Part shown: positions 1 through 64,000 of the stretch, one piece after another | Layout of the letters: every line of letters starts with the position of its first letter | Numbering within the stretch: the first letter of the stretch is position 1 | Sequence record: NC_070870.1 | Strand: one strand, 5' to 3' | DNA: 64,000 nt | Source of the DNA: Escherichia phage phi G17 | The notes under the pieces: model-generated | Databases searched by the model: none | The model's input: the letters and a program-made list of their open reading frames with translations, nothing else | Told to the model about the DNA's origin: nothing | Position numbers and translations under genes: made by a program

Positions 1-1143
1 AATGTAACTTTTGTGGGTAATCAGACCACAATCGTATCCTCATCTTCTAATTATATATTTGAGAGCGGTTACTTTAGTTCAGGGGATCTGGTAACGAACT
101 GGGGTCTTGATGATACTACCTTGGTTGCTAATGCTATCGTTACAGATTCAAGATTTCTTAACACACACTTTATTGGTATTGATAAAGTATTTAATCTTCG
201 TGGATTTACTATCGGTTGCACTATAGGTAGTGAATCAAAGTGTGTTACTTTCACTTCCTGCGGCACGTGTGTTAATGCGGATATGTCTTTTTATAGTGCA
301 TTCCACTTCTTTGTCCGAGGTGATCACGCTACGAGTTCGGGGCAGTATGCTACTAATTTTGGGCATCAATGCAACCTTAACAGGATTAATGTAACATATG
401 CTGATCGTGCTTACGGGACAACATTGTCAGAGCCTGTATCGGGCGTAAGACCTAATGCAAACATGCAACTTCCTGATTTCTCCGGGTCTTCTTTTGAAGG
501 CATCTCAGGAATTGGTGTGTTGCTTCGTGGTGTAACCTATGGTGTAAAACTTGACAATATCTATGTTGAAAACGTTGCTGTGCTGGTAGGTAAGGATGAT
601 GGGTCGTTTCTAACTCATGAGATGAGATTAAATAACAACTCATGGAACTTCGGGGTTGTGAAACTGATCGGTATAGCTGGCGCTCGTGATATCAACATAG
701 GCGTTTCAGGGAAGGGTGGTGACTACCCTCAAATTGAATTTGTATCAGCTACCGGGATGGAAAATACAGGGGAAATAAATATATCAGGTGAATTCGGACT
801 TACACCTTCAAAGTTAATACTTGATATGAATGATGATATCAAGATAAATTTTAGATATGAATTTCGTGGTTCTGAGGTTACTTACACATCACCTGAAGCA
901 CATGTTGTTATGCCAAATGTTGGTTATCAGCAATTTAATTATACACTGAAAGCGTTTGATTCAACCCATTCAATTGTAAAGAGTGGGATAGCGTCACTTC
1001 AGGGTGTTAGCGGCCTTGGAGGAACTAACGCATATGTATCCCAAAACTCTGATGGAAGTATTGTTCTTCATTTTACAGGGCTTAATTCATCAGAAAATAC
1101 TTGGTTAACATCTGCTACTTTTGTCGTATCCACATGGAGTTAA
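1..1143 (+). CDS. tail fibre/tailspike-like structural protein, C-terminal part (ORF open to window start)
   Basis: Reading frame is open from nt 1 (no in-frame stop before the GTG at 13); Gly/Ser/Thr/Asn-rich, beta-rich composition typical of phage fibres/spikes; sits upstream of the lysis genes; followed by a strong terminator. Confidence 0.45.
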   Translation, partial: NVTFVGNQTTIVSSSSNYIFESGYFSSGDLVTNWGLDDTTLVANAIVTDSRFLNTHFIGIDKVFNLRGFTIGCTIGSESKCVTFTSCGTCVNADMSFYSAFHFFVRGDHATSSGQYATNFGHQCNLNRINVTYADRAYGTTLSEPVSGVRPNANMQLPDFSGSSFEGISGIGVLLRGVTYGVKLDNIYVENVAVLVGKDDGSFLTHEMRLNNNSWNFGVVKLIGIAGARDINIGVSGKGGDYPQIEFVSATGMENTGEINISGEFGLTPSKLILDMNDDIKINFRYEFRGSEVTYTSPEAHVVMPNVGYQQFNYTLKAFDSTHSIVKSGIASLQGVSGLGGTNAYVSQNSDGSIVLHFTGLNSSENTWLTSATFVVSTWS

Positions 1144-1147
1144 CAAA

Positions 1148-1176
1148 AACCCCGCTTCGGCGGGGTTAGTTTTATC
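1148..1176 (+). terminator. rho-independent terminator
   Basis: AACCCCGC-TTCG-GCGGGGTT hairpin followed by AGTTTTAT. Confidence 0.7.
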
Positions 1177-1365
1177 ATTATAATGGAATGTCATCTGAAA
1201 AGCCCATAGGAGGTTCATTACTTCCTTGTGGGCTTTGTTGTTTAATGTTTCGGGTTCCAGCCAGACCAATTCGGCAGATGATATGGGGTTTTTGTTGTAC
1301 CCCAAACAATTCATTAGGTAGACTGTTTTAGTCAATTACGACTTAACTAACCTGAGAAAGCCCTT

Positions 1366-1698
1366 ATGGGAAATGAACCAGATAACGTAACTCTAGCCAG
1401 ACTCGAAGAGAGACTGAGAAACATTTTCGAAAACCAAACTCGTGAATCGAGAGAAAGGGAGAAAATGGAAGAGTCTATTAAAAAACTAAGTGAGTCTATG
1501 GGCGACCTTAGTACCCGACTTAAGCGGGTAGAAGAGAGCATCACTAAGTCTGAACCTACCATCGAAGAGTTCATCACTATTAAACATAAAGTTGTTGGTG
1601 CTGGGATTTTTGGTAAGTGGGTGTGGGCTGGGGCAGGTGCAATTATTGGCGTATTGGCTGCTGCAAGACGGGAGATATTCGCATGGTTTGCAGGTTAA
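1366..1698 (+). CDS. hypothetical coiled-coil protein with C-terminal hydrophobic segment (possible lysis regulator/antiholin)
   Basis: 110 aa; charged helical N-terminus, C-terminal GAGIFGKWVWAGAGAIIGVLAA hydrophobic stretch; weak SD GAGAAAG; location at start of lysis cassette. Confidence 0.4.
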   Translation: MGNEPDNVTLARLEERLRNIFENQTRESREREKMEESIKKLSESMGDLSTRLKRVEESITKSEPTIEEFITIKHKVVGAGIFGKWVWAGAGAIIGVLAAARREIFAWFAG

Positions 1699-1943
1699 AA
1701 AGAAAGATAGAGTTAGTACCTAACTGGAAGAAGTCCTGGAAGTGGGCATCTGTTCAGATTAGCACGATTGGGTTAATTCTGTTTTCTGCTGTGGATATTA
1801 TCCAACCAATGCTAACGGGACTACCTCGACACATCCTGGAAGATATTCCACATGGTTCCAGTATTACAATCGCACTGTTTGCCTTAAACATTGTAGGTAG
1901 ATTGGTACGATTCCGATCAAAGGAGGATTCCCATGAAAGCTAA
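1683..1943 (+). CDS. putative holin (two predicted TM segments, pinholin-like)
   Basis: In-frame ATG at 1683 inside track ORF 1617..1943; two hydrophobic helices (ISTIGLILFSAVDII, SITIALFALNIVG) and charged C-terminus; immediately precedes the endolysin with a 4-codon overlap. Confidence 0.4.
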   Translation: MVCRLKRKIELVPNWKKSWKWASVQISTIGLILFSAVDIIQPMLTGLPRHILEDIPHGSSITIALFALNIVGRLVRFRSKEDSHES

Positions 1944-2568
1944 GCAGAAACTTGCTGCAAAAGGTGGTGCAGTGGGAGGAGTTGTCGCTGCTATTCTGGG
2001 GGCAGTGTTCTATATGGAGGGGGGATACGTAAACAATCCTCGTGACCCAGGTGGGGAAACTAATCATGGTATTACTCATTCGGTAGCTAAGACTCATAAA
2101 GAAGTTCTGGCTACTGAGTATGGATGGGATGGTTCCATGAAAGGCTTATCAAAAGAGATGGCTGCTGAGATATACATTGATGACTACGTACTTAAGCCTA
2201 ACTTCGTAGCCTTCGCTGATATATCCCCTGCTGTAACACACAAACTGGTTGATGCTGGTGTTAACACTGGTGTATCCCGTCCGGCTAAGTGGTTGCAGTT
2301 ATCTCTTAATGAAATGTCCCGTGATGGCAAAGACTACCCTAAAGTACAAGTTGATGGTAAAGTCGGTGCAGGTACTGTTAATGCATATAAAGCATTACAG
2401 AAAAAACGAGGCAAAGTTGCAGCATGCCAGGTAATGATTAAGTTACTTGATGCTAAACAACTGAACCACTACACCTCATTGAACATGCCAGACTTTACAT
2501 ACGGTTGGGTAGCTAACCGAATTGGCAATGTGCCACTGGAGGCATGTAATGAAGATGCTAATCTCTAA
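1933..2568 (+). CDS. endolysin, GH108-type N-acetylmuramidase with C-terminal peptidoglycan-binding domain and SAR-like N-terminus
   Basis: EGGYVNNPRDPGGETNHGIT matches the GH108 catalytic signature; Gly/Ala-rich weakly hydrophobic N-terminus (GGAVGGVVAAILGAVFY) typical of signal-arrest-release endolysins; strong SD AGGAGG before the ATG. Confidence 0.8.
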   Translation: MKAKQKLAAKGGAVGGVVAAILGAVFYMEGGYVNNPRDPGGETNHGITHSVAKTHKEVLATEYGWDGSMKGLSKEMAAEIYIDDYVLKPNFVAFADISPAVTHKLVDAGVNTGVSRPAKWLQLSLNEMSRDGKDYPKVQVDGKVGAGTVNAYKALQKKRGKVAACQVMIKLLDAKQLNHYTSLNMPDFTYGWVANRIGNVPLEACNEDANL

Positions 2569-3049
2569 AGGTTGGCCTTATCTTCTGGTGGTGGTCCTTG
2601 GGGCCACCATTTACTTTTGGGGTAATTCCAACGGACAGTCTACTGTTCAAAAGAAGTGGGATGACCAAAAGGTCGAAGACCTGAAGGCAACACAAAAATT
2701 ACAGGACAAATACAATGCTCTCCAAAGAAACCATAGTTATGAAGTCGGGTTACTCACTTCCCGGTTGCAGACGGCTGAGAGTAATTACGCAAGCGAGCTT
2801 GCTCGCGTTAGCAGTGATTACGACAGCCGGATGCAACAGTCTGAAAGACGAGCATCGATATATCAACGTCAAGCCGAAGCCGGAACCCTTGAGTGCAGAA
2901 GTCTTGCAAGCCATGCAACCAGACTCGACAATAGTCTTGAAGAAGGCAGACGTTTGGTTGAAGAACTCCGGGCAACTGTTAGACTCCGTGACAACCAACT
3001 AATTGAGTTGGGTAAACAAATTCAGGCTGACCGTAAACTTTTTGAATAG
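2549..3049 (+). CDS. i-spanin (Rz-like)
   Basis: Start [24 protein letters not shown] has an N-terminal TM followed by a long charged coiled-coil; GGAGG SD; overlaps endolysin stop; contains embedded o-spanin. Confidence 0.6.
2739..3002 (+). CDS. o-spanin (Rz1-like lipoprotein) embedded in +1 frame of Rz
   Basis: [32 protein letters not shown]: signal peptide with lipobox-like TTAGC, Pro-rich mature part; entirely inside the Rz ORF in another frame. Confidence 0.5.
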   Translation: MKSGYSLPGCRRLRVITQASLLALAVITTAGCNSLKDEHRYINVKPKPEPLSAEVLQAMQPDSTIVLKKADVWLKNSGQLLDSVTTN

Positions 3050-3057
3050 GAATAACT

Positions 3058-5328
3058 ATGGAACACCAAGACACTTTTAAGCCTTTACCAGACCCGGCTC
3101 AATCAGAGAAGCTAACAGACTGGGCGAAGGAACCAAGTATCCAATTACTGAAGGGTGATTTGGAATCTGCTAAACCTGCTCATGATGCCATTATGACACA
3201 GATTCGTGAGTGGAATGACTTGATGGAAATCAAGGGTAAGGCTAAACCCCCAAAGGTTAAGGGACGTTCGCAAGTCCAACCTAGACTGGTTCGTCGTCAG
3301 GCAGAGTGGCGATATGCACCATTATCTGAACCTTTCCTCTCATCTAGTAAACTCTTTAAGTTAACCCCGGTTACTTTTGAAGATGAGTTAGCTGCACGAC
3401 AGAATGAATTAGTTCTTAACTACCAATTCCGTACGCAACTTAATAAAGTAAAACTGGTGGATGATTACGTACACAGTGTCGTAGATGACGGTACTGGAAT
3501 TGCTCGTATTGGTTGGGAACGTAAGACTGTTAAGATTAAAACAGAAACACCAGTCTTCCAGTTGTATCCAATTGAGAACCAGGAACAGGCAGATGTTCTT
3601 CAACAGGCTTTACAACTTCAGGCAGAGAACCCTCGCGAGTATGATGAAACTATGCCAGAAGATATTAAAGAAGCTGTTAACTACTTTAATGAAACTGGAG
3701 AAGCTACCTATGCAATCCAGACAGGGGTTACTGAGGTAGAAGTAGAGAAGGCACTGGTTAACAGACCTACTGTTGAAATGCTTAATCCCAATAACGTAGT
3801 TATTGACCCAAGCTGTAATGGTGATTTGGATAAAGCTCTGTATGCAGTTATCTCGTTTGAGACATGCAAAGCAGACCTCATGAAGAACAAAGACCGTTAT
3901 CACAACTTAGATAAGATTGACTGGGAAAGTTCTAGTCCTATGACTGACCCAGACCATGAAAGTAAAACTCCAAGTGACTTCCAGTTTAAGGATTCACTTC
4001 GTAAGAAAGTGGTTGCCTACGAGTACTGGGGATTCTACGACATCAATGATGATGGTTCGCTGGAACCAATTGTTGCTACCTGGATTGGTTCCACTCTTAT
4101 TCGTATGGAGAAGAACCCTTTCCCTGACGGTAAGTTACCTTTGGTAGTTGTTCCATACATGCCACGTAAACGTGAACTCTTTGGCGAAGCTGATGCTGAA
4201 CTGTTAGGAGATAACCAAGCTATTCTTGGTGCAACTATGCGAGGGATGATTGACCTGTTGGGTCGAAGTGCAAATGGGCAACGTGGTTATCCTAAAGGGA
4301 TGTTGGATACATTGAACCGTCGTCGATATGACGATGGGCAAGACTATGAATACAACCCAATGCAGGGTAATCCTAGTCAGTCCATTATGGAACATAAGTT
4401 CCCTGAGCTACCACAGTCGGCAATAGTAATGACCCAGATGCAAAACCAGGAAGCAGAATCACTAACTGGTGTTAAAGCATTCTCCGGTGGTGTAACTGGT
4501 TCAGCTTATGGAGATGTGGCTGCCGGTATTCGTGGTGCACTTGATGCAGCATCTAAACGTGAGATGGCAATCCTTCGTCGATTGGCTAAAGGTATGGCAG
4601 ACATTGGTACTAAGATTTGTGCAATGAATGCTGTGTTCTTATCCGAGAAGGAAGTAGTACGTATTACTAACGAGCAGTATGTAGAGATTAACCGTGAAGA
4701 CCTTAAAGGTAACTTCGACATCGAGGTTGATATTAACACTGCTGAAATTGATAACCAGAAATCCCAGGACTTGGGCTTCATGGTTCAAACGTTAGGTAAC
4801 ACAGTTGACCAAAGTATTACGTTATCTCTCGTAGCTAAGATTGCAGAACTTAAACGTATGCCTGACCTTGCACATGAGTTACGTACTTGGCAACCACAAC
4901 CAGACCCTATGGAAGAACAACTTAAGCAATTGGCAATTCAGAAAGCACAGCTTGAGAACGAAGAGTTGCAAAGTAAGATTGCACTCAATATGGCTAAGGC
5001 TAAAGAGGCTGCTTCTGCTGGTGACCTTAAGGACCTGGATTATCTGGAACAAGAATCTGGTACTAAACATGCTCGTGATATGGAGAAACAAAAAGCACAA
5101 TCTCAAGGAAACCAGAACCTTCAGATAACTAAGGCATTGACAACACCTACCAAAGAAGGTGAAACTACCCCCAACATATCTGCTGCTGTTGGATATAACA
5201 CTTTGACTAATGGGAACTCTCCGCAAGAACGTGACCTAGCTGCTCAGCAAGACCCAGCTTATTCACTTGGTTCCCAATACTATGACCCTAGTCAAGACCC
5301 ATCATCGGCTCTTGGCATGAACCTGTAA
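3058..5328 (+). CDS. portal protein (N4 gp59-like)
   Basis: 756 aa, size and position (after lysis genes, before scaffold/capsid) match the N4 portal as recalled; acidic C-terminus. Confidence 0.65.
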
Positions 5329-5341
5329 GGCAGACCTTCAC

Positions 5342-5686
5342 ATGAGTAAAGAACTAACAATTGCTGGACTGGAACATCGACTGGAAGCTGCTAAAGGTGC
5401 AGTGGCACATGCAGAAGAAGTACGTAAACTGCTTGAGAACCCACTGTTCCGTAAAGTAATCCTTCGCCAGTTCTGTGTAGAAGATTGTGCACGTTACGTA
5501 CAAGAGTCTGGTGACCCACTGCTTGAAGCTAACAACCGTGCAGATGCATTGAACATGGCCCAAGCTGCTGGTCACTTACGTCGTTGGCTGGACCTCGCCA
5601 TTCGTATGGGTGAGCGTGAAGCTGATGTTATTCTACAGGTACAAGATGAACTCGATGTAGTTCGTGCTGAACCTGAAGACGAATAA
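5342..5686 (+). CDS. hypothetical head-module protein
   Basis: 114 aa ORF tightly packed between portal and scaffold-like gene. Confidence 0.45.
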   Translation: MSKELTIAGLEHRLEAAKGAVAHAEEVRKLLENPLFRKVILRQFCVEDCARYVQESGDPLLEANNRADALNMAQAAGHLRRWLDLAIRMGEREADVILQVQDELDVVRAEPEDE

Positions 5687-5705
5687 TTAACCGGAGATAT
5701 TCCCT

Positions 5706-6926
5706 ATGACTACGGAAGCTGCAACCACAGCTTCCGACATTCTCGCAATGTCGGATGATGAGATTCTGAATATGGAAGCCCCAGCAGTTATTGCTGAGGA
5801 AGATACTTCCACTCAGAACAACCCAGAAACCAACGGCGTACAGACTCCTGATGAAGAAGTTGACACTCCTGCTGTTGAAGACCTACCAACCGAAGAAACC
5901 TCCACCGAAACCGAACCAGATGAAGAAGATGCAGCAAATCCTTTAACTTCTGATAAAGTTGATGATACAGTTGTCGACACAGAAGTTGATAGTAACGGTA
6001 AGCCGATTACTAAAGCTGAACCTTCTACTACTGAACCAGGCCAGGAACAGAAAGAAGAAGGCAAACAGTCTGAAGGTCTGCCTGCTGACTTCAACTATAA
6101 AGAAGGTTACGAGAAGTTGATGGCTCCGTTCAAAGCTAACGGCAAAATGATTACTCCCCGTTCACCGGAGGAGGCCATTAGCCTGATGCAGATGGGTGCT
6201 AACTATACTCGCAAGATGCAAGAACTACAGCCTTACCGTAAGGTAATGCTGATGTTACAGAACAACGGTTTGATGGATGAGGATAAACTTTCTTACCTGA
6301 TTGACTTGGATAAGAAGAATCCTGAGGCCATTAAAAAGTTGTTGAAAGACTCTGGTACAGACCCTCTGGACTTTAACCCAGATGAGGAAATTAACTACCA
6401 GGGAGGCAATCACCGTGTTACCGACACCGAAGCAGATTTTGCAACCGAGATTGACGACTTAAAGTCTACTCAAGAAGGACAAGCTACATTAGGTGTTATC
6501 GGCTCGACATGGGATGCTGCCAGTAAAGATGCTCTTTACCAGAATCGTGGCTTACTTCAGACTATTCACGAACAACGTGAGAATGGTATTTATGACACCA
6601 TTGCAAATGAAGTGAACCGTCTTCAGATGTTAGGTCAGATTCCGGTTGGTACTCCGTTCATTCAGGCTTATAACCACGTTGGTAATCTCCTTGCACAACA
6701 AGGGGCATTTAACCAAGTGGCTAAGCCAGAACCGGTACAAGCAGTTAAACCAGTGGTTCAGCCGGTAGTGCGTGTAGCACAACCTAAGCAGACTCTGGCT
6801 AACAGTGAGCAAGCTAAAGCAGCTTCCCCTAGTCGGGCTGCTACACGTAAAGCAACACCTATTGTAAACCCACTCGCTATGAGTGATGAAGATTTCGCTA
6901 AACTCCCAGTACCGGGTAGTCTTTAA
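5706..6926 (+). CDS. putative scaffolding protein
   Basis: 406 aa, very acidic low-complexity N-terminus then helical region; position directly upstream of the major capsid gene. Confidence 0.4.
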   Translation: MTTEAATTASDILAMSDDEILNMEAPAVIAEEDTSTQNNPETNGVQTPDEEVDTPAVEDLPTEETSTETEPDEEDAANPLTSDKVDDTVVDTEVDSNGKPITKAEPSTTEPGQEQKEEGKQSEGLPADFNYKEGYEKLMAPFKANGKMITPRSPEEAISLMQMGANYTRKMQELQPYRKVMLMLQNNGLMDEDKLSYLIDLDKKNPEAIKKLLKDSGTDPLDFNPDEEINYQGGNHRVTDTEADFATEIDDLKSTQEGQATLGVIGSTWDAASKDALYQNRGLLQTIHEQRENGIYDTIANEVNRLQMLGQIPVGTPFIQAYNHVGNLLAQQGAFNQVAKPEPVQAVKPVVQPVVRVAQPKQTLANSEQAKAASPSRAATRKATPIVNPLAMSDEDFAKLPVPGSL

Positions 6927-6942
6927 ACAGGAATAAGATGAT

Positions 6943-8145
6943 ATGTTAAACTATAACGCTCCAATTGACGGTCAGAAATCTAGTATTGATGGTGCTGGTT
7001 CCGACCAGATGAATACCTTTTACTGGCTGAAGAAAGCTATTATTCAGTCTCGTAAAGACCAGTACTTCATGCCACTGGCTAACACCATTAACATGCCGAA
7101 GAACTACGGTAAGACTGTTAAGGTGTACGAGTACGTTCCACTGCTTGATGATAAGAACATCAACGACCAGGGTATTGATGCTAATGGTGCTACCATTGTT
7201 AATGGTAACCTGTACGGTTCTTCTAAAGACGTTGGTAACATCACCTCTAAACTGCCTCTGCTGACAGAGAACGGTGGTCGTGTTAACCGTGTAGGCTTTA
7301 CCCGTCTGTCCCGTGAAGGTTCTATCCATAAGTTCGGTTTCTTCTACGAATTTACCCAAGAGTCCCTGGACTTTGATTCTGATGACCAACTGAAAGAACA
7401 CCTGTCTCGTGAACTGATGAACGGTGCTGTACAGTTGACTGAAGCTGTTCTCCAGAAAGACCTGTTGGCTGCTGCCGGTACTGTACTGTATGCAGGTGCT
7501 GCTACCTCTGATGCTACCATTACAGGTGAAGGTTCTACCCCGTCTGTAGTTTCTTATAAGAACCTGATGCGTCTTGACCAGATTCTTACTGAGAACCGTA
7601 CCCCGACTCAGACTACTATCATCACTGGTTCTAAACTGACTGATACCAAAGTACTTGGTGGTACTCGTGTAATGTACGTTGGTTCTGAACTGGTTCCAGA
7701 ACTGAAAGCGATGAAAGACCTGTTCGGTAATAAAGCATTCATCGAAATTCAGCACTATGCTGATGCTGGTACTCTGATGAATGGTGAAGTTGGTTGTATC
7801 GACAAGTTCCGTATTATCCAGGTTCCTGAGATGCTGCATTGGGCAGGTGCTGGTGCTCAAGCTACTACTAACCCGGGTTACCGTTCTTCTATGGTTGGTG
7901 GCCAAGAACACTATGACGTGTTCCCGATGCTGGTAGTTGGTGATGACTCCTTCTCTACCATTGGCTTCCAGACTGATGGTAAGTCTGTTAAGTTCACCAT
8001 CATGACTAAGATGCCGGGTAAAGAAACTGCTGACCGTAATGACCCGTATGGCGAGACTGGTTTCAGTTCTATCAAGTGGTACTACGGTATTCTGGTTAAA
8101 CGTCCAGAACGTCTGGCTCTGATTAAGACTGTTGCTCCTCTGTAA
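6943..8145 (+). CDS. major capsid protein (N4 gp56-like)
   Basis: 400 aa, position after portal/scaffold, strong codon regularity, followed by terminator; size matches N4 MCP as recalled. Confidence 0.7.
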
Positions 8146-8162
8146 TAGTCCGAAATAAAACA

Positions 8163-8188
8163 AGGGGGACTCATGTCCCCCTCTTAAC
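8163..8188 (+). terminator. rho-independent terminator after capsid gene
   Basis: AGGGGGAC-TCAT-GTCCCCCT hairpin then CTTAAC (weak T tract). Confidence 0.5.
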
Positions 8189-8212
8189 AAAACTAAATGA
8201 ACCACAGGAAAT

Positions 8213-8854
8213 ATGAACATGAGCATTAACGATAAACCGACCGCTGACGTAGAACTGAACGTACAGGGCAACGAAGATACCGTTAACGATATTGCAATGC
8301 CTAGCGAACTTGAAGTTCTTAAGCAACGTGCAACGTTGATGAATATTAAGTTCTCTAACAACATCTCCGTTGAGAAACTCCGTGAGAAGATTGAAGCTGC
8401 ACAAGCAAGTGATGAACCAGAGGTAGCAGAATCTGCAATTAACCCTTTGGGTGAAAAACAAGAAGCTGGTGTTAAGAAGATGACCCTGGGCCAGAAGATT
8501 CGTGCAGAACAGACTCGACTGATTCGTGTACGTATTCAGAACCTTGACCCTAAGAAGAAAGACCTGCCGGGTGAGATTATCACCGTAGCTAACGAATATA
8601 TGGGTACTGTACGTAAGTTTGTTCCATTCGGTGAGGTAACCGACAATGGTTATCATATCCCGTACTGTATTTATGAATTCCTTAAAGAGCGTAAGTTCAT
8701 CAACATTACGACTCGTAAAGGTAAGAATGGCTTACCGGATATCCGTGCAACTGAGGCACGTGAGTTCTCCATTGAAGTATTGCCCCCACTGACTGAAGCA
8801 GAATTGGCTCAACTGGCTCAAGCACAGATTGCTGCTGGTAGCCTGAACGATTAA
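8213..8854 (+). CDS. hypothetical virion-module protein
   Basis: 213 aa ORF between capsid gene terminator and next terminator. Confidence 0.45.
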   Translation: MNMSINDKPTADVELNVQGNEDTVNDIAMPSELEVLKQRATLMNIKFSNNISVEKLREKIEAAQASDEPEVAESAINPLGEKQEAGVKKMTLGQKIRAEQTRLIRVRIQNLDPKKKDLPGEIITVANEYMGTVRKFVPFGEVTDNGYHIPYCIYEFLKERKFINITTRKGKNGLPDIRATEAREFSIEVLPPLTEAELAQLAQAQIAAGSLND

Positions 8855-8874
8855 CGTATAAGCTACAGTTCAAC

Positions 8875-8912
8875 ACGGCTCACTGGGGTAACTCCGTGGG
8901 CCGTTTCTTTTT
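8875..8912 (+). terminator. rho-independent terminator
   Basis: CGGCTCAC...GTGGGCCG stem followed by TTTCTTTTT. Confidence 0.5.
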
Positions 8913-8924
8913 GAACCAAGAGGA

Positions 8925-9767
8925 ATGATTATGTCTTGTTCTGCTGAGGTAGAAGCTAACCGACTCCTAGAAGAGTTGACTAAGGGTGATGACTTTACCC
9001 TTCCTGATATTGATATGTCCGGCCCTGAATGGGATATCCCAGGTGGGGATGATTCCCCAATCTTTGGTGCTATTACCAAAGTAACTAATGAATCCCTTAC
9101 TACCCGTGAAGTAGGGGGTAGTGGTACGTTCGATGCATTAATGGAATCTGCACACAACCATCTTAAAGCTGAGTTTAAAGCTAACCGTATTACCGGTGGT
9201 GAATATACCAAGGCATATATTGCTATGATGGAATCTTGCATGGGTAATGCTGTTCAGTTCTTACTTGGTCGTGACCAAGCATACTGGGCTGCTGCTATGG
9301 CACAGATTCAGGCAGTTACTGCACGTGTTCAACTGGCAACTTCTAAGGCACAGTTTGTACTGGCTAAGATTCAGGCACTGTCTGCTAAGAGTGAATATGC
9401 CCTTACTAAGATGAAGATTGCTACCGAGTCTGAAACATACTGTGCTGCATTGTTTAATGCTAATCAGATGTTACCTCAACAGCTTAAGCTGATTACAGAA
9501 CAGACCGAAGCACAACGTGCACAGACTCTGGATACCCGTACTGATGGTACTGCCGTTAAAGGTTCTGTAGGTAAACAGAAAGAGTTGTACACCCAACAGA
9601 TTACTTCTTACCAACGTGATGCAGAAGTTAAAGCATCTAAGCTGTTTACTGATGCATGGATTACACAGAAGACTATTGATGAAGGCTTGAACCCACCTAA
9701 TGGTTTCACTAACGCAAGTATTGATACCATTCTGACCAAGCTGAAGTCTAACAACGGGCTGAACTAA
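8925..9767 (+). CDS. virion structural protein (N4 gp54-like by position)
   Basis: 280 aa, coiled-coil rich; synteny. Confidence 0.45.
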
Positions 9768-9768
9768 T

Positions 9769-12411
9769 ATGGGCTTATTCAGTGGGAAGACCAAAGTATA
9801 CGTAGCATCCTCTGTCTATAACATGGCAGGGGATATACAGAAACGTCCAAACTATATGAAGACTGTAGTCATAGGTAAGATTGTTGCTGATACAGGATTC
9901 ACTATGGCAGACACTATCTCCGATAGTTATCTGAATGGGCCAGGTATTCGTATGCGACTGTTCTCTAGCTGGAGTAAGAACCACTATGACTCAGTAGTTG
10001 GTATGGCAGGTTCTTCATTAGGTGTACTAGCTAAGATTGACCCTACTGTTATAGAGGGACAAATTACCCCACCTGCTGGAGAATCTGTATATGTTCAGGC
10101 AGCAGAGATTGGCTTTGCTGACTTTGAACAATGGTGTGACCAGTATCTTTATGAGAATGCCCCTAGTCGAATCATGGAACGATTCGACGTAGACATTGAC
10201 GAAGATACCAATGAAATTACTATGACCTCCTTAGATGGAGGTTCTACTATTACATTCACACCTGCTAACTTTGAACCAGGTGCTTTGTATCTCTATGCTG
10301 ATTACACATTCTATAAGTCTCCATCTACCAATCCACCGGTAGTAGGGCCGACTACTGTATATGATAATGAGGATGACTTACCGTCTACTTTATTGTGGAC
10401 TACCATTTCAAGTGATACGACTGCTAATACAACCAACCTTACTAAGACTATACAGACTCATTCTGTTTACTCTGATGGTAGGCCGGATGAAGACAGTACT
10501 GTTACTGAACCAAGTGTGGATAACTGGAACTCCTACGTTAAGGTTTATCGTAGAGGATTCACTGAGAAACCTGATGATGTAACTGTAGTTGTATCCGACA
10601 GGGTAATGACTCATACAAAGTTTGGTGAGATTCAAACCAGTACTGCTGTAACTACCAATGTTGTTGATTTAGGTGGGGGTGTTACCCGTACTGACACAAT
10701 CACTACAACTACAGAGACGCTGGTTCGTAAGTACTCATCCCAGACTACCCGTACTGATACTGAGATGACTGCTGTTGGTACACCTAAGATGCTTATCTAT
10801 AAGCAGAACTCTGGTAACGTTGCACTTGATTCACTGTTTGAGACTGAAGCTACCGATAACCGATTCTACCCATTCATTCCAATCAGGAATGATAAACAAT
10901 GGGTAGAGAATGACCCAATCTACCCATACTGTAAGAAGGCTCTCTTTAAAGCTACCGGTGGTAAAATCAATACAGTAATGACAGAGCTTAAGAAGAACGA
11001 TGACATAGATGATATTCAGTACATCTATGGTTCATTCGGAGTATCTCTTAATACTCCAGAGGATACTGCTAAGGAATACATCTACCGTTTCTTTCAGATG
11101 GCTACTGAAGCATTTCCACCTGACCCAACCTACCCTACATTGGAAGCAGTGATTGCAGGTTATCAGGCAGCAAATGATGCAGTTGATGAATATGTAGAAT
11201 GGTGGAACAGACAGGAAGGTCAGATTGTTGGAACACCTCCACCACTCCCGGAATACCCTGTCATACCTAAACGAGAGTTTAGGGTACATAGTAATAAGCA
11301 GTACAAGTACGACATGACTATTGGCTGGAACTATGTATCTGAAACTACTCATTCAGGTGAAGCATGGTCTGGTGCTAAGCAGGGACAACTTCGAGCCAGA
11401 TATGCAGGAGATATAACTCTTACTCGCAAGAACATACGTACAGGTGCTAACAACAAACTGGAAGTTACTACTACGTTTTACTCTATGCAGGAGTACGAGT
11501 TACTTTGGCAGGATGGTAATGACACTTACCGTAAACTTAGAGTACTGGGTCTAAATCACAATAACAGGGTATACAAAAATAAATCAGTAAGTATTGACGT
11601 TGCCGAAGCAATGGGTGATGCAGAAGAGAGTGGTTTCATTATTCCACTGCACACTAACATCTACCGTTCAATGTCACTGGTTCGTAGTACCCAATTGTCT
11701 ACTGCTTGCTCTTACTTAGTGATGAACTCATATAAGAAGGTTAAGCAGAAATGGTATACATCATCAGCCTTTAAGATTGTGGTTGTTGTAGTTGCTGTTG
11801 TTGTATCCGTATTCACTATGGGTGCTGGTGGTGCAGGTATTCTTGGGGCATATGGTGCAGTTGGTGCATCACTTGGTTTTGTTGGATTAGCTGCTGTAAT
11901 AGTGGGTGCTGTAGCAAACGCCATTGCTGCAATGATTCTGGTATCCATCATCACTAAAGTATCCACTTCACTGTTTGGTGATAAGCTGGGCTTTATTGTT
12001 GCAGCTATTGCTTCAATGGTGGCTATGAACGTTGGTACTGCTATGTCTACTGGAACATCCTTATCCACCTTAGCTGGTGAAATGATGAATGCCCAAAACA
12101 TCATGCAGCTTACTAGTTCAGTAGGTAATGGTATTAGTCAGTATATTAATGCATCCACGGCTGCTACTATTCAGAAAGCAGAGAGTGTAATGCAGCAGTA
12201 CAATACTGATATGATGGCAATCAATAAGCAGTATGAAGAAATGTTTGGTACTGCTGGTCAAGGTGTAATTGACCCTATGCAATTCGTGTCAATGGAGTCG
12301 ATGGATTCTTTCCTCTCACGTACTCTCATGACTGGTTCAGATATAGCTGACATGTCCCTTAACATGGTTGGAAGCTACTCTGATATGACTCTTAATACTG
12401 ACCTCGTTTAA
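9769..12411 (+). CDS. large internal virion protein with C-terminal multi-pass hydrophobic region (N4 gp53-like by position)
   Basis: 880 aa; C-terminal 150 aa is Gly/Ala/Val-rich with several predicted TM helices (VVVVAVVVSVFTMGAGGAGILGAYGAVGASLGFVGLAAVIVGAV); start overlaps previous stop. Confidence 0.5.
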   Translation: MGLFSGKTKVYVASSVYNMAGDIQKRPNYMKTVVIGKIVADTGFTMADTISDSYLNGPGIRMRLFSSWSKNHYDSVVGMAGSSLGVLAKIDPTVIEGQITPPAGESVYVQAAEIGFADFEQWCDQYLYENAPSRIMERFDVDIDEDTNEITMTSLDGGSTITFTPANFEPGALYLYADYTFYKSPSTNPPVVGPTTVYDNEDDLPSTLLWTTISSDTTANTTNLTKTIQTHSVYSDGRPDEDSTVTEPSVDNWNSYVKVYRRGFTEKPDDVTVVVSDRVMTHTKFGEIQTSTAVTTNVVDLGGGVTRTDTITTTTETLVRKYSSQTTRTDTEMTAVGTPKMLIYKQNSGNVALDSLFETEATDNRFYPFIPIRNDKQWVENDPIYPYCKKALFKATGGKINTVMTELKKNDDIDDIQYIYGSFGVSLNTPEDTAKEYIYRFFQMATEAFPPDPTYPTLEAVIAGYQAANDAVDEYVEWWNRQEGQIVGTPPPLPEYPVIPKREFRVHSNKQYKYDMTIGWNYVSETTHSGEAWSGAKQGQLRARYAGDITLTRKNIRTGANNKLEVTTTFYSMQEYELLWQDGNDTYRKLRVLGLNHNNRVYKNKSVSIDVAEAMGDAEESGFIIPLHTNIYRSMSLVRSTQLSTACSYLVMNSYKKVKQKWYTSSAFKIVVVVVAVVVSVFTMGAGGAGILGAYGAVGASLGFVGLAAVIVGAVANAIAAMILVSIITKVSTSLFGDKLGFIVAAIASMVAMNVGTAMSTGTSLSTLAGEMMNAQNIMQLTSSVGNGISQYINASTAATIQKAESVMQQYNTDMMAINKQYEEMFGTAGQGVIDPMQFVSMESMDSFLSRTLMTGSDIADMSLNMVGSYSDMTLNTDLV

Positions 12412-12424
12412 CAGGAGAATCCTC

Positions 12425-12868
12425 ATGGATTTGTCATTCTTAACAGGCAACCAAACCCCACAGCCAGCGGCTATGTCTTGGATGTCTAATAACAACCAGA
12501 ACTTTAATACCCCAGCTATGAGCTATAACCCAGGTGCAGCTATTGGTATGGGTGCAGATACAGGAGTAGCCTCCCCTACTTCTTTCTTGTCTGGTTCAGC
12601 TAATCAGTTGGGCATGAACGTACCTACCTTCCAACTAGGACTGGGTGCACTTGGTTCATTAGCTAATATCTATGGTGGTTTCCAGGCTAACAAGTTAGCC
12701 AAAGACCAGCTGAATTTTACTAAGAGTGTTACTAACACTAACCTGAATAATCAGATTAAGTCTTATAACACTGCACTGGAAGACCGTGCTCGTAGCCGTG
12801 CTACGGCAGAGAACCGTGACCAGACTTCGGCTGATGCGTACATTGCAGCTAATAAACTAACTCGTTAA
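12425..12868 (+). CDS. hypothetical virion protein
   Basis: 147 aa, Gly/Asn/Ala-rich; synteny with virion module. Confidence 0.4.
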   Translation: MDLSFLTGNQTPQPAAMSWMSNNNQNFNTPAMSYNPGAAIGMGADTGVASPTSFLSGSANQLGMNVPTFQLGLGALGSLANIYGGFQANKLAKDQLNFTKSVTNTNLNNQIKSYNTALEDRARSRATAENRDQTSADAYIAANKLTR

Positions 12869-12880
12869 TAGGAAACCATC

Positions 12881-14836
12881 ATGAGCCAGATAACATGGAG
12901 AAATGTTGATGCACCTAACTTCTCTGGAGTTGGTGACAGCATTCGCACATTTGGCAGCATGATTGGTAACGCTACCTCCGGCTTGAGTGATGCACTGGGT
13001 AATTTCCAGAACGCTGCCAAGCAGGAGGCCGGCAATGCCGTCATGATGAATGCTATGCAATACCAAGACCCGAATGAGTACCGTAATGCTTTAGCATCCG
13101 GTGCATTGTTTCAGGGGGTTGACCCTTCACTAGTAAACCAGCGTACTCTCCAGAATCTGGATGAACGTGCAGGTACATTACTGACTCAACAAGGACAGCA
13201 GGGAACCAATGACTACAATGCCTATCGCTTTGGTCGTTTACAGGATACTAACTCTGCATTAGATAATGCTTCCCCTGCTATTCGTTTGCTGTCTGAGGCT
13301 TATCAGTCCGGTGACCAGAGCCGTATTAATGCAGCATTGGGACAGACTCGTGAGGCACTGTCTGCTCTCCCTGCTGACCAGCAACTTGAGATGCTGGGTC
13401 GTCTGCAAGGGCAAGGTGGTCAGGCTATTGGTCAGGCACAGAACCGTTTTGATTTGGGTGTTGCTCAACGTAATGATGCTGATAGTCAGGCAGCTATGGG
13501 TGTAATGTCACAGATTACCCGTGGTGCTGAGAACCCTAATGATGCTCGTCTGTTGGCTGAAGCATACAGTAAGAACCTGTCTCCAGTTGCACAAGCACGT
13601 TTGCAGGGATTACTGGCTAGTGCTTACCCGGGTGTATACGGTAACGGTGTTGGTGCTGCTTCTGCACCAGGTACTGCTGGTACTCGTCAGGGTTCTCCTT
13701 ATGATGTTACTTACCAGTTTGCTGGTACATCCACTCCTATTACTCAAATGAGTATTGGTGATGTAATCAAACACCAGGAAGGTATGAAGACGAACCAAGG
13801 TGCTTCACCTGTTGGTGCATTCCAGATTAACCAAGCTACCCTACAAGACTTCGCTCCCAAAGTTCTTGGTTCAGATTGGCAAAGCCAGCCACTCTCTGCT
13901 GAGAACCAGGATAAGATTGGTAAGGCTATCTTCGAACAGCGTAAGAATGGCAACCTTAAAGATACTTGGGCTGCACTTCCTAATGCTGGTGTTGGTGCTT
14001 ATAAAGACATGACATGGGAAGAGATTAAACCAATCATTGCACAAGCAGAAGTTGGTGCTAATCCATTGGCTATGCGGCAGACTGCACAAGGCAACCAAGC
14101 CGTATCTACCTTGGCTCAAGGTATGATTGGTACTCGTTCTATGCAGGATAACACCGGCAGTCTTAACACTGACTTCCTTGGTACAGTCACTGATAATACC
14201 CCGGTAGGTGAGATTACTAACCGTCTGTTGGAAGGTGACTTTAAAGGTGCTGACCGTAACTGGGTACTGAACCGACTGACTGATATTTCTCAACGTGGGA
14301 ATATGTCACCAGCTATGGCTGCTGCTGTTATGCAACGTGCACAGACTGGCGTACCGGAGGGTTGGATTAGTCGTGCCATAGATGGGGTTAACCCATTCAT
14401 TACTAATGAAGCTGGTAATGGTATGCGTCTTAATGACCGTCAGGTAGAACAGTTAATTGAAGGTGTAAAACGAGGTGAACCACTGGAAGGTAGTGTACGT
14501 AACCTTGGACGTGCTCAAGCTGCACAGAGCATTCAGGCAGCACAGACTGCTTATGATGCTGCTGTAGCTGCACTGACTAATACCCAGAACAAGATTAACA
14601 CTGGACAGAGTGGTCTTACTGCACTGTTACCTGCACGACAGGAAGCTGTTACTAGAGCTGCTGCAATGCTCCAGGCTGCACAGGCACAAGTACAAGCTGA
14701 CCCAGCTAACCTGGCTCCAAGAGGTTTCCAGTCACAGTCTAGTGTGGACCGGGCACGAGCTAAGGAAGATGAAGAACGTGCTGCACGGTACTTACGTCAG
14801 GCACAAGGTTTACCTGAGTATATGCAACCTCGCTAA
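12881..14836 (+). CDS. virion protein with possible lytic-transglycosylase-like (SLT-like) segment
   Basis: 651 aa; segment HQEG...ASPVGAFQINQAT resembles SLT motif (E-S ... G-L-M-Q ... T) imperfectly; immediately upstream of vRNAP. Confidence 0.4.
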   Translation: MSQITWRNVDAPNFSGVGDSIRTFGSMIGNATSGLSDALGNFQNAAKQEAGNAVMMNAMQYQDPNEYRNALASGALFQGVDPSLVNQRTLQNLDERAGTLLTQQGQQGTNDYNAYRFGRLQDTNSALDNASPAIRLLSEAYQSGDQSRINAALGQTREALSALPADQQLEMLGRLQGQGGQAIGQAQNRFDLGVAQRNDADSQAAMGVMSQITRGAENPNDARLLAEAYSKNLSPVAQARLQGLLASAYPGVYGNGVGAASAPGTAGTRQGSPYDVTYQFAGTSTPITQMSIGDVIKHQEGMKTNQGASPVGAFQINQATLQDFAPKVLGSDWQSQPLSAENQDKIGKAIFEQRKNGNLKDTWAALPNAGVGAYKDMTWEEIKPIIAQAEVGANPLAMRQTAQGNQAVSTLAQGMIGTRSMQDNTGSLNTDFLGTVTDNTPVGEITNRLLEGDFKGADRNWVLNRLTDISQRGNMSPAMAAAVMQRAQTGVPEGWISRAIDGVNPFITNEAGNGMRLNDRQVEQLIEGVKRGEPLEGSVRNLGRAQAAQSIQAAQTAYDAAVAALTNTQNKINTGQSGLTALLPARQEAVTRAAAMLQAAQAQVQADPANLAPRGFQSQSSVDRARAKEDEERAARYLRQAQGLPEYMQPR

Positions 14837-14852
14837 AATACTTCATACTAAT

Positions 14853-14877
14853 AAAAGCCCTCCGGGGCTTTTTTCTT
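14853..14877 (+). terminator. rho-independent terminator
   Basis: AAAGCCC-TCCG-GGGCTTT hairpin followed by TTTTCTT. Confidence 0.65.
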
Positions 14878-14921
14878 ACACTGGCTTACTGTAGAGTAGG
14901 CTTCCTATATACGATATAAGT

Positions 14922-17900
14922 TTGAACAGGAAACATGCTATGTCAACATTTGACCGTCTGGCAGGTTTCGCAGACAGCATCACTAATGCTAAGCAAGTCG
15001 ATGTCTCTACTGCAACCTCTCAGAAGCAAGCTGCTCAAGGGCAAAGCCCTTTCCAATTAACCCCAGAGAATGCTTACAATCTCCAGACTGGACGAGTAGG
15101 TAATCTTGGAACTGGTGCATTCGAACCAGGTTCACTTCAGGCTGATTTCACTCAAGCCTCTCCATTAGAAATTATTAATAAGTACGGTAATGAGCAAGGT
15201 CTACAGATTCTTAATAGCCGAGCTAATGCTGCTGATGTTGTACGTCAGGACTTATCTAAACAGCGTACTAACGCAGAAGCATTTGGCGATACTCTTTCTG
15301 GTGTTGGTCTTGGTGTTGCTAATACCCTTGGGGGCATTGCTGCTCTTGGCACAGGTCTGGTCAATGATAATGCCGGGGCATCCATTGCTTCCGGGATGGA
15401 TTGGCTGAATGAAGGTGTACGCAATCTCCAGTCTGATGCACTGAACGCTAATCGTAATGTTGTTCAGAATCAGAACCAGATTACTGCACAAGAGAACCAG
15501 AAACTTTACGAACAAGATATTAAGAATGGGGAGAATGACTTAGTTGCCTCCTTGTCTCGCATTGGTCGTGACGCTTTTGATTCTGTTGCTAATACACTTG
15601 ATAATGGTATGGCTGCTTCCGATGGACTGAGTGAAGGCATTGGTTCCCTCTTTACCGGTGGCCCACTTATCCGTGGTGTATCTGCACTTGGTAAAGTAAT
15701 GGTAGGAGGTGATAAAGCTGTTAAGGGTATTACCTTAGCTGCTGAGTTAGGTTCACGTCCTGCACAGGTTGCACTGTCTGCCGGTCGTGTTGCTGCACCT
15801 GCTGTAGCAATCGGTGGTATGGAAGCTGGTGGTGCATACCAACAGACTGCTTCTGAAATCATGAAGATGTCCCATCAAGAATTGGCAAGTAAGTCTCCTG
15901 TTTACCAACAACATATTGCTGATGGTTTATCTCCTGATGAAGCACGTCGTCAGACTGCATCTGAAACAGGTATCACTGCTGCTGGCTTAACTGCTCCAGT
16001 TGCTGCTGCCACCGGTCCACTGGTATCTCGCTTTGAACTTAACCCACTTAAGGTAGGTTCACTGGCAGGTGCTGGTTCTAATATGCTGCGTGAAACAGTT
16101 GAAGAAGGTATTCAATCCGGCTTCGGACAGTTCGCACAGAACACTGCAATCAAGGAAAATGTTGATGCATCCCGTGATACCCTCAAAGGGGTCGGTGAAC
16201 AAGCAGGTCTGGGTGCACTCTATGGCTTCGGTAGTGCTGGAGTTGCTCAAGCTCCAGGTGCAACTGTTAAAGCTGCTGGTGCTGCCGTTGCTCCTGCTGT
16301 ACGTACTACCCTGGCTGGTGCTTCTCTGGTTGGTAATGCATTAGCAAAAGCTGCCTCCCCTATTACTAACATCTTGGTTCAACGTGGCGAAGAAGTTGCT
16401 AAGCGTAATGAACAAGCGTCCCCTGTAGCAGATGCTACGGTTAGTGCTGCTGCACAGGAAGCTACTGCTCAGTCAGAACAAGCACAAGCAACTGTACAGG
16501 AAGCAGTAGATGCAATGGACATTACTCCTGAAGAGAAAGCTGCTGCTACTCAATATGCTTCTGACTTAACACAGGCAATGAACTTTGACCCAGTAGAAAT
16601 AGAACAAGCTAATCCAGCAATCCGTGAAGCTGTTTCTGGTTCCACTAACCGTGTAGAAGCTATTCAGAAGATGGCTGACTTGGTTAATACTGCTGAAGAC
16701 CCTAACGTTCAAATGGAAGCTGCAATCCAGATGTATGACAATATTATGTCCATGGATAGCTTCATTAACCGTGACCCGGGTGCTCTGGCTAATCTGGAAC
16801 AAGGTTCTCCTGCTGCTGCAATCGTAGACCAGTTCTCTGGCTTGATGGCTAACGTACAGAATACACCGAAGGTACTTCGTGCATTCCGTGCTATCCATTC
16901 CATGATTCAGGAACAGGCTGAAGCAGGTAAACTGAAAGCTACTGAAGAAGCTAACCAAGCCCAAGCAAACAACATTGCTATGGCTGCTGATGTATCTCCA
17001 GAAGTGCTGGATGCTGATTCAGTGAACATGGTTCTGAAACACGCTAGCGAAGGTAAGATTACTCTGGGGAATCGTCAACGTGCTGCCCTGCAATCGGCTG
17101 CTGCTGTCTTACAGGGTGCACGCGAGTTCGACGCTAAAGCAGAAGAACTAGGCTTACGACCTCAAGACATTGTTAGTAAACAGATTAAGACCGACGAGTC
17201 TCGCTCTAATGAAGGCCAGTACTCTGCGTTGCAACATGCGAAACGCATTCGTTCTGCGTACAACTCTGGTAACTTCGATTTGGCCTCCGCTTATCTGAAC
17301 GACTTTATGCAGTTCGCCCAGCACATGCAGAATAAGGTCGGAGCGTTGAATGAGCATCTGGTTTCGGGGAATGCGGATAAGAATAAGTCTGTTCACTATC
17401 AGGCTCTCTCGCCTTCCCGTGAATGGGTACGTAGTCGTACTGGCCTCGGTGTCAATCCTTACGATACCAAGTCTGTTAAGTTTGCCCAGCAAGTAGGACT
17501 GGAAGCCAAGACCGTAGCTGATATTGCTAACGCACTTGCTACGGCTTACCCGGAGCTTAATGTTTCTCATGTGAATGTTACCTCGTTGGATTCACGTCTG
17601 GACAAGCCAGCTGCCCAGGTAGTTAAAGAGTTCCGTCAAGGTGGTCTTGATGCCACTCAGTCTCAACAGACTAATGAACCAGTGAATCAGGTTGATGAAA
17701 CTCCTGCACCAGTGCAAGAGACTGCCCCCACTGTACAGCCTAAAGCTGAGCCGGTGGTAGAAAATAAACCTGCTCCTACTAAGGATACTAGTTCAAAAAC
17801 AGAAGAAGTCTCTACTACTAAGTCTGAAACAGTGGATGCTACCCTCACTAATGAGGATACCACCCAGGAAGTAGCTGAAACTAAAACGGAAATGGAATCA

Positions 17901-20900
17901 GTGTTCCCTGTCTATAACAATGAAAAAACACCGAACCAGTTCCTGAAAGCATTTACTCTGCCGGAAGAACCTAAGTCCCGTACCATTGGTTCTGAATCTC
18001 CTTTGACTGATGTTAAGCAAGCACTGTCTTCTGCTGCTCGCTTTGAAGCATTCACTCAAAAAGAAAATAACGCTCTCACAGGTGATGTGATGAAACGTTA
18101 TCAGGACTTGATGGACTTTGGTGAAACACTGAAGACTACTTTGTCTGACCGTCTGGCTAAGTTCCTTGCTAACAAGAATGTTGGTAAACGTTTTGCAGAA
18201 GGTACTGAAGCTAACCGTTGGGTAGGTGGAAAACTGCTGAATATCGTTGAGCAAGATGGTGATACCTTTAAGTTCAATAACCAGTTGTTAGAGACTGCTG
18301 TACTTGCTGGTCTGCAATGGCGACTGACTGCTACGCAGAATGCTGCCGTTAAAGATATGAAAGACGTAGCTGCTATTACTGGTGTAGAAGCATCTCTGTT
18401 ACCAGAAGGTATTCTGGCTGAGTTTGAGAATGCTCAGACTCTGGTTGAAGCTACTAACTCACTGGCTCAAAAGATAGAATCCTATTGGGGTTTGAATCGT
18501 AATGCTAATGCACCACTGGGTTATACCAAAGGTATCCCAATGGCAATGGCTACAGAGATTCTGTCTTCCCTTATTGAGATGGGTGAAGTTAAAGAGTCTA
18601 TGCTGGATGTGTCTGAAATTGACCCAGCCTCTAATAAGACTGTTGGTCTGTATACCATTGAAAAGCTGGATGACAACGATGCTATTAACAAATTCCCTAC
18701 TGCTATTGAGGAAGCTGTCCTCTTAGAACCAGAAGAGAAAATGTACTTTGGTGATGACATTCCTTCCGTGGCTCAAACTCAGTTACGTAACCCTGCTGTT
18801 AAGAATACCCCTGAACAGAAAGCTGCACTGAAAGCTGAACAGGCTACTGAGTTCCGTGTACACATGCCGATGGTTAACTTCTATGAAGCAATGGGCCGTG
18901 AAAACATTCTGGAACTGATGGGTGCTGGTACTCTTAACCCTGAGCTACTGAACGTGAATACTGCTAAGTCACTGGAAGGTAAAAACCTATCCGTGTCTAT
19001 GGCATATGATTCTCTGTTCGGTGTTATCAGTCAGGTACGGGAACAAGAAGCAGGACTGGATACTCCTATCCATTATGGTTACAACATGACCCGTGTCGGT
19101 CGTATGCAGATGCTTGGCAAGAATAACCCACAATCCAGTAAACTGGTTCGTGAAGCAATTCTGCCAACCTTCTCTACTATCGACTTGAGTAATGAAAACA
19201 GCCAAACGTTCTCTGACTTCCAGTTAGGTCTGGCTCAGGCATTAGGTATCAAGGTACATAACATGTCCCGTGAAGCTATGTCTGAAAAGTTGACCAAGGC
19301 TCTGGAAGGTAATCTGAAACCTGCTGTTGATATGATGGTTGAGTTTGATAAGTCTGGTCACTTACCTACTGATGCAGTAGATATTCTGAAGACTTCTCTG
19401 GGTGGTGATAAATCCTTCGTAGCTCTCATGGCTCTGATGGAATATGCCCGTTACCTGAACAGTGACGACCGTGCCAACTTTAATACCCCACTGTACGTTG
19501 AAGCTGATGGTGTAACCAACGGCCCAATCAACGCAATGGTATTAATGACTGGTGGTAAGTTCACTCCAGACTGGATTAAGAACACTGCTAAAGGTGGTCT
19601 TTTCTTTGATAAAGCTGGTAAGACTATGAACGAACATCGTTCACAGGATGACAGTGTTGACTTGTATGAAGCATCTACCAATGGTCTGCAACAAGCACTG
19701 AATGAGTTACGTACTACTTACCGTAACAACGTTCCTGTTATGAACCAGATGAATCATCTCCAGAAGATAATGGACCTGTTCATTAAAGACTTTAACCTGA
19801 ATGAAGACGGTACTCTGGACCTGAAACGTGGTATCGCTAAGAACCCACTCACCATTACCATCTATGGTTCTGGTGCACGTGGTATTGCTGGCAAGATGGT
19901 TAGTGCAATTACTGATACCATCTATGAACGCTTCAGCGACGTTCTGCAAGCACGTGCTGCTGACCCTAGCATTTCCCCAGCTATGGCAATGTTTGGTAAG
20001 GAGGCTGCGTCTGAGGCCGATGCTCAGGCTATGCTGGATACTTTCCTTACTTCTATGGAAGCACTGACAGGTAATGTTCCAGTTATGCGTAAGGGTGAAT
20101 TGTCTATTCAGCAAGCAGAAGGTGCACTGACTGGTAAGTTAGACCCTCAGAAGTTTACTGTATCTGGCAATGCTCTGAAGAACTTACAAGAGAACATGCT
20201 CCACCTGTTCGTTGAACCAATGCGTACCGGTATCCAGAATACTGTTGGTGAAGGTCTGATGCACTCTACTGAGAACTTGCAGAAGGCTACCCAGATTCAA
20301 TCTCTGGTATTGCAGGATATGTTCCAACAAGCAGTACAGGCTAAGCTGGCAGAAAAAGAAAATGACCCAACCTGGAAGAAGGGTGATTTCTTAACTCAGA
20401 AAGAACTGAATGAAATCCAGGAATCATTATCTCCACTGGCCCCAATGATTGAGACTGGTTCACAGACTTTCTACATTGCTGGTAGTGAGAATACTGATGT
20501 TGCTAACCAAGTACTGGCTACCAACTTAGATGACCGTATGCGTGTGCCAATGAGCATCTATGCTCCTTCACAAGCAGGTGTTGCAGGTATTCCATTTATG
20601 ACCATCGGTACTGGTGATGGCATGATGATGCAGACTCTTTCTACTATGAAAGGTGCTCCGAAGAATACCCTGAAAATCTTTGATGGTATGAACATTGGTA
20701 TCAATGACATCACTGATGCAAGTCGTAAAGCAAATGAGGCTGTATACACTTCTTGGCAGGGGAACCCTATCAAGAATGTTTACGACTCCTACGCTAAGTT
20801 CATGAAGAATGTAGACTTCAGCAAACTGTCTGATGAAACTAAACAGGCTATCGCTAAGTCTGCTCTGGAATATGACCAGCGTGAAGGTGCTACAGATGAC

Positions 20901-23900
20901 CTGTTACGTGTAGGTGCTGAGCAGATTGAACGTAACCTGCGTAACATTGCTCTGGGTGTAGATATTCGCCACAAAGTAATGAACCAGGTACAGACCACTG
21001 TTGACCAGATGGCTGCTGTAGGTGCTCCTTATGTGAACAACGGTAAAATCTCTCTGGAAGGTCTGACGGTAGACCAGCAAGTAGCTAAGCTGAACGAACT
21101 GTTTGATGCTGAATTAAACAAGCGTCGTGATGCAGTACGTGCTGCTAAAGCAGAACCAGTGAAAGAAGTACCGGCAATGGAACAAGTTGGTCGTGTGCTT
21201 AAGTCAGGTGTACGTCTGCTGTCCAATACTGCCATTACTAAACTGGCTAAAGAGATGTCCCCAGAACAGCAAGCAGTATTGAAAGAAGTACAGAACTCCC
21301 TTGCTGCTAAAGACTACAAGGTTGTTTATGGTACTCCTGCTCAACTGGATGCTTATGCTATTGAGAAGAACATTACTCGCCCAGCACCGGAAGATATTGA
21401 AGCTGCTGAAGCAGGTAATGCATACGGCTGGACTAACTTTGATGATAAGACTATCTACTTAGTTACCCCTTCCTTAGAGACTCTGGTTCATGAATTGGTA
21501 CATGCTTCTACTTTTGAATCTGTACTGGCTCACTACGAGGGTACTCCTAATGAAGCAGTCCAGAATATTGAAGACTTGATGAACCAGTTCCGTGCTCTGG
21601 ATGTTAAGGATGAATCCCCGGCAGTACGTGAAGCATATGCTGATGCACTCAATACCATTAACGGTCACTTGTCTAATGGTTTCATTGAGCCAGCAATGTC
21701 TAAAGCTGCTGCACTGAATGAGTACATGGCATGGGGCTTAACCAACCGTGAACTGATTGGTAAGCAGAAGAAGACCACTGCACTGAAAGCTATGGTTCAG
21801 TCTGTGTATGAAGCAATTAAGCGTCTGGTATTTGGTCGTAAGAAAGCACCTGTTAATGCAGATGATATGTTCTCTGGCTTACTGTTTAACTCATCTGTAG
21901 TTATGCGTGGACAGGCTCCTACTGCTGCTGTATCCAAGGACACTACCTTGTTCCATAGCAAAGCATATGGTGACAATACTCGTCTGGAAGAGTTAGGGCA
22001 GACCTTTGATAAGCTGATTACTAACTACATTGGTTCTGAACCAGTACAGCAAGTAATCCGTAAAGGTAAGTTTTCTGATGCAGTAGTGAATGCAACTAAA
22101 GTAACCCGTGATGTTCAGGCTCATGGCTTTACTATGAATATGCAGGAACAGCGACTGTTCACTAATATTGTTGCTGCTTTGGCTACTGAAGCTGCTATTA
22201 GTCCGGCTGCTCTTTCTCGTGCACAGGAATATTATGCACATGTTACTAAGAATCTGACTGTTGAAGCATTCATGACAGACCCGGATAGTACTAACCCTGC
22301 TGACCGTTATTATGCACAGCAGAAGTTCGATACCATCATGGGTGCTAATAATATTGAGTATGATGCACAGGGTCGTTCTTCCTTACTGCCTACCTTTGTG
22401 GCTCTGGCAATGGTAAGTGAAGATGTACGTAATGTACTGGCTGACATTCCTGTTATGAAAGCAGATAAGCAATCCGGTAATACCGTTGATGCAATGCTGA
22501 CTAACATTGGTACTGCTGCAATGGCTAGCCTGAATGCTCGTGTAGCAGGTGACACTAAAGCTACTAACGTACAGGAAGGTATGGATGCACTGGCTCAGAC
22601 AATCATGCAGACTAGTCTTAATGCACAGTCATTCTATGATTCCATTGCTACCCCTAGTGGTAATGCTATCGACCGTGCTAACCAGTATCTGGTGGACTCT
22701 ATTGATGTACTGTCCACCCGTGCTTTAGATGGTGCACGTGAGGTTGCAGCTAATACCAAGAATCCGTTGGTTAAGGGTGCTGCTCATGCTGCTCAACTGG
22801 TAGCTGCCATTGCTACAGAGAAGAATGGTGCAATCGTAGCTGAAGGTGTTATGGCTGCAATGAACCAGGGTAAAGCATGGCAACCTTTCCATGACCTGGT
22901 TAATGACTTAACCGGTCGTACTAAGAGCAATGCTTCTGTGTATGATTTAATTAAAGCAGTTCGTGCACAGGTACAGGCTGACCGTCAACAGTTCCGTGAA
23001 CATCTGCCTACCACTATCGCATCTAAGTTCAGCCGTAAGCTGACCAATGATGAATGGAAAGCAATGCACACTGGTATGGGTAAAACTGATTTGGCTGTTC
23101 TGCGTGACACTATGTCTCTGGCTGAAATCCGTGACTTGCTGACTGACCAGAAGATTGTTGACCGTGAAGTGAATAAGCTGGAAGCAGATTTGCAGAAGCA
23201 AGCTGGTCGTAACTGGCCCCTGATTAATCGTAAATCTAAGCAACTGGCTCAGTACATGATTAACGGTACAGTCGGTAATAACCTGCTGCGTAATGCTACT
23301 GCAATCTCCCGTATGCTGGGTGAACGTCAGGCTGCTCGCTCTACCGTAGATGTAGCTCAACTGGATAAACTGATTACTCTGTATGCACTGGAAGCAATGA
23401 ACAAGAAAGACCGTGAGATGTTATCTTCACTGGCTCAATCAGAAGTTGATGGAATGGACTTTGTTACTTCTTATCTGGTTGGTCAGCGTAAAGATGAAAT
23501 GGCTAAAGCCAAATCTGATATGCGTGCAACCCTGAACCAGTACAAAGGGCATATCCCTAGCGAGAACAAACAGGGTGTTAATCTGATTGTTGCTGAAGAT
23601 AGTCAGTTTGCTGATTTGATTGAGAAGTCTTATGTACGTCTGGGTACTTATCAGGGTAGCTCTGCTAACCGTGGTCCGGCACGTAGCTACTACTTCGCAC
23701 CAGTACAGGCACAGGCTCCATTCTCACAGGGTATCCTACAGAACGTTCGTAATACTGCTGGTGGTGTAGACCTCGGCACAGGTTTTACGATGGGTTCAAT
23801 GGTGGCTGGTCGTATTACTGACAAGCCTTCTGTAGACCGTATTACTAAAGCACTGGCTCGTGGTGAGCGTGGTAATGAACCACTGCTGCCTGTATATGAT

Positions 23901-25292
23901 GACAAAGGTAATGTGGTTGCCTATGAGCAATCAATTGACCCTAACATGCTGAAGCACATTGAAGGCGAGAATCACCTTGCCCGTGCAATCGGTGTATGGC
24001 GTGGTCGTCAGGTTGAAGAAGCTAAGGCACAGCGTTTCAACGATATGCTGATTGAGAACCTGCATAGCATGTACGAGAACGACATTAAAATGTCTGCCTC
24101 TAATAAGTCCCAGTACGTGAACCTTCTTGGTTCTAAACTGGACCCAGTAACTGCTGATGCGCTTAAGCTGATGAACAGTGAAACTCGTCAGAAAGCAGAG
24201 AGCCTGTTTGGTGAGGGCGAACTATGGGTACGTCGTGACATGCTGAATGATGCACTAGGTTATCGTGCAGCTTCAGTTGGTGATGCATGGTCTGGTAACT
24301 CTCGTTGGTCCCCGGAAACTCTGGATACCTTCAAGAAAGCTATGCTGGGTGTATTCGGCAACCGTGCTTATAAGTACACAATGGGTGGAGAGAACCTGGT
24401 TCAGAACTTAGTTAAAGAAGCCAAGACTCTGATTGTAGTTAAGTCAGTAGTCGTACCTGCTGTTAACTTCTTGGCCAACCTTTACCAGATGGTTGCTCGT
24501 GGTGTACCGGTTAAGAACATTGCTAAGAGCATTCCACAGAAAACTGCTGAGATTAACCAGTACCTGAAATCTCGTCTGCGTCAGGTGGATGCAGAAGCAG
24601 AATTACGTGCAGCTACTAACCCGAACCAGATTCGTAAACTTAAGGCTGAGATTCAGTCCATCTCTGATAGCCATAAGCGTATGAGTATCTGGCCCCTGTT
24701 GGAAGCTGGTGAGTTCTCTTCAATTGCAGATGCTGGTATTGGTCGTGATGACATCCTGATTACTGAGGGTAAGATTCACGAATACATGGATAAGCTGGCT
24801 GATAAGTTGCCCAAGTCTGTACGTACTGCTGGTCGTTATGCACTTATCACTAAGGATACTGCTCTGTTCCAGGGCATCCAGAAGACGGTTGAGTACTCTG
24901 ACTTTATTGCTAAAGCAATCATCTACGATGAACTGACCCAGCGTAAAGGTAAGACTCGTGAAGAGGCACTTGGTCGTGTAACGGAAGAGTTCGTTAACTA
25001 TGACCGTCTGCCTGGTCGCTTCCGTGGATATATGGAAAGCGTTGGTTTAATGTGGTTCTACAACTTTAAGATTCGTTCTGCAAAAGTTGCAGTATCCATG
25101 ATTCGTAATAACCCAGTACATGCAGCAATGGCTATGTTGGCTCCAACTCCTACCATGTTTGGTAATGTTGGCTTACCTATTCAGGACAACATCTTCAGCA
25201 TTGCAGCACAGGGTAACATGGGTTACTCGTGGGGCTTTGGTCAGGGACTTCGTGCTCACAACCTTAACCCTTGGCTGAACTTAACTAACTAA
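14922..25292 (+). CDS. virion-encapsidated RNA polymerase (giant vRNAP, N4 gp50-like)
   Basis: Single uninterrupted 3456-aa ORF; N4 vRNAP is about 3500 aa and is the last gene of the late strand, as here; internal K-x-P-x-T-x-x-YG segment (KNPLTITIYGSG) resembles T7-like motif B. Confidence 0.85.
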   Translation: MNRKHAMSTFDRLAGFADSITNAKQVDVSTATSQKQAAQGQSPFQLTPENAYNLQTGRVGNLGTGAFEPGSLQADFTQASPLEIINKYGNEQGLQILNSRANAADVVRQDLSKQRTNAEAFGDTLSGVGLGVANTLGGIAALGTGLVNDNAGASIASGMDWLNEGVRNLQSDALNANRNVVQNQNQITAQENQKLYEQDIKNGENDLVASLSRIGRDAFDSVANTLDNGMAASDGLSEGIGSLFTGGPLIRGVSALGKVMVGGDKAVKGITLAAELGSRPAQVALSAGRVAAPAVAIGGMEAGGAYQQTASEIMKMSHQELASKSPVYQQHIADGLSPDEARRQTASETGITAAGLTAPVAAATGPLVSRFELNPLKVGSLAGAGSNMLRETVEEGIQSGFGQFAQNTAIKENVDASRDTLKGVGEQAGLGALYGFGSAGVAQAPGATVKAAGAAVAPAVRTTLAGASLVGNALAKAASPITNILVQRGEEVAKRNEQASPVADATVSAAAQEATAQSEQAQATVQEAVDAMDITPEEKAAATQYASDLTQAMNFDPVEIEQANPAIREAVSGSTNRVEAIQKMADLVNTAEDPNVQMEAAIQMYDNIMSMDSFINRDPGALANLEQGSPAAAIVDQFSGLMANVQNTPKVLRAFRAIHSMIQEQAEAGKLKATEEANQAQANNIAMAADVSPEVLDADSVNMVLKHASEGKITLGNRQRAALQSAAAVLQGAREFDAKAEELGLRPQDIVSKQIKTDESRSNEGQYSALQHAKRIRSAYNSGNFDLASAYLNDFMQFAQHMQNKVGALNEHLVSGNADKNKSVHYQALSPSREWVRSRTGLGVNPYDTKSVKFAQQVGLEAKTVADIANALATAYPELNVSHVNVTSLDSRLDKPAAQVVKEFRQGGLDATQSQQTNEPVNQVDETPAPVQETAPTVQPKAEPVVENKPAPTKDTSSKTEEVSTTKSETVDATLTNEDTTQEVAETKTEMESVFPVYNNEKTPNQFLKAFTLPEEPKSRTIGSESPLTDVKQALSSAARFEAFTQKENNALTGDVMKRYQDLMDFGETLKTTLSDRLAKFLANKNVGKRFAEGTEANRWVGGKLLNIVEQDGDTFKFNNQLLETAVLAGLQWRLTATQNAAVKDMKDVAAITGVEASLLPEGILAEFENAQTLVEATNSLAQKIESYWGLNRNANAPLGYTKGIPMAMATEILSSLIEMGEVKESMLDVSEIDPASNKTVGLYTIEKLDDNDAINKFPTAIEEAVLLEPEEKMYFGDDIPSVAQTQLRNPAVKNTPEQKAALKAEQATEFRVHMPMVNFYEAMGRENILELMGAGTLNPELLNVNTAKSLEGKNLSVSMAYDSLFGVISQVREQEAGLDTPIHYGYNMTRVGRMQMLGKNNPQSSKLVREAILPTFSTIDLSNENSQTFSDFQLGLAQALGIKVHNMSREAMSEKLTKALEGNLKPAVDMMVEFDKSGHLPTDAVDILKTSLGGDKSFVALMALMEYARYLNSDDRANFNTPLYVEADGVTNGPINAMVLMTGGKFTPDWIKNTAKGGLFFDKAGKTMNEHRSQDDSVDLYEASTNGLQQALNELRTTYRNNVPVMNQMNHLQKIMDLFIKDFNLNEDGTLDLKRGIAKNPLTITIYGSGARGIAGKMVSAITDTIYERFSDVLQARAADPSISPAMAMFGKEAASEADAQAMLDTFLTSMEALTGNVPVMRKGELSIQQAEGALTGKLDPQKFTVSGNALKNLQENMLHLFVEPMRTGIQNTVGEGLMHSTENLQKATQIQSLVLQDMFQQAVQAKLAEKENDPTWKKGDFLTQKELNEIQESLSPLAPMIETGSQTFYIAGSENTDVANQVLATNLDDRMRVPMSIYAPSQAGVAGIPFMTIGTGDGMMMQTLSTMKGAPKNTLKIFDGMNIGINDITDASRKANEAVYTSWQGNPIKNVYDSYAKFMKNVDFSKLSDETKQAIAKSALEYDQREGATDDLLRVGAEQIERNLRNIALGVDIRHKVMNQVQTTVDQMAAVGAPYVNNGKISLEGLTVDQQVAKLNELFDAELNKRRDAVRAAKAEPVKEVPAMEQVGRVLKSGVRLLSNTAITKLAKEMSPEQQAVLKEVQNSLAAKDYKVVYGTPAQLDAYAIEKNITRPAPEDIEAAEAGNAYGWTNFDDKTIYLVTPSLETLVHELVHASTFESVLAHYEGTPNEAVQNIEDLMNQFRALDVKDESPAVREAYADALNTINGHLSNGFIEPAMSKAAALNEYMAWGLTNRELIGKQKKTTALKAMVQSVYEAIKRLVFGRKKAPVNADDMFSGLLFNSSVVMRGQAPTAAVSKDTTLFHSKAYGDNTRLEELGQTFDKLITNYIGSEPVQQVIRKGKFSDAVVNATKVTRDVQAHGFTMNMQEQRLFTNIVAALATEAAISPAALSRAQEYYAHVTKNLTVEAFMTDPDSTNPADRYYAQQKFDTIMGANNIEYDAQGRSSLLPTFVALAMVSEDVRNVLADIPVMKADKQSGNTVDAMLTNIGTAAMASLNARVAGDTKATNVQEGMDALAQTIMQTSLNAQSFYDSIATPSGNAIDRANQYLVDSIDVLSTRALDGAREVAANTKNPLVKGAAHAAQLVAAIATEKNGAIVAEGVMAAMNQGKAWQPFHDLVNDLTGRTKSNASVYDLIKAVRAQVQADRQQFREHLPTTIASKFSRKLTNDEWKAMHTGMGKTDLAVLRDTMSLAEIRDLLTDQKIVDREVNKLEADLQKQAGRNWPLINRKSKQLAQYMINGTVGNNLLRNATAISRMLGERQAARSTVDVAQLDKLITLYALEAMNKKDREMLSSLAQSEVDGMDFVTSYLVGQRKDEMAKAKSDMRATLNQYKGHIPSENKQGVNLIVAEDSQFADLIEKSYVRLGTYQGSSANRGPARSYYFAPVQAQAPFSQGILQNVRNTAGGVDLGTGFTMGSMVAGRITDKPSVDRITKALARGERGNEPLLPVYDDKGNVVAYEQSIDPNMLKHIEGENHLARAIGVWRGRQVEEAKAQRFNDMLIENLHSMYENDIKMSASNKSQYVNLLGSKLDPVTADALKLMNSETRQKAESLFGEGELWVRRDMLNDALGYRAASVGDAWSGNSRWSPETLDTFKKAMLGVFGNRAYKYTMGGENLVQNLVKEAKTLIVVKSVVVPAVNFLANLYQMVARGVPVKNIAKSIPQKTAEINQYLKSRLRQVDAEAELRAATNPNQIRKLKAEIQSISDSHKRMSIWPLLEAGEFSSIADAGIGRDDILITEGKIHEYMDKLADKLPKSVRTAGRYALITKDTALFQGIQKTVEYSDFIAKAIIYDELTQRKGKTREEALGRVTEEFVNYDRLPGRFRGYMESVGLMWFYNFKIRSAKVAVSMIRNNPVHAAMAMLAPTPTMFGNVGLPIQDNIFSIAAQGNMGYSWGFGQGLRAHNLNPWLNLTN

Positions 25293-25294
25293 AT

Positions 25295-25328
25295 AAAAAA
25301 GCCCCTCTAATGAGGGGCTTTGCTTTTT
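25295..25328. terminator. bidirectional terminator between convergent vRNAP and minus-strand genes
   Basis: AGCCCCTC-TAAT-GAGGGGCT hairpin flanked by AAAAAA upstream and TTTGCTTTTT downstream. Confidence 0.7.
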
Positions 25329-25342
25329 AAAAGTCTGGGTGT

Positions 25343-25546
25343 TCATCTTTCATTAGGAAGTTTTCCTGTTTCGATAATACTTCTCAGAGTTTCCTCTGTA
25401 GGGAACCACAGAAATGAGAAGTAGAGTTTCTTAGCCACGTAACGAGTTACTCCCAGCTTCTCTGCGATTTCATCGAATGAATATGTACGGACGGTATTGT
25501 TGAGAATGGCTTCACGAACAACAGAGGTAATAGATACTTGTGTCAT
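25343..25546 (-). CDS. hypothetical small protein
   Basis: 67 aa ORF between two terminator-like hairpins. Confidence 0.3.
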   Translation of the reverse strand: MTQVSITSVVREAILNNTVRTYSFDEIAEKLGVTRYVAKKLYFSFLWFPTEETLRSIIETGKLPNER

Positions 25547-25670
25547 AATAGTTTCCTACAGATATGAGAAAGCCCTCACTAGGAGGGCTTGTTTTGTTTT
25601 GGCTTCTAGAGCCTTACCACATGTCGGGTAGTTCAGTACCTTTCGGTAAAAACTACCTTACACCTGTTTG

Positions 25671-26063
25671 TTAAATTGTGCAACCACCACCGTCACATGT
25701 GTTGTTTTCTGCAAAGGAAGCCAGTGCCTTAGCAGTCTCCTCTTTCTCATGCAGTGCCTGACGTAGCAGGTAACCTTCTAATTCCCAAATCTTATTGAAT
25801 GCATTTTCATATGCATAACGACGACCTACCCACTCATCGTAGATAGCTGGGTCAACACAGGCAGATACGCCTTCAACTTTGAAGCCATTTTCCAGGATGA
25901 TAGTGCAATAGGTTACTAGGCTCAGATTAGCCAAATCATCTTCCGGGATTGCAGAAGGGTTAGCGAATCCAGACTTCACTGCATCAGCACCATTGAAATA
26001 GTAGACGCTTTTAATTTTAGCTTCGATTGATTCTTTACTTACTGTTGCCATTATTAGCCTCAT
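25671..26063 (-). CDS. hypothetical protein
   Basis: 130 aa ORF. Confidence 0.4.
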   Translation of the reverse strand: MRLIMATVSKESIEAKIKSVYYFNGADAVKSGFANPSAIPEDDLANLSLVTYCTIILENGFKVEGVSACVDPAIYDEWVGRRYAYENAFNKIWELEGYLLRQALHEKEETAKALASFAENNTCDGGGCTI

Positions 26064-26220
26064 AGAGTGGTTTGAGTTTGTACTTAAACATGACTGCGTT
26101 GTTATAGGCTACGCTACCTGCAAACACCAAGGACTTACGTCCTCGGTTATCCGTTACCTCATAGGCATACGGGGTTAAGATTAGGTCAATCATCTTGGAT
26201 GTCCAATTAACAATATTCAA
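26035..26220 (-). CDS. hypothetical small protein (doubtful)
   Basis: 61 aa ORF starting immediately after a minus-strand terminator; may be spurious. Confidence 0.2.
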   Translation of the reverse strand: MNIVNWTSKMIDLILTPYAYEVTDNRGRKSLVFAGSVAYNNAVMFKYKLKPLYEANNGNSK

Positions 26221-26247
26221 ATAAAAAAGTCCCTCCGAAGAGGGACT
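26221..26247 (-). terminator. rho-independent terminator (minus orientation)
   Basis: On minus strand AGTCCCTC-TTCG-GAGGGACT followed by TTTTTTAT. Confidence 0.65.
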
Positions 26248-26407
26248 TAGTAGCTTTTAATAGATAGCTGTATTTGAGCATTATAGTCTGCTCATACTCA
26301 CACTCTTCTGTCGAAGAATATGTTTACAATATCTAGAGTGCCGGACTGTCTTACCGGCATTGTCTTTAGAGTGCTAAGCAATCAGGACTATGTTCTCTAT
26401 TAATGGG

Positions 26408-26481
26408 TGCCCACTACTGGATTTGAACCAGTGACTTTCCGATTATTAGTCGGTTGCTTTCCCCGTCTAAGCTAAGTGGAC
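26408..26481 (-). tRNA. tRNA-like gene, canonical cloverleaf, apparent anticodon AAU
   Basis: Minus-strand read GTCCACT-TA-GCTT-AGACGGGGA-AAGC-A-ACCGA-CTAATAA-TCGGA-AAGTC-ACTGG-TTCAAAT-CCAGT-AGTGGGC-A: 7-bp acceptor (one G-U), 4-bp D stem with GG in D loop, 7-nt anticodon loop with U33, 5-bp T stem with TTCAAAT loop; anticodon stem has one A-A mismatch. Confidence 0.45.
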
Positions 26482-26613
26482 ATAATAGGGTGAGTCATGC
26501 CAGGCTCTAACTGGCTCCTTCTTCGCAATCCTTACATACCCCTACATAATTATTGCGTTAAGCTTTTTTGTTTAAGTTTAAGTGAAGGTGTTCTTGCTGA
26601 CTCATAATACTTT

Positions 26614-26687
26614 CAATTCAGAGTAGCACTCACACAGGATTGTGCCTTTGAATACCGGGAAGTATAAACGAGTGCTACTTTGAATTG
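26614..26687. repeat. long inverted repeat (18-nt arms, 1 mismatch, 38-nt spacer)
   Basis: CAATTCAGAGTAGCACTC at 26614-26631 versus GAGTGCTACTTTGAATTG at 26670-26687. Confidence 0.7.
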
Positions 26688-26857
26688 GTTCCCCGTTTCT
26701 AATACACGGACGGGGACACTCCATGGTCGTTTGATAATCAGGACGACTCACTCCTGACTGAGGTTACGCTGTTAGGCGACCATCAGATACGCTTCTTCGT
26801 TTGCATTTATGTTATTGGTTCGTTTCTAAAAAACCGCATAATCGCTACGAAAACTAT

Positions 26858-26936
26858 CGGGGAGTGCACTAGCTCTGGGCCACGCTCGTGGACATCGACC
26901 TTCCTTCCACAGCTAATCAACTAATACACTCCCCTG
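26858..26936. repeat. inverted repeat (8-9 bp arms GGGGAGTG / CACTCCCC, about 60-nt spacer)
   Basis: CGGGGAGTGCACT at 26858-26870 and ACACTCCCCTG at 26926-26936; shares motif with the 27042-27115 repeat. Confidence 0.6.
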
Positions 26937-27041
26937 TTAGGAAGCTGCCAGGGATTCCACCTGGCTCCATCTGTTTTTAAAGTCACTCAGATATCGTCTG
27001 GACTTCCCATTGCCGTGGGATGTTGATAGAAATGAGAGGTT

Positions 27042-27115
27042 CTATCGGGGAGTACACTTACTCGACTGGTTAAACTATATCTATCCAGCTCCCCAGCAAA
27101 TGTACTCCCCGATAG
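27042..27115. repeat. perfect 15-bp inverted repeat with 44-nt spacer
   Basis: CTATCGGGGAGTACA at 27042-27056 and TGTACTCCCCGATAG at 27101-27115. Confidence 0.75.
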
Positions 27116-27289
27116 TCCATAATAGGAGGGAGGGGACGAATCCTCCCTTTATACCCTATGTTGCATGTAAGATCTAACAATTCGATGCTGTAGATAGCGA
27201 TACTATCCGACATTAAACCCAGCCCCTGGGGGCTTGTGTGATTATAATGCTCAACATTGAGCGGTTAGTTGATAAGGGATCTGAAGCCT

Positions 27290-27317
27290 TATCCCAAAGA
27301 TAATAACCTTTGGGATA
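27290..27317. repeat. perfect 10-bp stem / 8-nt loop hairpin
   Basis: TATCCCAAAG-ATAATAAC-CTTTGGGATA. Confidence 0.6.
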
Positions 27318-27530
27318 TAGCCTAAGATTCAGAAATGGCCCCTATATGGAGAGGCCATTGATTAACCCGAATGTTGCTTTACATTTGCTGTGATAACCAG
27401 TTCTTAAAATAGTCTGTCTGACGGATGGGGAGCCACCCCTAGCGTCAGTGCCATACGGCAAAGATTAAGTTAAGAAAGGTTATGATAGGAGTTCCTATCT
27501 CAAAGGATTCTGACAGAACCCTTCACGATA

Positions 27531-27797
27531 TTAACTACTCTTCTTCAGTGCTTCTACTTCACCATCTTTATACCAGGCATATGGTATCAAGACTTTGCAG
27601 CCTTCTGAATCAATGTGGAATGCTTTGTTTCCTTCAACGGGTTCTCCACCCAGAAAAGAACTAACCTTTCCATTGTGCCAGTGAATAGTAAATTTGTTCA
27701 TATTAACCTCGGTTGAACCAATGGACTGGGGAGAGTATTCCAATCCACTGGTTCGGTTGTTGTTATTCTGGCGGCTTGTCACCACCGTGTTTACCAC
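27531..27797 (-). CDS. hypothetical small protein
   Basis: 88 aa ORF; true start may be internal Met (MNKFTIHW...). Confidence 0.3.
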   Translation of the reverse strand: MVNTVVTSRQNNNNRTSGLEYSPQSIGSTEVNMNKFTIHWHNGKVSSFLGGEPVEGNKAFHIDSEGCKVLIPYAWYKDGEVEALKKSS

Positions 27798-27932
27798 TGC
27801 ATTTCCACAGGATAATGACAGTGATGATAAAAGCTATGTATGGAGCCGACACGTCTATAATCCTGACTAGTAGTAACATCAGGACTATAAACACTACCAC
27901 ACCTAGCAGCAGCTTCTGAGCCACCTACCAGA

Positions 27933-28433
27933 TTAACTACGTTTCAGGCCAGCGAACAGTGAAGGTTTCGCAGCAGGTTTCTCTGCTGGTTCTTCAACCT
28001 TAACTTCTTCCTGCACAGCTTCTTCGTGTGCATCTGGTTCAGTTGTTGCTTCTTCTTCTTCAGCAACTTCTTCTTCAGGTTCCGGCGTAGAACTCTCGTT
28101 CTGACCACCAACTGAGGTCGGGGCATCTACTTTCAGTTCCAGAGGTGCTCCCTCCTTTACCGATTCGGTAACAACTTGTTCACCAACCTCAGGTTCTGGG
28201 GTTGAGTCAACAGGACGATGTTTGGCTTCTTGTGGATTCTTGCGAGGACGGCGGGTCTTCTTCTCTACCACGGGTGGAGTGTCATCATCATGACCGACCT
28301 CTTCATTGATGCCAACGGAGGCAGTACCATCTGAATTCACCAGGATACTAATGTCCCCGGCAAGATTAACTTGTTCATTTACGTAAGCTTCAATAGCAGC
28401 TTCTACTTCGGACTGATTCAGGACGATTTGCAT
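27933..28433 (-). CDS. hypothetical highly acidic protein
   Basis: 166 aa; C-terminal half Glu/Pro/Val-rich low complexity with a short basic patch (KKTRRPRK). Confidence 0.45.
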   Translation of the reverse strand: MQIVLNQSEVEAAIEAYVNEQVNLAGDISILVNSDGTASVGINEEVGHDDDTPPVVEKKTRRPRKNPQEAKHRPVDSTPEPEVGEQVVTESVKEGAPLELKVDAPTSVGGQNESSTPEPEEEVAEEEEATTEPDAHEEAVQEEVKVEEPAEKPAAKPSLFAGLKRS

Positions 28434-28434
28434 A

Positions 28435-28989
28435 TTATGCCTTTATTAATTTAATGAGGTTCTGGAAAGCTGGGAGATTTACACCAGCGTGAATTGCACC
28501 GATTGCATCAGCTAAGTGCTCATTCTTATTTAGAAGTTTGCCTTTCTTATCTGTGAGCCAGTTGGCTTCTGGATAGATGGCATGAGCAGCACGAATCATC
28601 GTGTCTTTGGATGCAGTTTTATCTCCGACCAGTGCAAGTTTGTTTTCAATTGGGGATACTTCAAAGATTGGACAACCCAATGCACGGAATGCACCGATTA
28701 ATCCTACGCATACGCCATAGGATTTCATACCGTTAGCAGACTGAGAGCCTACTGGTACTTCTACGAATACTGCTTTAGCAGACCGTAACCATTCCTCACA
28801 ACCAAGAAACAAATCATAAGAGGCTTGTATATCTTTGGAGTTGGTTCGAACTTGCTTGTTGTGGTCAACTTCAGTTTGAACCAGTTTAAGTTCGACTTGC
28901 TCGAAGACGCCGGACTCAATGTCCAGCATCCCACGAGCTAATCCCCAATTGCGGAGACTAATGTCTGCACCGACAATTGGGATTTTCAT
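28435..28989 (-). CDS. putative RuvC-like (RNase H-fold) Holliday junction resolvase
   Basis: 184 aa; N-terminal IVGADISL and C-terminal EHLADAIGAIHAG resemble RuvC-family catalytic segments; adjacent to SSB and RecA-like genes. Confidence 0.4.
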   Translation of the reverse strand: MKIPIVGADISLRNWGLARGMLDIESGVFEQVELKLVQTEVDHNKQVRTNSKDIQASYDLFLGCEEWLRSAKAVFVEVPVGSQSANGMKSYGVCVGLIGAFRALGCPIFEVSPIENKLALVGDKTASKDTMIRAAHAIYPEANWLTDKKGKLLNKNEHLADAIGAIHAGVNLPAFQNLIKLIKA

Positions 28990-29786
28990 TAACGTTTACC
29001 GAACAGAGATTTACCACCTGCCGGAGCAGAACTTGTACTAGCACCTGGTTTAGGAGGCAAGCCACCTTTACCATTACCACCAGTAGAACCCTTGGTCTTA
29101 TCGCGGGTTTTACCTTTGTTCTTTTCCAGCCATGCTGCATAGAATACAGCCAGTTCTGGGGTCAGTTCTTTCTCAGCCTTCTCTGCTTCCTGAGCCTCGA
29201 CGACTGTGACCAGCAGTTCCGGGTGAAACACTTTCTGAATCTCGTTTACTTCACGAGTTTCACCAGAGTCAACGTAACCGTTGTCACCCTTAACCTGCTT
29301 AGCTTCCAGAACCTTTTCCAGAGCGAAGGTAACAGTCTGACCAACCAGATCAACTGGAACCATGACGGACTTGTTGGTTTCTGCTTTTAGGTCAAAGTCA
29401 TAGACTTTAACAATCTTCTCTTCGAAGTCTGCATCCGGTAGTTCATTACCAGTAGCCATCAACATCATGTCGTTAATGACAGTGTAACCAGGCAGGAAGT
29501 ATTCTTTACCGTTCTTCTCATAAGTCGGCTTATTGCCTTTAGCATTACCAGAAGTGAAGTACACCTGAGCACGGAACTCACCGGCACTATTGCCAGCAGA
29601 ACCTTTCAGGTCTTCAATGATTAACTGCATCCAGTCTGCACCAGAGTCTGCTTTACCTACGTAAGCCACTTTGACAGTACCGGTGTAGATATCAGATTCT
29701 TTAGCGCCGAAGCCACCACCACCAAGGGAGTCTTTAGCAGCTTCAACGTTTTGGGTTTTTTCTTTCAAGTTACCGAACAGTGACAT
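28989..29786 (-). CDS. ssb: single-stranded DNA-binding protein (N4 gp45-like)
   Basis: 265 aa, same length as recalled for N4 SSB; Gly-rich flexible C-terminal tail; position next to replication/recombination genes. Confidence 0.5.
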   Translation of the reverse strand: MSLFGNLKEKTQNVEAAKDSLGGGGFGAKESDIYTGTVKVAYVGKADSGADWMQLIIEDLKGSAGNSAGEFRAQVYFTSGNAKGNKPTYEKNGKEYFLPGYTVINDMMLMATGNELPDADFEEKIVKVYDFDLKAETNKSVMVPVDLVGQTVTFALEKVLEAKQVKGDNGYVDSGETREVNEIQKVFHPELLVTVVEAQEAEKAEKELTPELAVFYAAWLEKNKGKTRDKTKGSTGGNGKGGLPPKPGASTSSAPAGGKSLFGKR

Positions 29787-29827
29787 AATATTTTTTCCTA
29801 ATAAGTGATTAACAACCAGGCAAACGC

Positions 29828-30580
29828 TTAAGCGTAGTATTCAGCCAGATGGTCTAAAAGTTTTTGAGCGTCATTATCAATGTACGTCTCGGATTTATCG
29901 AACATACCCATCGGTGAACGTAAGCGTTTACCAACAGACTTCTTGGTTGGGCGAGTCTGGAATACATGCTTATAACCTAAGTCACGCTCTTCTTCAGTAA
30001 TTTCAAGCATCTTGTTGCCATACTTCTCCAGTTCCTTGATGTCTACACGCTCAGCGTAAACCACTGTAGAGAAATAAGCCTCAAGGCCATTGTTCTTCAG
30101 GGAGCCTTTGACCGGGATGAATGTTTTCATCACACCGGCAGCTTCATCGAGTTCATCTTTGGCATGGGCAGTAATGATTACTGGCTTACCAAACTTAACG
30201 ACTTTCTGTTGCAGCAGTACTTTAAAGAACTGTGCAAAGTCTCCCCAGGCTTTCTGGGTATTAGCAGATGGTAATACATACTGGGATTCCAGCATGTCCA
30301 TCATGAAGGTAGCAGAGTCGATAATGATGCCATCAACATCGTCTGCCATTTCACCACCTGGAGATGCAACATCGAATGCTTCCCAAATCTGATATGGGTC
30401 TTCAATGTTGTAGGTGTTGAACTTATTACGGAAAGGCAGTCGCTTACCTGCTTCTGTATTCAGATACAGCCAGCGTTCCTGGTTCCTGATATTACGCAGT
30501 GATGCTGATTTACCACTCGCTGAGAATCCTGCAATCAGGATTAGCTGAGTGTTCATATCGTTGGAGATTTCTTCGGACAT
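29828..30580 (-). CDS. RecA-like P-loop ATPase (Sak4-like recombination protein)
   Basis: 250 aa; Walker A GFSASGKS, Walker B-like GIIIDSAT; core-only RecA-size protein next to SSB. Confidence 0.5.
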   Translation of the reverse strand: MSEEISNDMNTQLILIAGFSASGKSASLRNIRNQERWLYLNTEAGKRLPFRNKFNTYNIEDPYQIWEAFDVASPGGEMADDVDGIIIDSATFMMDMLESQYVLPSANTQKAWGDFAQFFKVLLQQKVVKFGKPVIITAHAKDELDEAAGVMKTFIPVKGSLKNNGLEAYFSTVVYAERVDIKELEKYGNKMLEITEEERDLGYKHVFQTRPTKKSVGKRLRSPMGMFDKSETYIDNDAQKLLDHLAEYYA

Positions 30581-30636
30581 TATTTTTCCTCGTTTAGTTT
30601 AGGAGTCCTTCAAACCAAAGAAAGACTCCTGTTTGC

Positions 30637-32847
30637 TTATTTGCCAGCGAAGCGTTTAGCCACGGTGACCATTACGGTTGCATTCAATTCATCATCTGGT
30701 AATGGATTAGCCAGTTTCTTATTGAACGAGTAGACGGCTTGCTGTACTTGAGCAAAGTCCCAACCACTGTCTACTAATGCCAGTGCGTACTTAATCATTT
30801 GATTATTACGATTACCGGAGGCAATACGACCAGCGAACCAACGCTCCAGATTGTCTAACGACTGTACTTCCTTCATCTGGTTCTGGAACTGTTCGTTCTT
30901 ACTGGTACGAGGAATAAAGTCACGTACATCCAACAGATTCGCATCAAGGTTGTAATGATAGGAACCAGTTTCACAGGACATCCACTTCTTGGCTCGTTGG
31001 TTAGCAGACTCATCCGTTTCGAATGGTAGCCAAGCCATAACGTTATTCATGAACTCTTTGTATTCCACAGTGTCGAGGTGCAACTCATAGTTCATTGGGA
31101 TAATCAGACGGAAGCGGTTCTCTTCGTCGGAATGACGCTTAGTGGTATAGGTCATGAACTTATATTCCTTCATCAGTTCATGGCACGTATGCAGTGGTAC
31201 TCCACCATCACAGTCAATAACAATCATGTTAAATCCTGGAATCACGTTCTCTTCAGAACGATGTCCATTCTTCATGTGATGGTTTACCCAGTGCATACCG
31301 GGAGCTTGGGTTAATACATGTAGCTGGTCAAACGGTACACGTTCACCAACATAGTCATAAGCAAAGCTATCACTATAAGCCACCAGCATCTCATTGGTGT
31401 CAGTCTCTTTCAGAGTCTCACCACGGAAGAACTCAATACCTTCATTGAATGTCTTCTTAATAATGATGTGCTGTTTGTAACCCCATGCTGTAGCAAGAGT
31501 CATCATCTCATTACGAGCTGCATTGCCACTCTTATAGAACGGCAGTGACTCCAGTAAGTCAGCATGAGTCACTTCTTTGCCTACGGAAGCAATGTACTTA
31601 GCCAGCTTAACATAGGCTTTCTCACGATTAAGGATAGTCTGGAAAGCTGCCCCGGATTCTTCTACGAGCAGGATTGCTTGTTTAAGATGAGCCATCTCAA
31701 TGAATGAACTCTGGTCAACAAACGCCAGTGCACCTGCCAGCTTAAGAGCTTTGAAGTAACGGTGGGAGATTTCAGCTTTACGAATTTCTTCGTGGTCTGC
31801 CATAGCTTCTGCTTGTTTCTCACAATCAATTTTGTAAGTAATCAGAGCAATACCCACTGCATCTTCCACAATCATCTTAAAGCCAAACAGGTTTGGGTCA
31901 GCCAGACTATGAAAGTGGTTAGCCCACTTGCCAAGAGACTGAACGTTATCCTGCTTAATCAGGTTACGGTAGATTTCTTCCGGGGTCAGCGTTGCATGTG
32001 CTCGCTTGTCTAAGTGCCCAATGGCAAACAGACAACGACGTGCATACCCCGTATCAAGGAAGTCATAGAACTGGTCTTCAGTCTGACCACCATCCAGCAG
32101 CTTACTCGGAGTACCGAATAGCAGCAGGTTAGCGGGAGTCTTACCATCCAGTTCTTCACCACGTACACTTTCAGCAGTGTTCTTGGTTAACTTCTGTTTT
32201 ACTTTCCCTTGGTCATACAACTCAAGGAACAGGTTAAGTACTTCAACGTTGGCAATGAGGTTGGAACCAATCTCATCAATCTGTAAGTTGATGCCACCAC
32301 AACCAGCCATAAGCAGTTTGTGACGAAGTTGCTTTACAGCAGGTGCTGTACCAGAGTCGAACGTGAACGGGAATGCCCCAGCACGCTTATACTCTGCTTC
32401 AACTTTATCGAACTCTTCTTGCTGGTCAGTACCCTGACGTGCAGAACGTTCGTTAGCAATCTTCCACAGACGGTCATTTGCAATGACGGGCATGGTGTCT
32501 TCCATAAAACGTTTACGGAAGCCAGTCATGAATCCGTCTTCAATGATATTTACCGAGTGACCTTTACCGAAACCAGATGTAGCCAACGCCATAGCGTAGA
32601 TGTTTACTGGCAGGTCACCACGGTCTTTAGTTACGATGGTTGCACCCATGCAGGATGCCATTTTAGCCAAGAAGTAGGCCACTTCGACACGGAAAAATCC
32701 CCGGTCGTTATTCTGGGTTTTATTGCAGAGCACATCTACGATTTCTTCAATCGCCGGATGGTGCACTACTCCGGTAAGGTCAATACTCATGATGGAAAAT
32801 ATCTCTCTCTTTGTTTGCAAATGGACGCGACAGGGCAATATAAACAA
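30637..32847 (-). CDS. DNA primase (AEP/prim-pol type, N4 gp43-like)
   Basis: 736 aa; C-terminal region has IVIDCD (motif I hhhDhD), RHS and RFRLIIP segments typical of archaeo-eukaryotic primase domains; start uncertain (MSIDLTG at residue 20 possible). Confidence 0.55.
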   Translation of the reverse strand: MFILPCRVHLQTKREIFSIMSIDLTGVVHHPAIEEIVDVLCNKTQNNDRGFFRVEVAYFLAKMASCMGATIVTKDRGDLPVNIYAMALATSGFGKGHSVNIIEDGFMTGFRKRFMEDTMPVIANDRLWKIANERSARQGTDQQEEFDKVEAEYKRAGAFPFTFDSGTAPAVKQLRHKLLMAGCGGINLQIDEIGSNLIANVEVLNLFLELYDQGKVKQKLTKNTAESVRGEELDGKTPANLLLFGTPSKLLDGGQTEDQFYDFLDTGYARRCLFAIGHLDKRAHATLTPEEIYRNLIKQDNVQSLGKWANHFHSLADPNLFGFKMIVEDAVGIALITYKIDCEKQAEAMADHEEIRKAEISHRYFKALKLAGALAFVDQSSFIEMAHLKQAILLVEESGAAFQTILNREKAYVKLAKYIASVGKEVTHADLLESLPFYKSGNAARNEMMTLATAWGYKQHIIIKKTFNEGIEFFRGETLKETDTNEMLVAYSDSFAYDYVGERVPFDQLHVLTQAPGMHWVNHHMKNGHRSEENVIPGFNMIVIDCDGGVPLHTCHELMKEYKFMTYTTKRHSDEENRFRLIIPMNYELHLDTVEYKEFMNNVMAWLPFETDESANQRAKKWMSCETGSYHYNLDANLLDVRDFIPRTSKNEQFQNQMKEVQSLDNLERWFAGRIASGNRNNQMIKYALALVDSGWDFAQVQQAVYSFNKKLANPLPDDELNATVMVTVAKRFAGK

Positions 32848-33839
32848 CGTTTAACCTGCCCCTCCACGACTTTGATAGCACCCTTGCCACCTTTTTCAGC
32901 CATGAAGATACGAGCAGATGCCATATCATCAAAGTTTTTGGTACTTCTGGCTCCGGGCATATCTACCTTAGAAGCATCAGAGAAGTATTTAAACTGTGGC
33001 TCTGTTCGCCACAACTCCTCGTCAGTACATTCAGGGATTTCCTCTTCAGGTGCATCCCAGTACTTTTCGATTAAGTGAATCTTCTCTTCCACCCAACGTT
33101 CAGTCTTCTCAGCAGACAGCAACGGAATATCCTTATGCATAATACGATTAGCAGGATAGTTCGGATTGCTATTAGCCATGTGTTTCATGAAGTCGGTGAA
33201 GATGTAGTTAATACGGATTACATCCTCGGTAATGATGTCGTTGTGAATCCAACGGTACAAGCTGCCTTGCATCTTATGTTCATCATCACGGGAACCAGCA
33301 ACCCAGGAATAGGTTGAGGTAGACTTGAAGTCTTGTAACAGACCTTCCGTTACGATGTCGAACTTACCACCGATGGTCCAACCCTTAACTACCTTGGTTC
33401 CACGTTGTTCAATGTAGATTGGGATAAGGTCTGGGTTAGCAGCAAAGTCTGCTTTGGTTGGGTTAATGACTACTGCATCAATTACTCGCTGAGGATAACC
33501 CAGCTTCTTCAATGCAGTCTTATGACCTAGCTTCCAGGCTTTCTCGATAGAGTCATGTAAGCCAGTTCCCATTGATGTGGAGACGAAATCCATAACATCA
33601 ATAGACTGGTCACTAAAATCTACACGATGTTTCATGACTATTTGCTTAAGTGGTTTAAGCAATGTAGTAGCAGACAGATACTTAGGATTGTCTACGTAAT
33701 CATACTCATCATGTAATAGCCATACAGCCAGAGCCAGCGAGACATCATGATTGTTGGTTATCTTCATTAGTAAGTAATCCTGTAACGATAAATATCTGCC
33801 CACCTGATAGATTGGAAATGTAGTTCTCCTGGAAAGCAT
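32787..33839 (-). CDS. PD-(D/E)xK-type nuclease with C-terminal Cys cluster (Cas4/RecB-like exonuclease)
   Basis: 350 aa; C-terminal C...CLYCPVASIC (CxxCx5C) pattern as in Fe-S containing Cas4/AddB nucleases; start overlaps primase so true start may be internal. Confidence 0.5.
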   Translation of the reverse strand: MLSRRTTFPIYQVGRYLSLQDYLLMKITNNHDVSLALAVWLLHDEYDYVDNPKYLSATTLLKPLKQIVMKHRVDFSDQSIDVMDFVSTSMGTGLHDSIEKAWKLGHKTALKKLGYPQRVIDAVVINPTKADFAANPDLIPIYIEQRGTKVVKGWTIGGKFDIVTEGLLQDFKSTSTYSWVAGSRDDEHKMQGSLYRWIHNDIITEDVIRINYIFTDFMKHMANSNPNYPANRIMHKDIPLLSAEKTERWVEEKIHLIEKYWDAPEEEIPECTDEELWRTEPQFKYFSDASKVDMPGARSTKNFDDMASARIFMAEKGGKGAIKVVEGQVKRCLYCPVASICKQRERYFPS

Positions 33840-34240
33840 GTGTACGTTTTACAATGGTTTATGTACTCATACTCAATCTTCTTCCACTTACACATGAAGG
33901 ATGGTCTTTCATTACTGTAAACCCAATCGGTACTGGATTCTTCCAACTTATCTATTTCACCACTATCCTTAGAATCAATATAAGCTTTAACAAGTAGACG
34001 ATTAGCGTAATGAACTAGCTTCTCACAGTCATAGACTGTAGTGTTTCCAGGTTTACCATTACCCATACGGGCAGCAGCATTTCGCCATAGAGCCTTAAAG
34101 GCACAACCTTCATCGAAGGTCATGCCCAGTGCTTGGATAATATCTTCACACTCTGCTTGGTATGGCTCTTGCTCTTTCCGTTGGGGATTCTTAATCGGAA
34201 CTACATAGTAGTTATTAAGACCACCGGAGAGCTTAGTCAT
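33767..34240 (-). CDS. hypothetical protein (DUF3310-like N-terminal region)
   Basis: 157 aa; N-terminus NNYYVVP...AECEDIIQALGMTF...GNAA...KLVHYANRLL resembles the phage DUF3310 family from memory. Confidence 0.35.
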   Translation of the reverse strand: MTKLSGGLNNYYVVPIKNPQRKEQEPYQAECEDIIQALGMTFDEGCAFKALWRNAAARMGNGKPGNTTVYDCEKLVHYANRLLVKAYIDSKDSGEIDKLEESSTDWVYSNERPSFMCKWKKIEYEYINHCKTYTCFPGELHFQSIRWADIYRYRITY

Positions 34241-34545
34241 TATTCCCCCTTGGGAACCATGTTTGCTTGGAACTCAGGTTCAGACATCAGGCCCAGGTTG
34301 TTGATAGACAGATAAACAATATCTTTCAGGTCAACCGAGGTGTCGAAACGCTGGTCCAGACTAATCTTCAGAGAGTGATTGGCACGGGCCAAATCTTTAT
34401 AGGTCACATGAGGTTCGGCAGTGAGCAGCATTGTATTCATGGTAAGCAGGGAACCATCATCAGCTTTAGGAAGCTGGAAGATTACCTGTGCTGCTACCAT
34501 CCAATGATATTTTTTGACGACGGTTTCTTTAGTACTTTTAGTCAT
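34240..34545 (-). CDS. hypothetical protein
   Basis: 101 aa ORF, start overlaps upstream stop. Confidence 0.35.
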   Translation of the reverse strand: MTKSTKETVVKKYHWMVAAQVIFQLPKADDGSLLTMNTMLLTAEPHVTYKDLARANHSLKISLDQRFDTSVDLKDIVYLSINNLGLMSEPEFQANMVPKGE

Positions 34546-35513
34546 GCGAATGCCTTTTGAATTGTTTGATTAACTTCTTCAGGGGTAGCGTGATTTGGAA
34601 TCTCAATCTCGTTAGCCCACGTTGGGTAGAACAAGGACAGTTCCCCACCCAAACCAACTTCTGGATGAGCAATATCGGGATGGTCTTGCCAGTTAACGGC
34701 TTCAACCAAATGCTTGTTCGTGTACTGCAAGGTATCCATGTTGTCACGAATCATGAAGTACTGAGCATCATGAATGTGAATACTAGGACGTATATCTAAT
34801 CTGAACTCACTGGTTCTGACTTTACGCATAAATTCTGAGCCAGCACGGTTATTCAGTAGACACCAGCTTTGCCCTAAGGCATTGCCAGCAGTTCTACCTT
34901 CAGCCTCTGCTTCATATGGAGTCTTACATGTCCCACGTAAAACCTGAGCCAGTAAAGGAGTACGCACTCTTAAACCAAATGCAGCAGTTACATAACCAGT
35001 CTTAGCAGCCTCGTCTAGCTTAGCCTGAACCCAGGCATCACTAACTGTATACATCTCATGGTATCTGGACTCGATTAACTTAGCCTTCTCTTCAGAGAAG
35101 CCACAGTTTTTCATCAAGCCCATGTAAGTCCCACCGTAGGTCAGTAGGAAAGTGGGTGCTTTTGACTCACTACGTAAAGCCTTATACTTTTTCTGTATAG
35201 AGTTGATGCCTTCCACAGAGTCATCAATATCCGGCATTTGTTCACCGAAATAAAATTTAGCTCTGAGCGAATGCCCGTCGAACCCGTCAGTATAGACGCG
35301 CAATTTATTAGGGTCTTTGGTTGTTAGGGCTGATATACGATCCTCTAAGGACGCAAAATCGAGGCCACAGAACAACCAACCTCCCTCATAGTTAAAGCAT
35401 TCTGATACTTGTTCCTGCATGCCATATTTACTAGCCAATTGCATTAACTCGTCATAATCATCCAGGGTTACTCTATCTTTTATGCTAACTAATTTATTTA
35501 ATAAGTCCTGCAT
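34542..35513 (-). CDS. DNA polymerase (family A) C-terminal fragment, carrying motifs A, B and C
   Basis: GLDFASLEDRI (motif A, D-Y/F-S-Q-I-E-L-R), K-x3-F-x3-YG (SKAPTFLLTYGGTYMG, motif B), IHIHDAQ (motif C); own strong SD AGGAGAAGG 8 nt upstream of ATG at 35513. Confidence 0.8.
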   Translation of the reverse strand: MQDLLNKLVSIKDRVTLDDYDELMQLASKYGMQEQVSECFNYEGGWLFCGLDFASLEDRISALTTKDPNKLRVYTDGFDGHSLRAKFYFGEQMPDIDDSVEGINSIQKKYKALRSESKAPTFLLTYGGTYMGLMKNCGFSEEKAKLIESRYHEMYTVSDAWVQAKLDEAAKTGYVTAAFGLRVRTPLLAQVLRGTCKTPYEAEAEGRTAGNALGQSWCLLNNRAGSEFMRKVRTSEFRLDIRPSIHIHDAQYFMIRDNMDTLQYTNKHLVEAVNWQDHPDIAHPEVGLGGELSLFYPTWANEIEIPNHATPEEVNQTIQKAFA

Positions 35514-36150
35514 TACGAAGTACCTTCTCCTGTTCAACCATGTTATTAGCTAATACATAGGTAATAACTGCATTCATAACAGTATCTAGATCTCTATCTA
35601 CTAGGATTTCCACTCTCTTACCTAAATGGGTAATTCTACCTACCCATTTATTTTTCGACTTACTGTAACTAACATAAGGAGTTGTACTCCAAACCCTTTT
35701 GTTAGTTTGTTGGGTACTCCTATTTGCCCATCTACAATTGTCTGGAGAGTAGTCTTTGTAGGCGTCAATCCTGTCAATACTCAGTCCTATTTCATAGCCG
35801 GAAGATAATGCCCAATCTCGGAAATTTTCATATGAATTTTTCCACTCATCACAAACATTTATGCCTTTGGCCCCATATTTGTAATAAGTGGAACATTTTT
35901 CATTATGACAGCGGTCTAGCATACCGTAGTAAACCTTGTATAGAGGCTCTTTTGAACGCCCATCCTTGTAATTACGAGGGCATTCTTTGTACAAGCAACC
36001 ACAGCTTCTTGTATGACCACTTTTTAATTTTTGAATATTGACCACAGTGGTATTACCACAGTCACACAGACATACCCAATGCTTTGCATAGTATTTGTCT
36101 TTGTGGCTGAATCTCACTACGGTCAATCTATTAAATTTCTTTCCAATCAT
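35494..36150 (-). CDS. HNH homing endonuclease (HNH_3-type with AP2-like DNA-binding domain)
   Basis: CDCG...SCGC zinc-binding cysteines, LSIDRIDAYKDYSPDNCRWANRSTQ signature, C-terminal WVGRI...GKRVEIL AP2-like segment; ATG overlaps the TGA of the upstream polymerase fragment (ATGA). Confidence 0.8.
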   Translation of the reverse strand: MIGKKFNRLTVVRFSHKDKYYAKHWVCLCDCGNTTVVNIQKLKSGHTRSCGCLYKECPRNYKDGRSKEPLYKVYYGMLDRCHNEKCSTYYKYGAKGINVCDEWKNSYENFRDWALSSGYEIGLSIDRIDAYKDYSPDNCRWANRSTQQTNKRVWSTTPYVSYSKSKNKWVGRITHLGKRVEILVDRDLDTVMNAVITYVLANNMVEQEKVLRNAGLIK

Positions 36151-37964
36151 TTGGCACCACCAATTGTATTTTTCAGGGACTGGATTAATGTATCCAGCTT
36201 GTCCCTGTTTGGCAAGTAACAACTGGGTGGGGCTTCGAAGCATTTCTTAATCTTCTTGGCGTATTTAGAACCGGATGGAATTGTTTGTAGATTGGGCTCT
36301 GAAGCCGATAGCCTACCGGAGACTGTGCCTCCCAGATTGAGGTTGCCGAACAGATAGTGCCAGCCATCCGGCCCCGGTTGGGCATTCCTGAAAGCTGGTA
36401 TAAAACTAGTGATAATCTTATCCACGAGTTTATAGTCGATAAGTGCATTGAGCAGTTCCTTAACATCTTCACTCTGCGTATGTGTACGCAGTGCTTTAAT
36501 AGTGTCACCGTCAGTAGCAGGTTGCTTGCTCTTAGTAAGACCAAGAACCGGTAAGCCAATGTAATCAAATAACAGTTTCTGTAACTGTGGACCGGAGTTA
36601 GGATTAAACTCTATGTCACAATCAGCCAGTGTTACTTGCTTCTTCTTGAGCTTAGCATTCTTATCGTCTACCCATTCCTGACGAAGCGTCAGGGTGAAGT
36701 TCTTCATGAGCTTAGACTCACGAATAGTTTTCAGAGCCTGGTTCCTGTCAGTTTCCATCTCTTCAGCTACTTGGTTAACGGTTTCCATATTCATGGGCAT
36801 ACCGGTTAACTGCATCTGAATAATGTCTTCACAGGCTGGTTTAAAGATGTTGTTGTAAACATCCAGTTGGTCATCAGCAATGAGAGTATCCCAGTGCTTC
36901 TCGTAGGTGTACCACGTACACAAACCATCAATGAGGTTGTAACGTAACAGTTGCTCATTAGGAATAAGACAAATGTCTTTAATATCATCCTGAGCATAGT
37001 TACCGGCATACTCCTGAGCCTGGTCTTTCAGACTAAGGTGATTACCAGCACAACTGTTAGTAGCCAAGTAGGTGATTAACTTAGTACAGTCCCAATTACG
37101 CAGCATGATTTCCATGCCATGTAGTAAGCCTTCTGTATCAATCAGGTTATCCATGAATAGCTGATAGATAAGTATGTACACGTCATAGCTAATGTTGTGA
37201 TACATCTGCCGTTGAGTGTACTTAATGAAGAACTCACGTAACAGGTTACGAACAATATCGTTCCTGTTAATGCGCCCATAGGGTGCTTCAGTAGCCCCCT
37301 TAATCGGCTCGTAGTCCACATTAAAGGCTATGCCTTGTGTCTTACTCCAACAGAACGTAATCGTTCCTATACCTGCGTTATAGTGCTTTAAACCGAAGGA
37401 TTCGATGTCTATAGCCAGAGGCTTATTCATCTCAAGCAACTGGTCTAACCAGGCTTTAATCTTTTCGGGTGTGTCTGGATAGGCTTCAAACTCAATGATT
37501 CCCTGCCCAGGTTCAGCATACTGTCCTCGAATGTGGTTAAGTAATGCATCCATACCCTGAGCAATCTTGGCTCTCACTACAGGTGGGTCATAAAAGACCT
37601 GTCTGTAGTTAGGTGTATAGATAACCTTCTGCTTACCCCATACTGAGTCACAAACATAGCCGAGGTTAGCCTCTGCTTTAGCTTCTTTAGTCAGTATTTT
37701 GAAGTAGTCAGAATCGGTACAGATAATGTACTGAGTCTCTGCGTCATCCAGTACTTGTTGCAGTTCCTGCTGTATGAACTCTTTAATCTCCCTTGCAGGA
37801 GTCTTCTTCTTGCCTGGGGCAGAATGAAGTTCAAGGAAGATGAAATCTTCCATGCTTAGGTCATAAGGCAGCAGGTAGGTTTTAATCATCTCCTCCCTTC
37901 GGATTTGATGACCGAGGATAGCAATAGGATACTTACCCGTATCCTGAGAGGTGATGTAACGCAT
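36147..37964 (-). CDS. DNA polymerase (family A) N-terminal fragment: 3'-5' exonuclease plus N-terminal polymerase region
   Basis: Exo I LAIDIESFG, Exo II HNISYDVYIL, Exo III RYNLIDG; FNPNSGPQLQKLLFDYIGLP and SGRLSASEPNLQTIP match Pol I family segments; ORF stops just before motif A. Confidence 0.8.
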   Translation of the reverse strand: MRYITSQDTGKYPIAILGHQIRREEMIKTYLLPYDLSMEDFIFLELHSAPGKKKTPAREIKEFIQQELQQVLDDAETQYIICTDSDYFKILTKEAKAEANLGYVCDSVWGKQKVIYTPNYRQVFYDPPVVRAKIAQGMDALLNHIRGQYAEPGQGIIEFEAYPDTPEKIKAWLDQLLEMNKPLAIDIESFGLKHYNAGIGTITFCWSKTQGIAFNVDYEPIKGATEAPYGRINRNDIVRNLLREFFIKYTQRQMYHNISYDVYILIYQLFMDNLIDTEGLLHGMEIMLRNWDCTKLITYLATNSCAGNHLSLKDQAQEYAGNYAQDDIKDICLIPNEQLLRYNLIDGLCTWYTYEKHWDTLIADDQLDVYNNIFKPACEDIIQMQLTGMPMNMETVNQVAEEMETDRNQALKTIRESKLMKNFTLTLRQEWVDDKNAKLKKKQVTLADCDIEFNPNSGPQLQKLLFDYIGLPVLGLTKSKQPATDGDTIKALRTHTQSEDVKELLNALIDYKLVDKIITSFIPAFRNAQPGPDGWHYLFGNLNLGGTVSGRLSASEPNLQTIPSGSKYAKKIKKCFEAPPSCYLPNRDKLDTLIQSLKNTIGGAK

Positions 37965-37973
37965 ATCTTTACC

Positions 37974-38504
37974 TTAGAAAATCAGATGAGAAGCTGCATA
38001 GTACTCAATGGAAGGTAGAATCTTCTCATACTGTTTGATTGCCATAGCATCACCAGCAAGAGTCCAAGCCGCTTCACGAGTACGCTGTAGCCCTTTGTAC
38101 TGACCAGTCTGGTCTTGTGCTACCAGACATTCAGGCAGAGCATCACGTACATCCTGATAGGACATACAACCACGAACCAGTCGATATACAGTCTGGTTCA
38201 CAAGATGTACTTCCATAATCAGACGACTGGAGGCTTTCAGATACTTGTCCATTGCAGGCCATAGTTCTGGATTAAGCGTCAATCGTTCACCGTAGGTTGG
38301 AGGCCTAGTAGCGTTAGAACGCTGATAGAACTCCCCTTGGTAAAGAAATCCAGCCGATACATCTACACCATTGATACGGTCGTTCTTATCAATGATACCG
38401 TTTAACACACCATCAAGACGAACCAGTTCTGCTAAGAACAGGTGCTTGACTATCTCACTACTATTGGCAACCTGACCAATAGTCGTTGAACCAATCTGAG
38501 GCAT
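37974..38504 (-). CDS. hypothetical protein
   Basis: 176 aa ORF between helicase and polymerase. Confidence 0.45.
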   Translation of the reverse strand: MPQIGSTTIGQVANSSEIVKHLFLAELVRLDGVLNGIIDKNDRINGVDVSAGFLYQGEFYQRSNATRPPTYGERLTLNPELWPAMDKYLKASSRLIMEVHLVNQTVYRLVRGCMSYQDVRDALPECLVAQDQTGQYKGLQRTREAAWTLAGDAMAIKQYEKILPSIEYYAASHLIF

Positions 38505-38514
38505 ATACCCTCCC

Positions 38515-39825
38515 TTAGAAAGTTAGACCACCATACTTACTAGCAAGATTGCCATAGAACACTACACGCTTACGAGCACGAGACACAGCGACGTAAAGCA
38601 GTCGAGCAACCATATCAGGTTGGCGACAGCTTGAGAGGTCATCTGCATCAATGAATATTGTGTCGTAAGTAGAGCCTTGTGATTTATGAACAGTACATGC
38701 ATGAGTAGCACGAAGGTCTGGAATGGTTTCTTTAAGACGGAAATATGGTTCCCAGTTCTTCTCTTTACCTAACCACTTAACCAAACGATTGAAGTAGTCT
38801 GGGTCGGTAGGAATTGGGACTTCACTAACAATACCACCATAACCAAGGTCTAGGGTACTATCACGGACTTCTAGTTCCAGGTCGCCTGTAACTTTAATCA
38901 TGCGAGTACTACTATCTTGGTCAATGAGTTTTACGTCTTGTTCGATAGACAGACGGTCTTCCACACCTAAGCGAACGGCTGAGTTAGAGACTAATTGTTC
39001 GCCAATGGAGTATTCTCCCACGTAGCCGTTAGCTTCACGAATGTAGTTATTGTAATTGATAACCTGGTCATTGGTGTAAGCAACAATACGGCTATTGGTT
39101 GGTTGAGTGAAGTGACTGAGAACCAGTTTCTCCATCTCTTCTCCTTGTACCCAGTCAATAATTCCTGGGATACATTTAATAGGCAGGAAGCCTGTCTTAC
39201 CTTCCACCGTATCACGCAATTGCTGGTGCAACGCTTTGAGTTCCGGTGTATCGGTACGCATCTGTTCAGTCAGATAGTGTGTTGGGATATTGCCTGCATA
39301 CACTGGAGACTTATTCTCTTTAACAGGTAGAAGCTGAGAAGCATCACCTACGAATACCAGTTTGCACTGGTGAGTACCTTCACGAGCATACTTAAGTAAC
39401 TGACGGTCAATCATGGATGCTTCGTCTACGAAGATGATTTTGTTCTTCTTAATGGCGAACGATTTAGAAGGTACGACGTTAGCCTCACCAGTCTTAAAGT
39501 CATTCTTAACAATCAATCCCTGGAAGGAATGATAGGTAGAGGTTGGACGTCCAGTAGCTTGAGCCAGAACTTCAGCAGCCTTGTTCGTGGTCGCAGTCAT
39601 TACGACTTCATTATACAGAGGCTTGGTTCCCATCAGAGAGCAAGTTTCCATATATGCAGGCATAGTGTCATCAATGAGGTGCGACATCAGGAATGTCTTA
39701 CCAGTTCCCCCAGGGCCACTGATTCCAAATTCTGAGGCATTAGGGTCGAGCAGGAAGTCGAAGAACTCCTTCGCAACCGCTTCTTGCCCCTGGTTCAATG
39801 GGGCTTTGGTAGGTTTGGAAAACAT
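38515..39825 (-). CDS. SF1 DNA helicase (Dda/RecD-like)
   Basis: Walker A GPGGTGKT, Walker B FVDEASM, motif V/VI HACTVHKSQGSTYDT and AVSRARKRVVFYG. Confidence 0.8.
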   Translation of the reverse strand: MFSKPTKAPLNQGQEAVAKEFFDFLLDPNASEFGISGPGGTGKTFLMSHLIDDTMPAYMETCSLMGTKPLYNEVVMTATTNKAAEVLAQATGRPTSTYHSFQGLIVKNDFKTGEANVVPSKSFAIKKNKIIFVDEASMIDRQLLKYAREGTHQCKLVFVGDASQLLPVKENKSPVYAGNIPTHYLTEQMRTDTPELKALHQQLRDTVEGKTGFLPIKCIPGIIDWVQGEEMEKLVLSHFTQPTNSRIVAYTNDQVINYNNYIREANGYVGEYSIGEQLVSNSAVRLGVEDRLSIEQDVKLIDQDSSTRMIKVTGDLELEVRDSTLDLGYGGIVSEVPIPTDPDYFNRLVKWLGKEKNWEPYFRLKETIPDLRATHACTVHKSQGSTYDTIFIDADDLSSCRQPDMVARLLYVAVSRARKRVVFYGNLASKYGGLTF

Positions 39826-39844
39826 TTAAATCTCCAGTAAAAAA

Positions 39845-39869
39845 CCCTCCGTAGAGGGTTAGATGTAAG
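39845..39869 (-). terminator. terminator/attenuator hairpin (minus orientation)
   Basis: Minus strand AACCCTC-TACG-GAGGGTT followed by TTTTTAC; overlaps stop of upstream gene. Confidence 0.35.
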
Positions 39870-40320
39870 GTTTTAAATCTGGGGGAGTGTAATCTTTCCC
39901 CTTCATGACTTTCTTATTCTCGTTGAAGATAGGTTCCCCATCTTCGAACTTAGAATAGTTTGAGCGATTGACTTCAGCCAATGCTCCCGGGACATTCATC
40001 CCAAGGAAAGTACCGACGCCTGTTGCTGTAACAATCTGATCAGCAAGGCTATCAAGGATAGCTAAACGATGGCTGTTCGGTGCATATACCTCTTTGTCAT
40101 CTTTTTTCATTAAATCAGACAGTTTAGTTAATGCTGTAATAGCATTATGAAGAGTATTGTAAGCATCTTCTGAGTTAGAAACTAACTCGTCGAGCATCTC
40201 AACTACTTCTTCCAGATGGCAACCAATCTGGGTACTAATATTCTTACTCGTCGGATTCGATACGGCTTTTAGAAACCATTGCCGTGTGTTTTCCAGCGTA
40301 CAAACGGATGAACTTGTCAT
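39859..40320 (-). CDS. hypothetical protein, possibly MazG-like all-alpha NTP pyrophosphohydrolase
   Basis: 153 aa; HLEEVVEMLDEL resembles the E-E-x-x-E metal-binding helix of MazG-like enzymes; weak. Confidence 0.3.
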   Translation of the reverse strand: MTSSSVCTLENTRQWFLKAVSNPTSKNISTQIGCHLEEVVEMLDELVSNSEDAYNTLHNAITALTKLSDLMKKDDKEVYAPNSHRLAILDSLADQIVTATGVGTFLGMNVPGALAEVNRSNYSKFEDGEPIFNENKKVMKGKDYTPPDLKPYI

Positions 40321-40639
40321 GCTCGCTCTCTTGGTTAAGGTGGCGATTATTATATGCCTCCAGAATCAAGTCCCTTACATATGAGCGAATCTCATAAGCA
40401 GGACCAACTTGCTCTGATAGCCAATCTGCCACATGGGTTGGTAATGGTCGGAGTACATTCTCCATGAACGTCCGACGTGTGTCGGCTGGTTCAATGTTTA
40501 AAGAACGCAACCGTAAGGTCACGGTCGTTGGGTGAACACCCAATGTTTTAGCAATGGTTGCCAGAGACAATCCAACAGCATTCATTCGAATGATGTCTTC
40601 ATCAGTAGCCTTACGGTTTACACGATATACATTACTCAT
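40244..40639 (-). CDS. putative helix-turn-helix DNA-binding protein
   Basis: LSLATIAKTLGVHPTTVTLRLRSL HTH-like segment; start set to internal Met (MSNVYRV). Confidence 0.4.
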   Translation of the reverse strand: MSNVYRVNRKATDEDIIRMNAVGLSLATIAKTLGVHPTTVTLRLRSLNIEPADTRRTFMENVLRPLPTHVADWLSEQVGPAYEIRSYVRDLILEAYNNRHLNQESEHDKFIRLYAGKHTAMVSKSRIESDE

Positions 40640-40701
40640 AGTACATTTCCTCTTCAAATTTACCCTCACTTTATTACAAGTGAGGGCATTTGAACAGGCT
40701 A

Positions 40702-42747
40702 TTACTTAGCAGCTTTGGTCAGCTTGGTAGCTAACTTAGCTTCTTCTTCAGTCAGACCCATTGCAGTGAATGACTTCTTAGCAGCACGCTTGTAGTCTTG
40801 CAGAGCATGGCCTTTCTGATAGTCGGAGTACGACGTATCGTTCAGGATGCTACGCAGGTTATCAGCGTGTTTACCAGACGGTGCTACCTTGGTGGCAGTA
40901 GCCGAGCGAGAAACCTTAGCTTTCTTCGCTGGTTCAGTCTTTGGTGCAGGTGTACGGGTACTACGAATAGCAGCAATAGCATCCACAACATCATTGTTAA
41001 CACCGAAAGCAGCCCAAGGCTTACGAGCTTTACTTCGCAGTTCCACCAGTAGGTCGGCAACAGGCAACGCATCTTCCAGTGTAGTTGCAGCTTTGAACTC
41101 TTCAACGAGTTCCCGGATTTGTTCTTTCACAGTAGGAGCCTTCTTAATAACAGGTTTAAGGTCAGTAGCCTTCACTGGTTCGGAAGCTACAGCTTCATTC
41201 AGTGACTCTTCCATATTCAGTGCTTCTTTGTTAGCAACAGTACGGAATTGTTCTACGGAACCAGATGAGAGATTGGTGTATTTGAGGTTAGTTCCACGAT
41301 GCCCACCAACCATAACAAGTGTGGTAGGTGAACTATGGTTCCCAACGATGACATCATTGAGTAACTTCTTGCCTACTTCTGTATTAGACAGATAGATACC
41401 ATTGTTAACGTTATTACGTTCCTCTTCCGGCAGTTCAGCAATAATGTGATACGCAGCTACACGCATCTTATTGGTGTTGTATTCAGGAACAGCAAATACA
41501 TCTTCTGGTGCTACTTTACCGAGGATAGTTACATCACCGCTGAAGGTGCGGATATAGCTCATGGATGCTACATGCAGACCATTGGAGCAGTCCTGACGGC
41601 GGTCGGGGTCTACCAGGTCTTCGCGTACCTGTACTTTACAGCCTACCCACTGACGGATGTTGCCTGAGTGACAGTCAACATATACACGTTTACCATCTTC
41701 CGTACCTTTAGACCGAAGGCGTTTCAGGAACAGGATAGAGCCATCATCAGCAATAGGTAGTTCAGCTGTTTCCATGAACTTCATCAGGTCTTCCACTGAA
41801 TGCAGACGGTCTTTAATAACCGGAGCCAGACGCTCAAGGAACCTGGTAAAGCCCTTGTAGTCCTTCAGCTTGGCAGATTGACGCAAGTGACGTTGCAGGT
41901 TCTCAACTCCAGGGATAACCCCATCGTTGGTAACAGCAACAACCACTTCATCTTCCTTCACATCAGTGTGGAAGTTGGCGTCATCGGTACTAATAGCCCC
42001 CAATGCAGTTAGCTTCTCAGAAGCAGCAGCCAGTTTATCCTGGTTCGTAACTTTATCCTCTTCTACGTAAGGTAGAGGGGTTTCCTCACGATTGGTAAAT
42101 ACAATTTGTACGCCTTTGATGTTCCGGGCTTGTTTAGCAAACTCACCCATTTCATCATCAGATACCCCACGAATTGCAATAGGCCATTCCTGTGCAAGAA
42201 TGTTGTTGGTGTGGTAATAACCCCAACCCAGCACATCGTTAATAAAACGAACCAGTGCAGTATGGTTATGGTCTTTATCCCAGCCGGTAACCCACATCAG
42301 ATTGTCGCGTTTGTCACGCCAACCCTCTGATACAGTTACTACTGGTTCATTAGCCTGTACAGCCAGGAAGGTATCCATAGCGTTAGACACTAATGTCTTA
42401 GTGGGACTGCCAAGCTTAATATCTGAAACGATACGGGTAGGAGGAGTACCCGTGCCATCTTCGAAGAACTCTTTAAGTTTAGCTTTAGCTACTTTAAAGA
42501 AGCGGACGAACCCATTAGTGCTCTTCTCTGCTTCCAGATATTCAGTACGCAGATCTACTTCTGGTGCAATGTTTACTTCTATCAGGTCTTGGGTAGTTCC
42601 CAGACCTTTGATTTGTGCTTCAGATACAATACGAGCAACCCGTGGGTCGCTCTGAGGATATACAACTGTGGAGCCGTCAGGCTTCCACAATGTGAGGTTA
42701 CGACTGTCAACTGCCAGTGCGATGATAGAAATCAGCTCGATTTTCAT
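40702..42747 (-). CDS. rIIB: rIIB-like protein (by position next to rIIA-like gene)
   Basis: 681 aa; immediately downstream of rIIA-like gene with 4-nt gap; no strong motif recognised. Confidence 0.35.
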   Translation of the reverse strand: MKIELISIIALAVDSRNLTLWKPDGSTVVYPQSDPRVARIVSEAQIKGLGTTQDLIEVNIAPEVDLRTEYLEAEKSTNGFVRFFKVAKAKLKEFFEDGTGTPPTRIVSDIKLGSPTKTLVSNAMDTFLAVQANEPVVTVSEGWRDKRDNLMWVTGWDKDHNHTALVRFINDVLGWGYYHTNNILAQEWPIAIRGVSDDEMGEFAKQARNIKGVQIVFTNREETPLPYVEEDKVTNQDKLAAASEKLTALGAISTDDANFHTDVKEDEVVVAVTNDGVIPGVENLQRHLRQSAKLKDYKGFTRFLERLAPVIKDRLHSVEDLMKFMETAELPIADDGSILFLKRLRSKGTEDGKRVYVDCHSGNIRQWVGCKVQVREDLVDPDRRQDCSNGLHVASMSYIRTFSGDVTILGKVAPEDVFAVPEYNTNKMRVAAYHIIAELPEEERNNVNNGIYLSNTEVGKKLLNDVIVGNHSSPTTLVMVGGHRGTNLKYTNLSSGSVEQFRTVANKEALNMEESLNEAVASEPVKATDLKPVIKKAPTVKEQIRELVEEFKAATTLEDALPVADLLVELRSKARKPWAAFGVNNDVVDAIAAIRSTRTPAPKTEPAKKAKVSRSATATKVAPSGKHADNLRSILNDTSYSDYQKGHALQDYKRAAKKSFTAMGLTEEEAKLATKLTKAAK

Positions 42748-42751
42748 CAGA

Positions 42752-45316
42752 TTAGTTACCTTTCAGTTTATTTAGACGATTACGGTAGAGGGACTTAAAC
42801 CCAGGAATATCCTCTGGGTGTTTCTTGAGATACCTGACTAAGCTAGTCAAGTCCAGGTTTTGCAGGATGTCATCCTGTTTCCAGCTATAACAAAATAAAT
42901 TTTTGTACTTGCTGAGTATTTCGTAATGTTTATGATTATGTGGGTTAGTCATTGTCATGTATGGCACTAAGTCTTCCTCTGACTTAATGTACCCCATTTC
43001 AATGAGCTTCCTCTCTTTACTCCGATGATTTCTTAGGAAATCATACGCCCATTCATACTCTGGATTAAAAATCAGATTTTGTAGTGGTTTGAATGTTAGA
43101 CCAAGAATATCGAGGATTTCCCAATACTCTCTGTCATCCAATCCTGTGTGCTCAGTAATACCAATACGCTGTTCAGTGACATACTTCTTGAATCCCTTAC
43201 TGGTAATAACCGACATCAGTTCACTAAAGCGAACATCGTCAATGTGAATAGCACCACGTCGTTTAGCCTTGTTAACTTCGATTTGATTGCGACAGACAAC
43301 AGTCTCTGCTTTCATCTCATCGGACAACTCATACCATTTCCACATGGTTCCAATTTGGGCATTATCTGGTCTACCAGAACCAACCTGATTGGCTAGTACG
43401 TAGTACTTAGGCATCTCCACTTCAACGAATCGAGGTTCTGCATGGTATCTTGGGTCAGCAAATTCACTCTGAATGTAAGGTTTAGTTTCCCAATCACCAT
43501 TACTATTTCGTACAGGAGTAGTACCAAGTACAGCATTCAATGAAACCAGGGCATTAGTTTTACCACCTGCTTTGGTTTTATTTTCAGCTATAGTTTTAGC
43601 CCGTTTAGCAGCAGCTATTTTAGCCTGTTCCTTACGGAAGTTAGTTGGCTTGTCCCACTCATTATATTGAGTAAGGTCAATTACCCGATAACCCATAGCA
43701 GTGAACTTAGCTACAGCTTTTTCTGCTTCGCCTTTCTTAGGACTAACCACATGAACAAAAGCTGTACGCTCCAAGTCACCTCGATTGTATTCAGGGAAGT
43801 ACGAGAAAGAATCTGCACAGTCAGATAAACGTCTGGTAACTACAACGTTTTTGGTAGTGAATATGCCAATACCTTTATGGCAGTCGTAATCCGTCTTAAA
43901 GTAGGTAACAAGATTGCTCTTCTCTAAGCTAACACAGTTACCTTGGTTCATGATGTAGCCAGACCACTTAACACCAGATGCTTTTAATTTAGCAAGCTGA
44001 GGTAAATGCAAATGACGATACACCAATTCCTGGAAAGGATAGTATGTACCCTCTTCACGCGTTTCCTTAAGAGCACTCATGGCTTTACCATACAGTTTCT
44101 TAAGACCTGCATATTCAGGACGAGCCAGTAATGTTTTATTGGATAGGTTACGCCAATGCTTAATATAATGCTTACGCTGCTTAGCCCACAAGCTAGAGGA
44201 CATATAGTGTTGAACAGTTCTGTCTGTAACAGCACGCAGGAAAGATGGATATTCCCAGTAACGAGTAGAAGATTCGGAGGCATATTCTTCAACCTGCTTA
44301 ATAGCTTCAGGAATCTTAGCCTTAATCTCTTTCTCCATACGGTCTACTAAATCTACACATAGAGTAGTAATACCATCGTCGGTTAACTTCTGGTTAGACA
44401 AAGTTTCTCGACTAGGAGCAATAGCTAAGGTATCTGGTGCAGCCTGAACTACTAAAGTGCCAGCACCAATGATATTCATGAAGTTGAGGATAAGACCTAC
44501 AGCCTCTTCACTAGCTGGGCTGGATACTACTGGGTACATTACATTACCGTAGCGAACAAAGATGTTACTGTTGCCCATATAGTTCTGATACCAGCTATCA
44601 GACAAATCATATGAACCAGGTTCGAATGACATACCTAATGTACCCAGAAGAGTGTAGTCACCCTGTGTAATACTATTACCTGTTTCAACCCGATTGAGTT
44701 TAGGAGTACTAAGTTCAGCCTTAATCTCACCGTTAAATACGATGGATTTAATGTACTGAATAAAGGTATCTAAATCTCGCTTACCTAACTGGAATTTAAC
44801 TTCCAGACCGGATTCCTTAGTTGGAATACCAGTAACAATAGGAATAATACCCGGTTTGCCGTCATTCTCAATTGCAGCCTTAGCTACGTTATATACCGAC
44901 ATCTTTCCTTGGTTCCATGAAGTAACCTGGAAGCTATCTGTATAAGCGAATGGGGACTTACATCCCAGACCAAATCCACCAGTAACACTACTGTTGGACT
45001 TCTTGGTAGATGCACCATAGACACCATAAATGGAACCAATGAGTTCATCTGGGATACCGTTACCAAAGTCACGGAAGGTAATAAAGTGGTCTGTATCAAT
45101 GGTAATACGGATAGGAATATCAGTCTTACCTGCTTCAATATGAGCATCCCAACTGTTACAGATAGTCTCACGGACTACTGCCAGGGTAGGATTGTTATAT
45201 AGGGAAGTACTTAATACGTGAAAGAATGCCGGGTCATCAGAGATGCCAAAGGCGATTGCTTCTTTACCACCCAGTGTCGCTGAAGTGGCTGATTGATTGG
45301 TATCTGCAACTAACAT
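42752..45316 (-). CDS. rIIA: rIIA-like protein with GHKL-type ATPase fold
   Basis: 854 aa; N-terminal ICNSWDAH (N box), DFGNGIP (G1), GGFGLG (G2) as in histidine-kinase-like ATPases found in rIIA. Confidence 0.55.
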   Translation of the reverse strand: MLVADTNQSATSATLGGKEAIAFGISDDPAFFHVLSTSLYNNPTLAVVRETICNSWDAHIEAGKTDIPIRITIDTDHFITFRDFGNGIPDELIGSIYGVYGASTKKSNSSVTGGFGLGCKSPFAYTDSFQVTSWNQGKMSVYNVAKAAIENDGKPGIIPIVTGIPTKESGLEVKFQLGKRDLDTFIQYIKSIVFNGEIKAELSTPKLNRVETGNSITQGDYTLLGTLGMSFEPGSYDLSDSWYQNYMGNSNIFVRYGNVMYPVVSSPASEEAVGLILNFMNIIGAGTLVVQAAPDTLAIAPSRETLSNQKLTDDGITTLCVDLVDRMEKEIKAKIPEAIKQVEEYASESSTRYWEYPSFLRAVTDRTVQHYMSSSLWAKQRKHYIKHWRNLSNKTLLARPEYAGLKKLYGKAMSALKETREEGTYYPFQELVYRHLHLPQLAKLKASGVKWSGYIMNQGNCVSLEKSNLVTYFKTDYDCHKGIGIFTTKNVVVTRRLSDCADSFSYFPEYNRGDLERTAFVHVVSPKKGEAEKAVAKFTAMGYRVIDLTQYNEWDKPTNFRKEQAKIAAAKRAKTIAENKTKAGGKTNALVSLNAVLGTTPVRNSNGDWETKPYIQSEFADPRYHAEPRFVEVEMPKYYVLANQVGSGRPDNAQIGTMWKWYELSDEMKAETVVCRNQIEVNKAKRRGAIHIDDVRFSELMSVITSKGFKKYVTEQRIGITEHTGLDDREYWEILDILGLTFKPLQNLIFNPEYEWAYDFLRNHRSKERKLIEMGYIKSEEDLVPYMTMTNPHNHKHYEILSKYKNLFCYSWKQDDILQNLDLTSLVRYLKKHPEDIPGFKSLYRNRLNKLKGN

Positions 45317-45449
45317 TTATTTACTCTCCAGTTTAAATGTTGCTTATAGGAAAAGACTTAATACAACTACGGAAATACCTATGGCTGTACCGTATGTACC
45401 TAATAATTCATTAAGTAAGTAGGGTAGAGCCATGAAATAGTTGAATACT

Positions 45450-45782
45450 TCAGCCATTGCGTTTACTTGCCATTGCTTGAAGGACGAATACAGCTATATC
45501 ACTTGCAGTGTCATCAGTAAGTTCCTCCACTGAATAGTGACTTTCACCATCAAGTTCACCATTTTGCCATTCATCCAGCATACGCTGCACTTCAGCTAAT
45601 CCAGCCTGAATCATTTCCTTGCTTGGTTCCAGCCATAATTTACGTTCCTCTGCCAGTGCAGCAATGCACATACACAGTGAAGCGATGTTAGCCGGACAAG
45701 CAGCAATATCACCAGTGAGAGCTATCTCACTTAAAGGTTTAGATTCCCCAGTTTGGGCCAGTATAACTTCAGGATTAATCAC
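45450..45782 (-). CDS. hypothetical protein
   Basis: 110 aa ORF. Confidence 0.35.
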   Translation of the reverse strand: MINPEVILAQTGESKPLSEIALTGDIAACPANIASLCMCIAALAEERKLWLEPSKEMIQAGLAEVQRMLDEWQNGELDGESHYSVEELTDDTASDIAVFVLQAMASKRNG

Positions 45783-45990
45783 GTATTTGCTCCAGGTTAT
45801 GAGTAGGAATAGGGAAGAACGGATAGTCCCCAGTAGGGTCTAAGGTTACGGACACATGATGAATACCAGTAATCTGGGACATGCTAATAGCAGTGTCGAA
45901 ATCATCCTGTGTACAGGCGTAAACAACATCACCTTTATTGACTTGTGGGTCCATTACAGGTGTGTCTTTGATACGGTATTTAGCAGGCAT
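45775..45990 (-). CDS. hypothetical small protein
   Basis: 71 aa ORF. Confidence 0.3.
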   Translation of the reverse strand: MPAKYRIKDTPVMDPQVNKGDVVYACTQDDFDTAISMSQITGIHHVSVTLDPTGDYPFFPIPTHNLEQIRD

Positions 45991-45999
45991 ACTATTTCC

Positions 46000-46254
46000 T
46001 TATTTTTTATAAATAAAAGGATTTCTGTAATCCCAGGCTCTATTAAGTTTTTCCAGCTTAAACCCTGCATAACCTGATTCTTTAGACAGGGTTTCTTCTG
46101 CAATATCTACTGCGTTAATCGTGCATAAACGCCCATCTATACAGATGTTTTTGAAACTGCCAGTGGATTCCCTGTATAGTCCATTGGAATCTTTCTCCAA
46201 CATAGTTGCATACCAACTTGCCATAAGTCCTCCTGGGGCAGTAATTGAAACCAA
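46000..46254 (-). CDS. hypothetical small protein
   Basis: 84 aa ORF. Confidence 0.3.
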   Translation of the reverse strand: MVSITAPGGLMASWYATMLEKDSNGLYRESTGSFKNICIDGRLCTINAVDIAEETLSKESGYAGFKLEKLNRAWDYRNPFIYKK

Positions 46255-46279
46255 AAAAAGACCTCCCGGAGGAGGTCTT
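46252..46279 (-). terminator. rho-independent terminator (minus orientation)
   Basis: 9-bp stem AAGACCTCC / GGAGGTCTT with CGGA loop; A7 on plus strand gives T7 after the hairpin on minus strand. Confidence 0.65.
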
Positions 46280-46283
46280 AGGT

Positions 46284-46523
46284 TTACTTACGATTCCGTC
46301 CTACGAAGAATTGTAATAGACGTTCCTCAGCATCATCCTGTTCCTTGGTGGCTACATAGTCGCGTGCATAGTAATACACACACCATAAGCCAAGAACACA
46401 TGCAGAGAAACGGGCTACTACGAAGAACATCTCTTCCAGGCTCTGTGCACCATGTAGTGCAAATACAAATTCCAGAACCAGGATGATACTTATAATCATT
46501 GCTTGGATAGCTAAACGTTTCAT
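46284..46523 (-). CDS. small membrane protein (two predicted TM helices)
   Basis: 79 aa; IQAMIISIILVLEFVFAL and SACVLGLWCVYYYA hydrophobic segments. Confidence 0.4.
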   Translation of the reverse strand: MKRLAIQAMIISIILVLEFVFALHGAQSLEEMFFVVARFSACVLGLWCVYYYARDYVATKEQDDAEERLLQFFVGRNRK

Positions 46524-47464
46524 TCTGTAATTGTTTCTCCGGGTATTAGTTTCCTAAATTGGATGAAATCCAGTAAGTTGCCTGAATACAGCTTACCTTC
46601 ACGATCCATTGAAGTAACACCCTGTTCCCAGGTTAATGGGTTCTGGTTGTTAATGAACTTATCACCGAACAGCATAGGAGTTGCCTGGTGTTCAGTAGGG
46701 GATGCATGAATAGGTTGGTCTTCAACTAACTTAGCAAACAATCCTAAGTCCTCTTCAATAGTAGAAGGACGGCCTTCGAAATTGTTGTAAGAAGCACGAG
46801 CACAGCGAGCAGCACTTACTTTAAGAAGTAAGCCATACACTTCTGTAGCACTTGGTTCATCACGAGTAATTCGTTGATGTTTGCAATGAGAGTAAGCAGC
46901 ACTACGGTCAGGAAAGCCGATGTAAGGCAGATGCCACTCACCTTGGGACAGCTTAGATGGAACACTTTCATTATGAGCCTTACGCATTGCTTGAGCCAAT
47001 TCACGAATCTCTGGCTGTGCATCCTTATGGTCACGCAAGCCATAGAAGTTAGCCCAGCTAGTTGAGGTTACCACTACACGGATATGTGTGAATGGCTCCA
47101 GAATACGGTTAACAATCTGCTTATGTACTTGCCCACGACGTAGTTGTTCAGCATATACAGCAGCAGCAGATGCAGCGTTATCCCAGATAAACTTAGCATC
47201 CTCAATCTCCATAGGAGTGAGTTCTTCATCTGCTTGCATACCTTTCTGGTTCTTGCCCCAGTGACTTGGCATCACTGGTTCATTACGAACCTGTTCAATG
47301 AATTTAGAAGTAGGAATAGCACGACTGCTTGAAGCATTACGGTTGAATACACGGTGGGTCATAAACTCACTGTGGATGAATCGGGGATAGACCAATTCAA
47401 AGGTAGTAATACGAGTACCCGTTGCATGATGAACGGAATCTGCAATGACAGTTGCCTTAATCAT
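46520..47464 (-). CDS. thyX: flavin-dependent thymidylate synthase (ThyX)
   Basis: EFMTHRVFNRNASSSR matches the ThyX signature (R/T-H-R-x7-S-x-R). Confidence 0.7.
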   Translation of the reverse strand: MIKATVIADSVHHATGTRITTFELVYPRFIHSEFMTHRVFNRNASSSRAIPTSKFIEQVRNEPVMPSHWGKNQKGMQADEELTPMEIEDAKFIWDNAASAAAVYAEQLRRGQVHKQIVNRILEPFTHIRVVVTSTSWANFYGLRDHKDAQPEIRELAQAMRKAHNESVPSKLSQGEWHLPYIGFPDRSAAYSHCKHQRITRDEPSATEVYGLLLKVSAARCARASYNNFEGRPSTIEEDLGLFAKLVEDQPIHASPTEHQATPMLFGDKFINNQNPLTWEQGVTSMDREGKLYSGNLLDFIQFRKLIPGETITE

Positions 47465-47907
47465 TAGAATGACCTTAGATAGTTGGTAATACCACTACGG
47501 TTTTCTGTAATCCTCTTGGCCTGAACATATACCAGCTTAAACTCACTACGGGGTAGTTCCTGTAATACTGCTATACCTTCAGTAAGAGCCACAGAACACG
47601 CTACAGCGGTTTCTTCTTTAAAGGAGTACAAGTCTTCATACATGAGGGCTTCATACTCTTTACGGAGCATACAGAGAGCATCTCTTGCCTTATCACTTAC
47701 TTCTTGTGAACCAGCAGACATAGCTAAGCTGTATATGATAAAGACTTGTTCGAAAACAAAGTCCAGTAATCTATCAGGGGTGTTAGTACCCATGAATAAT
47801 TTTGTTGTGTAGGAACGAGCTTTACGGTTGAGTACATACTCATCCTCTATGCCTTTCTTATAAAGAACAGGGTTTCGTTCCCTTTTTCGTAGGAATGGAA
47901 TACGCAT
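47464..47907 (-). CDS. hypothetical protein
   Basis: 147 aa ORF, start overlaps ThyX gene end. Confidence 0.4.
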   Translation of the reverse strand: MRIPFLRKRERNPVLYKKGIEDEYVLNRKARSYTTKLFMGTNTPDRLLDFVFEQVFIIYSLAMSAGSQEVSDKARDALCMLRKEYEALMYEDLYSFKEETAVACSVALTEGIAVLQELPRSEFKLVYVQAKRITENRSGITNYLRSF

Positions 47908-47926
47908 TAGTAAGTCTTTCCTAGTA

Positions 47927-47955
47927 AATAAAAAAGCCCACGGGTTAGGTGGGCT
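47927..47955 (-). terminator. rho-independent terminator (minus orientation)
   Basis: AGCCCAC / GTGGGCT stem; plus-strand A-run gives T-run after hairpin on minus strand. Confidence 0.55.
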
Positions 47956-48035
47956 TGGGTTAGGAGATGGATAAGCAATGAGCTGGAAGTAACTTCCACA
48001 AATAGCCCTACTAGAGGGCTATTCAGGTAAGTTAC

Positions 48036-48242
48036 TTATTCAGCTTCTGCTTCAGGCTTAGCTCCAGACAGTGCTTTAGCTACATTACGACGAACAGAGT
48101 CGTAACCTACTTCAGTTCGTAGAAGAGAGCCGTCAACAAAAGCAATATCTGCTTTTCCGTCATCGCTGCATTGTACTGTTACTACGTTTGCTGCAACTAC
48201 TGTAAACTTACGACCATTTGCTTTGGTAGTGAATACTGACAT
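48036..48242 (-). CDS. hypothetical small protein
   Basis: 68 aa ORF. Confidence 0.3.
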   Translation of the reverse strand: MSVFTTKANGRKFTVVAANVVTVQCSDDGKADIAFVDGSLLRTEVGYDSVRRNVAKALSGAKPEAEAE

Positions 48243-48251
48243 GTTGTTTCC

Positions 48252-48758
48252 TTATTTACTGCTTCTCGCAGCTACTGGTTTGTTTTCCTGGTTATTGTAC
48301 TTGCCTGTGTATGTGGCAGGTTCTTGAACCAGATGAAATAGTACTTGAGCTATCCCGGAACCAGCCGGGATATGTAATTTCTTACGCCCGTGATAGACCA
48401 GTTCAAGGGTAAGATACCCTTTCCATCCTGGTTCTATTACGGTATTGAACACTGATAGTGCACGTCTTGCCCATGTAGACTTATCGTGAACGATAGCTAC
48501 ACAGGACGGGGACATGTTGAACTTCTCAATTGCTGAAGCCAATGCGAATTTACCAAGATGGTGTGATATTTGTTTTCCATCAACGACTTTCACCATTGGA
48601 ATCAACCCAAATAAGCGATAGAAGGTAATGTCCTGCTTTATGCGTATGTCGTAACCAGCTTCACCCAATCCATAGCTTACACCATGCTCGGATACCTTAT
48701 GGTCTGGGACATCCAGCAACTGAGATGAACGATATAGAGAATTACCATTAACAACCAT
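48252..48758 (-). CDS. dcd: dCTP deaminase / dUTPase-fold enzyme
   Basis: 168 aa; GYDIR and IEPGWKGYLTLELVY segments resemble the dCTP deaminase family. Confidence 0.6.
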   Translation of the reverse strand: MVVNGNSLYRSSQLLDVPDHKVSEHGVSYGLGEAGYDIRIKQDITFYRLFGLIPMVKVVDGKQISHHLGKFALASAIEKFNMSPSCVAIVHDKSTWARRALSVFNTVIEPGWKGYLTLELVYHGRKKLHIPAGSGIAQVLFHLVQEPATYTGKYNNQENKPVAARSSK

Positions 48759-49933
48759 TATTTCATTCCTTTAGGGATATGAACTACCTCCCCAAAAGGT
48801 ACGGTAGCACTAGGGTTATTCAGAACACACCAGATGATTGGAATATCAAACGGGAGTTCTTCCATTGGGCGAACGTACATATCAGAGAATATGATTGCAG
48901 CGGTTGGCTTATTCTTAATAATCCATTCGCGTACTGGTTCAAGGTTTGTACCACCACGACCAGTAATCTTAATCTCTTCAAAAGTATCTTCTTCAGTGAT
49001 GTCTATTTCTTCTTGGATAATATCGTCGAAGGTAATAAGGGACATCTTCTTAGGATTGAACTGGCTCTTAACGTAGGCAACCTCTGAGTTAAAACGCAGA
49101 GAGTCAGCACTACTGATAGAACCAGATACATCCTCAAAGTATGCTAAATGTCGTAAACGTCCTTCATCATCTTCCAGGGATGGTAGATAGATGTCAGTGA
49201 AACGACGGTTAGGTCTGGCCCACGTATAGCGTGAGTCATCAATGTCAGTGAAGAAGTCCATAAGGACTTCCTGCCAAGGAACCACTGGTTTAAGGAATTG
49301 GGTAATAACCTCTTCCATATGACCAGCACCTTTACCTGGCATCACTCCACCAGCCATCTTCTGGCTTTGCATTGCACGTACTACGTTGTTGACAACAGCA
49401 CCCTGGGACTGCCCCGAAGAGGGAGCTTTCATGTCGCCAGCAAGACCTGCTCCGGCACCCCCTGACGGCTGCTGCCTTTTCTGTGGGTTCTTCATCAGGT
49501 CATCGTAGATGTCTTCTTCGACCCATCCTTTATATTGAGGGTCTTTGCAAATACCTTCGTCGATACCAGTGAACTTGTAACCATCTTCCTCTAACTGAAG
49601 GTTAATGAAGTGGTCACATGCCTGGTTCCAGACTTCTGGGTCACGGCTTCCACAACGGATGCCATGCAGATATGCCACATGCCAGAGTTCGTGCATTAGC
49701 ACTGTTTCTCTTGCATCAGGACACATCCAGATAAAGAAGTCTGGGTTGAATCGTAGTTCTATCCCATCGGTACATGCAGTAGGACAATCCTCACGATTCC
49801 ATGAGAACTTAAGACTACACAGCAATGAACCAAAGAAAGCAGCACTCCTGCCCAAAAATGCCTGTGCTTGAATACGGTCATACTCACGCATGAGTTGTTC
49901 ATCACTAAGTGTGTGCTGAGGTATCTGGTTCAT
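48758..49933 (-). CDS. VWA-domain protein with N-terminal HExxH metallopeptidase-like domain (MoxR partner)
   Basis: 391 aa; HELWHVAYLH zinc-binding-like motif; C-terminal region consistent with VWA; directly downstream of MoxR-like ATPase. Confidence 0.55.
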   Translation of the reverse strand: MNQIPQHTLSDEQLMREYDRIQAQAFLGRSAAFFGSLLCSLKFSWNREDCPTACTDGIELRFNPDFFIWMCPDARETVLMHELWHVAYLHGIRCGSRDPEVWNQACDHFINLQLEEDGYKFTGIDEGICKDPQYKGWVEEDIYDDLMKNPQKRQQPSGGAGAGLAGDMKAPSSGQSQGAVVNNVVRAMQSQKMAGGVMPGKGAGHMEEVITQFLKPVVPWQEVLMDFFTDIDDSRYTWARPNRRFTDIYLPSLEDDEGRLRHLAYFEDVSGSISSADSLRFNSEVAYVKSQFNPKKMSLITFDDIIQEEIDITEEDTFEEIKITGRGGTNLEPVREWIIKNKPTAAIIFSDMYVRPMEELPFDIPIIWCVLNNPSATVPFGEVVHIPKGMK

Positions 49934-49940
49934 GATGTAA

Positions 49941-50993
49941 TTATCCGTGAATGTAGCGGGAGATATTGGCAGCAGCCTTACGCCATTCAGGGGTAGCCTG
50001 AATTTCTGGTAATGCTTTGCCTACTGTACGGAAGTACAGAATCTTATGGGTGAACGTTTTAAAGCGTTCAATGTACTGAAGAACATCAGCGAAGTTATCT
50101 TCAGTGGTCTTGTTAGCCAGATGGTTAACGGTAGCCCAACACAGGTTATTATCTTCCGGCAGTGCACAGCCCATGGGGTCTTTGACTACCTTCTCAATCG
50201 TAATCATACGATTGTATACCTGAGTGAACTGTACAAACTCCACAGCTTTACCCGGTGTAACAAATCCACTGTAGTAAAGGGAATCTTCATCAGGCAGTGC
50301 CCCTTCGGGGCAGTTATGTAAGTCCTTGTTAATGAAGTCCCATGTTCTCGGACACGCGAATGTTTTGTTCTTATGTGCTGGGTCGAAGTCATGCAGGTAG
50401 CCTGGGTTAGCATGTAAGAATGCAACCAGACGTTCATCCCACTCATATGGAATCATTACGTCTTCAACAAAGATGTCGAAGTTAAGTTCCATTTCGAAGT
50501 GTACAACACGAGACTGCATTGCAGTACCCAGTGGGTTAACGATGGCACGGTCAGTAGCTTTGTTACCGGCACAGACAATCATCACATTGGGGTGAAGTTT
50601 CTTCTGACCGGTCATACGGTCAAGAATCAGCTTGTATGCAGCAGCTACTACTTCTTTCTTAGCTGAGTTGAACTCATCCAGGAACAGGAGCCAGCCATTA
50701 TAACCTTCAGGGATTTCATCCCCTTCAATAGGGAACAGGTCAGCGAATGGAATAAATTCTGCACGGTCACCATTACGGAATGGTAGACCGGACAAGTCTT
50801 CAGGAGCAGAAGTAGACAGACGATGGTCAATCAGCTTCATGCCAAATTCCTCTGCAACAGAACGAATGATCGCAGACTTACCCATGCCTGGTGATGAAGT
50901 CAGAAACGGAACGTTACCTGCTTGCAAGGCACGGATGATAAAGTTACGGGCTTGACGTGTATTACATACGGTCAAGGAGTCAATGCTCGCCAT
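49941..50993 (-). CDS. MoxR-like AAA+ ATPase
   Basis: Walker A SSPGMGKS, Walker B LLFLDEFN, about 350 aa. Confidence 0.7.
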   Translation of the reverse strand: MASIDSLTVCNTRQARNFIIRALQAGNVPFLTSSPGMGKSAIIRSVAEEFGMKLIDHRLSTSAPEDLSGLPFRNGDRAEFIPFADLFPIEGDEIPEGYNGWLLFLDEFNSAKKEVVAAAYKLILDRMTGQKKLHPNVMIVCAGNKATDRAIVNPLGTAMQSRVVHFEMELNFDIFVEDVMIPYEWDERLVAFLHANPGYLHDFDPAHKNKTFACPRTWDFINKDLHNCPEGALPDEDSLYYSGFVTPGKAVEFVQFTQVYNRMITIEKVVKDPMGCALPEDNNLCWATVNHLANKTTEDNFADVLQYIERFKTFTHKILYFRTVGKALPEIQATPEWRKAAANISRYIHG

Positions 50994-51027
50994 TTACTTA
51001 CTCTCCTAAAGTTAATGGAATTGCTAA

Positions 51028-51357
51028 TTAAGATTTAACGCAAGGGTATGCTTTGTGGATTGCCACATTAATCATGTCAGCAGGATGGTTCAGTTTTTGG
51101 ATAGTTGCATCCAACAGAATCTCATCTGCTACTTTGTGAAGTACATGCTTAAGCTGGATACCTTCTGGTACGCAGTTATCGGTAATATCCACAGCCATGG
51201 ATACCATACCCATGTAATAACCTTGGCTCGTATAATCAGGTGTATCGTACTTGTAGGCTTTGGCAGCAGCTTCCAGCAAGGTTGCACGACTAGATGCTTG
51301 AGCACCGAATGAAAGAGCTGATAGAACCACTACAGCAACAGCAATTAAAGTTTTCAT
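51028..51357 (-). CDS. secreted/periplasmic small protein (signal peptide)
   Basis: N-terminal MKTLIAVAVVVLSALSFGAQA signal-peptide-like sequence; 109 aa with two Cys. Confidence 0.45.
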   Translation of the reverse strand: MKTLIAVAVVVLSALSFGAQASSRATLLEAAAKAYKYDTPDYTSQGYYMGMVSMAVDITDNCVPEGIQLKHVLHKVADEILLDATIQKLNHPADMINVAIHKAYPCVKS

Positions 51358-51543
51358 TTAGTTACCTTTTAACTCGTTGAGTTGAAGTACTCCGGTAGGG
51401 GTTAATGACCACCCAAGACCGGCATTGAACTGTACTAAGCCCAGCTTCTTAAGAGACTGTGCGGTTTTGTTATTACGGTTGCTGGTGGCAGAACCACCTT
51501 GAACCATGCGAATGAAGATTACTTGGGACTGGGTAAGTTTCAT
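51358..51543 (-). CDS. hypothetical small protein
   Basis: 61 aa ORF. Confidence 0.3.
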   Translation of the reverse strand: MKLTQSQVIFIRMVQGGSATSNRNNKTAQSLKKLGLVQFNAGLGWSLTPTGVLQLNELKGN

Positions 51544-51728
51544 TTTTTCTCCGGTACGAACTGCATTACGCAGTTTTGATTACGAGGGATACTCAATTCA
51601 CATTCATGCTTGAGGGTTTGCGTTACAGAATTTGGTGTAGGACCAAAGTAGTTATTATTAATAGCTACAATTCCTGCACCAATGAACCCACCTAGTACGA
51701 ATGAGAAGAATGCAATCTCTTTGTACAT
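51540..51728 (-). CDS. small membrane protein
   Basis: 62 aa; FFSFVLGGFIGAGIVAI hydrophobic helix. Confidence 0.35.
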   Translation of the reverse strand: MYKEIAFFSFVLGGFIGAGIVAINNNYFGPTPNSVTQTLKHECELSIPRNQNCVMQFVPEKK

Positions 51729-51753
51729 TTCCTGGCTCCAGTTTGTTTAAGTC

Positions 51754-51782
51754 AAAAAAAGACCTCCTATTTCTAGGAGGTC
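51754..51782 (-). terminator. rho-independent terminator (minus orientation)
   Basis: GACCTCCTA-TTTC-TAGGAGGTC perfect 9-bp stem; A7 on plus strand. Confidence 0.65.
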
Positions 51783-51831
51783 AAACTTGAGGGTTTCGTG
51801 TCAGGGTTTATAACCCCAAATAAGAACTCAA

Positions 51832-52428
51832 TTACAGAGCAGAGTAGGCTAATTGTAGCGTAGTAGATACACCATCTTTGGTAATAGTCAGTTCTGCATC
51901 ATAAACCCCAGGGCTTGGCTCAGTGCCCCACTTATAACTGATTACCCCGTAACCTAAGGTTGGTTCCAGTTTAATATCATAGGAAGCTGCTGCTTCCCCT
52001 TCCACAGCAAGGGTGATGGTTCCAGTTGAACCAGTAGGCTTAGGTACTACACGGAGGTAGCGTACACCTTCATATACATCCAAAGTCTCCCCGTCTTGGT
52101 ACAGGCGGGAAATTTCCTCTGTTTCCGGGTCATAGCGATAAACATCAAACCCAACTGGTACAGGGTCTGAGCCGGGAACTACTTCATAGATATCCCAGTC
52201 GTTAAGGTTGGTCAGGTTGTCCGGGAAGAATGCAGTCTGAGCTACATTTCCACCGTTACGGAAGTAAGCAATCTTACGGATACCGTGCCAGATAACATAA
52301 CTATCCGGGTAGGTAGCATCAGGGTGTTCAAATGAACCGATAGCTACAAAACCATCCTCCATAGAGGGAGAGGTTGAGTAGTTAATTTTCTTGGTAGATT
52401 GTTGAGCAGATACATATACAGTTGGCAT
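51832..52428 (-). CDS. beta-rich protein, possible capsid decoration protein
   Basis: 198 aa, Gly/Thr/Val-rich; N4 is recalled to encode its decoration protein (gp17) just after RNAP II genes; tentative. Confidence 0.3.
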   Translation of the reverse strand: MPTVYVSAQQSTKKINYSTSPSMEDGFVAIGSFEHPDATYPDSYVIWHGIRKIAYFRNGGNVAQTAFFPDNLTNLNDWDIYEVVPGSDPVPVGFDVYRYDPETEEISRLYQDGETLDVYEGVRYLRVVPKPTGSTGTITLAVEGEAAASYDIKLEPTLGYGVISYKWGTEPSPGVYDAELTITKDGVSTTLQLAYSAL

Positions 52429-52429
52429 C

Positions 52430-53671
52430 TTAGATTTCCTCTTTGTATGACATGCCTAAGTTGGCAGCGAAGCCCATATTATTGAACTGAAGGTTAATGT
52501 TACCACCAACTGGTTGCATATCCACAACGTCGGGTGATGCCAGCATTACTGTAGTTAGGGAGAGGCTATCAGCCAGTATCTGTACATTTGACAGAGTACA
52601 ATTCTCATTTGATGAGATTCTGATTGAGTGGTAATACGCACCACTCGCAGAAGATTCAATCATTACTTCTTGGTCTGTTATTGGTCCCATCAGGATATGT
52701 GTACGAGATGCCCCATTAGGACTCATAAACTTAATAACCATAGAACCTGCTTGAGAAAGGGTAGTTGTGAACCGGATGGCATTGTACTTACTAGAATCAG
52801 TTGCTCCACCCGGATAGGTTAATTCCAGGTATTCATTAGCATCATCATTACCACCGGTATACGTAGCAGTACCTGCTGAGTAAGTCCAGGTAGCTTTAGA
52901 AGCAGAAGCTGTAGGAGTAGCTGGAGTACCTCCCATAATGCGTTTATAAGCTAGCAGGTCTACTGGAGTACCACTGGTTCCAACGTAGTCCTTAAAGCCT
53001 CTGTAACCTATCAGGAAGCGTAAATACTTCTGCTCAGGTAATTGCTCAAACTTCAGGGAAAACACACTGGAGTTCTCTGTATTGGATACAAACTCTGCAT
53101 CCACAACAGGATGTTCTTTATCAATGATACGACCAATCAGTGGTGTAATTGGTTCATCTGCTTCCACTATAAGGTCTGCCTCTTCCAGAGTGAGGTTGGA
53201 ACCAATGAAGATAGCTGCCCAGCATACCCAGTCATTAGCCTGAGTATAGTAAGCCAACTGGAGAGGCTCACCTCCATGCGTTGCACGTAATCCTTGTAAA
53301 CCTTGGCTCATTTCTTTACGACCTGTAACCATAAGGATGCAGTTCGGATAGGCCATAGTGTAAGGCACAGTGTATGAGGTCAGTCTGCTCTCGCTGGTAT
53401 TGAAATCCATTGGACCTGGTTCCAGTGGCTCAGGGCCAGATTGAATCATACGGATAGGATAGTTCATTGCATCATCTTGCCCATCTCTGTACAGGAGGTC
53501 TTGAACGTGATGGAACATGACATGGTTAAGCGGATTGCCTAAAATATCTTGTCCTTCTTCATGATGGTATTCCCCAATAGGTACATACCCATCAAGACCG
53601 GCATTCACCTCATAGGGAACTACGGCTATAGCTTTAGGCTTATCTGATTTAAACACTTTACGGTTTGGCAT
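52430..53671 (-). CDS. hypothetical beta-rich protein
   Basis: 413 aa ORF abutting the next gene. Confidence 0.4.
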   Translation of the reverse strand: MPNRKVFKSDKPKAIAVVPYEVNAGLDGYVPIGEYHHEEGQDILGNPLNHVMFHHVQDLLYRDGQDDAMNYPIRMIQSGPEPLEPGPMDFNTSESRLTSYTVPYTMAYPNCILMVTGRKEMSQGLQGLRATHGGEPLQLAYYTQANDWVCWAAIFIGSNLTLEEADLIVEADEPITPLIGRIIDKEHPVVDAEFVSNTENSSVFSLKFEQLPEQKYLRFLIGYRGFKDYVGTSGTPVDLLAYKRIMGGTPATPTASASKATWTYSAGTATYTGGNDDANEYLELTYPGGATDSSKYNAIRFTTTLSQAGSMVIKFMSPNGASRTHILMGPITDQEVMIESSASGAYYHSIRISSNENCTLSNVQILADSLSLTTVMLASPDVVDMQPVGGNINLQFNNMGFAANLGMSYKEEI

Positions 53672-53723
53672 ACTTCGTACCCTCTTTTAGTTGTATATGC
53701 ACGAGAGAGTATACAGTGGAAAT

Positions 53724-53755
53724 AAAAAAGCCCCACACTGTTTAGGTGTGAGGCT
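53724..53755 (-). terminator. rho-independent terminator (minus orientation)
   Basis: AGCCCCACAC / GTGTGAGGCT stem (one mismatch); plus-strand A-run. Confidence 0.5.
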
Positions 53756-53759
53756 AGTT

Positions 53760-53978
53760 TCAGCTGTTGATGCAGTATATCCAGTAACCTATCCATCCTG
53801 CTAATACAAAACAAGCAGCAGAGTAAGCACCATAGTATTGCAATGGTTCCTTCTCTTCGTGTGCTTTAACGATTGTTATCAATACAATGCCTGATAAAAC
53901 TATCAGGATTACCTTAGTAATTACTTCATAAGTAAATGGCATGTTGACTACCTCCAAGCAAAAAATAAAAGGCCCCAC
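53760..53978 (-). CDS. small membrane protein
   Basis: 72 aa; two hydrophobic helices. Confidence 0.4.
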   Translation of the reverse strand: MGPFIFCLEVVNMPFTYEVITKVILIVLSGIVLITIVKAHEEKEPLQYYGAYSAACFVLAGWIGYWIYCINS

Positions 53979-54129
53979 TCCCGAAGGAATGAGGCCAGTT
54001 TATTAACACACTTTCACAGTCCAGCCTTTGTAAGCATCTATAAAGGCAATCCAGTCATCTTCTGCCCATAGTCTAGAACAAACTCCTGGGGCTTTAAATC
54101 TATATAAACCTTGTCTATAAGCTTCTTTT

Positions 54130-55347
54130 TTAGCTAAGGGCATAATCGGTCTCCAGAATGTCTTGCCAGAGGCTGTCATCCAGCTTACCAGCAGAGAACT
54201 CTTGTCCCAGTACCTGAGACAGAATGAAGCCTAGCAAGTCACTCTTAGCAATGTCAGACAGAATCTGATTGTACTGACGACGCAAGTCATTGCCATAGTT
54301 AGGATGGCAACGGAAGCAGTCATGTACGGTCATTACAGGGAATGATTTCTTAGGCATGGTATTGAGCATAGCCATGATTACATCCGTATCAACCAATGCA
54401 ATTGTTTCTGAATCCAGGTAGTCAAAGATACGAGTAGACAGGAAGCCTGACTTCTCATAGCTAGCCCACAGTGTGTTAACCATTTCATAGTTATCATCAG
54501 AACCAACCATGTAATCACTAGTTCCTTCACAGAGTGACTTAACATAGCTCACCTGGTTCATGTCGAAGTTACAACGACGCAGCATCTCACGTACCACCAT
54601 CCCATCAATAGAGTGGGTGATGTTAGCAGAGAGCATACGAGTCTTCTCTTCAGTACCCTGAACCATACGAGTGATGTCGAATGGTTTACCTAAGAAGTTA
54701 ACAGTCTGTACTTCAGGAACCATGACCTTAATGACAGCATGATAGTTGTCAGGCAGTACCCATACGTATCGGTTAGCATCCGGGTTACCACATTGCAGTA
54801 AGAACTTGTTCAATGCCCAAGGCCCACTAGCAACAGTTTCCATTACATTCTCAAAAGTCTTGAGACGGATACCTTCTCCGAATACTTCTTTAGGCTTAGC
54901 TTCTGAGCCATAGAACGCAGTCATAACTGCCTGCTTAGTGTCACTACGTTTGATGCGAGATGCTTCGCCAAGGATATCCAGCATCTTGTGGTAGATAACT
55001 GTATAAGCATCACGGCGTAATGGCTTACCATTTTCTCCCATGTAGTTAACTACGTTACACAGTTCGGCAGCAGAACGATCACCAGTCAGACAGGCTAATA
55101 ACTGTAAGCCAGATGATGTAGCATCCAGAGCTACGGTATAGCCAATAGGCTTACCTGCTTTCATATCTTTCCATGCGTTTACACCTGCATAGAACAGTGC
55201 AGATTCTTCAGCCTCATCTACCAGATTAAGCAGATTAGCTTCATTCTCATCGAACCAGCTAATACGTTCATCCCATGTCTTCTTATCTAAGCCATAGTTG
55301 TTAGCAATATCTACTTTCAGGTATTCACGGGCAGTTAACAGTTGCAT
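54130..55347 (-). CDS. T7-like single-subunit RNA polymerase, catalytic subunit (N4 RNAP II gp16-like)
   Basis: ALDATSSGLQ (motif A, cf. T7 FDGSCSGIQH), RSDTKQAVMTAFYGS (motif B), MTVHDCF (motif C); 405 aa. Confidence 0.8.
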   Translation of the reverse strand: MQLLTAREYLKVDIANNYGLDKKTWDERISWFDENEANLLNLVDEAEESALFYAGVNAWKDMKAGKPIGYTVALDATSSGLQLLACLTGDRSAAELCNVVNYMGENGKPLRRDAYTVIYHKMLDILGEASRIKRSDTKQAVMTAFYGSEAKPKEVFGEGIRLKTFENVMETVASGPWALNKFLLQCGNPDANRYVWVLPDNYHAVIKVMVPEVQTVNFLGKPFDITRMVQGTEEKTRMLSANITHSIDGMVVREMLRRCNFDMNQVSYVKSLCEGTSDYMVGSDDNYEMVNTLWASYEKSGFLSTRIFDYLDSETIALVDTDVIMAMLNTMPKKSFPVMTVHDCFRCHPNYGNDLRRQYNQILSDIAKSDLLGFILSQVLGQEFSAGKLDDSLWQDILETDYALS

Positions 55348-55402
55348 TTTATGTTCCTTAGCGTCTTGAGCCTATTGGCTCGCATAGTGGATTAATAAGT
55401 GG

Positions 55403-56221
55403 TTAGTCTTCGTTTACTAATTCTTTATCAGCGAACTCCAGTACAGCTTTGTTGTAACTGGTTCCTTGATAGTTGATGTGATAGCCCTGAGCGTAAGTAC
55501 GCCCACGTTTATCGAATTTGTGACCTAGTGAGAAGTTATTACCCTCTTGGGTCACTAACTCCATTACTTCCTTAGCAGTACGGCTGTACTTCTCAAAGGC
55601 TTTGACACGTTTCTCATAGTCCTGACGGGTTTCACCCTCTTTAGGTTTATCCATGTTAGGACGGGAGTCTTTTACATAGTTAGCAACGTCCCAGTTAATA
55701 CAGAGACGTTGGTTGTTCATACGGTTGATGTGGTCAAGACAGACATCCATCTCATGATGGTTCTTCTTGAGGATGATTGAGCCTTTGGACTCATAGTAAC
55801 CAGTATCCCGGTTAGTCAGGACAGGCTTAGGTTTACTTACGATAGGCAATGGATACTGGAATGCCTCCAGTTCCATCTGAACATCTTCACTAATCTCATA
55901 GATAACACCGAACTTGTCGATGGTAGGGTCATAGTTGAAGCAGTCATTCTCTGCCATCTTATACAGACAGTCAGCGATATACTGAGCATCATCTGAGTGA
56001 CTCATGAGAGAGCCAATCATAGTCTGAATGTCAGCACGTTTATGTAGGGCAATCTGCACCATTGCATCAATGAGCAGCTTATAATCAATTTCCAGGTAGG
56101 CAGCGAATGCCTTAAAGTCAATTTCTTTGGATTCCTCGAACTCTTTCCTCATGCGAGGCAAAAGTTGATTCTTATTAAATAGTTTTTCGAGGGTTTTCTG
56201 GTGCTCAATGGATGCGTACAT
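55403..56221 (-). CDS. RNA polymerase II small subunit (N4 gp15-like, N-terminal T7-RNAP-like part)
   Basis: 272 aa ORF immediately upstream of the catalytic subunit; size matches N4 gp15 as recalled. Confidence 0.5.
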   Translation of the reverse strand: MYASIEHQKTLEKLFNKNQLLPRMRKEFEESKEIDFKAFAAYLEIDYKLLIDAMVQIALHKRADIQTMIGSLMSHSDDAQYIADCLYKMAENDCFNYDPTIDKFGVIYEISEDVQMELEAFQYPLPIVSKPKPVLTNRDTGYYESKGSIILKKNHHEMDVCLDHINRMNNQRLCINWDVANYVKDSRPNMDKPKEGETRQDYEKRVKAFEKYSRTAKEVMELVTQEGNNFSLGHKFDKRGRTYAQGYHINYQGTSYNKAVLEFADKELVNED

Positions 56222-56271
56222 AGCTTCTTTCCTTTAATGAGTTAATTACCACAAGGTGCGGAGCACCCTTC

Positions 56272-56619
56272 TTATGACCAGTAGTTGTAATCGTCACCTA
56301 AGTACGGTTTCCATTGTTCAGGGAGCAGTACATTACCGGTGACATTAATGAATTGATGTGGAAGTAGGTCTTCCGAGATTGCTACTTTGAAATCCCATTG
56401 AGGATTCATAGAGGCATAAGCAATAAATCCATTAATGAATTTCTGCACATCCTCTTGGTTCAATAAACCATCACGACCTTGCGTAGGAATAGCAAAGCTA
56501 TTTCCGTATTGACCATAGGCCATACCCCAACGAGCACCATGCTTCTTATAAGCCAGCTTGGCTGAGTCAGATGAGTGCTGGCCCATAAAGTTAGATGTGA
56601 ATACGAATATCTCTTTCAT
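56272..56619 (-). CDS. hypothetical protein
   Basis: 115 aa ORF. Confidence 0.4.
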   Translation of the reverse strand: MKEIFVFTSNFMGQHSSDSAKLAYKKHGARWGMAYGQYGNSFAIPTQGRDGLLNQEDVQKFINGFIAYASMNPQWDFKVAISEDLLPHQFINVTGNVLLPEQWKPYLGDDYNYWS

Positions 56620-56623
56620 GTTA

Positions 56624-56944
56624 TTAACCCTTTGGTTTAAGTACTTGGAATGCGAATACAGGACGTTTACTACGCCATTGGTTCATAGCTAGTTCACTGG
56701 TATGTGAGCCGTCATGTAAGTCGTATATGAATGTAATCATATATTCTGGTTCTTCTGGGAAGTTCTCTGTAGAGAATGGAAGACCAGCTTCCTTTAATAC
56801 AGGAACCAGTGGTGATTCAGCTACGCAGTAGATAATGAACTCTTCACTGAATGCTTTACTACTCTGAGATACGTAATCAATATTACGCATCATCTTATCG
56901 ACATCAGTAAATGTATTATCATGTACTACTACAATGCTATTCAT
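56624..56944 (-). CDS. hypothetical protein
   Basis: 106 aa ORF. Confidence 0.4.
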   Translation of the reverse strand: MNSIVVVHDNTFTDVDKMMRNIDYVSQSSKAFSEEFIIYCVAESPLVPVLKEAGLPFSTENFPEEPEYMITFIYDLHDGSHTSELAMNQWRSKRPVFAFQVLKPKG

Positions 56945-57198
56945 ACTTTCTCCAGTGTACTGTAGATTGAATCTTTAGTGGGTTTATAGTGCGTATTAAG
57001 CCCTATATCTTCTTGCTTACCTTTCTTACTAACCCATATTCCATGGTCAGTTAGTTTAGGTTTATGACTGAATCCAATTAAGGTTGAACTCTTAGTAAAT
57101 GTATTTGGAAGCAAAGCAATGTAATTAACCCATAAAGGGACATCGACAGTGCTTCCCATATATTCAACCATCTTGTGAGTAGGATAGGTAATAATCAC
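56941..57198 (-). CDS. hypothetical protein
   Basis: 85 aa ORF, overlapping start/stop with neighbours. Confidence 0.35.
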   Translation of the reverse strand: MIITYPTHKMVEYMGSTVDVPLWVNYIALLPNTFTKSSTLIGFSHKPKLTDHGIWVSKKGKQEDIGLNTHYKPTKDSIYSTLEKV

Positions 57199-57416
57199 TT
57201 CTGGTATCCTTGTATATAGTTAATACGACGAATACGTTGAGTAGATGCCTTAACAGCCATCTGTTGATTCTCTTCTTTGTGCTGATTTTCCAGCACCTTA
57301 GCCCATTCTTCCTGGTTCCGTTGTTTCTGTAATATACGACTACAACGTTTATGATTGGCAACTCCACGTCCTTTCTTACAGACTGGGCAAATACCATAAT
57401 CGCTTGTGTACATCAT
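57195..57416 (-). CDS. small Cys-containing protein (possible zinc ribbon)
   Basis: 73 aa; CPVC plus downstream Cys, basic. Confidence 0.35.
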   Translation of the reverse strand: MMYTSDYGICPVCKKGRGVANHKRCSRILQKQRNQEEWAKVLENQHKEENQQMAVKASTQRIRRINYIQGYQK

Positions 57417-57721
57417 TGGCTTAAAGCCTCCATTAATATTTTACGAATAACGTTAACATCAGATTCAGTACCAATTAAACCAACAGGTTTCTTAGTACCA
57501 TCAGTGACAAAGGATGCAATCCTTTCCATCTCTGCTGTAATTAATTTGTCACCACTAATAAGACGATTACGAAGGTAAGCTTCATAAGCTACCTCTACAT
57601 CTTCTACCGTGGTTCTTTCATTACGAGTGAATGGATTACTTAATGGGAAGGGTAAATGTACCCGTATATTCCTGTCAGCTACCTTAGCTAGGTGAGGAAG
57701 TATACATACTATTTCATTCAA
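57413..57721 (-). CDS. hypothetical protein
   Basis: 102 aa ORF. Confidence 0.4.
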   Translation of the reverse strand: MNEIVCILPHLAKVADRNIRVHLPFPLSNPFTRNERTTVEDVEVAYEAYLRNRLISGDKLITAEMERIASFVTDGTKKPVGLIGTESDVNVIRKILMEALSQ

Positions 57722-57761
57722 GGTTCTTTCTCCTATTTAAATACATATCTAACTATTCAAA

Positions 57762-57797
57762 AATAAAAAATAGGAGCCTCCTATTGGAGGACTCCTA
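57762..57797 (-). terminator. rho-independent terminator (minus orientation)
   Basis: TAGGAGCCTCC-TATT-GGAGGACTCCTA stem; A-run on plus strand. Confidence 0.55.
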
Positions 57798-57854
57798 GTT
57801 CTACTAATGCACCATAGGTTAACAGTGCACACATAATTAATGTTATAGGCCAAT

Positions 57855-58067
57855 TCATATAAATGGGTATAGGTAGTTGACTACACAATAATATACGAAC
57901 CATAAACCATAGCCTATGCTCAATCCCTTAGTTAATGCAGTAACATAACCAAATATTGCAAAACCTCTGGCATCATTATTAGTAACAAAGGTTTTAGTGA
58001 TATTACCAGCTGCATTAGTGAGCCAAACGTTCAGGTATAGTAATACTATAAAGATTATAAAGTACAT
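57855..58067 (-). CDS. small membrane protein
   Basis: 70 aa, two hydrophobic helices. Confidence 0.35.
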   Translation of the reverse strand: MYFIIFIVLLYLNVWLTNAAGNITKTFVTNNDARGFAIFGYVTALTKGLSIGYGLWFVYYCVVNYLYPFI

Positions 58068-58363
58068 TATTAATTTCCTAAGATTGGATGATTGAAGGTA
58101 ACAATCTTACGTACTGGTTCAGTTGTCTGTTGCTTAGCAGCCAGACGCTCTTTCATCTTTTGTACGTCAGCTTTGGTTCCCATGATTAATGACTTACGCA
58201 TGTTTGGTACTCCACATAAAGTTAAAAGGTTTATTGTTACGTACAATTCTTACAGCCATTTGATGACCATTGATTTGCACAACACCATAGTGTCGTTTCT
58301 GGTCACCAGTGTGATATCTACGATAGATACACTCTTCAATGGCATCCTCAATGTTAGTGAACA

Positions 58364-58606
58364 TCACTGGTTCCTCTTTGCATAGTCTTCTGCTTCTTTA
58401 GCCCAGAGTTGCTTACGAACTTCTTTGGCTATGATGGAAGCAAACAGACACTTAACGAATACAACTGGTAACTTAACAATGAGGATAGTCTTAGTGACTA
58501 CCCACTTAACTAATTTCAGTGCAATGAATCTCACTCGGTAAGCCACATAGAAGATGAACAACCATGTAGCAACAGAGATTAAATAGCCTAATTCGTATAC
58601 AGACAT
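58364..58606 (-). CDS. small membrane protein
   Basis: 80 aa, hydrophobic N-terminal helices, basic C-terminus. Confidence 0.35.
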   Translation of the reverse strand: MSVYELGYLISVATWLFIFYVAYRVRFIALKLVKWVVTKTILIVKLPVVFVKCLFASIIAKEVRKQLWAKEAEDYAKRNQ

Positions 58607-58710
58607 AGTACATATCCTCTTCTAATATAAATCTATATCTAACTGGTTACTGTTTCAGTACCCTTCGTCTAAAGATACTCAAAAAGTAGAAATAGCTTAT
58701 CGCATAGTTA

Positions 58711-58739
58711 AAAATAAAAGGACTACCCGAAGGTAGTCC
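58711..58739 (-). terminator. rho-independent terminator (minus orientation)
   Basis: GGACTACC-TTCG-GGTAGTCC on minus strand followed by TTTTATTTTT. Confidence 0.7.
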
Positions 58740-58748
58740 AGTTGTTGA

Positions 58749-59132
58749 TTAGAAAGTCAGTTTACGAGCATATTTATTCTCGTCTGCTGGGATGTCAGCA
58801 GCCTCTGCTTTCACACGACGAAGTTGAACTTGCAGGTTAATGATACCTTCTTCACCTGGTTCCAGGTTCTGAGCATATTCGATTAACTGTTCCAGCAAAT
58901 CGTTCTGTGCACAACGCATAGCACGGAAGTCAGCATTGCTGCTGTTAGTAGGCAGTGCTTCCTGAGTATCCAGTGGAATACCAGTAGGCAGAGAGATGAA
59001 CTTCTCTTCTTCAGAGCCTTCGTTAGCAACATAACCAATGTTCAACCAGAACTGAGCCTTAGGCTTAGCAGCTTTAGTTTCAGTGGTAGCAGCAGCGTTA
59101 GATTGACCGAAAGTGAATTTTTGAATAGACAT
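58749..59132 (-). CDS. early protein, unknown function
   Basis: Start set to internal ATG ([11 protein letters not shown]) with SD GGAGAG 8 nt upstream; first ORF downstream of candidate hairpin promoter at 59243-59257. Confidence 0.45.
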
Positions 59133-59242
59133 TTTGTACTCTCCAGATAAATGATTGTTTGATTTATGGGTTTGTCTGTCGGTGACTAAACCCAAGAAAA
59201 GACTTAAGATTTCAATGATTAGTGGATTCACATGAATCCTTT

Positions 59243-59257
59243 AGACGCGGAGCGTCT
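59243..59257 (-). promoter_or_regulatory. candidate virion-RNAP hairpin promoter
   Basis: Plus (template) strand A-GACGC-GGA-GCGTC-T: 5-6 bp stem, 3-nt purine loop; shares GCGGAGC core with hairpin at 60013-60027. Confidence 0.45.
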
Positions 59258-59262
59258 GGTTT

Positions 59263-59556
59263 TTAAGACAAGCGTTTAAGCAACTCTGCTCTAGCAGATT
59301 CGTAGTCAGAACTATTCTGTCTTACTGCATCTTCGAAGCGAGCCAGTAGTTCTTCCTTATCAGGACCAACAAGTTCTTCCCATTGCCATACATAACCAGT
59401 TAATGGAACAAGTTCTCCTTTCTGGAAGTAAGGATATTGTCCAAGTAGAACAGTAGAATCTTTAGTGAGAACTATCGTTTCTCCACTAAGTTCTCCTTCA
59501 ATAATTGTTCCAACAGGAAGTTCAGAATTGCCTTTGATACAACGGAATTTAGTCAT
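59263..59556 (-). CDS. hypothetical early protein
   Basis: 97 aa ORF. Confidence 0.4.
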   Translation of the reverse strand: MTKFRCIKGNSELPVGTIIEGELSGETIVLTKDSTVLLGQYPYFQKGELVPLTGYVWQWEELVGPDKEELLARFEDAVRQNSSDYESARAELLKRLS

Positions 59557-59610
59557 GATTTTCTATCCTTAAAGTAGATAAATATCTACTTAGACTATCT
59601 ATCTAATCTT

Positions 59611-59638
59611 TATAAAAGGAGACTCCGAAGAGCCTCCT
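59611..59638 (-). terminator. rho-independent terminator (minus orientation)
   Basis: AGGAGGCTC-TTCG-GAGTCTCCT on minus strand followed by TTTTATA. Confidence 0.6.
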
Positions 59639-59646
59639 ATATTGAT

Positions 59647-59970
59647 TTAGTCTTTAGTCAGGATGTCGATTACTTTTGAATATTCTGCGTTATAGATACG
59701 AGCGTTCTCAGAATCTTTGCAGAATTCTTCGATACTTTTCTTACGCAGAGTTTCGTTCATAGCTGTTTCTTCAGCTAATTTGTTTACGAATGTATGCATT
59801 TCTAATTTAGTACGGATGGCTTGTTTCTCAGCCATAGTAGATACATATGAGTTAAGCATACCAACTGCTTTAGTAGCTGTGCCGAATGTATCAGCAACAG
59901 TAGTAGCAGCAGAGTTAACAGTACCAAGTAAAGTTCCTGCGGTCATACGTACAGTAGCGGTAGTAGTCAT
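59647..59970 (-). CDS. hypothetical early protein
   Basis: 107 aa ORF; first ORF downstream of candidate hairpin promoter at 60013-60027. Confidence 0.4.
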   Translation of the reverse strand: MTTTATVRMTAGTLLGTVNSAATTVADTFGTATKAVGMLNSYVSTMAEKQAIRTKLEMHTFVNKLAEETAMNETLRKKSIEEFCKDSENARIYNAEYSKVIDILTKD

Positions 59971-60012
59971 GATGATAGCTCCAAGGTTAGATGATAGGAC
60001 GACATGTCCATA

Positions 60013-60027
60013 ACATGCGGAGCATGT
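60013..60027 (-). promoter_or_regulatory. candidate virion-RNAP hairpin promoter
   Basis: Plus (template) strand A-CATGC-GGA-GCATG-T: 5-6 bp stem, GGA loop; same GCGGAGC core as 59243-59257 with covarying outer stem. Confidence 0.45.
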
Positions 60028-60175
60028 GTAACGTGTAAGGTGGGGTAGGGCAGTGGCTACACGGTCAACATACCGGGGGGGATGGTTGAGTGTAAGGGTG
60101 TAGCCCCAGCCACACCACTACAGCTATACATAGCTATCAATATTTTGATATGCAAAAATATCATAGCTATCTCAC

Positions 60176-60463
60176 TTATAAGCAGTTAAATAGGAGGTGA
60201 GGGGTTTGGTAGCTATCTGTATTCACATGCCACGGGGAGGACATGCTTCCCTCCCACGGGAGTACCTTTCCTGGTTCAAGTACCCTTACTATAAGTTTCT
60301 TACCTGCTATCAGTGCCAAGCCTTGTAACTCATGAAGGGTATCTTCATCGGGGACCAGAACCAGTGTGGCTTTAGCTAGCTTTAGATCTTGGAAGTCTAT
60401 CTGTCTTTTTACAGAGTCGGGTCTATACCCTTTAAGAGGAATACGCGTGATAATCATAGTCAT
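60176..60463 (-). CDS. hypothetical early protein
   Basis: 95 aa ORF. Confidence 0.35.
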   Translation of the reverse strand: MTMIITRIPLKGYRPDSVKRQIDFQDLKLAKATLVLVPDEDTLHELQGLALIAGKKLIVRVLEPGKVLPWEGSMSSPWHVNTDSYQTPHLLFNCL

Positions 60464-60822
60464 ACGCCGTAGTCTATCTTAACCAATCTGCCTTTGTAGT
60501 AGCCAAAGTTCTTGGGAAAGGCATCATATTCGTAGAACTCTCTGGATAACTCACAAGAGTGGTATAGGGATTCTAACTCACACCAGAATAACCCCTCATT
60601 GTTAACTTTACTGGCTCTAGCCATGACAACCAGTAGGCCAAATCTATTCGAGTAATGGATTGGACATAGATGCTTGTCTGGGTAATCTTTCCATTGACCC
60701 TCTGTAAGGTTGCTAAGCATACCCTGTACAAAGGTCTTCCATGTCTTGGGGATAGGGAACTTAATAGCATACTTACGTGTTAATAGTACCCATCTGGTTC
60801 CACCTGATTTAATCAGTCTCAT
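60460..60822 (-). CDS. hypothetical early protein
   Basis: 120 aa ORF. Confidence 0.4.
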   Translation of the reverse strand: MRLIKSGGTRWVLLTRKYAIKFPIPKTWKTFVQGMLSNLTEGQWKDYPDKHLCPIHYSNRFGLLVVMARASKVNNEGLFWCELESLYHSCELSREFYEYDAFPKNFGYYKGRLVKIDYGV

Positions 60823-61026
60823 GGTTTTAGTAACCTCAGTATAAGTTTAAACATTACCAGTTCTATAAGATGGTGCTTTGGTGATTATACGGATAGTTCT
60901 GAAGGAGTTACCTTCTCTTACCGTACCGGTCGGAAGTACACGGTAACTTTATTCCGGGACATTAAACCCCAGCGTGGGTTGAATATTTCCTGGGTAGATA
61001 CCCCTCCTTCAAACATCATGAATAGT

Positions 61027-61341
61027 TTAAGGTTCATACTTCAGTACCTGATTAAGAAGACTATCCATGTAATAGCAGTATGCCTCGGAGGATTCGTCAT
61101 TAATAGGAAGACCAATTAAGCCAAAGGTGTATATGCAGAAGTGATTGAGTTCATGAACCAAGGTGATAGGGTCATTATCTTTTGCATAGATGAGTACCGA
61201 ACCATTAGGGAGTAGTGAGGTTATACCTTTGCTTCCATCCTCTGGTTCAATGCCTTTAGCCTTCTTATATTTCTTAGAGAAGGTAGACCAGTCATGTACT
61301 ACTTCTAACTGTACTGGATAGGGGGATGTGTTTAGTTTCAT
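61027..61341 (-). CDS. hypothetical early protein
   Basis: 104 aa ORF. Confidence 0.4.
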   Translation of the reverse strand: MKLNTSPYPVQLEVVHDWSTFSKKYKKAKGIEPEDGSKGITSLLPNGSVLIYAKDNDPITLVHELNHFCIYTFGLIGLPINDESSEAYCYYMDSLLNQVLKYEP

Positions 61342-61661
61342 TAGATACTCTCGTCGCTAGATAAATATGAGGTAGAAGGATAAAGGGTAATCAGTCTACC
61401 GGTAAGGGTAGTAGCTACCATAGGTTCACAAGTAGATAGGATGTATACACCTTTATTCTTAGGTACTTCGACAGGGGTATCTATCTTAATAAAAGTAACT
61501 GGTATACCTAACATTAAGCATGTACCAAGGAATTCATCAGCTTCTTGACTAGGTTCATACAGGACTGTAGTAGTCTTAGCCTTACCGTTGTACCAATCCT
61601 GCTTTGTTATGCTGGATAGATAGCAACTATCACTGTAGTTAGCTAAACAATAGAAGTGCAT
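61341..61661 (-). CDS. hypothetical early protein
   Basis: 106 aa ORF abutting neighbours. Confidence 0.4.
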   Translation of the reverse strand: MHFYCLANYSDSCYLSSITKQDWYNGKAKTTTVLYEPSQEADEFLGTCLMLGIPVTFIKIDTPVEVPKNKGVYILSTCEPMVATTLTGRLITLYPSTSYLSSDESI

Positions 61662-61664
61662 AGC

Positions 61665-61979
61665 TTACTTCCTTACATAGTAGTAACGGTATTCGTCATT
61701 CTCATAACGACTATCCCATTGGTATTCATCAGATACCAGCATGTATGGGATAGGATCATTAGCACTGTGGTTTGTATAGACGGAAGGGGGAACAAGACAT
61801 ACAACCTTACGGTCATTACTTGCCAAGAAGAGTTGACCCCTTACTTCATGGTAATCCTCTAAGGTAGGAACCAGGATTACTTGATGTGGGTTACTGTTCA
61901 TGACCTCTTCTAAAGTGAAGTCAGTTGTGTACATAGACACCCTTTCAGCAAAACTGGGGATGGTCATTATAAATTTCAT
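61665..61979 (-). CDS. hypothetical early protein
   Basis: 104 aa ORF. Confidence 0.4.
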   Translation of the reverse strand: MKFIMTIPSFAERVSMYTTDFTLEEVMNSNPHQVILVPTLEDYHEVRGQLFLASNDRKVVCLVPPSVYTNHSANDPIPYMLVSDEYQWDSRYENDEYRYYYVRK

Positions 61980-62343
61980 GATTGGTTCTCCTTCCTTTAG
62001 GAAGAGGTCTGAAGTAAATGGAAAGTGTTTTATTAAAGACGTTATGGTCAGCTATCAATTCCCAACCGTCTATCTTATAGAAGCGTACACCGGGGAAGAA
62101 CTCATTGAATCCTATATAGCGGGTAAGGTCATACACCTTTGGTTCAGTAAGTATCTCAGTGTTAAGCTGAAGGTTGTATAAGAAAAGAGAACCAATAACC
62201 TCATGGGACTCTTCGCAGTCAGGTAAGAATACTGATTGCCATGGAGCAATGAACTTACTTACTGCTTCTGGTTCCCCAAGGTAATAGGGTTCCTGCTTAT
62301 GAAGTACTCCAGTAATATCAATATCAAAACAGTAGATGCTCAT
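61945..62343 (-). CDS. hypothetical early protein
   Basis: 132 aa ORF. Confidence 0.4.
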   Translation of the reverse strand: MSIYCFDIDITGVLHKQEPYYLGEPEAVSKFIAPWQSVFLPDCEESHEVIGSLFLYNLQLNTEILTEPKVYDLTRYIGFNEFFPGVRFYKIDGWELIADHNVFNKTLSIYFRPLPKGRRTNHEIYNDHPQFC

Positions 62344-62358
62344 AATTGCATACCTCCA

Positions 62359-62395
62359 GAAAAAGAAATGGGGTAGAGCCTCTCGACTCTACCCC
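62359..62395 (-). terminator. rho-independent terminator (minus orientation)
   Basis: GGGGTAGAG / CTCTACCCC 9-bp stem; on minus strand followed by ATTTCTTTTTCT. Confidence 0.6.
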
Positions 62396-62545
62396 TTACC
62401 GTTTTCAATCACGGGTCAGTTCATCCCCCTAGGTACTTATGTACCGTTAGACCAACTGGGTTGGCAAAGGAGCCGGGGAACCCTGACTGTAGAAGTTATT
62501 AACTCTTTACGAGTACCGCCACTGTCTACTAGGCGGTATGACTAA

Positions 62546-62863
62546 TCACATCGTCACCGTCATCCGAACGCTATCGTTGCTTCGTTTGATGGAGACACTA
62601 TGAGGTAATTTTGTGAAGAACACAAGAGATGAAACAGACTTTTCTAAAGAGTAAGTTTCTTGTGGTTCTAAGATGGTAACACCGGGACGATTCTCTAATA
62701 ACATCATTCCAGATAACTCATGGAAAGAATCCCAGTCATGGGTAACAACTATGTCACCCTTCATTAAGCCAGCCTTGGTGTGGCTTACTTCAAAGTATTT
62801 GTCTCCGGAGTCTTGGACTCTCATAAAGATTCTCAAGGGGTACTCCTTGGGGAATAAGGTCAT
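62546..62863 (-). CDS. hypothetical early protein
   Basis: 105 aa ORF, rightmost minus-strand gene. Confidence 0.4.
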   Translation of the reverse strand: MTLFPKEYPLRIFMRVQDSGDKYFEVSHTKAGLMKGDIVVTHDWDSFHELSGMMLLENRPGVTILEPQETYSLEKSVSSLVFFTKLPHSVSIKRSNDSVRMTVTM

Positions 62864-63006
62864 CGGAACATTACATACTATTTAGTATCATGAACTTTTT
62901 CTATATCATGACTAAAGTGTAACTGTGTGGTAGAGTTTCTTCAAGGGGTATCTCACCCCAAGAAAAGAATCTTCGTTAATAGACATAACTTTGTAGAGAG
63001 ATAAGT

Positions 63007-63696
63007 ATGAGTGAACTAACTAAGCAGCAGATTGTTAATGCCTTACCTGCTAACTTCAAGAACAGTGTGAGCCAAGAGTTGGTAGACACGATTAACAACG
63101 TAACCCAGGACCAATTGGTTGCTGAGGCATTTCGTGAAAACTTCATCTCTTACTCTGGTGTCATGAAGGAAGGCAAGTTTAAGACACAGGACTACATGAA
63201 TGCAGTTCAGTATGTAACTTACAAACACATGGGCTACTCGAATAAGGAAGCCTACTTCAAGACATTCCCCAACCGACAAGCAGAACTAGTAGCACGAGGA
63301 ACCAGTGAGAAAGATATTAGTGCTTACGTATCTGCTTATCACAGAGGTAAGTTAGTTAACCTAATCATGGAACAAAGTTTGGTTCCAGTGTGGATTGTGA
63401 ACCAAGACAATTATCAGAAGGCAATCAACGTACAGGTTGAACTAATGAATACGGCTGTTAGTGAGAAGGTTCGTTGCGATGCAGCTAACTCTATCCTTAC
63501 TCACTTAGCTAAACCAAAAGATCAGGTAACGAATATCAATCTGGACTTGAGAGAGAACTCCGGGTTGACTGACCTCAAGGCAACACTTGCTGCATTGGCT
63601 GAACAGCAAATTAGTGCAATCAATAGTGGTGTACCTACTAAAGAGATTGCTGGTTCTAAACTCGTACGTGCAGATGAGGACATTACAGATGTCTGA
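63007..63696 (+). CDS. hypothetical protein preceding terminase (possible small terminase subunit)
   Basis: 229 aa ORF whose stop overlaps the ATG of the next ORF (ATGTCTGA); position only. Confidence 0.3.
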   Translation: MSELTKQQIVNALPANFKNSVSQELVDTINNVTQDQLVAEAFRENFISYSGVMKEGKFKTQDYMNAVQYVTYKHMGYSNKEAYFKTFPNRQAELVARGTSEKDISAYVSAYHRGKLVNLIMEQSLVPVWIVNQDNYQKAINVQVELMNTAVSEKVRCDAANSILTHLAKPKDQVTNINLDLRENSGLTDLKATLAALAEQQISAINSGVPTKEIAGSKLVRADEDITDV

Positions 63697-64000
63697 GTTA
63701 ATTAAACAGGAACTAGATGAATGGCTAGACCAGGTGGATTACTCCCACCTTAATTCTTCTAACTATGTTCCTAGTCAGTTTGCTCTTACCTTTGCCAACT
63801 TCATTAAGTTGGTTAATGGCAAAGAGGGCGAATCAAACAAAACACCTCCAGTTCACCTGAAGATGTTGGATAAGATGATTAGCCCTAACCAGTATGTAGT
63901 TAACCTGTGTTTCCGTGGTGCAGGTAAGACTGCTGTATTCATGGAATACTTTACTCTGTTCCTGGCAGTGTTTGGTCACTTACCTAGTTTGGGTAAAGTA
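63689..64000 (+). CDS. probable terminase large subunit, N-terminal part (ORF runs off window end)
   Basis: Open frame from ATG 63689 to window end; FRGAGKT Walker-A-like motif; location at head of late strand. Confidence 0.4.
   Translation, partial: MSELIKQELDEWLDQVDYSHLNSSNYVPSQFALTFANFIKLVNGKEGESNKTPPVHLKMLDKMISPNQYVVNLCFRGAGKTAVFMEYFTLFLAVFGHLPSLGKV

Follow-up and report, generated by a model that had tools for sequence, protein, structure and literature searches.

The stretch of Escherichia phage phi G17 DNA analysed here (64,000 nucleotides of record NC_070870.1, hereafter the window) carries the five genes with which N4-like coliphages of the G7C type typically lyse their host, a module that is already known. 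Located at positions 1366-3049 of the plus strand, it is most likely a late-expressed lysis module made up of a pinholin, a SAR endolysin and a two-component spanin, as in phage N4. The gene structure, homology, topology-compatible sequence features, dual-coding constraint and fold described below, together with the absence of gp62 from two lineages, are direct results of this work.

A lysis module common to N4-like phages

Phage phi G17 is a Gamaleyavirus (G7C-like, Schitoviridae), and the window shares ~94-95% nucleotide identity with PhAPEC5, ST4 and G7C. Its lysis cassette consists of genes at 1366-1698, 1683-1943, 1933-2568 and 2549-3049, with a fifth (2739-3002) embedded in the last, and neighbouring genes overlap by 16, 11 and 20 nt. 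The original prediction had called this a complete lysis cassette, and every one of its ORFs was recovered at these positions on the plus strand. The same gene set is homologous and syntenic across 29 loci, which represent 19 non-redundant N4-like cassettes.

In the records of PhAPEC5, ST4 and G7C the corresponding genes are already annotated as gp63, gp62, gp61, gp60 and gp60', and all five are annotated in G7C, Bas96 and other records. Gene boundaries in Escherichia phages G7C, Bas96, PhAPEC5 and ST4 are identical to those in the window, the embedded o-spanin is already annotated there, and only allelic differences separate these cassettes from that of phi G17. Many records list gp63 as 'hypothetical' or as a 'tail length tape-measure protein', the latter wrongly, and give the holin label to gp62.

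The reference system is the N4 cassette (Awuah et al., 10.1101/2025.11.12.688109), which has in common with the window its five genes, their order and overlaps, the embedded o-spanin, the SAR transmembrane domain (TMD), gp63's own TMD with its juxtamembrane 'Receiver' motif, and a mature o-spanin of 56 aa. The window proteins are 60, 54, 67 and 54.5% identical to N4 gp63, gp62, gp61 and gp60, respectively; the genes are in the same order and adjoin the portal gene in both phages. The differences are that N4 is an Enquatrovirus, that gp63 identity between the two falls to ~35% in the N-terminal, coiled-coil half, and that a long form of gp62 would start at GTG in the window but starts at ATG in N4. 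The functions proposed below for the window proteins draw on this one N4 preprint, through orthologues that are 54-67% identical.

Upstream, two hairpins on the plus strand together set the lysis cassette apart from the tail-fibre gene. The first (1148-1167) is a terminator-like GC hairpin with an 8-bp stem, 6 GC pairs and a following T-run; it lies directly 3' of the tail-fibre gene, whose stop codon ends at 1143. The second, longer hairpin (1201-1236) is followed by a T-rich tract, and a repeat_region is annotated at the equivalent place in the G7C record. Folding of positions 1140-1260 gave a z-score of -5.05, with none of 200 shuffles folding as well. A sigma-70 promoter scan between the hairpins and gp63 returned no convincing promoter, and a tRNA was the sole match in an Rfam search of the window.

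Candidates for the lysis trigger

The gene at the head of the cassette, whose synteny is kept in all loci, encodes the 110-aa gp63-like protein (1366-1698, plus strand), which matches phrog_5211 (E 9e-50), a family annotated as of unknown function. Residues 5-61 form a long helix with a heptad pattern, a coiled-coil N-domain that we place in the cytoplasm. The single TMD is C-terminal (residues 76-100, nt 1591-1665) and Gly/Ala-rich, with a zipper-like face, G91xxxG95xxxA99. The invariant juxtamembrane motif PTIEEFITIKHKVVGAG spans nt 1555-1605, and its residues 64-75 (nt 1555-1590) lie N-terminal to the TMD. Over residues 61-110 identity to N4 gp63 reaches ~90%, and the gp63 alignment contains 41 invariant columns, among them T65 and T71, the sites of rapid-lysis alleles in N4.

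A Pfam search with the gp63-like protein gave no family above its cut-off. Matches to the CLZ leucine zipper, DUF1515, the 'hemolysin' phrog_1193, PspC and LiaS (Pfam, PHROG and NCBIfam) fell below the cut-offs and were set aside as products of coiled-coil composition. The orientation of the TMD is not settled by its flanking charges, and the AF2 model, of low confidence (pLDDT 60.7), served only as a secondary-structure outline. When the protein was examined for a dual-start antiholin of the lambda S107 type, no in-frame Met was found before residue 34; Met13 and Met17, which serve as alternative starts in N4, are Leu here.

The second gene encodes the 86-aa gp62-like protein (1683-1943, plus strand), whose ATG start lies 8 nt downstream of a GGGAG Shine-Dalgarno sequence. 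It matches Pfam DUF7940 (55.5 bits; cut-off 27) and phrog_1356, labelled 'holin' (E 4e-29). Two TMDs, at residues 21-42 (nt 1743-1808) and 59-76 (nt 1857-1910), are accompanied by a charge pattern indicating an N-in/C-in topology, and the N-tail has a net charge of +6. A long form starting at GTG 1617, with 22 extra codons and no strong Shine-Dalgarno sequence, would be equivalent to the 109-aa form of N4 gp62; it shows no synonymous constraint, is interrupted by a stop in one relative (L012) and is absent from two others (L024 and L025). This start is possibly a minor alternative at most. Neither small membrane protein has the layout of a lambda S107-type dual-start antiholin.

Most likely, the gp63-like protein is a pinholin of the N4 gp63 type and the lysis trigger, and the gp62-like protein, we infer, is an accessory lysis regulator or late holin rather than the primary trigger. 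N4 gp63 complements S21 but not lambda S105, is lethal on triggering and is conditionally essential, the behaviour of a pinholin (10.1101/2025.11.12.688109). Rapid-lysis alleles of N4 comprise gp63 T65I, gp63 T71A and gp61 G12E, and in the reconstituted cassette either gp63 allele accelerates lysis (10.1101/2025.11.12.688109). N4 gp62 is described as a regulator of lysis that the phage can dispense with and that has holin activity only late; its deletion leaves plasmid-driven lysis unchanged (10.1101/2025.11.12.688109). Independent support for gp63, and not gp62, as the trigger comes from two lineages that have the former and lack the latter: in L020 and in Pseudomonas phage Meara (L028), gp63 directly abuts the endolysin gene with no gp62 between them. 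Across phage records, gp63 is present in 148 and gp62 in 122. As in N4, the gp63-like protein is a putative former of small lethal holes, through whose action a SAR endolysin, though not a soluble one, would be released.

A different division of labour would make both proteins independent holins, gp63 forming pinholes and gp62 large holes, in a redundant double trigger. We regard this as rather unlikely, although part of the N4 evidence fits it: in the plasmid-borne cassette gp62 and gp63 each suffice for rapid lysis and deletion of gp63 delays lysis by only 20 min, while gp62 eventually frees both endolysin types, including the soluble lambda endolysin R, and acts synergistically with gp63 when the two are co-expressed in a SAR background (10.1101/2025.11.12.688109). 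However, N4 gp62 alone acts only after about 2 h, and a gp63 deletion in the phage itself was obtained only alongside SAR-domain mutations in gp61 (10.1101/2025.11.12.688109), which argues that gp62 is no substitute during infection. The loss of gp62 from some lineages also speaks against a redundant role. Given the holin-like lethality of N4 gp62 and its late release of endolysins, a degree of redundancy may nevertheless exist.

The original prediction had assigned the roles the other way round, with the two-TM gp62-like protein as the putative pinholin, which on this reading would be a class II, S21-like one, and the gp63-like coiled-coil protein as a putative antiholin. The two TMDs and N-in/C-in topology of gp62 are those of class II holins, databases label it a holin, N4 gp62 is lethal after CCCP triggering (10.1101/2025.11.12.688109), and the N4 rapid-lysis mutations in gp63, taken alone, could resemble the loss of an inhibitor. 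Yet N4 gp62 complements neither S21 nor S105 within 2 h, no gp62 mutant was found among >60 N4 rapid lysers, and gp63 alone both complements S21 and kills (10.1101/2025.11.12.688109). The release of soluble lambda endolysin by N4 gp62 is likewise unlike a pinholin. The gp62-like protein itself departs from an S21-type class II pinholin: its TMD1 is not Gly/Ala-rich (G+A 0.14), unlike that of S21, includes Gln and Asp residues and is at least as hydrophobic as TMD2, and Pfam matched it to DUF7940 only, with no holin family. Together with the lineages that keep gp63 without gp62, these results make the proposed assignment improbable, and N4 complementation indicates that the two roles are most likely reversed. 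The broader proposal of a pinholin-type trigger describes the likely mechanism, by orthology to N4.

Having one TMD, at its C-terminus, and a large coiled coil in the cytoplasm, gp63 is unlike the pinholin of phage 21. S21 has two TMDs, of which the SAR-like TMD1 leaves the membrane. We put forward, as a tentative possibility, that gp63-family proteins make up a structurally distinct holin class, and that their Receiver motif could belong to the gating or oligomerisation core of the pinhole instead of being dedicated to receiving a superinfection signal. The motif is equally conserved in N4 and in G7C-like and Achromobacter phages. Achromobacter phages, like G7C-like ones, are reportedly devoid of lysis inhibition, and a motif kept in such phages could be a core element of the pinhole. 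If this is true, the window would hold a natural LIN-negative allele with which to address the role of the Receiver motif.

The GH108 endolysin and the nested spanin genes

The third gene encodes the gp61-like protein (1933-2568, plus strand; 211 aa), a predicted GH108 N-acetylmuramidase. It matches the Pfam families Glyco_hydro_108 (PF05838; 70.5 bits, cut-off 21.2) and PG_binding_3 (PF09374; 31.4 bits, cut-off 24.6); among the 120 homologues listed, PF05838 is present in all and PF09374 in all but two. N-acetylmuramidase activity has been reported for N4 gp61 (Stojkovic and Rothman-Denes 2007, as cited in 10.1101/2025.11.12.688109). The predicted catalytic residue, Glu29 (nt 2017-2019), is invariant in 34 sequences, as are D38 and T43. 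E29, of the EGGY motif, and T43, of the GG-x-T flap, align with the catalytic Glu14 and Thr28 of TtsA, and the position of TtsA Asp19 is occupied by Asn34, as in the active enzyme Sen1395.

The AF2 model of the gp61-like protein (pLDDT 92.9) best matches the folds of TtsA (6V40) and Sen1395 (6V3Z), both from Salmonella, and of Brucella SagA (7DNP). All share a two-domain fold, with a catalytic flap and a PG_binding_3 helical bundle, and the likeness extends to sequence (E 9e-27), to structure (Foldseek probability 1.00; TM about 0.64-0.79) and to the catalytic Glu and Thr. Unlike the gp61-like protein, these three holin-dependent enzymes, which have a role in protein secretion, are without an N-terminal membrane helix.

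That helix is the probable SAR domain. A Lys-rich N-tail (MKAKQKLAAK, residues 1-10, charge +4) is followed by the TMD GGAVGGVVAAILGAVFYM (residues 11-28, nt 1963-2016), at whose end Glu29 immediately stands. Summed Hessa-type hydrophobicity in 19-residue windows was dominated by flanking charges and did not separate SAR from ordinary TMDs; it was replaced by Gly/Ala composition measured against internal controls. By this measure the gp61-like TMD has a G+A fraction of 0.50 (0.58 in its best 19-residue window), as compared with 0.14-0.22 in the control anchors, the TMDs of gp60 and gp62. The Gly/Ala-rich TMD is kept in 19/19 relatives, and the counterpart of N4 G12, G15, is conserved.

N4 gp61 was assigned as a SAR endolysin by complementation; it rescues both lambda R and R21 defects, is membrane-associated, leaks slowly without a holin and is released by the pinholin (10.1101/2025.11.12.688109). 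Its G12E mutation, which places a charge within the TMD, produces an early lyser (10.1101/2025.11.12.688109). These sequence features, the identity to N4 gp61 and the homology to solved GH108 muramidases, which begins within the TMD, all argue for a SAR domain in the window protein, in line with the SAR-type GH108 endolysin and Gly/Ala-rich N-terminus of the original prediction.

It is highly improbable that the N-terminus is instead an ordinary cleavable Sec signal peptide, with the enzyme secreted active and its control residing elsewhere, like Lys44 of Oenococcus fOg44: an n-region and h-region are present and L22-G23-A24|V25, near the end of the hydrophobic stretch, is compatible with type I signal peptidase by the simple -3/-1 rule, but there is no polar c-region and, in the AF2 model, a continuous helix of residues 12-29 (pLDDT 84-88) runs directly into the invariant E29-G-G-Y. 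The alignment with soluble Sen1395 and TtsA begins inside the TMD, at residues 19-23 (19-24 with the Pfam GH108 match included), which also argues against cleavage of the TMD, as this would remove part of the fold. The conservation of the Gly/Ala-rich TMD and the behaviour of N4 gp61 point the same way. Also within gp61, a 61-aa ORF in another frame (2249-2434), with a lipobox-like 'RLSGC', showed synonymous-site conservation at background (0.33-0.37) and was rejected as a chance ORF.

The last two genes encode the spanins. The gp60-like i-spanin, the Rz equivalent (2549-3049, plus strand; 166 aa), starts 6 nt downstream of a GGAGG Shine-Dalgarno sequence and matches phrog_6197, 'Rz-like spanin' (E 5e-77). 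Its N-tail MKMLISK (+2) leads into a TMD (residues 8-25, nt 2570-2623) and then a periplasmic helical domain. The gp60a-like o-spanin, the Rz1 equivalent (2739-3002, plus strand), lies wholly within gp60 in the +1 frame and encodes a precursor of 87 aa, or of 95 aa from an alternative ATG at 2715. A PROSITE-type lipobox pattern matches at Cys32 (TTAG|C; codon 2832-2834), giving a mature lipoprotein of 56 aa whose +2 residue is Asn (outer-membrane sorting). Its Bas96 counterpart is annotated as an o-spanin, and the G7C one as gp60'. N4 gp60/gp60a complement lambda Rz/Rz1, which marks them as spanins (10.1101/2025.11.12.688109).

On length alone, the embedded ORF is not significant: an open +1 run of at least 105 codons arose in 22% of within-gene synonymous-codon shuffles, and in 4.5% of resamplings from the codon usage of neighbouring genes. 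The case for a real gene comes instead from the conserved lipobox Cys and mature sequence and from suppressed synonymous change. Both the lipobox Cys and the +1-frame embedding occur in 19/19 divergent cassettes, one with a canonical LAGC that falls outside the strict pattern, and the mature o-spanin measures 54-63 aa, being 56 aa in 14/18 sequences scored. Where gp60 residues are identical, the fraction of identical codons is 0.78 over mature gp60a, with a peak of 0.88, as compared with 0.40-0.41 in the gp60 flanks and gp61. Both reading frames are under selection. The proposal of an Rz gene with a fully embedded +1-frame Rz1 lipoprotein thus holds, with the synonymous sites of gp60 frozen at the overlap.

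The architecture is that of lambda Rz/Rz1, a type II i-spanin gene enclosing a +1-frame o-spanin lipoprotein gene, but in sequence the gp60-like protein falls into another family, phrog_6197, and its matches to other Rz PHROGs are only weak. Lambda Rz1 is Pro-rich and disulfide-linked; in the mature o-spanin of the window, 4 of the 56 residues are Pro and the lipidated Cys is the only one, and the i-spanin has a single Cys.

Proposed course of lysis and its implications

What follows on lysis timing, the formation of pinholes, release of the SAR endolysin and spanin function in the window comes from orthology to N4. On this model, the gp61-like muramidase would be exported via Sec and held inactive while its weakly hydrophobic, Gly/Ala-rich N-terminal helix tethers it to the inner membrane. 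The gp63-like protein would meanwhile build up in the inner membrane, anchored by its C-terminal TMD with its coiled coil in the cytoplasm, and at a set time open small, lethal holes, with collapse of the proton-motive force as the result. Depolarisation would let the SAR helix leave the bilayer and take its place as the opening helix of the GH108 fold; once free, the enzyme would degrade murein around the whole cell. The gp60-like protein in the inner membrane and the gp60a-like protein in the outer membrane would bridge the periplasm and, once the murein is gone, fuse or otherwise disrupt the outer membrane. The gp62-like protein may act as an accessory regulator or slow holin, modulating endolysin release or backing it up.

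The logic resembles that of phage 21 (S21 pinholin, R21 SAR endolysin, Rz/Rz1), in which depolarisation through small holes frees a tethered SAR endolysin before the spanins act, although the phage 21 genes have no sequence relationship to the window cassette. R21 is a T4-lysozyme-type enzyme, not a GH108 one.

The cassette raises no new question beyond those addressed by the N4 work; its value lies in annotation. In N4-like phages, including phage-therapy candidates, the gene labelled 'holin' (gp62) is probably accessory, and gp63, the true lysis trigger on the reading preferred here, usually appears in records as hypothetical or as a tape-measure protein, a distinction that matters for the engineering of lysis timing and burst size. 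Correct roles for gp62 and gp63 also matter when N4, a phage with lysis inhibition, is compared with G7C-type phages: the latter reportedly lack the lysis inhibition known from N4, and the regulation of their lysis may therefore differ from that of N4.

Organization of the cassette and its relatives

The lysis genes, named here after their phage N4 orthologues, occupy nucleotides 1366-3049 of the + strand, where the original prediction accurately placed and described them: four consecutive ORFs overlap by 16, 11 and 20 nt, and a fifth is embedded. The gp63-like gene (1366-1698, 110 aa) is followed by a gp62-like gene (1683-1943) that encodes 86 aa from an ATG with a GGGAG Shine-Dalgarno sequence 8 nt upstream, and whose open frame reaches back to a GTG at 1617. 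The gp61-like (1933-2568, 211 aa) and gp60-like (2549-3049, 166 aa) genes have AGGAGG and GGAGG Shine-Dalgarno sequences, respectively, and the 87-aa gp60a-like gene (2739-3002), for which a second candidate ATG occurs at 2715, lies wholly within the gp60-like gene in its +1 frame. A portal gene starts 3' of the cassette at 3058 (Pfam SU10_portal, E 4e-150). On the 5' side a tail-fibre-like ORF ends at 1143, and two strong hairpins with T-tracts (1148-1167 and 1201-1236) lie between it and the cassette.

This 376-aa ORF (13-1143, +) holds the position of the tail fibre/spike gene gp63.1 in phage G7C. Searches of Pfam and PHROG gave no match, nor did megablast against 50,697 phage records; the ORF is probably a novel receptor-binding module. 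The twin-hairpin intergenic segment (1141-1243) is ~88.5% identical to a stretch that lies within or beside the SSB gene in more than 100 Salmonella siphophages (LPST10, Seszw_1 and others; ~45-48 kb, unrelated to N4-like phages). This terminator-like element may be shared or mobile. The sole tRNA gene of the window (26404-26482, - strand) was called by ARAGORN as tRNA-Ile with the unusual anticodon AAT and confirmed as a tRNA by Rfam (61.6 bits).

Megablast of 1200-3300 retrieved 91 phage records, the best matches being the Escherichia phages PhAPEC5, PhAPEC7, ST4, KKP 3715, F22, Bas96 and G7C (~94-95% identity); the last of these typifies the genus Gamaleyavirus (Schitoviridae, Enquatrovirinae) as its type species. 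The remainder of the window is consistent with an N4-like genome, including a 3456-aa ORF (14922-25292) that, by its size, is a candidate N4-type virion RNA polymerase. The order of lysis genes beside the portal gene is that of N4 (NC_008720), and global identities to N4 are 60% for gp63 (~90% over residues 61-110), 67% for gp61, 54% for gp62 and 54.5% for gp60. All five genes are annotated in the G7C record (gp63, hypothetical; gp62, holin; gp61, endolysin / N-acetylmuramidase; gp60, Rz-like spanin; gp60', the G7C name for gp60a, embedded Rz1-like), and the embedded gene is labelled 'o-spanin' in Bas96, so the cassette is already in databases. Its function has been worked out in N4, and it is ordinary for this phage group.

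Several differences from N4 were apparent. The N-terminal half of gp63 is divergent, with a mosaic pattern among Gamaleyaviruses, and lacks the Met13/Met17 alternative starts of N4. A long form of gp62 would start at GTG in the window, where N4 has ATG; the difference depends on whether gp63 Lys84 is encoded by AAA or AAG. Unlike N4, G7C-type phages are reported to lack lysis inhibition (bioRxiv 10.1101/2025.11.12.688109).

The endolysin and its membrane helix

The gp61-like protein scored above the Pfam gathering thresholds for Glyco_hydro_108 (70.5 bits) and PG_binding_3 (31.4 bits), and matched the solved muramidases Sen1395 (6V3Z, E 9e-27) and TtsA (6V40) in sequence. From 34 homologues, AlphaFold2 gave a model (pLDDT 92.9, pTM 0.88) that matched the structures of TtsA, Sen1395, Brucella SagA and NMB1012 best. 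The catalytic Glu14 and Thr28 of TtsA align with E29 and T43, while the position of TtsA Asp19 is taken by Asn34, as in active Sen1395; E29, N34, D38 and T43 are invariant across the family.

The protein starts with MKAKQKLAAK (+4), followed by GGAVGGVVAAILGAVFYM and the invariant catalytic E29-GGY. Its transmembrane domain (TMD) has a Gly+Ala fraction of 0.50 (0.58 in the most hydrophobic 19-residue window), compared with internal controls of 0.22 for the i-spanin TMD (0.16 by window) and 0.14 and 0.17 for the gp62 TMDs. This signal-anchor-release (SAR) layout is kept in 19 of 19 non-redundant relatives, which include phages of Escherichia, Pseudomonas, Xanthomonas and Burkholderia. A cleaved signal peptide is the alternative, and the simple -3/-1 rule would allow a site (LGA followed by V). 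Alignments to the Pfam model and to crystal structures of soluble homologues, however, start at residues 19-24, inside the hydrophobic helix, and residues 12-29 of the AlphaFold2 model form a single continuous helix; the membrane helix therefore probably belongs to the enzyme fold, as is characteristic of a SAR domain, which argues against cleavage.

These observations support the prediction of a GH108 endolysin of SAR type. In N4, gp61 is a SAR endolysin that complements both lambda R and phage 21 R defects, causes slow lysis without any holin, and becomes a rapid lyser when a negative charge is placed in its N-terminal TMD (G12E) (bioRxiv 10.1101/2025.11.12.688109). The counterpart of N4 G12, G15, is kept.

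Spanins encoded in two frames

The gp60-like protein matched phrog_6197 'Rz-like spanin' (E 5e-77), and the gp60a-like protein had no match in profile searches. The open +1 frame alone is no evidence for a gene, since at least 105 open codons arose in 22% of gp60 synonymous-codon shuffles and in 4.5% of trials when codons were drawn from neighbouring genes. In 19 of 19 divergent cassettes, however, the +1 frame holds a homologous ORF encoding a signal peptide and lipobox Cys, and all share an INVKPK-EPLS... core; the mature o-spanin has 54-63 residues, 56 being the length in 14 of 18 scored sequences. In the window, Cys32 conforms to the PROSITE-type lipobox rule, with Asn at +2.

We tested for dual coding by asking how often a gp60 residue shared by divergent phages is also encoded by the same codon. 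Identical codons reached 78% over mature gp60a, compared with 40% upstream, 41% downstream and 41% in gp61, with a sliding-window peak of 0.88 at nt 2864-2950. The predicted o-spanin lipoprotein embedded in the i-spanin gene is upheld, and the pattern is the one expected when selection acts on both overlapping frames. A synonymous-site scan of the cassette gave no comparable signal outside the mature gp60a region; a selected N-terminal extension of gp62 is therefore unsupported, and a 61-aa ORF in another frame inside the endolysin gene (2249-2434, +), whose beginning, MMLVLTLVYPVRLSGC, resembles a lipobox, was dismissed as a chance ORF. In N4, gp60/gp60a complement lambda Rz/Rz1 (bioRxiv 10.1101/2025.11.12.688109).

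The trigger and a model of lysis

Of the two remaining proteins, the original prediction took the two-TM protein (gp62-like) as pinholin and the coiled-coil protein (gp63-like) as antiholin. The gp62-like protein matches Pfam DUF7940 (55.5 bits) and phrog_1356 'holin', and in public records the 'holin' label sits on this gene. Its N-tail (+6), acidic loop and basic C-tail start indicate an N-in/C-in topology, and its TMD1 is not SAR-like. The gp63-like protein had no Pfam family match and a single profile match, phrog_5211, a family without assigned function. Among 5.8 billion proteins we found 436 homologues, and those listed carried no Pfam domain and were labelled hypothetical or 'tail length tape-measure protein', the latter a widespread mis-annotation. 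One record calls the orthologue RIIB or virion RNA polymerase because its annotation is shifted.

Residues 5-61 of the gp63-like protein form a heptad-patterned helix (a/d positions 75% hydrophobic, versus 26% overall). Next come an invariant motif and then the TMD, which is rich in Gly and Ala (G+A 0.52) and presents a G91xxxG95xxxA99 face. Work on the N4 cassette from the Ramsey laboratory identified gp63 (110 aa, C-terminally anchored) as the pinholin: it complements an S21 pinholin but not a lambda S105 defect, kills irreversibly, yields rapid-lysis alleles (T65I, T71A, others) in a juxtamembrane 'Receiver' region, and is deletable only with compensating gp61 SAR-domain mutations (bioRxiv 10.1101/2025.11.12.688109). 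T65, T71 and the entire PTIEEFITIKHKVVGAG motif are kept here. The two-TM N4 gp62, termed a lysis regulator, is dispensable, was mutated in none of more than 60 rapid lysers, and acts only after ~2 h, releasing SAR and soluble endolysins (bioRxiv 10.1101/2025.11.12.688109).

By tblastn, gp63 had matches in 148 phage records, compared with 122 for gp62; all but two came from phages of hosts known for N4-like phages. In an IMG/VR contig (L020) and Pseudomonas phage Meara (L028), gp62 is absent and gp63, labelled 'holin' by the Meara depositors, adjoins the endolysin gene; in Pseudomonas phage inbricus (L023, 2752-3078) gp62 is in two fragments. All three retain intact genes for gp63, the SAR endolysin and the spanins. 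Being kept where gp62 is lost or split, gp63 appears to be the indispensable partner of the SAR endolysin, in agreement with N4 genetics, and the original role assignment is probably wrong.

The gp63 of some close relatives is 98-99% identical to that of the window and that of others ~68-72% (in a comparison including loci L004, L009 and L010), the latter still being 85-98% identical in gp62 and gp61; in Shigella phage Moonfish, gp63 is 98% and gp62 only 49% identical. These mosaic identities across 1366-1943 indicate recombination between alleles of the two small membrane proteins. Partial or whole copies of gp63 in two T4-like genome records (Salmonella phage SKML-39, JX181829.1, 55-186; Escherichia phage PH4, ON184126.1, 5325-5399) and on a 2.76-Mb Enterococcus faecium contig (protein P0054) look like assembly contamination or chimeras, not biology.

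We consider the following mechanism the most likely. Sec-dependent insertion would leave gp61 tethered and inactive; accumulating gp63 would be triggered to form pinholes, collapsing the proton-motive force; the SAR helix would then exit the membrane and the muramidase refold, the gp60/gp60a spanin complex would disrupt the outer membrane, and gp62 would modulate or back up endolysin release. The present analysis itself shows the gene structure, homology, composition, fold, dual coding and pattern of gene loss; for hole size, timing, SAR release and spanin function, the model is carried over from N4. The original prediction is supported on the type of mechanism, the endolysin and the spanins. 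What remains of interest is gp63, whose family makes up an unusual class of holin with poor annotation.

Follow-up and report, generated by a model that had tools for sequence, protein, structure and literature searches.

Gene content and organization of the locus

The window analyzed here, a 64,000-nt stretch of Escherichia phage phi G17 (NC_070870.1), belongs to a G7C/Moonfish-like member of Schitoviridae, and its gene order is collinear with N4 from gp63 to gp50 according to tblastn. Three open reading frames (ORFs) were confirmed on the plus strand at 9769-14836, encoding proteins of 880 aa (9769..12411), 147 aa (12425..12868) and 651 aa (12881..14836). They are followed by an ORF of 3456 aa (ATG at 14940), which aligns over its full length with the N4 vRNAP gp50 (66% identity). 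The initial annotation had correctly placed the 880-aa and 651-aa ORFs just upstream of the vRNAP gene, but made no mention of the 147-aa ORF between them. Just outside this interval (8925..9767, plus strand) lies the gene for a 280-aa ortholog of N4 gp54 (phrog_2050, E=2e-117; 66% identity in tblastn), the dodecameric tail tube (PMC13434306) that is corked by the plug. A terminator-like hairpin followed by a U-rich tract (14853..14872, plus strand; RNA fold -12.1 kcal/mol, z=-2.57) separates the 651-aa ORF from the vRNAP gene; it is absent from the output of the consensus scanner.

The arrangement reproduces the N4 order gp54-53-52-51-50, and the three proteins are 55%, 57% and 49% identical (BLASTP, full length) to N4 gp53, gp52 and gp51, respectively, all of which have solved structures (PDB 9YFT, 9YF4 and 11MN; Bellis et al. 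2026, PMC13434306). Because of this 49-57% identity and the strict synteny, we infer N4-type roles for all three: judged from their sequences, they are a tail plug and two small channel-forming ejection proteins, already characterized in N4. Homologs of gp53, gp52 and gp51 are present in virions of phage Moo19, whose gp51 homolog is 77% identical to the phi G17 protein.

The tail plug protein

The 880-aa protein matches PDB 9yft_FA ("Gp53") over aa 1-879 (E=0) as well as phrog_2220, and its C-terminal third matches the plug of phage DEV (PDB 9ze4_M, E=3e-14). In N4, gp53 is a single-copy external tail plug located mostly outside the tail tube, which it corks with a hydrophobic knot formed by residues 29-56 and 670-716; the C-terminal ~160 residues, which lie in the tail lumen adjoining gp52, were not resolved, and the plug density is seen in full and empty particles alike (PMC13434306). 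The earlier view of the 880-aa protein as an internal virion protein and channel subunit has therefore to be abandoned for its N4 ortholog's external position. The knot residues map 1:1 onto phi G17. Their N-terminal part, aa 29-56 (9853..9936, plus strand), falls partly within the first 40 residues, which are 80% identical to N4 gp53. The C-terminal part belongs to a series of Gly/Ala/Val-rich hydrophobic helices at aa 667-760 (11767..12048, plus strand; 65-82% identity to N4). Windows of 19 residues with a Kyte-Doolittle value of 1.6 or more span aa 661-760 and peak at 2.59, and in aa 661-780 G+A+V account for 45% and charged residues for 5% of the sequence.

Thus, the Gly/Ala/Val-rich transmembrane (TM) helices predicted by the initial annotation correspond to a real hydrophobic stretch, but one of ~95-100 residues (3-4 helices) rather than 150, and not a terminal one: the protein ends in a polar stretch of ~120 aa with abundant M/S/T/N/Q. 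By homology, these helices correspond to the knot (670-716) plus its luminal continuation. It has also to be considered that they are true TM segments, which insert into the outer membrane after release and there nucleate the channel or become part of it. The strong hydropathy of 3-4 segments, the conservation of the hydrophobic region as far as the DEV plug, and the location of the unresolved N4 C-terminus beside gp52 are all compatible with such a role. However, the N4 plug persists in both full and empty particles with its helices knotted inside the tail tube, and a single copy is too few for a channel, which makes membrane insertion improbable.

One component of the N4 gate appears to differ in phi G17, a member of the G7C/Moonfish lineage. 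In N4 the gp65 sheath holds the plug in place (PMC13434306); of this sheath protein we found no homolog within the 64-kb window; in the close relative Moonfish there is no gene of gp65 size at the syntenic site beside the gp67-like gene. The gating partner of the plug must therefore be different in phi G17.

The ejection proteins

The 147-aa protein matches PDB 9yf4 ("16.5 kDa protein", E=1e-43), the DEV gp73-like structure 8vxq (E=8e-5) and phrog_2646, while the 651-aa protein matches PDB 11mn ("66 kDa protein", E=1.4e-126, aa 1-357) and phrog_6126 (E=0). In N4, gp52 is the outer-membrane pore and gp51 the decameric periplasmic tunnel; on the evidence of cryo-EM, mass spectrometry and bilayer recordings, both are ejected and conduct in lipid bilayers, and gp51 touches the portal and, in DEV, also the vRNAP (PMC13434306). 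The proposal that the 651-aa protein is an ejection-channel candidate is thereby borne out through its ortholog. A classical TM segment is absent from it (maximum Kyte-Doolittle value 0.74, 19-residue windows). Residues 52-255, resolved in the N4 construct dC-gp51 (PMC13434306), correspond to aa 52-255 of the phi G17 protein, i.e. the helical "leg-fold" tunnel region (13034..13645, plus strand), which is the portion resolved in the N4 decamer.

A lambda R-type domain in the tunnel protein

What is new beyond the known N4 roles is a domain in the center of the tunnel protein (aa ~270-395; 13688..14065, plus strand), which, on the basis of profile comparisons and an AF2 model, we consider homologous to the phage lambda R lysozyme (GH104). 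The model is compact (pLDDT 92.8, pTM 0.86). The domain is present in 417 clusters at 50% identity, and no part of the gp51 family other than the N-terminus is as well conserved. The N4 paper does not describe this domain, and the dC-gp51 construct (1-359) cuts through it, with residues past 255 disordered (PMC13434306).

Comparison of the domain with a diverse set of lambda-type sequences using hhalign yielded a probability of 96.7% (P=4e-10), and P=4.6e-7 was obtained against close lambda R homologs; a second hhalign implementation gave 86.7% (P=4.3e-6) against lambda-type lysozymes. The domain HMM scored lambda R itself with 10.6 bits, a value reached by 0/20000 shuffles, and lambda R homologs with a median of 12 bits. 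The phi G17 protein itself has no match to PHROG 90 ("endolysin"), and the link is made by family members P0209, P0175 and P0193 (E=1.2e-9, 1.1e-6 and 1.9e-4), which fall on profile positions 666-784; lambda R occupies positions 651-811 (E=3.9e-62). A Foldseek search of BFVD revealed, beyond N4-like proteins, an M15B peptidase (E=1.4e-4), gp5-type baseplate hubs (E=5.9e-4 and 2.3e-3), a SAR endolysin transglycosylase (E=0.026, TMq 0.57) and muramidase/lysin proteins, with virion-associated lysozyme-like proteins among the matches. Against PDB no match was significant, the best being i-type lysozymes (E=1.0, TM 0.3); the 50 matches listed did not include lambda lysozyme.

The homology extends over residues ~30-139 of lambda R, a GH104 lytic transglycosylase, with high confidence for 58-138. 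The shared motifs comprise YDV, S-x-A-G-x-Y-Q, F-S/T-P-x-x-Q-D and W-A-S-L-P-G, the core ones being retained as S-A-x-G-A-Y-Q, F-T-P-E-x-Q-D and W-A-x-L-P. In contrast to lambda R, the phi G17 domain lacks helix 1, which carries the catalytic Glu19, and carries an additional helix (aa 286-300) after the first strand and ahead of the G-x-Y-Q hairpin. Lambda R is, moreover, a free lysis enzyme of 158 aa, whereas the phi G17 domain is embedded in an ejected structural protein of 651 aa. N4 gp51 likewise bears the domain (D277, E296, G314, Q317, T322, Q345, W365, E392), with E392 and E296 corresponding to E390 and D294 of phi G17.

The segment GAFQINQAT (aa 312-320; 13814..13840, plus strand), originally described as an imperfect SLT-like sequence, aligns with lambda "AGRYQLLS" and is the counterpart of G65-R-Y-Q68. 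Its conservation is far from chance: among 151 representatives of gp51-family clusters at 50% identity, G312 occurs in 151, Q315 in 150 and T320 in 149. In favor of a degenerate SLT domain (GH23, family 1), like the N-terminus of T7 gp16 and with the Glu of HQEG (E300) as the catalytic residue, the motif spacing bears a superficial resemblance to ES...GLMQ...AYNAG, and hhalign against 120 genuine PF01464 proteins places the motifs in the same register (GAYQI/GLMQL, FTPE-NQ/FDPEQNI). This alignment is, however, not significant (P=0.099, probability 0.6%). There is no Pfam SLT match in the 651-aa protein or in 73 relatives, the domain HMM reaches at most 5.5 bits on the 120 SLT proteins (vs the median of 12 on lambda R homologs), SLT entries appear in Foldseek only at E>1.5, and most relatives have R/K/Q at position 300, with D/T/S/A occurring there even at >=69% identity. 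SLT membership is thus refuted by the hhalign, Pfam, HMM and E300 results, leaving that assignment scarcely any credence. The motif stands, as does a compact structure around it, and the suspected peptidoglycan-cleaving feature survives as a lysozyme-superfamily domain, but of the lambda R type and devoid of the canonical catalytic Glu.

Putative active site and relationship to other virion-borne domains

The Glu19 helix is invariant across the 12-sequence lambda-type set, and we found no counterpart of it in the gp51 family domain. The corresponding stretch is a Gly/Ala/Ser/Pro linker, without any Glu in 125/151 relatives. As this helix is missing and E300 is not conserved, any muralytic activity of the domain is putative. 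The authors of the N4 study found no obvious peptidoglycan hydrolase among the ejection proteins, and murein must be cut by something during infection (PMC13434306). One reading is that the domain is a fully active muralytic enzyme, the missing peptidoglycan cleaver of the N4-type ejectosome, in which E390 or D/E294 replaces Glu19. E390 (151/151), Q315, Q343 and W363 are essentially invariant, as would fit a maintained active-site cleft, position 294 is acidic in 118/151 sequences, and the structural neighbors include virion-associated wall-degrading proteins. On the other hand, besides the loss of Glu19, 26 sequences have Q or G at position 294, and E390 aligns, with low confidence, with lambda E148, which is not invariant even among close lambda R homologs. 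We regard full activity as less likely than not.

Tunnel proteins of other phages provide precedents. Muralytic-type domains on T7 gp15-like periplasmic tunnel subunits, as in phi G17, are known in phiKMV gp36 and Ar-KM gp42 (C-terminal), K1E and K1-5 gp35, and Dunnvirinae (central), where the domain around residue 300 has almost the same chain position as in phi G17; their active or predicted lysozyme domains also speak for an enzyme. These domains of Autographivirales, however, resemble T4 lysozyme or SLT and have their catalytic residues intact, unlike the lambda-type domain of this Schitoviridae member, which lacks the catalytic Glu. The N-terminal SLT of the T7 internal core protein gp16 (catalytic E37) is a functional analogy, i.e. 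a wall-cutting module on an ejected protein, but it is a GH23 domain (PF01464) on another subunit, the largest ejection protein. The same lambda-type family serves as a virion-borne wall-penetration module in virion hub or tail proteins, namely the hub of Anabaena phage A-1(L) and the members of PHROG 17230 ("tail fiber protein/lysozyme") and PHROG 28672 (metallo-endopeptidase); the A-1(L) hub differs from the gp51 family in having kept the Glu (ASKE-T).

Alternatively, the domain could be unrelated to the cell wall, its lysozyme ancestry being a relic, and be kept for protein contacts, for instance in assembling the tunnel ring, in attaching to the portal crown ahead of ejection, or in binding the N-terminal domain of the vRNAP. 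The loss of the catalytic helix throughout the family and the known contacts of gp51 agree with this, and DEV is infectious (PMC13434306) even though its counterpart gp72 is not matched by the family profile. Yet the invariant residues are those common with lambda-type lysozymes (G-x-Y-Q, Q-D, W-A-x-L-P), which a new protein-protein interface would not need, and we regard a purely structural role as unlikely.

We consider it probable that the module is a tail-gating and envelope-crossing set whose tunnel protein carries a lambda R-descended domain, which may engage peptidoglycan. In the proposed sequence of events, the single-copy plug would seal the gp54-type tail tube with the knot of residues 29-56 and ~670-716, its next ~160 residues sitting in the tail lumen, and would be displaced upon receptor engagement. 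The 147-aa protein, stored in the lumen, would leave first and form the outer-membrane pore; the 651-aa protein, kept around the portal, would be ejected next and oligomerize into the periplasmic tunnel, through which vRNAP and DNA would travel. While the tunnel crosses the cell wall, the domain at aa ~270-395, derived from the GH104 fold minus its Glu19-bearing N-terminal helix, would engage peptidoglycan, either positioning or anchoring the tunnel as a pseudo-enzyme that binds glycan, or acting as a transglycosylase with a relocated acid (E390, which is invariant, or D/E294, a mostly conserved residue of the inserted helix). The hidden lysozyme-like domain may thus bear on how N4-like phages cross the cell wall.

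Gene assignment and neighborhood

The interval 9769-14836 contains three tightly packed genes on the plus strand, encoding proteins of 880 aa (9769-12411), 147 aa (12425-12868) and 651 aa (12881-14836), flanked on the 5' side by a 280-aa ORF (8925-9767) and on the 3' side by the 3456-aa ORF of vRNAP. Its DNA is 94.5% identical to that of Shigella phage Moonfish and 91-93% identical to that of PhAPEC5, IME11 and other G7C-like Schitoviridae, and a tblastn search with N4 proteins as queries revealed that N4 gp63 to gp50 are collinear with the window. The 880-aa protein (PHROG 2220) is the ortholog of N4 gp53 (55% identity) and matches PDB entry 9yft ('Gp53') over aa 1-879 with E=0. The 147-aa protein (PHROG 2646), encoded between the gp53 and gp51 genes, exhibits 57% identity to N4 gp52 and matches 9yf4 ('16.5 kDa protein', E=1.1e-43). 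The 651-aa protein (phrog_6126, E=0), encoded between the gp52 gene and the vRNAP gene, is homologous to N4 gp51 over its full length (49% identity) and matches 11mn ('66 kDa protein', E=1.4e-126) over aa 1-357. The functions of the three genes are already known from N4, and there is nothing new in them as such.

In N4, gp53 is a single-copy tail plug whose globular core and beta 'feather' lie outside the tail tube, which is itself a dodecamer of gp54 (Bellis et al., Nat Commun 2026, PMC13434306). Twelve N-termini of gp52 line the tail lumen and gp51 is located around the portal; both are gone from empty particles, both conduct in planar bilayers, and recombinant gp51(1-359) assembles into a decameric channel whose leg fold resembles that of T7 gp15 (PMC13434306). 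From these data, which are those of N4 only, we infer by orthology that the 651-aa protein would likewise be ejected, decameric and conducting. In virions of phage Moo19, mass spectrometry identified proteins of 96 kDa ('similar to N4's gp53'), 16 kDa and 70 kDa, encoded beside the vRNAP gene (PMC11654681), and the gp51 homolog of Moo19 (P0044 in our set of gp51-family relatives, 654 aa) is 77% identical to the 651-aa protein. The 70-kDa Moo19 protein, gp68, encoded beside the vRNAP gp67, was named 'Adaptor' (PMC11654681); by size, position and sequence it appears to be the gp51 homolog, and the label may represent a naming conflict.

Downstream of the tunnel-protein gene, the mechanically called vRNAP ORF opens at TTG 14922, and residue 1 of N4 gp50 aligns with ATG 14940 (MSTFDRL...), from which the alignment runs at 66% identity; ATG 14940 is thus the likely true start. 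The resulting gap of 103 nt between the two genes (14837-14939) contains an 8-bp hairpin at 14853-14872 (-12.1 kcal/mol, z=-2.57), AAAAGCCC-UCCG-GGGCUUUU, with UUCUU behind it. The hairpin was not flagged by the consensus terminator scan; read-through into the vRNAP gene, the product of which is needed in ~4 copies versus 12, could be attenuated by it.

The hydrophobic helices of the 880-aa protein

Both the 880-aa and the 651-aa proteins had been proposed in the initial annotation as internal virion proteins and candidates for an ejection channel for vRNAP, the former with roughly 150 residues of predicted TM helices at its end. A check of the TM prediction did reveal strongly hydrophobic segments: Kyte-Doolittle windows of 19 residues score at least 1.6 across aa 661-760 (maximum 2.59), and by this measure the protein contains hydrophobic segments of the length (~20 residues) typical for classical TM helices. 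The region aa 661-780 comprises 45% G+A+V and 5% charged residues, and the last ~120 residues are polar. The size and position of the segment have therefore been corrected: the hydrophobic stretch exists, but it comprises ~95-100 residues and ends 120 residues before the C-terminus.

In the N4 virion, these residues are knotted inside the tail tube and do not span a membrane (PMC13434306). The knot segments 29-56 and 670-716 of N4 gp53 map 1:1 on the 880-aa protein with 65-82% identity (80% in the block aa 1-40; 82%, 65% and 78% in the successive 40-residue blocks of aa 641-760), and the hydrophobic region is retained as far as the plug of DEV (9ze4_M, E=3e-14), which argues that these helices serve as the cork of the tail tube and are not membrane spans in the virion. 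The orthology to N4 gp53 identifies the protein as the plug, a component of the tail tip, and its assignment as an internal channel protein has to be abandoned. A Pfam match of the hydrophobic region to DUF2207_C (E=0.33) was dismissed as compositional.

The plug of N4 is anchored via the receptor-binding sheath gp65. A tblastn search of the window yielded no match to N4 gp64-gp67 (sheath, appendages, adaptor); the window breaks off within the homolog of gp68 (terminase), and the relevant part of the genome lies beyond its ends. In the stretch 61500-69166 of Moonfish, where the record ends, the gp67-like gene is followed by a single annotated product, a 376-aa tail protein. Together, these observations suggest that the gp65 sheath may be missing from this lineage.

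A lambda-type lysozyme-like domain in the tunnel protein

In an alignment of 72 members of the gp51 family, only the extreme N-terminus and a segment corresponding to aa ~270-395 of the 651-aa protein are conserved. A phmmer search with aa 262-400 against 1.84 billion cluster representatives (E<=1e-3) retrieved 417 clusters, almost all of them proteins of 550-800 aa with the segment at about aa 260-420. Among 151 representatives, G312, Q343 and E390 are invariant, Q315 and W363 are each retained in 150, and T320 in 149.

This segment includes the motif GAFQINQAT (aa 312-320, nt 13814-13840), initially interpreted as an imperfect SLT-like sequence. The Pfam SLT profile (PF01464) matched neither the 651-aa protein at E<=1 nor any of 73 diverse relatives at E<=0.1, and the family profile compared with all PDB sequences retrieved only N4 gp51 and coiled coils. 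An hhalign comparison of the domain profile with 120 genuine PF01464 proteins yielded P=0.099 and a probability of 0.6%, in a run that picked the very register originally proposed, with GAYQI opposite GLMQL; the domain HMM scored at most 5.5 bits on the same 120-protein set. Nor is there a conserved counterpart of the catalytic Glu (E-S motif) expected ~18 residues before G-L-M-Q: E300, the putative equivalent, is substituted by D, T, S or A even in relatives at least 69% identical, and among the 151 representatives its position is occupied by R in 56, K in 48, Q in 14 and other residues in the rest. With Pfam, the PDB profile search, hhalign, Glu conservation and the HMM score all negative, membership in the SLT family (GH23 family 1) is not supported and was rejected. 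The GH24 (T4-like), GH108 and GH73 families were also dropped, as their defining motifs (E...D...T, EGGY...D.GG.T and YATD, respectively) are absent. A match of one relative to PF06737 ('Transglycosylase-like'; E=0.043, 0.18) is at the level expected by chance for 73 scans.

The family to which the segment is related turned out to be that of phage lambda lysozyme R (GH104; PHROG 90, 'endolysin'). Four of the 73 aligned family sequences match PHROG 90; in three of them (P0209, P0175 and P0193) the match covers the domain and profile positions 666-784 (E=1.2e-9, 1.1e-6 and 1.9e-4, respectively), overlapping the positions matched by lambda R itself (651-811, E=3.9e-62). The domain HMM scores 10.6 bits against lambda R (P=2e-5, single comparison), a value reached by none of 20000 shuffled lambda R sequences. 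Comparisons with hhalign gave P=7.7e-5 for the single lambda R sequence, P=4.6e-7 (probability 92.6%, lambda residues 30-139) for 82 close lambda R homologs, P=4.3e-6 (probability 86.7%) in a run with the tool's own hhalign, and P=4e-10 (probability 96.7%) for 12 diverse lambda-type lysozymes, a set assembled from D3, C1, P37, Rovert, SophiaRose, cp20, a Ralstonia phage and the hub protein of Anabaena phage A-1(L). The motifs YDV, S-x-A-G-x-Y-Q, F-S/T-P-x-x-Q-D and W-A-S-L-P-G are common to the domain family and the lambda-type lysozymes. Typical family sequences resemble lambda R in YDVVYGNG..., GTSAVGAYQ, FTPE.QD and TWASLP..PGAY, and the window protein carries the variants ASPVGAFQ, LSAENQD and WAALP. 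We conclude that the domain is, at the profile level, homologous to lambda R and its relatives; the SLT reading named the wrong family but was right in spirit. In the reverse direction, scoring of single gp51 sequences with a narrow lambda R HMM proved too insensitive and noisy (best E=0.012, in an unrelated region) and was not counted.

An AlphaFold2 model of the domain, calculated from the 73-sequence alignment, is compact and confidently predicted (pLDDT 92.8, pTM 0.86); it supersedes a first model based on 17 sequences at least 69% identical (pLDDT 70.8), for which Foldseek returned only noise. With the better model, the Foldseek search of the PDB detected nothing at E<1; i-type lysozymes scored best (E=1.0, TM 0.3), and lambda lysozyme was not among the PDB matches listed. 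The search of predicted viral structures (BFVD) returned, beyond N4-like homologs, mainly virion proteins that degrade the cell wall (TMq 0.5-0.6), e.g. a 'Peptidase M15B' protein (E=1.4e-4), the baseplate hub of phiM12 (E=5.9e-4), a gp5/Vgr-type protein of Atu_ph07 (E=2.3e-3), the SAR endolysin transglycosylase of phage Paso (E=0.026, TMq 0.57), and M23 peptidase, muramidase and 'lysin domain' proteins of cyanophages.

For lambda R itself, a classical enzyme whose structure has been solved, neither Pfam-A (E<=10) nor NCBIfam (E<=1) returned a match, and the Pfam column is empty also for its standalone homologs (~158 aa). GH104 domains are an annotation blind spot, and the domain therefore goes unannotated in routine analyses. 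An NCBIfam match of aa 509-626 of the 651-aa protein to RipA (E=5e-4) lies outside the NlpC/P60 peptidase region of RipA; it probably reflects coiled-coil similarity and is no second muralytic signal.

The published truncated construct of gp51 (dC-gp51, N4 residues 1-359, equivalent to aa 1-357 here) was found to be disordered beyond residue 255 (PMC13434306). Its end falls inside the lysozyme-like domain, which probably explains the disorder, and recognition of the domain suggests better construct boundaries for structural work.

Loss of the canonical glutamate

The general acid of lambda lysozyme is Glu19, with which helix 1 ends (A-W-S-E-G-T); all 12 sequences of the lambda-type set have it, the A-1(L) hub included. 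In the gp51 family the homology to lambda begins only at the YDV strand, upstream of which there is a Gly/Ala/Ser/Pro linker. No Glu is present 8 to 22 residues before YDV in 125 of the 151 relatives, and an E-G/T-like motif was found in just 9 of them, neither the window protein nor N4 gp51 having one. With the catalytic helix lost throughout the family, we slightly favor the interpretation that the domain is a glycan-binding pseudo-enzyme.

Compared with lambda, the gp51 family has one more helix (aa ~286-300), which follows the YDV strand, and position 294 on this helix is acidic in 118 of 151 sequences (E in 81, D in 37; Q in 21, G in 5). The invariant E390, located on the last helix, aligns with low confidence to E148 of lambda, a residue that is not invariant among close homologs of lambda R. 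Either E390 or D/E294 may be a candidate for a general acid reaching into the cleft. If so, the domain would be a lytic transglycosylase with its acid relocated to another helix, and would provide the long-sought wall-breaching activity of the Schitoviridae ejectosome, a possibility that we regard as real but rather doubtful. It would imply that an active site of the lysozyme superfamily has been rewired and that 10-12 copies of it reach the murein as the tunnel assembles. That the domain, stripped of its catalytic helix, is a relic reused for protein contacts seems to us unlikely.

Related proteins in other phages exhibit different combinations of these features. The baseplate hub protein of Anabaena phage A-1(L) (2186-4885) contains a lambda-type lysozyme domain at about aa 106-244, which is 31% identical to lambda R (E=3e-8) and, unlike the gp51 family, has kept the catalytic Glu. 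In Klebsiella phage cp20 (Schitoviridae, Efbeekayvirus), a lambda-type lysozyme is encoded as a free protein of full length (151-624), which is 55% identical to lambda R and retains the Glu of the SEGT motif; Schitoviridae therefore hold both the complete fold and the Glu-less copy. One member of the gp51 family (P0257, 872 aa) has a staphylococcal-nuclease-type domain at its C-terminus (aa 720-866; PF00565, E=2e-20 in the family scan; phrog_452 endonuclease, aa 729-838, E=8e-9), and would thus be a tunnel protein that takes a nuclease along on ejection, possibly against nucleic acid of the host. In another (P0263, 744 aa), the N-terminal non-lysozyme part (aa 2-313) matches phrog_10475 'endolysin' (E=4.5e-15); this PHROG may group ejection proteins and owe its name to a lytic domain embedded in them.

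Implications for ejection

By orthology to N4, for which the sequence of events has been shown, receptor engagement would displace the plug, the luminal 147-aa protein would insert into the outer membrane, the 651-aa protein would leave the portal region and form the periplasmic tunnel, and vRNAP and DNA would pass after the tunnel has assembled. Most likely, the lambda-lysozyme-derived domain of the tunnel subunit engages murein while the tunnel crosses the wall. The initial observation is partly confirmed and its interpretation partly supported.

Lysozyme domains on tunnel subunits have precedents in phiKMV gp36/Ar-KM gp42 and in K1E/K1-5 gp35; in the tunnel protein of Dunnvirinae the lysozyme domain is central, near residue 300. 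In the literature searched, we found no mention of N4 gp51 having a lysozyme domain or of N4 virions being muralytic, although an older N4 zymogram result may exist. The Glu-less lambda-type domain in a Schitoviridae tunnel protein is a variant of a known arrangement, unreported in the same literature.

The value of the finding lies in the hidden domain rather than in the functions of the genes. If active, it would show that a lysozyme fold can work in the absence of the canonical acid; if inactive, it would clearly exemplify the domestication of an enzyme as a spacer that binds the wall. It provides concrete candidate residues for mutation (D277, E296, Q317, Q345, W365 and E392 in N4 numbering), which bear on how a large, therapeutically used family of phages crosses the cell wall and make this question directly testable.

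Follow-up and report, generated by a model that had tools for sequence, protein, structure and literature searches.

A predicted small-RNA array of Escherichia phage phi G17 contains a tmRNA-like tag message and an arm complementary to host tmRNA

What does a 1.3-kb stretch of phage genome encode when it is rich in hairpins and poor in open reading frames? The question is raised by positions 26221–27530 of the sequence analysed here, a 64,000-nucleotide stretch of Escherichia phage phi G17 (NC_070870.1; hereafter the window), for which the first-pass annotation had offered three options: a cluster of stable small RNAs, a replication origin, or decayed tRNA genes. By in silico analysis of its anatomy, codon-level and structural conservation, complementarity to host RNA, and distribution, the region was found to be an array in which small-RNA modules are assembled as a mosaic, rather than an origin of replication, and to include at 26860–26686 (minus strand) a unit that had not been annotated before. 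The main content of the region, a tmRNA-like tag message and an arm antisense to tmRNA, was absent from the first-pass annotation.

Coding content and structured modules

The ORF listing of both strands agreed with the earlier description of the region as ORF-free: no ORF of at least 60 aa lies wholly inside 26221–27530, the longest being of 55 aa (27010–27177, plus), 49 aa (26602–26751, minus), and 47 aa (27070–27213, minus). A mechanical ORF of 60 aa (27482–27664, plus) starts within the right edge of the region and is antisense to the gene next to it. Small protein genes overlooked by ORF callers might still fill the region, as PHANOTATE-type annotations of relatives give many ORFs of 30–70 aa here, and the 47-aa ORF matches phrog_37481 (E 1.6e-20). 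However, a PHROG family match was obtained for only one of six ORFs tested from within the region, and the annotated set varies from one relative to another and is spread over both strands. The phrog_37481 ORF, for which no clear ribosome-binding site was found, has its end within hairpin C or, in other phages, hairpin B, and in Kuraviruses the conserved DNA reaches a stop codon ahead of the conserved GC hairpin and continues beyond it. We consider overlooked small genes highly improbable, and the region is without a convincing protein gene. The structured modules, together with this ORF, are as follows.

26227–26248, minus strand: intrinsic-terminator-like hairpin, AAGUCCCUCUUCGGAGGGACUU then UUUUUAUUU, closing the RNA array
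26404–26482, minus strand: tRNA-Ile with the unusual anticodon AAU (ARAGORN and Rfam tRNA model)
26610–26692, minus strand: element A, long-arm hairpin with a 38-nt top (arms 26614–26631 and 26670–26687)
26859–26934, minus strand: element B, long-arm hairpin directly 5' of the anti-tmRNA arm
26946–27004, minus strand: 'T-arm block' of 59 nt, ending in the hairpin GCCAGG-UGGAAUC-CCUGGC (26965–26947)
27042–27115, minus strand: element C, paralogue of B with a different top (21-bp arms with two G.U pairs)
27070–27213, minus strand: doubtful small ORF of 47 aa, with the phrog_37481 match, entering hairpin C
27129–27148, minus strand: GC hairpin GGGAGG..CCUCCC, kept in Gamaleyaviruses and Kuraviruses upstream of a B-type hairpin
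27286–27321, minus strand: hairpin D, 12 bp with a 4-nt loop as RNA, kept in 7 of 7 Gamaleyavirus relatives examined

The cloverleaf noticed earlier was called by ARAGORN as tRNA-Ile(AAT) at 26404–26482 (minus), and the Rfam tRNA model gave 61.6 bits (E 2.9e-12) against a gathering score of 29. On both measures it is classed as a tRNA, for which aminoacylation and decoding through A34 are predicted; CCA is not encoded, the 3' end being ..GGGC-A-CCCA. This gene is found in UE-M6, Mimir124, PhAPEC7, and ECBP1, and is absent or replaced in G7C, St11Ph5, and Bas96. A terminator is annotated in PhAPEC7 and G7C at the place matching 26227–26248, and this hairpin reads as a terminator on the plus strand too. 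In an Infernal/Rfam scan, which the first-pass annotation had proposed, only the tRNA exceeded its gathering score; at E up to 10 the other matches were sub-threshold ones to tmRNA, STnc100, and a CRISPR repeat, the latter two both sitting on the terminator hairpin, and the window gave no match to Y RNA, ROOL, GOLLD, or ribozyme families.

The three long inverted repeats reported before were recovered, at 26614–26631/26670–26687 (18 nt, 94% complementary), 26859–26872/26921–26934 (14 nt, 86%), and 27042–27062/27095–27115 (21 nt, 90%, with 15 nt perfect), as was the hairpin at 27290–27317, which has 10 perfect base pairs as DNA and 12 with G.U pairs as minus-strand RNA. The motif CGGGGAGTRCA, described as four copies in alternating orientation, occurs exactly three times (26858 plus, 27046 plus, 27101 minus), and the fourth copy (26924–26934, minus) carries two mismatches. 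With at most one mismatch, the whole window holds four matches versus 1.24 expected, and the motif merely reflects the arms of hairpins B and C, which are paralogues of each other.

All the elements, including tRNA-Ile(AAU), hairpins A, B, and C, and several short hairpins, are most readily read on the minus strand, on which the neighbouring genes also lie. Against dinucleotide shuffles, the folding z-score was −5.5 for both A and D, −4.2 for B on the minus strand versus −2.6 on the plus strand, and −8.4 versus −6.8 for C. The folding energies were −36.3 versus −25.4 kcal/mol for B and −46.5 versus −34.9 kcal/mol for C, so that owing to G.U pairs both are about 11 kcal/mol more stable on the transcribed strand. 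This difference argues against a replication origin or another DNA-level element with protein-binding inverted repeats, to which the grouping of inverted repeats at a module boundary, in a stretch lacking ORFs, had pointed. The GC-skew turn lies elsewhere, at about 25.0–25.4 kb, where the virion RNA polymerase gene ends and the convergent-transcription boundary lies. Positions 26609–27114 are missing from the close relative G7C, and the modules recur in unrelated phages within tRNA clusters and in lambdoid prophages within the leaders of late operons. An origin at this site is extremely improbable.

Conservation of the modules points to RNA as well. The arms of element A show compensatory changes among relatives (CACUC/GAGUG, CACUGU/ACAGUG, CAUUGU/ACAAUG). 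In the top of element B, a stem GUGGA/UCCAC carries the loop GGUC, for which a GGCC downstream is a possible pairing partner; the stem covaries (GAGGA/UCCUC in CBA120, GUAGA/UCUAC in Kuravirus), support for the putative pseudoknot-like top of this upstream hairpin being confined to that stem. The top is 87% identical in Ackermannviridae and the entire element 86% in Kuravirus. The T-arm block is 85–98% identical in Kuravirus, DS8, 9NA, and SopranoGao, and its stem changes in concert (CCAGG/CCUGG, GCAGG/CCUGC, GCCGG/CCGGC, GUAGG/CCUAC). Of the three options, these results favour a cluster of stable small RNAs: the structures are conserved through compensatory changes, their folding is better on the transcribed strand, and in unrelated phages the homologues have promoters of their own or are placed within tRNA clusters. 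The option of decayed tRNA genes holds in part, as relatives carry at the corresponding positions a changing set of canonical and odd tRNA-like genes, and a GCUC/GAGC core resembling a D-stem is present in the hairpin stems; the modules themselves are conserved, not decaying.

Hairpins A, B, and C are members of a widespread family in which the stem is conserved and the top is variable. A hairpin of the A type comes after the tag unit in every phage family examined, and the top of C also precedes the tag unit in other N4-like contigs (L045, L064). Together with tRNA-Ile(AAU), the T-arm block, and hairpin D, they are modules accompanying the core unit. Hairpins A to D are plausibly processing or stabilising stems, and the long-arm hairpins with hypervariable tops could form a second RNA class beside the tag unit. 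As antisense guides against the phage's own genome, the hairpin tops gave nothing above chance in the 64-kb window. Reading the feet ..CACAAC/GUUGUG.. as an integron attC-like site was rejected: the AAC/GTT core alone agrees, and in the records examined no integrase gene is annotated around the element.

The core unit and its tag reading frame

The core unit, with its flanking hairpins about 250 nt long, runs in the order hairpin B, anti-tmRNA arm, leader, 10-codon tag frame, pseudoknot, hairpin H, and hairpin A. Its central features are as follows.

26824–26860, minus strand: anti-tmRNA arm CCGAUAGUUUUCGUAGCGAUUAUGCGGUUUUUUAGAA, 37 nt, colinear antisense to E. coli tmRNA nt 64–109
26805–26823, minus strand: single-stranded A-rich leader ending in AUAAAU, belonging to the unit itself
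26772–26804, minus strand: tag reading frame without a start codon, GCA AAC GAA GAA GCG UAU CUG AUG GUC GCC UAA
26726–26757, minus strand: H-type pseudoknot downstream of the tag, with covarying stems S1 and S2
26686–26716, minus strand: hairpin H, UCCCCGU/ACGGGGA with loop CCGUGUAUUAGAA, then ACCA (26689–26686)

The tag frame translates to ANEEAYLMVA followed by the stop. It has 10 codons in all 133 copies examined, without a start codon, and an in-frame UAG stands 8 codons 5' of it. The 133 copies specify 15 tag peptides of the form AN[DEN][DEN]xxL[MAI][AV]A, further examples being ANDDVVLMAA and ANDEQFLAVA; the terminal Ala codon is represented by four synonyms, and UAA, UAG, and UGA all occur as stops. 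At the junction of AUAAAU with GCA, U(−5) at 26809 and A(−4) at 26808 occupy the positions of U85 and A86 of E. coli tmRNA. Both are kept in the window and in the aligned copies, phiMAM1 having C(−5)A(−4); in tmRNA, U85 and A86 act in frame setting, U85C being tolerated and A86 essential (PMC2481249).

Downstream of the tag, S1 of the pseudoknot is formed by UCAGGA (26757–26752) with UCCUGA (26743–26738), and S2 by GUCG (26747–26744) with CGAC (26729–26726). Among the copies, S1 is 99.5% paired with 86 compensatory cells and S2 99.4% paired with 23. When set against shuffles, pairing was 93.8% versus 77.2% and doubly changed cells numbered 73 versus 18.7, a result reached by none of 500 shuffles, and slid controls were at most 62.7% paired. 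The stems of hairpin H vary yet stay paired (CCCCGU/ACGGGG, GCCC/GGGC, GCCCUGA/UCAGGGC, GGCGGGAG/CUCCCGCC), and its counterpart in other phages has the loop GUGUGAUUAAUAA. The unit is under purifying selection at both codon and base-pair levels.

Related DNA was detected in 771 of 50,697 phage records, the carriers including T1-like, Felix O1-like, Ackermannviridae, N4-like, and lambdoid phages. Among 5,426 E. coli genomes, 117 carry it in prophages, one of these being in O26:H11 strain 11368. The unit is dispensable, because G7C is without it. Functionless debris of tRNA or tmRNA genes, shuffled by recombination or homing endonucleases, would account for the extreme mosaicism and the odd tRNA-like genes seen in the comparison of close relatives, and for the HNH endonuclease gene that adjoins the region in G7C, the phage missing 26609–27114. 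Debris would not be expected to show purifying selection on codons and base pairs, near-identical modules across unrelated phage families, or dedicated promoter matches in lytic phages, and this explanation is very unlikely.

Besides tRNA, the tmRNA models were the only Rfam families recurring across the homologues, with 23–27 bits in four phage lineages, all of them below the gathering score. For RF00023, the window gave no match at E up to 10, and the homologues reached about 11 bits against a gathering score of 47. With a covariance model built from the phage units, the best non-self match was the E. coli ssrA message, in register (10.8 bits, E 0.41), and plain local alignment of the message part to E. 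coli ssrA gave about 2 sd, which is not significant. As for a tRNA-like domain, a targeted scan found a T-arm plus a strand pairing with the 5' end of the leader in 1 of 133 copies, and inspection of the compact contexts of KPS64, T1-like phages, and phiMAM1 revealed none. In T1-like phages and KPS64, a sigma-70 promoter match (10/12) ends about 7 nt 5' of the arm, and in KPS64 the whole unit is accommodated within a 276-nt gap between two tRNA genes. The promoter match abutting the arm, the narrow gap, and the lack of a pairing 3' half together indicate that the unit has no tRNA-like domain of its own. It shares with tmRNA the tag frame, the U85/A86 positions, and the pseudoknot, and differs in the tRNA-like domain and the Rfam score. 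Low-threshold ARAGORN calls of tmRNA (down to 70%) took whichever T-arm lay downstream, were inconsistent between relatives, and were rejected.

In this window, a tRNA-like domain with G3.U70 might be composed of the T-arm block (27004–26946) and CAGCUUCC-UAACA-GGGGAGUG, making a self-contained permuted two-piece tmRNA whose coding piece would come after the tRNA-like domain. The Rfam model tmRNA_permuted (RF04321) aligns at 26998–26772 with 26.9 bits and E 0.007, and CCAGG-UGGAAUC-CCUGG followed by CAGCU(U)CC is similar to the 3' end of E. coli tmRNA. However, the score is below the gathering value of 47, and ARAGORN found no tmRNA in the window at default or even 85% thresholds. The T-arm block adjoins element B in this window alone among the 50,697 phage records; in relatives it lies downstream or is absent while the tag unit is intact, and the GGGG in the arm of B is replaced by AGUG, GGAG, or GGUG. 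A self-contained permuted tmRNA can hardly be maintained as an explanation.

The anti-tmRNA arm and its possible role

The segment of E. coli tmRNA opposite the arm, nt 64–109, comprises the 3' side of pseudoknot 1, the A-run, U85/A86, the resume codon, and tag codons 1–6. The mature RNA is predicted to begin at or close to GAUAGUUUUCG (at about 26858 of the window), to end beyond hairpin H or A, and to be 200–260 nt long, and the blocks proposed to pair include UAGUUUUCGU, GCGAUUAU, and GCGGUUUUUUA. When aligned to the reverse complement of ssrA, it scored 30 versus 14.9 ± 2.5 for shuffled arms (0 of 1000 shuffles as high). The duplex predicted with host tmRNA has 33 bp, with interruptions, and −34.5 kcal/mol, versus −13.2 ± 3.0 kcal/mol for shuffled arms (0 of 1000). 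The informative duplex analysis was the one targeted on the leader alone; in whole-molecule prediction of the unit against tmRNA, long duplexes were no better than those of shuffles.

In all 10 phage lineages, the arm is colinear with the reverse complement of tmRNA nt 68–106 (0–1 of 1000 shuffles), scoring 29–44 on the reverse complement versus 13–19 on the forward strand. As the lineages share ancestry, this complementarity counts as one maintained inherited feature, not as ten independent events. The conserved blocks of the arm are the blocks complementary to tmRNA, with indels between them. The target is nearly invariant across the Enterobacterales genera sampled, in agreement with the hosts of the unit-carrying phages; divergent examples are Yersinia, where the message starts as AAUAAUU followed by GCAAACGACUCG, Dickeya, and Salmonella. 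Pairing of the arm with the unit's own message was considered and rejected, as the predicted duplex averaged −16.4 kcal/mol against −29.9 kcal/mol with host tmRNA and the latter was stronger in 62 of 62 variants. As judged from sequence, the arm has complementarity to host tmRNA beyond chance, maintained across lineages, and its pairing with tmRNA is predicted.

The explanation we prefer is a minus-strand array of small-RNA genes. We infer that it is transcribed with the neighbouring middle genes, ended by the terminator at 26248–26227, and processed. The phage RNA would then dock in vivo on host tmRNA, masking the native message, and would offer its own message from about the same place. Ribosomes rescued with the host alanine-charged tRNA-like domain and SmpB would use this template and append a phage-specified tag, (A)ANEEAYLMVA in place of (A)ANDENYALAA, by which the fate of the tagged proteins in proteolysis would be altered. 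That the core unit anneals to host tmRNA and puts its own tag message in place of the native one has, in our judgment, just short of an even chance. The general proposal that many Enterobacterales phages encode a surrogate coding piece for host tmRNA, annealing across the message start and leading to a phage-chosen tag, is put forward tentatively, at somewhat less than even probability. Literature searches yielded no RNA that supplies a message to tmRNA in trans and none that targets tmRNA by antisense pairing, and gave nothing relevant on phage tmRNA-like RNAs or these tag peptides.

The main rival is a plain inhibitor of tmRNA, in which the arm blocks tagging or rescue and the tag frame is a leftover or is kept for another reason. 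The same complementarity supports it, the duplex would mask pseudoknot 1, U85/A86, and the resume codon, all needed by tmRNA (PMC2481249), and for phage DS6A an RNA made up of the tRNA-like domain alone has already been proposed as a tmRNA inhibitor (PMC4131195). By covering pseudoknot 1 and the resume site, a duplex might do no more than inactivate tmRNA, which calls for caution about a tag swap. Inhibition alone, however, leaves unexplained the invariant length of 10 codons, the restriction of changes in the terminal Ala codon to synonymous ones, the interchange of stops, the retained U(−5)A(−4), and the downstream pseudoknot and hairpin, and we regard it as rather unlikely.

Nearly all bacteria have the tmRNA-SmpB system, which has attracted study both as a drug target and for its part in phage growth. 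If the tag substitution is true, trans-translation would be reprogrammed through an RNA–RNA hybrid, a new viral route to rewire host protein quality control and a natural tool for programmable C-terminal tagging. It would account for a conserved unannotated block in hundreds of sequenced phages, including T1-like, Felix O1-like, Ackermannviridae, N4-like, and HK620 phages among the candidates for study and therapy, and would mean that tmRNA finders built on the tRNA-like domain overlook message-only relatives. Even on the conservative reading, the units represent a sizeable new family of phage non-coding RNAs, and 'ORF-free' gaps beside phage tRNA genes are RNA islands.

Comparison with known systems

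The T4 species 1 and 2 RNAs, stable, small, and structured RNAs of unknown function among phage tRNA genes, resemble the unit by description; they are not known to carry a tag frame. Trans-acting base-pairing sRNAs of phages and prophages are similar in having a 5'-terminal region antisense to a host RNA and, in lytic phages, a dedicated promoter match. The unit differs from them in its predicted target, tmRNA, in the unusual length of the pairing (about 30 bp, interrupted), and in its translatable tag frame.

A database paper on tmRNA in 2025 counted 79 phage sequences. Among mycobacteriophages, the Bxz1 group carries a complete tmRNA, and DS6A carries the tRNA-like domain alone, an RNA thought to disturb host trans-translation (PMC4131195). 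The unit is the converse of the DS6A RNA, being a message only, with an antisense arm and without the tRNA-like domain.

The likeness to the mRNA-like domain of tmRNA (SsrA, RF00023) extends over an A/U-rich upstream stretch with U(−5)A(−4), a GCA resume codon without a start, a 10-codon AN(D/E).. tag ending in Ala, a stop codon beside a hairpin and then an H-type pseudoknot, and a location among tRNA genes. In contrast to tmRNA, the unit lacks the tRNA-like domain (no G3.U70 acceptor stem, no T-arm then CCA), is about 250 nt long against 363, stays under every Rfam tmRNA gathering threshold, and carries an arm antisense to tmRNA that real tmRNAs do not have. The closest functional analogy for the proposed hybrid is the two-piece tmRNA of Alphaproteobacteria, Betaproteobacteria, and cyanobacteria (RF04321, RF01849–51), of which the coding and acceptor pieces are joined by base pairing alone. 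There the two pieces come from one gene and pair via the acceptor stem and helix 2, whereas the partner in the proposed hybrid would be an intact host tmRNA, paired over its message start.

Setting and content of the non-coding region

The window comes from an N4-like phage of the G7C type (Gamaleyavirus, Schitoviridae). Features around the region 26221-27530 are as follows.

end at 25292, plus strand: virion RNA polymerase gene, 3456 aa
from ~25340 rightwards, minus strand for all genes there: gp48/49-like, gp47.2-like, RuvC-like and SSB genes
25671-26220: gp48-like ORFs
26248-26227: terminator hairpin, closing the region
26610-26692, 26859-26934, 27042-27115: long-arm hairpins A, B and C
27286-27321: hairpin D
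27531-27797: gp47.2-like ORF

The region lies between the gp48-like and gp47.2-like ORFs, and is therefore located inside the minus-strand transcription unit. The structural claims of the first-pass annotation were all borne out apart from the count of a repeated motif, and its suggestion of a small RNA cluster was supported, the content being more specific and more surprising than it anticipated. The replication origin that it also offered was not upheld, because G7C lacks 26609-27114 altogether, indicating that the array is accessory; the GC-skew turn at ~25.0-25.4 kb simply tracks the switch of coding strand. Nor do small ORFs appear to fill the region: a family match was obtained only for a 47-aa ORF at 27070-27213 on the minus strand (phrog_37481), which extends into hairpin C and covers about one-tenth of the region. 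This ORF is doubtful as a gene and leaves the picture of the region unaffected. The segment 27116-27530, in which hairpin D is joined by hairpins at 27218-27230 and 27334-27359, is conserved throughout the Gamaleyaviruses, G7C among them, and in part (GUUAGAUCUUACAUGCAAUA and the GC hairpin) also in Kuraviruses. It may be the promoter or leader of the array or hold further RNAs.

Tag frame and downstream structures

The minus strand at 26804-26772, ..AUAAAU GCA AAC GAA GAA GCG UAU CUG AUG GUC GCC UAA, encodes ANEEAYLMVA in 10 codons with no start codon, as compared with ANDENYALAA, the tag of E. coli tmRNA. By pattern scan of IMG/VR, at least 120 contigs with the tag frame were detected. The frame is 10 codons long in 133/133 copies, yielding 15 peptides that fit AN[DEN][DEN]xxL[MAI][AV]A; the last Ala codon is GCG, GCC, GCU or GCA, and the stop UAA, UAG or UGA. 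Peptides of the +1 frame, which has an AUG, vary in both length and sequence across copies, and read-through from upstream is excluded by an in-frame UAG 8 codons upstream of the tag frame. Positions -5/-4 of the unit are U/A, the counterparts of U85/A86 in E. coli tmRNA, of which A86 is essential for frame choice (PMC2481249).

In most copies the last tag codons pair with the sequence just 3' of the stop (78.8% paired in the majority type), so that the stop codon sits in a hairpin loop. Then follows a strongly covarying H-type pseudoknot, with these stem variants.

S1: CAAGG/CCUUG, UGAGG/CCUCA, CGGGG/CCCCG, UCAGGA/UCCUGA, UCAGGG/CCCUGA
S2: CCGA/UCGG, CCAG/CUGG, CCAA/UUGG, GUCG/CGAC

Pseudoknot cells were paired at 93.8%, against 77.2% in shuffles and at most 62.7% in slid controls, and 73 cells were doubly changed, against 18.7 in shuffles (0/500). 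The next element, hairpin H, has a conserved loop (GUGUGAUUAAUAA; GUGUAUUAGAA in the window) and freely covarying stems. Together these features speak for a genuine message in the tag frame, and we regard the anatomy and conservation of the unit as solid.

ACCA is located directly 3' of hairpin H at 26689-26686, and likewise in several N4-like relatives (loci L002, L064, L101, L103 and L105), where the unit end thus looks like an acceptor microhelix of 7 bp with ACCA attached. UE-M6, phiMAM1 and the majority type end differently.

The window gave a sub-threshold match to the Rfam tmRNA_permuted model (26.9 bits, E 0.007), and DS8, ZCKP8 and pYD38-A gave Rfam tmRNA matches of 23-27 bits. Direct sequence similarity of the unit to E. 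coli ssrA is weak, and the best non-self match of a model from 45 phage units was the ssrA message, in register, at just 10.8 bits. Kinship with tmRNA is therefore argued from architecture and tag, not from alignment statistics. A tRNA-like domain was not called by ARAGORN in the window, low-threshold calls on homologues were inconsistent, and a downstream search for a T-arm followed by a strand able to pair with the unit's 5' end was negative in all but 1 of 133 loci. One candidate, a permuted domain in the window composed of the T-arm block, CAGCUUCC, UAACA and GGGGAGUG, was rejected: the junction needed is absent from all other phage records, and the GGGG also needed is AGUG, GGAG or GGUG in relatives.

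Just 5' of the unit, a near-consensus sigma-70 promoter was matched in T1-like phages (TTGACA-17-TAGATT) and recognized by visual inspection in Ackermannviridae, phiMAM1 included. KPS64 (Ounavirinae) carries TTGACA-17-TAAGAT immediately 5' of the unit, the entire unit being held in a 276-nt gap between tRNA-Ile and tRNA-Arg.

Modules, mosaic and distribution

As minus-strand RNA, hairpins B and C gain ~11 kcal/mol in stability over the plus-strand form, and their imperfections are G.U pairs on the minus strand that would be A.C mismatches on the plus strand, which suggests that they function as RNA from the transcribed strand. Hairpins A, B and C are members of a large family (136 distinct matches, both strands counted) of the canonical form ACAAC-A-GG-U-AAGAGCAUUG ... 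CAGUGCUCUUUCC-GUUGU. The stem has a bulged A and a tRNA D-stem-like core, GCUC/GAGC, and its third pair is non-canonical, usually U.U, with G-C there in B and C of the window; the tops, 30-110 nt long and sometimes with a T-arm, are entirely different even between close relatives. Whenever the unit sits in a longer transcript, a family member adjoins the arm on its 5' side (B in the window), and a second lies 3' of hairpin H in every phage family examined (A in the window). Plausibly, these hairpins are processing or stabilizing stems, or recombination linkers for cassette shuffling. The T-arm block, a 59-nt module (26946-27004, minus strand) with a covarying hairpin, is 98% identical to a Kuravirus copy and 85-93% identical in 9NA, DS8 and SopranoGao; it always comes after ..AAG, and the module 3' of it differs each time.

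Matches at 80-95% identity were found in 127 phage records, split into 4-6 pieces each, and piecewise mapping revealed a cassette-like mosaic among relatives. In Mimir124 and PhAPEC7, one hairpin takes the place of B, T-arm block and C. In UE-M6, ECBP1, St11Ph5 and Bas96, the same blocks recur in a different order. Between them stand tRNA-like genes [Ile(AAU), a 'Cys(ACA)' pseudo-tRNA and an 'Ala(CGC)' tRNA lacking G3.U70] as well as several CCA-ending elements uncalled by ARAGORN. The odd tRNA-like genes of Gamaleyavirus relatives are located as follows.

locus L001: 2086-2158, 2914-2993
locus L005: 1945-2023, 2315-2386
locus L007: 2693-2764

In these arrays 'Ala(CGC)' has U3-A70 replacing G3.U70, 'Cys(ACA)' has a broken anticodon stem, and a third is a tRNA with an undeterminable anticodon loop. 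Both the window's Ile(AAU) and the relatives' Cys(ACA) have anticodons beginning with A, unusual for bacteria. Strings of tRNA-like elements with no ARAGORN call were observed on the minus strands of L001 (~2560-2850), L002 (~2370-2480) and L003 (~2640-3050), the (A)CCA end of each being followed at once by AUU.. of the next; examples are UUCCGGUG...GCCGGAACCA and UACCAGUUGCACG...GGAGGUUCGAAUCCUUCACUGGUAACCA, the latter with a ~60-nt insertion. In G7C (L006 2404-2901), an HNH homing-endonuclease gene is inserted beside gp47.2, adjoining the place of the absent array, and may be relevant to cassette shuffling. The gp48-/gp49-like proteins adjoining the Mimir124 array (L002 565-1564) carry the automatic label 'anti-CRISPR protein' (phrog:acr); the window counterparts of these pipeline-labelled genes are 25671-26063 and the neighbouring gene upstream.

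When 26600-27130 was used as the query of a sensitive search, 468 phage records of unrelated families were detected, with a different sub-segment in each and almost none of the matched stretches annotated. With the T1-like unit as query, matches were found in 771 of 50,697 phage records (181 over at least 80% of unit length), including T1-like phages, Ackermannviridae, Felixounavirus, Mooglevirus, N4-like and lambdoid phages, and phages of Erwinia, Cronobacter, Citrobacter and Enterobacter; the unit-related stretch is nearly always unannotated. Matches were also present in 117 of 5,426 complete E. coli genomes. The match in O26:H11 strain 11368 is flanked by the antiterminator and holin genes of a lambdoid prophage, the same place as in HK620, where the unit is located between qut and the tQ terminator.

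HK620 (L015 ~470-560), L017 and L023 share on the minus strand a ~90-nt conserved module, GGUGAAUGCGCAGGCUGAUGCGC...GCCGGAGAUCAGCGCCGGCCACCAC, with a GUGGUG/CACCAC closing stem and two hairpins with complementary loops (GGCUGA and AGAUCAGCG), which may be a tRNA-elbow mimic. Vibrio phage pYD38-A (NC_021534.1) is nearly identical to Klebsiella phage ZCKP8 over the ~600 nt compared, spanning promoter, unit and two tRNA genes, and its 'Vibrio' host assignment looks questionable. In the feature table of Salmonella phage Mushroom (NC_041923.1 63018-64909), the tRNA genes are on the strand opposite to that given by ARAGORN in the same locus; the strand is wrong either in the record or in coordinate conversion.

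The arm and host tmRNA

The most conserved motif at the unit's 5' end, (UA)GUUUUCGU, is the exact complement of E. coli tag codons 3-6, and the leader's entire 5' half is colinear with the reverse complement of tmRNA nt 68-106 in 10 of 10 phage lineages tested. Alignment scores of this arm were 29-44 in the ten lineages, against ~15 +/- 2.5 in shuffles, of which 0-1/1000 reached the observed score; forward-strand scores were 13-19. The conserved arm blocks are the tmRNA-complementary blocks (GUUUUCGU; GCGAC or GCGAUUAU; UUGCGG(C)UUUUUA), and lineage-specific insertions fall between them, where the predicted duplex would bulge. For the duplex with host tmRNA nt 70-112, a mean of -29.9 kcal/mol was predicted; pairing with leader and tag of the unit itself gave -16.4, and the host duplex was the stronger one in 62 of 62 variants. 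For the window arm (26860-26824) with tmRNA nt 64-109, 33 bp and -34.5 kcal/mol were predicted, a value reached by 0/1000 shuffled arms (-13.2 +/- 3.0, minimum -28.1). The target, GUAAAAAGCCGCAAAAAA(A)UAGUC followed directly by GCAAACGACGAAAACUAC, is near-invariant in Citrobacter, Enterobacter, Klebsiella, Serratia, Erwinia, Pantoea, Pectobacterium and other genera, and these genera match the hosts of the 771 phage records with unit-related DNA.

We propose that the unit might be a message-only relative of tmRNA which, once annealed to host tmRNA, would make use of the tRNA-like domain of the latter. Hidden within the arm-tmRNA duplex would be U85/A86, the resume codon and codons 1-6 as well as the 3' side of pseudoknot 1, and the phage leader would emerge beside pseudoknot 1, with its own U(-5)A(-4)-GCA ~21 nt further on; the corresponding distance in host tmRNA is 11 nt. 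Such annealing would explain why the unit has no tRNA-like domain of its own, why its coding sequence is constrained and its frame-setting nucleotides are kept, and also the host range. The main rival, that the phage RNA acts purely as a tmRNA inhibitor, leaves the coding constraint on the tag frame unexplained. The tag-swap mechanism is testable, and we hold it tentatively, as falling a little short of an even chance. The tag of tmRNA is recognized by ClpX and SspB. The phage tags keep the N-terminal AN(D/E), with position 6 often aromatic, and carry MVA, MAA or AVA at the C-terminus in place of LAA, which, from this recognition, could weaken or redirect proteolysis.
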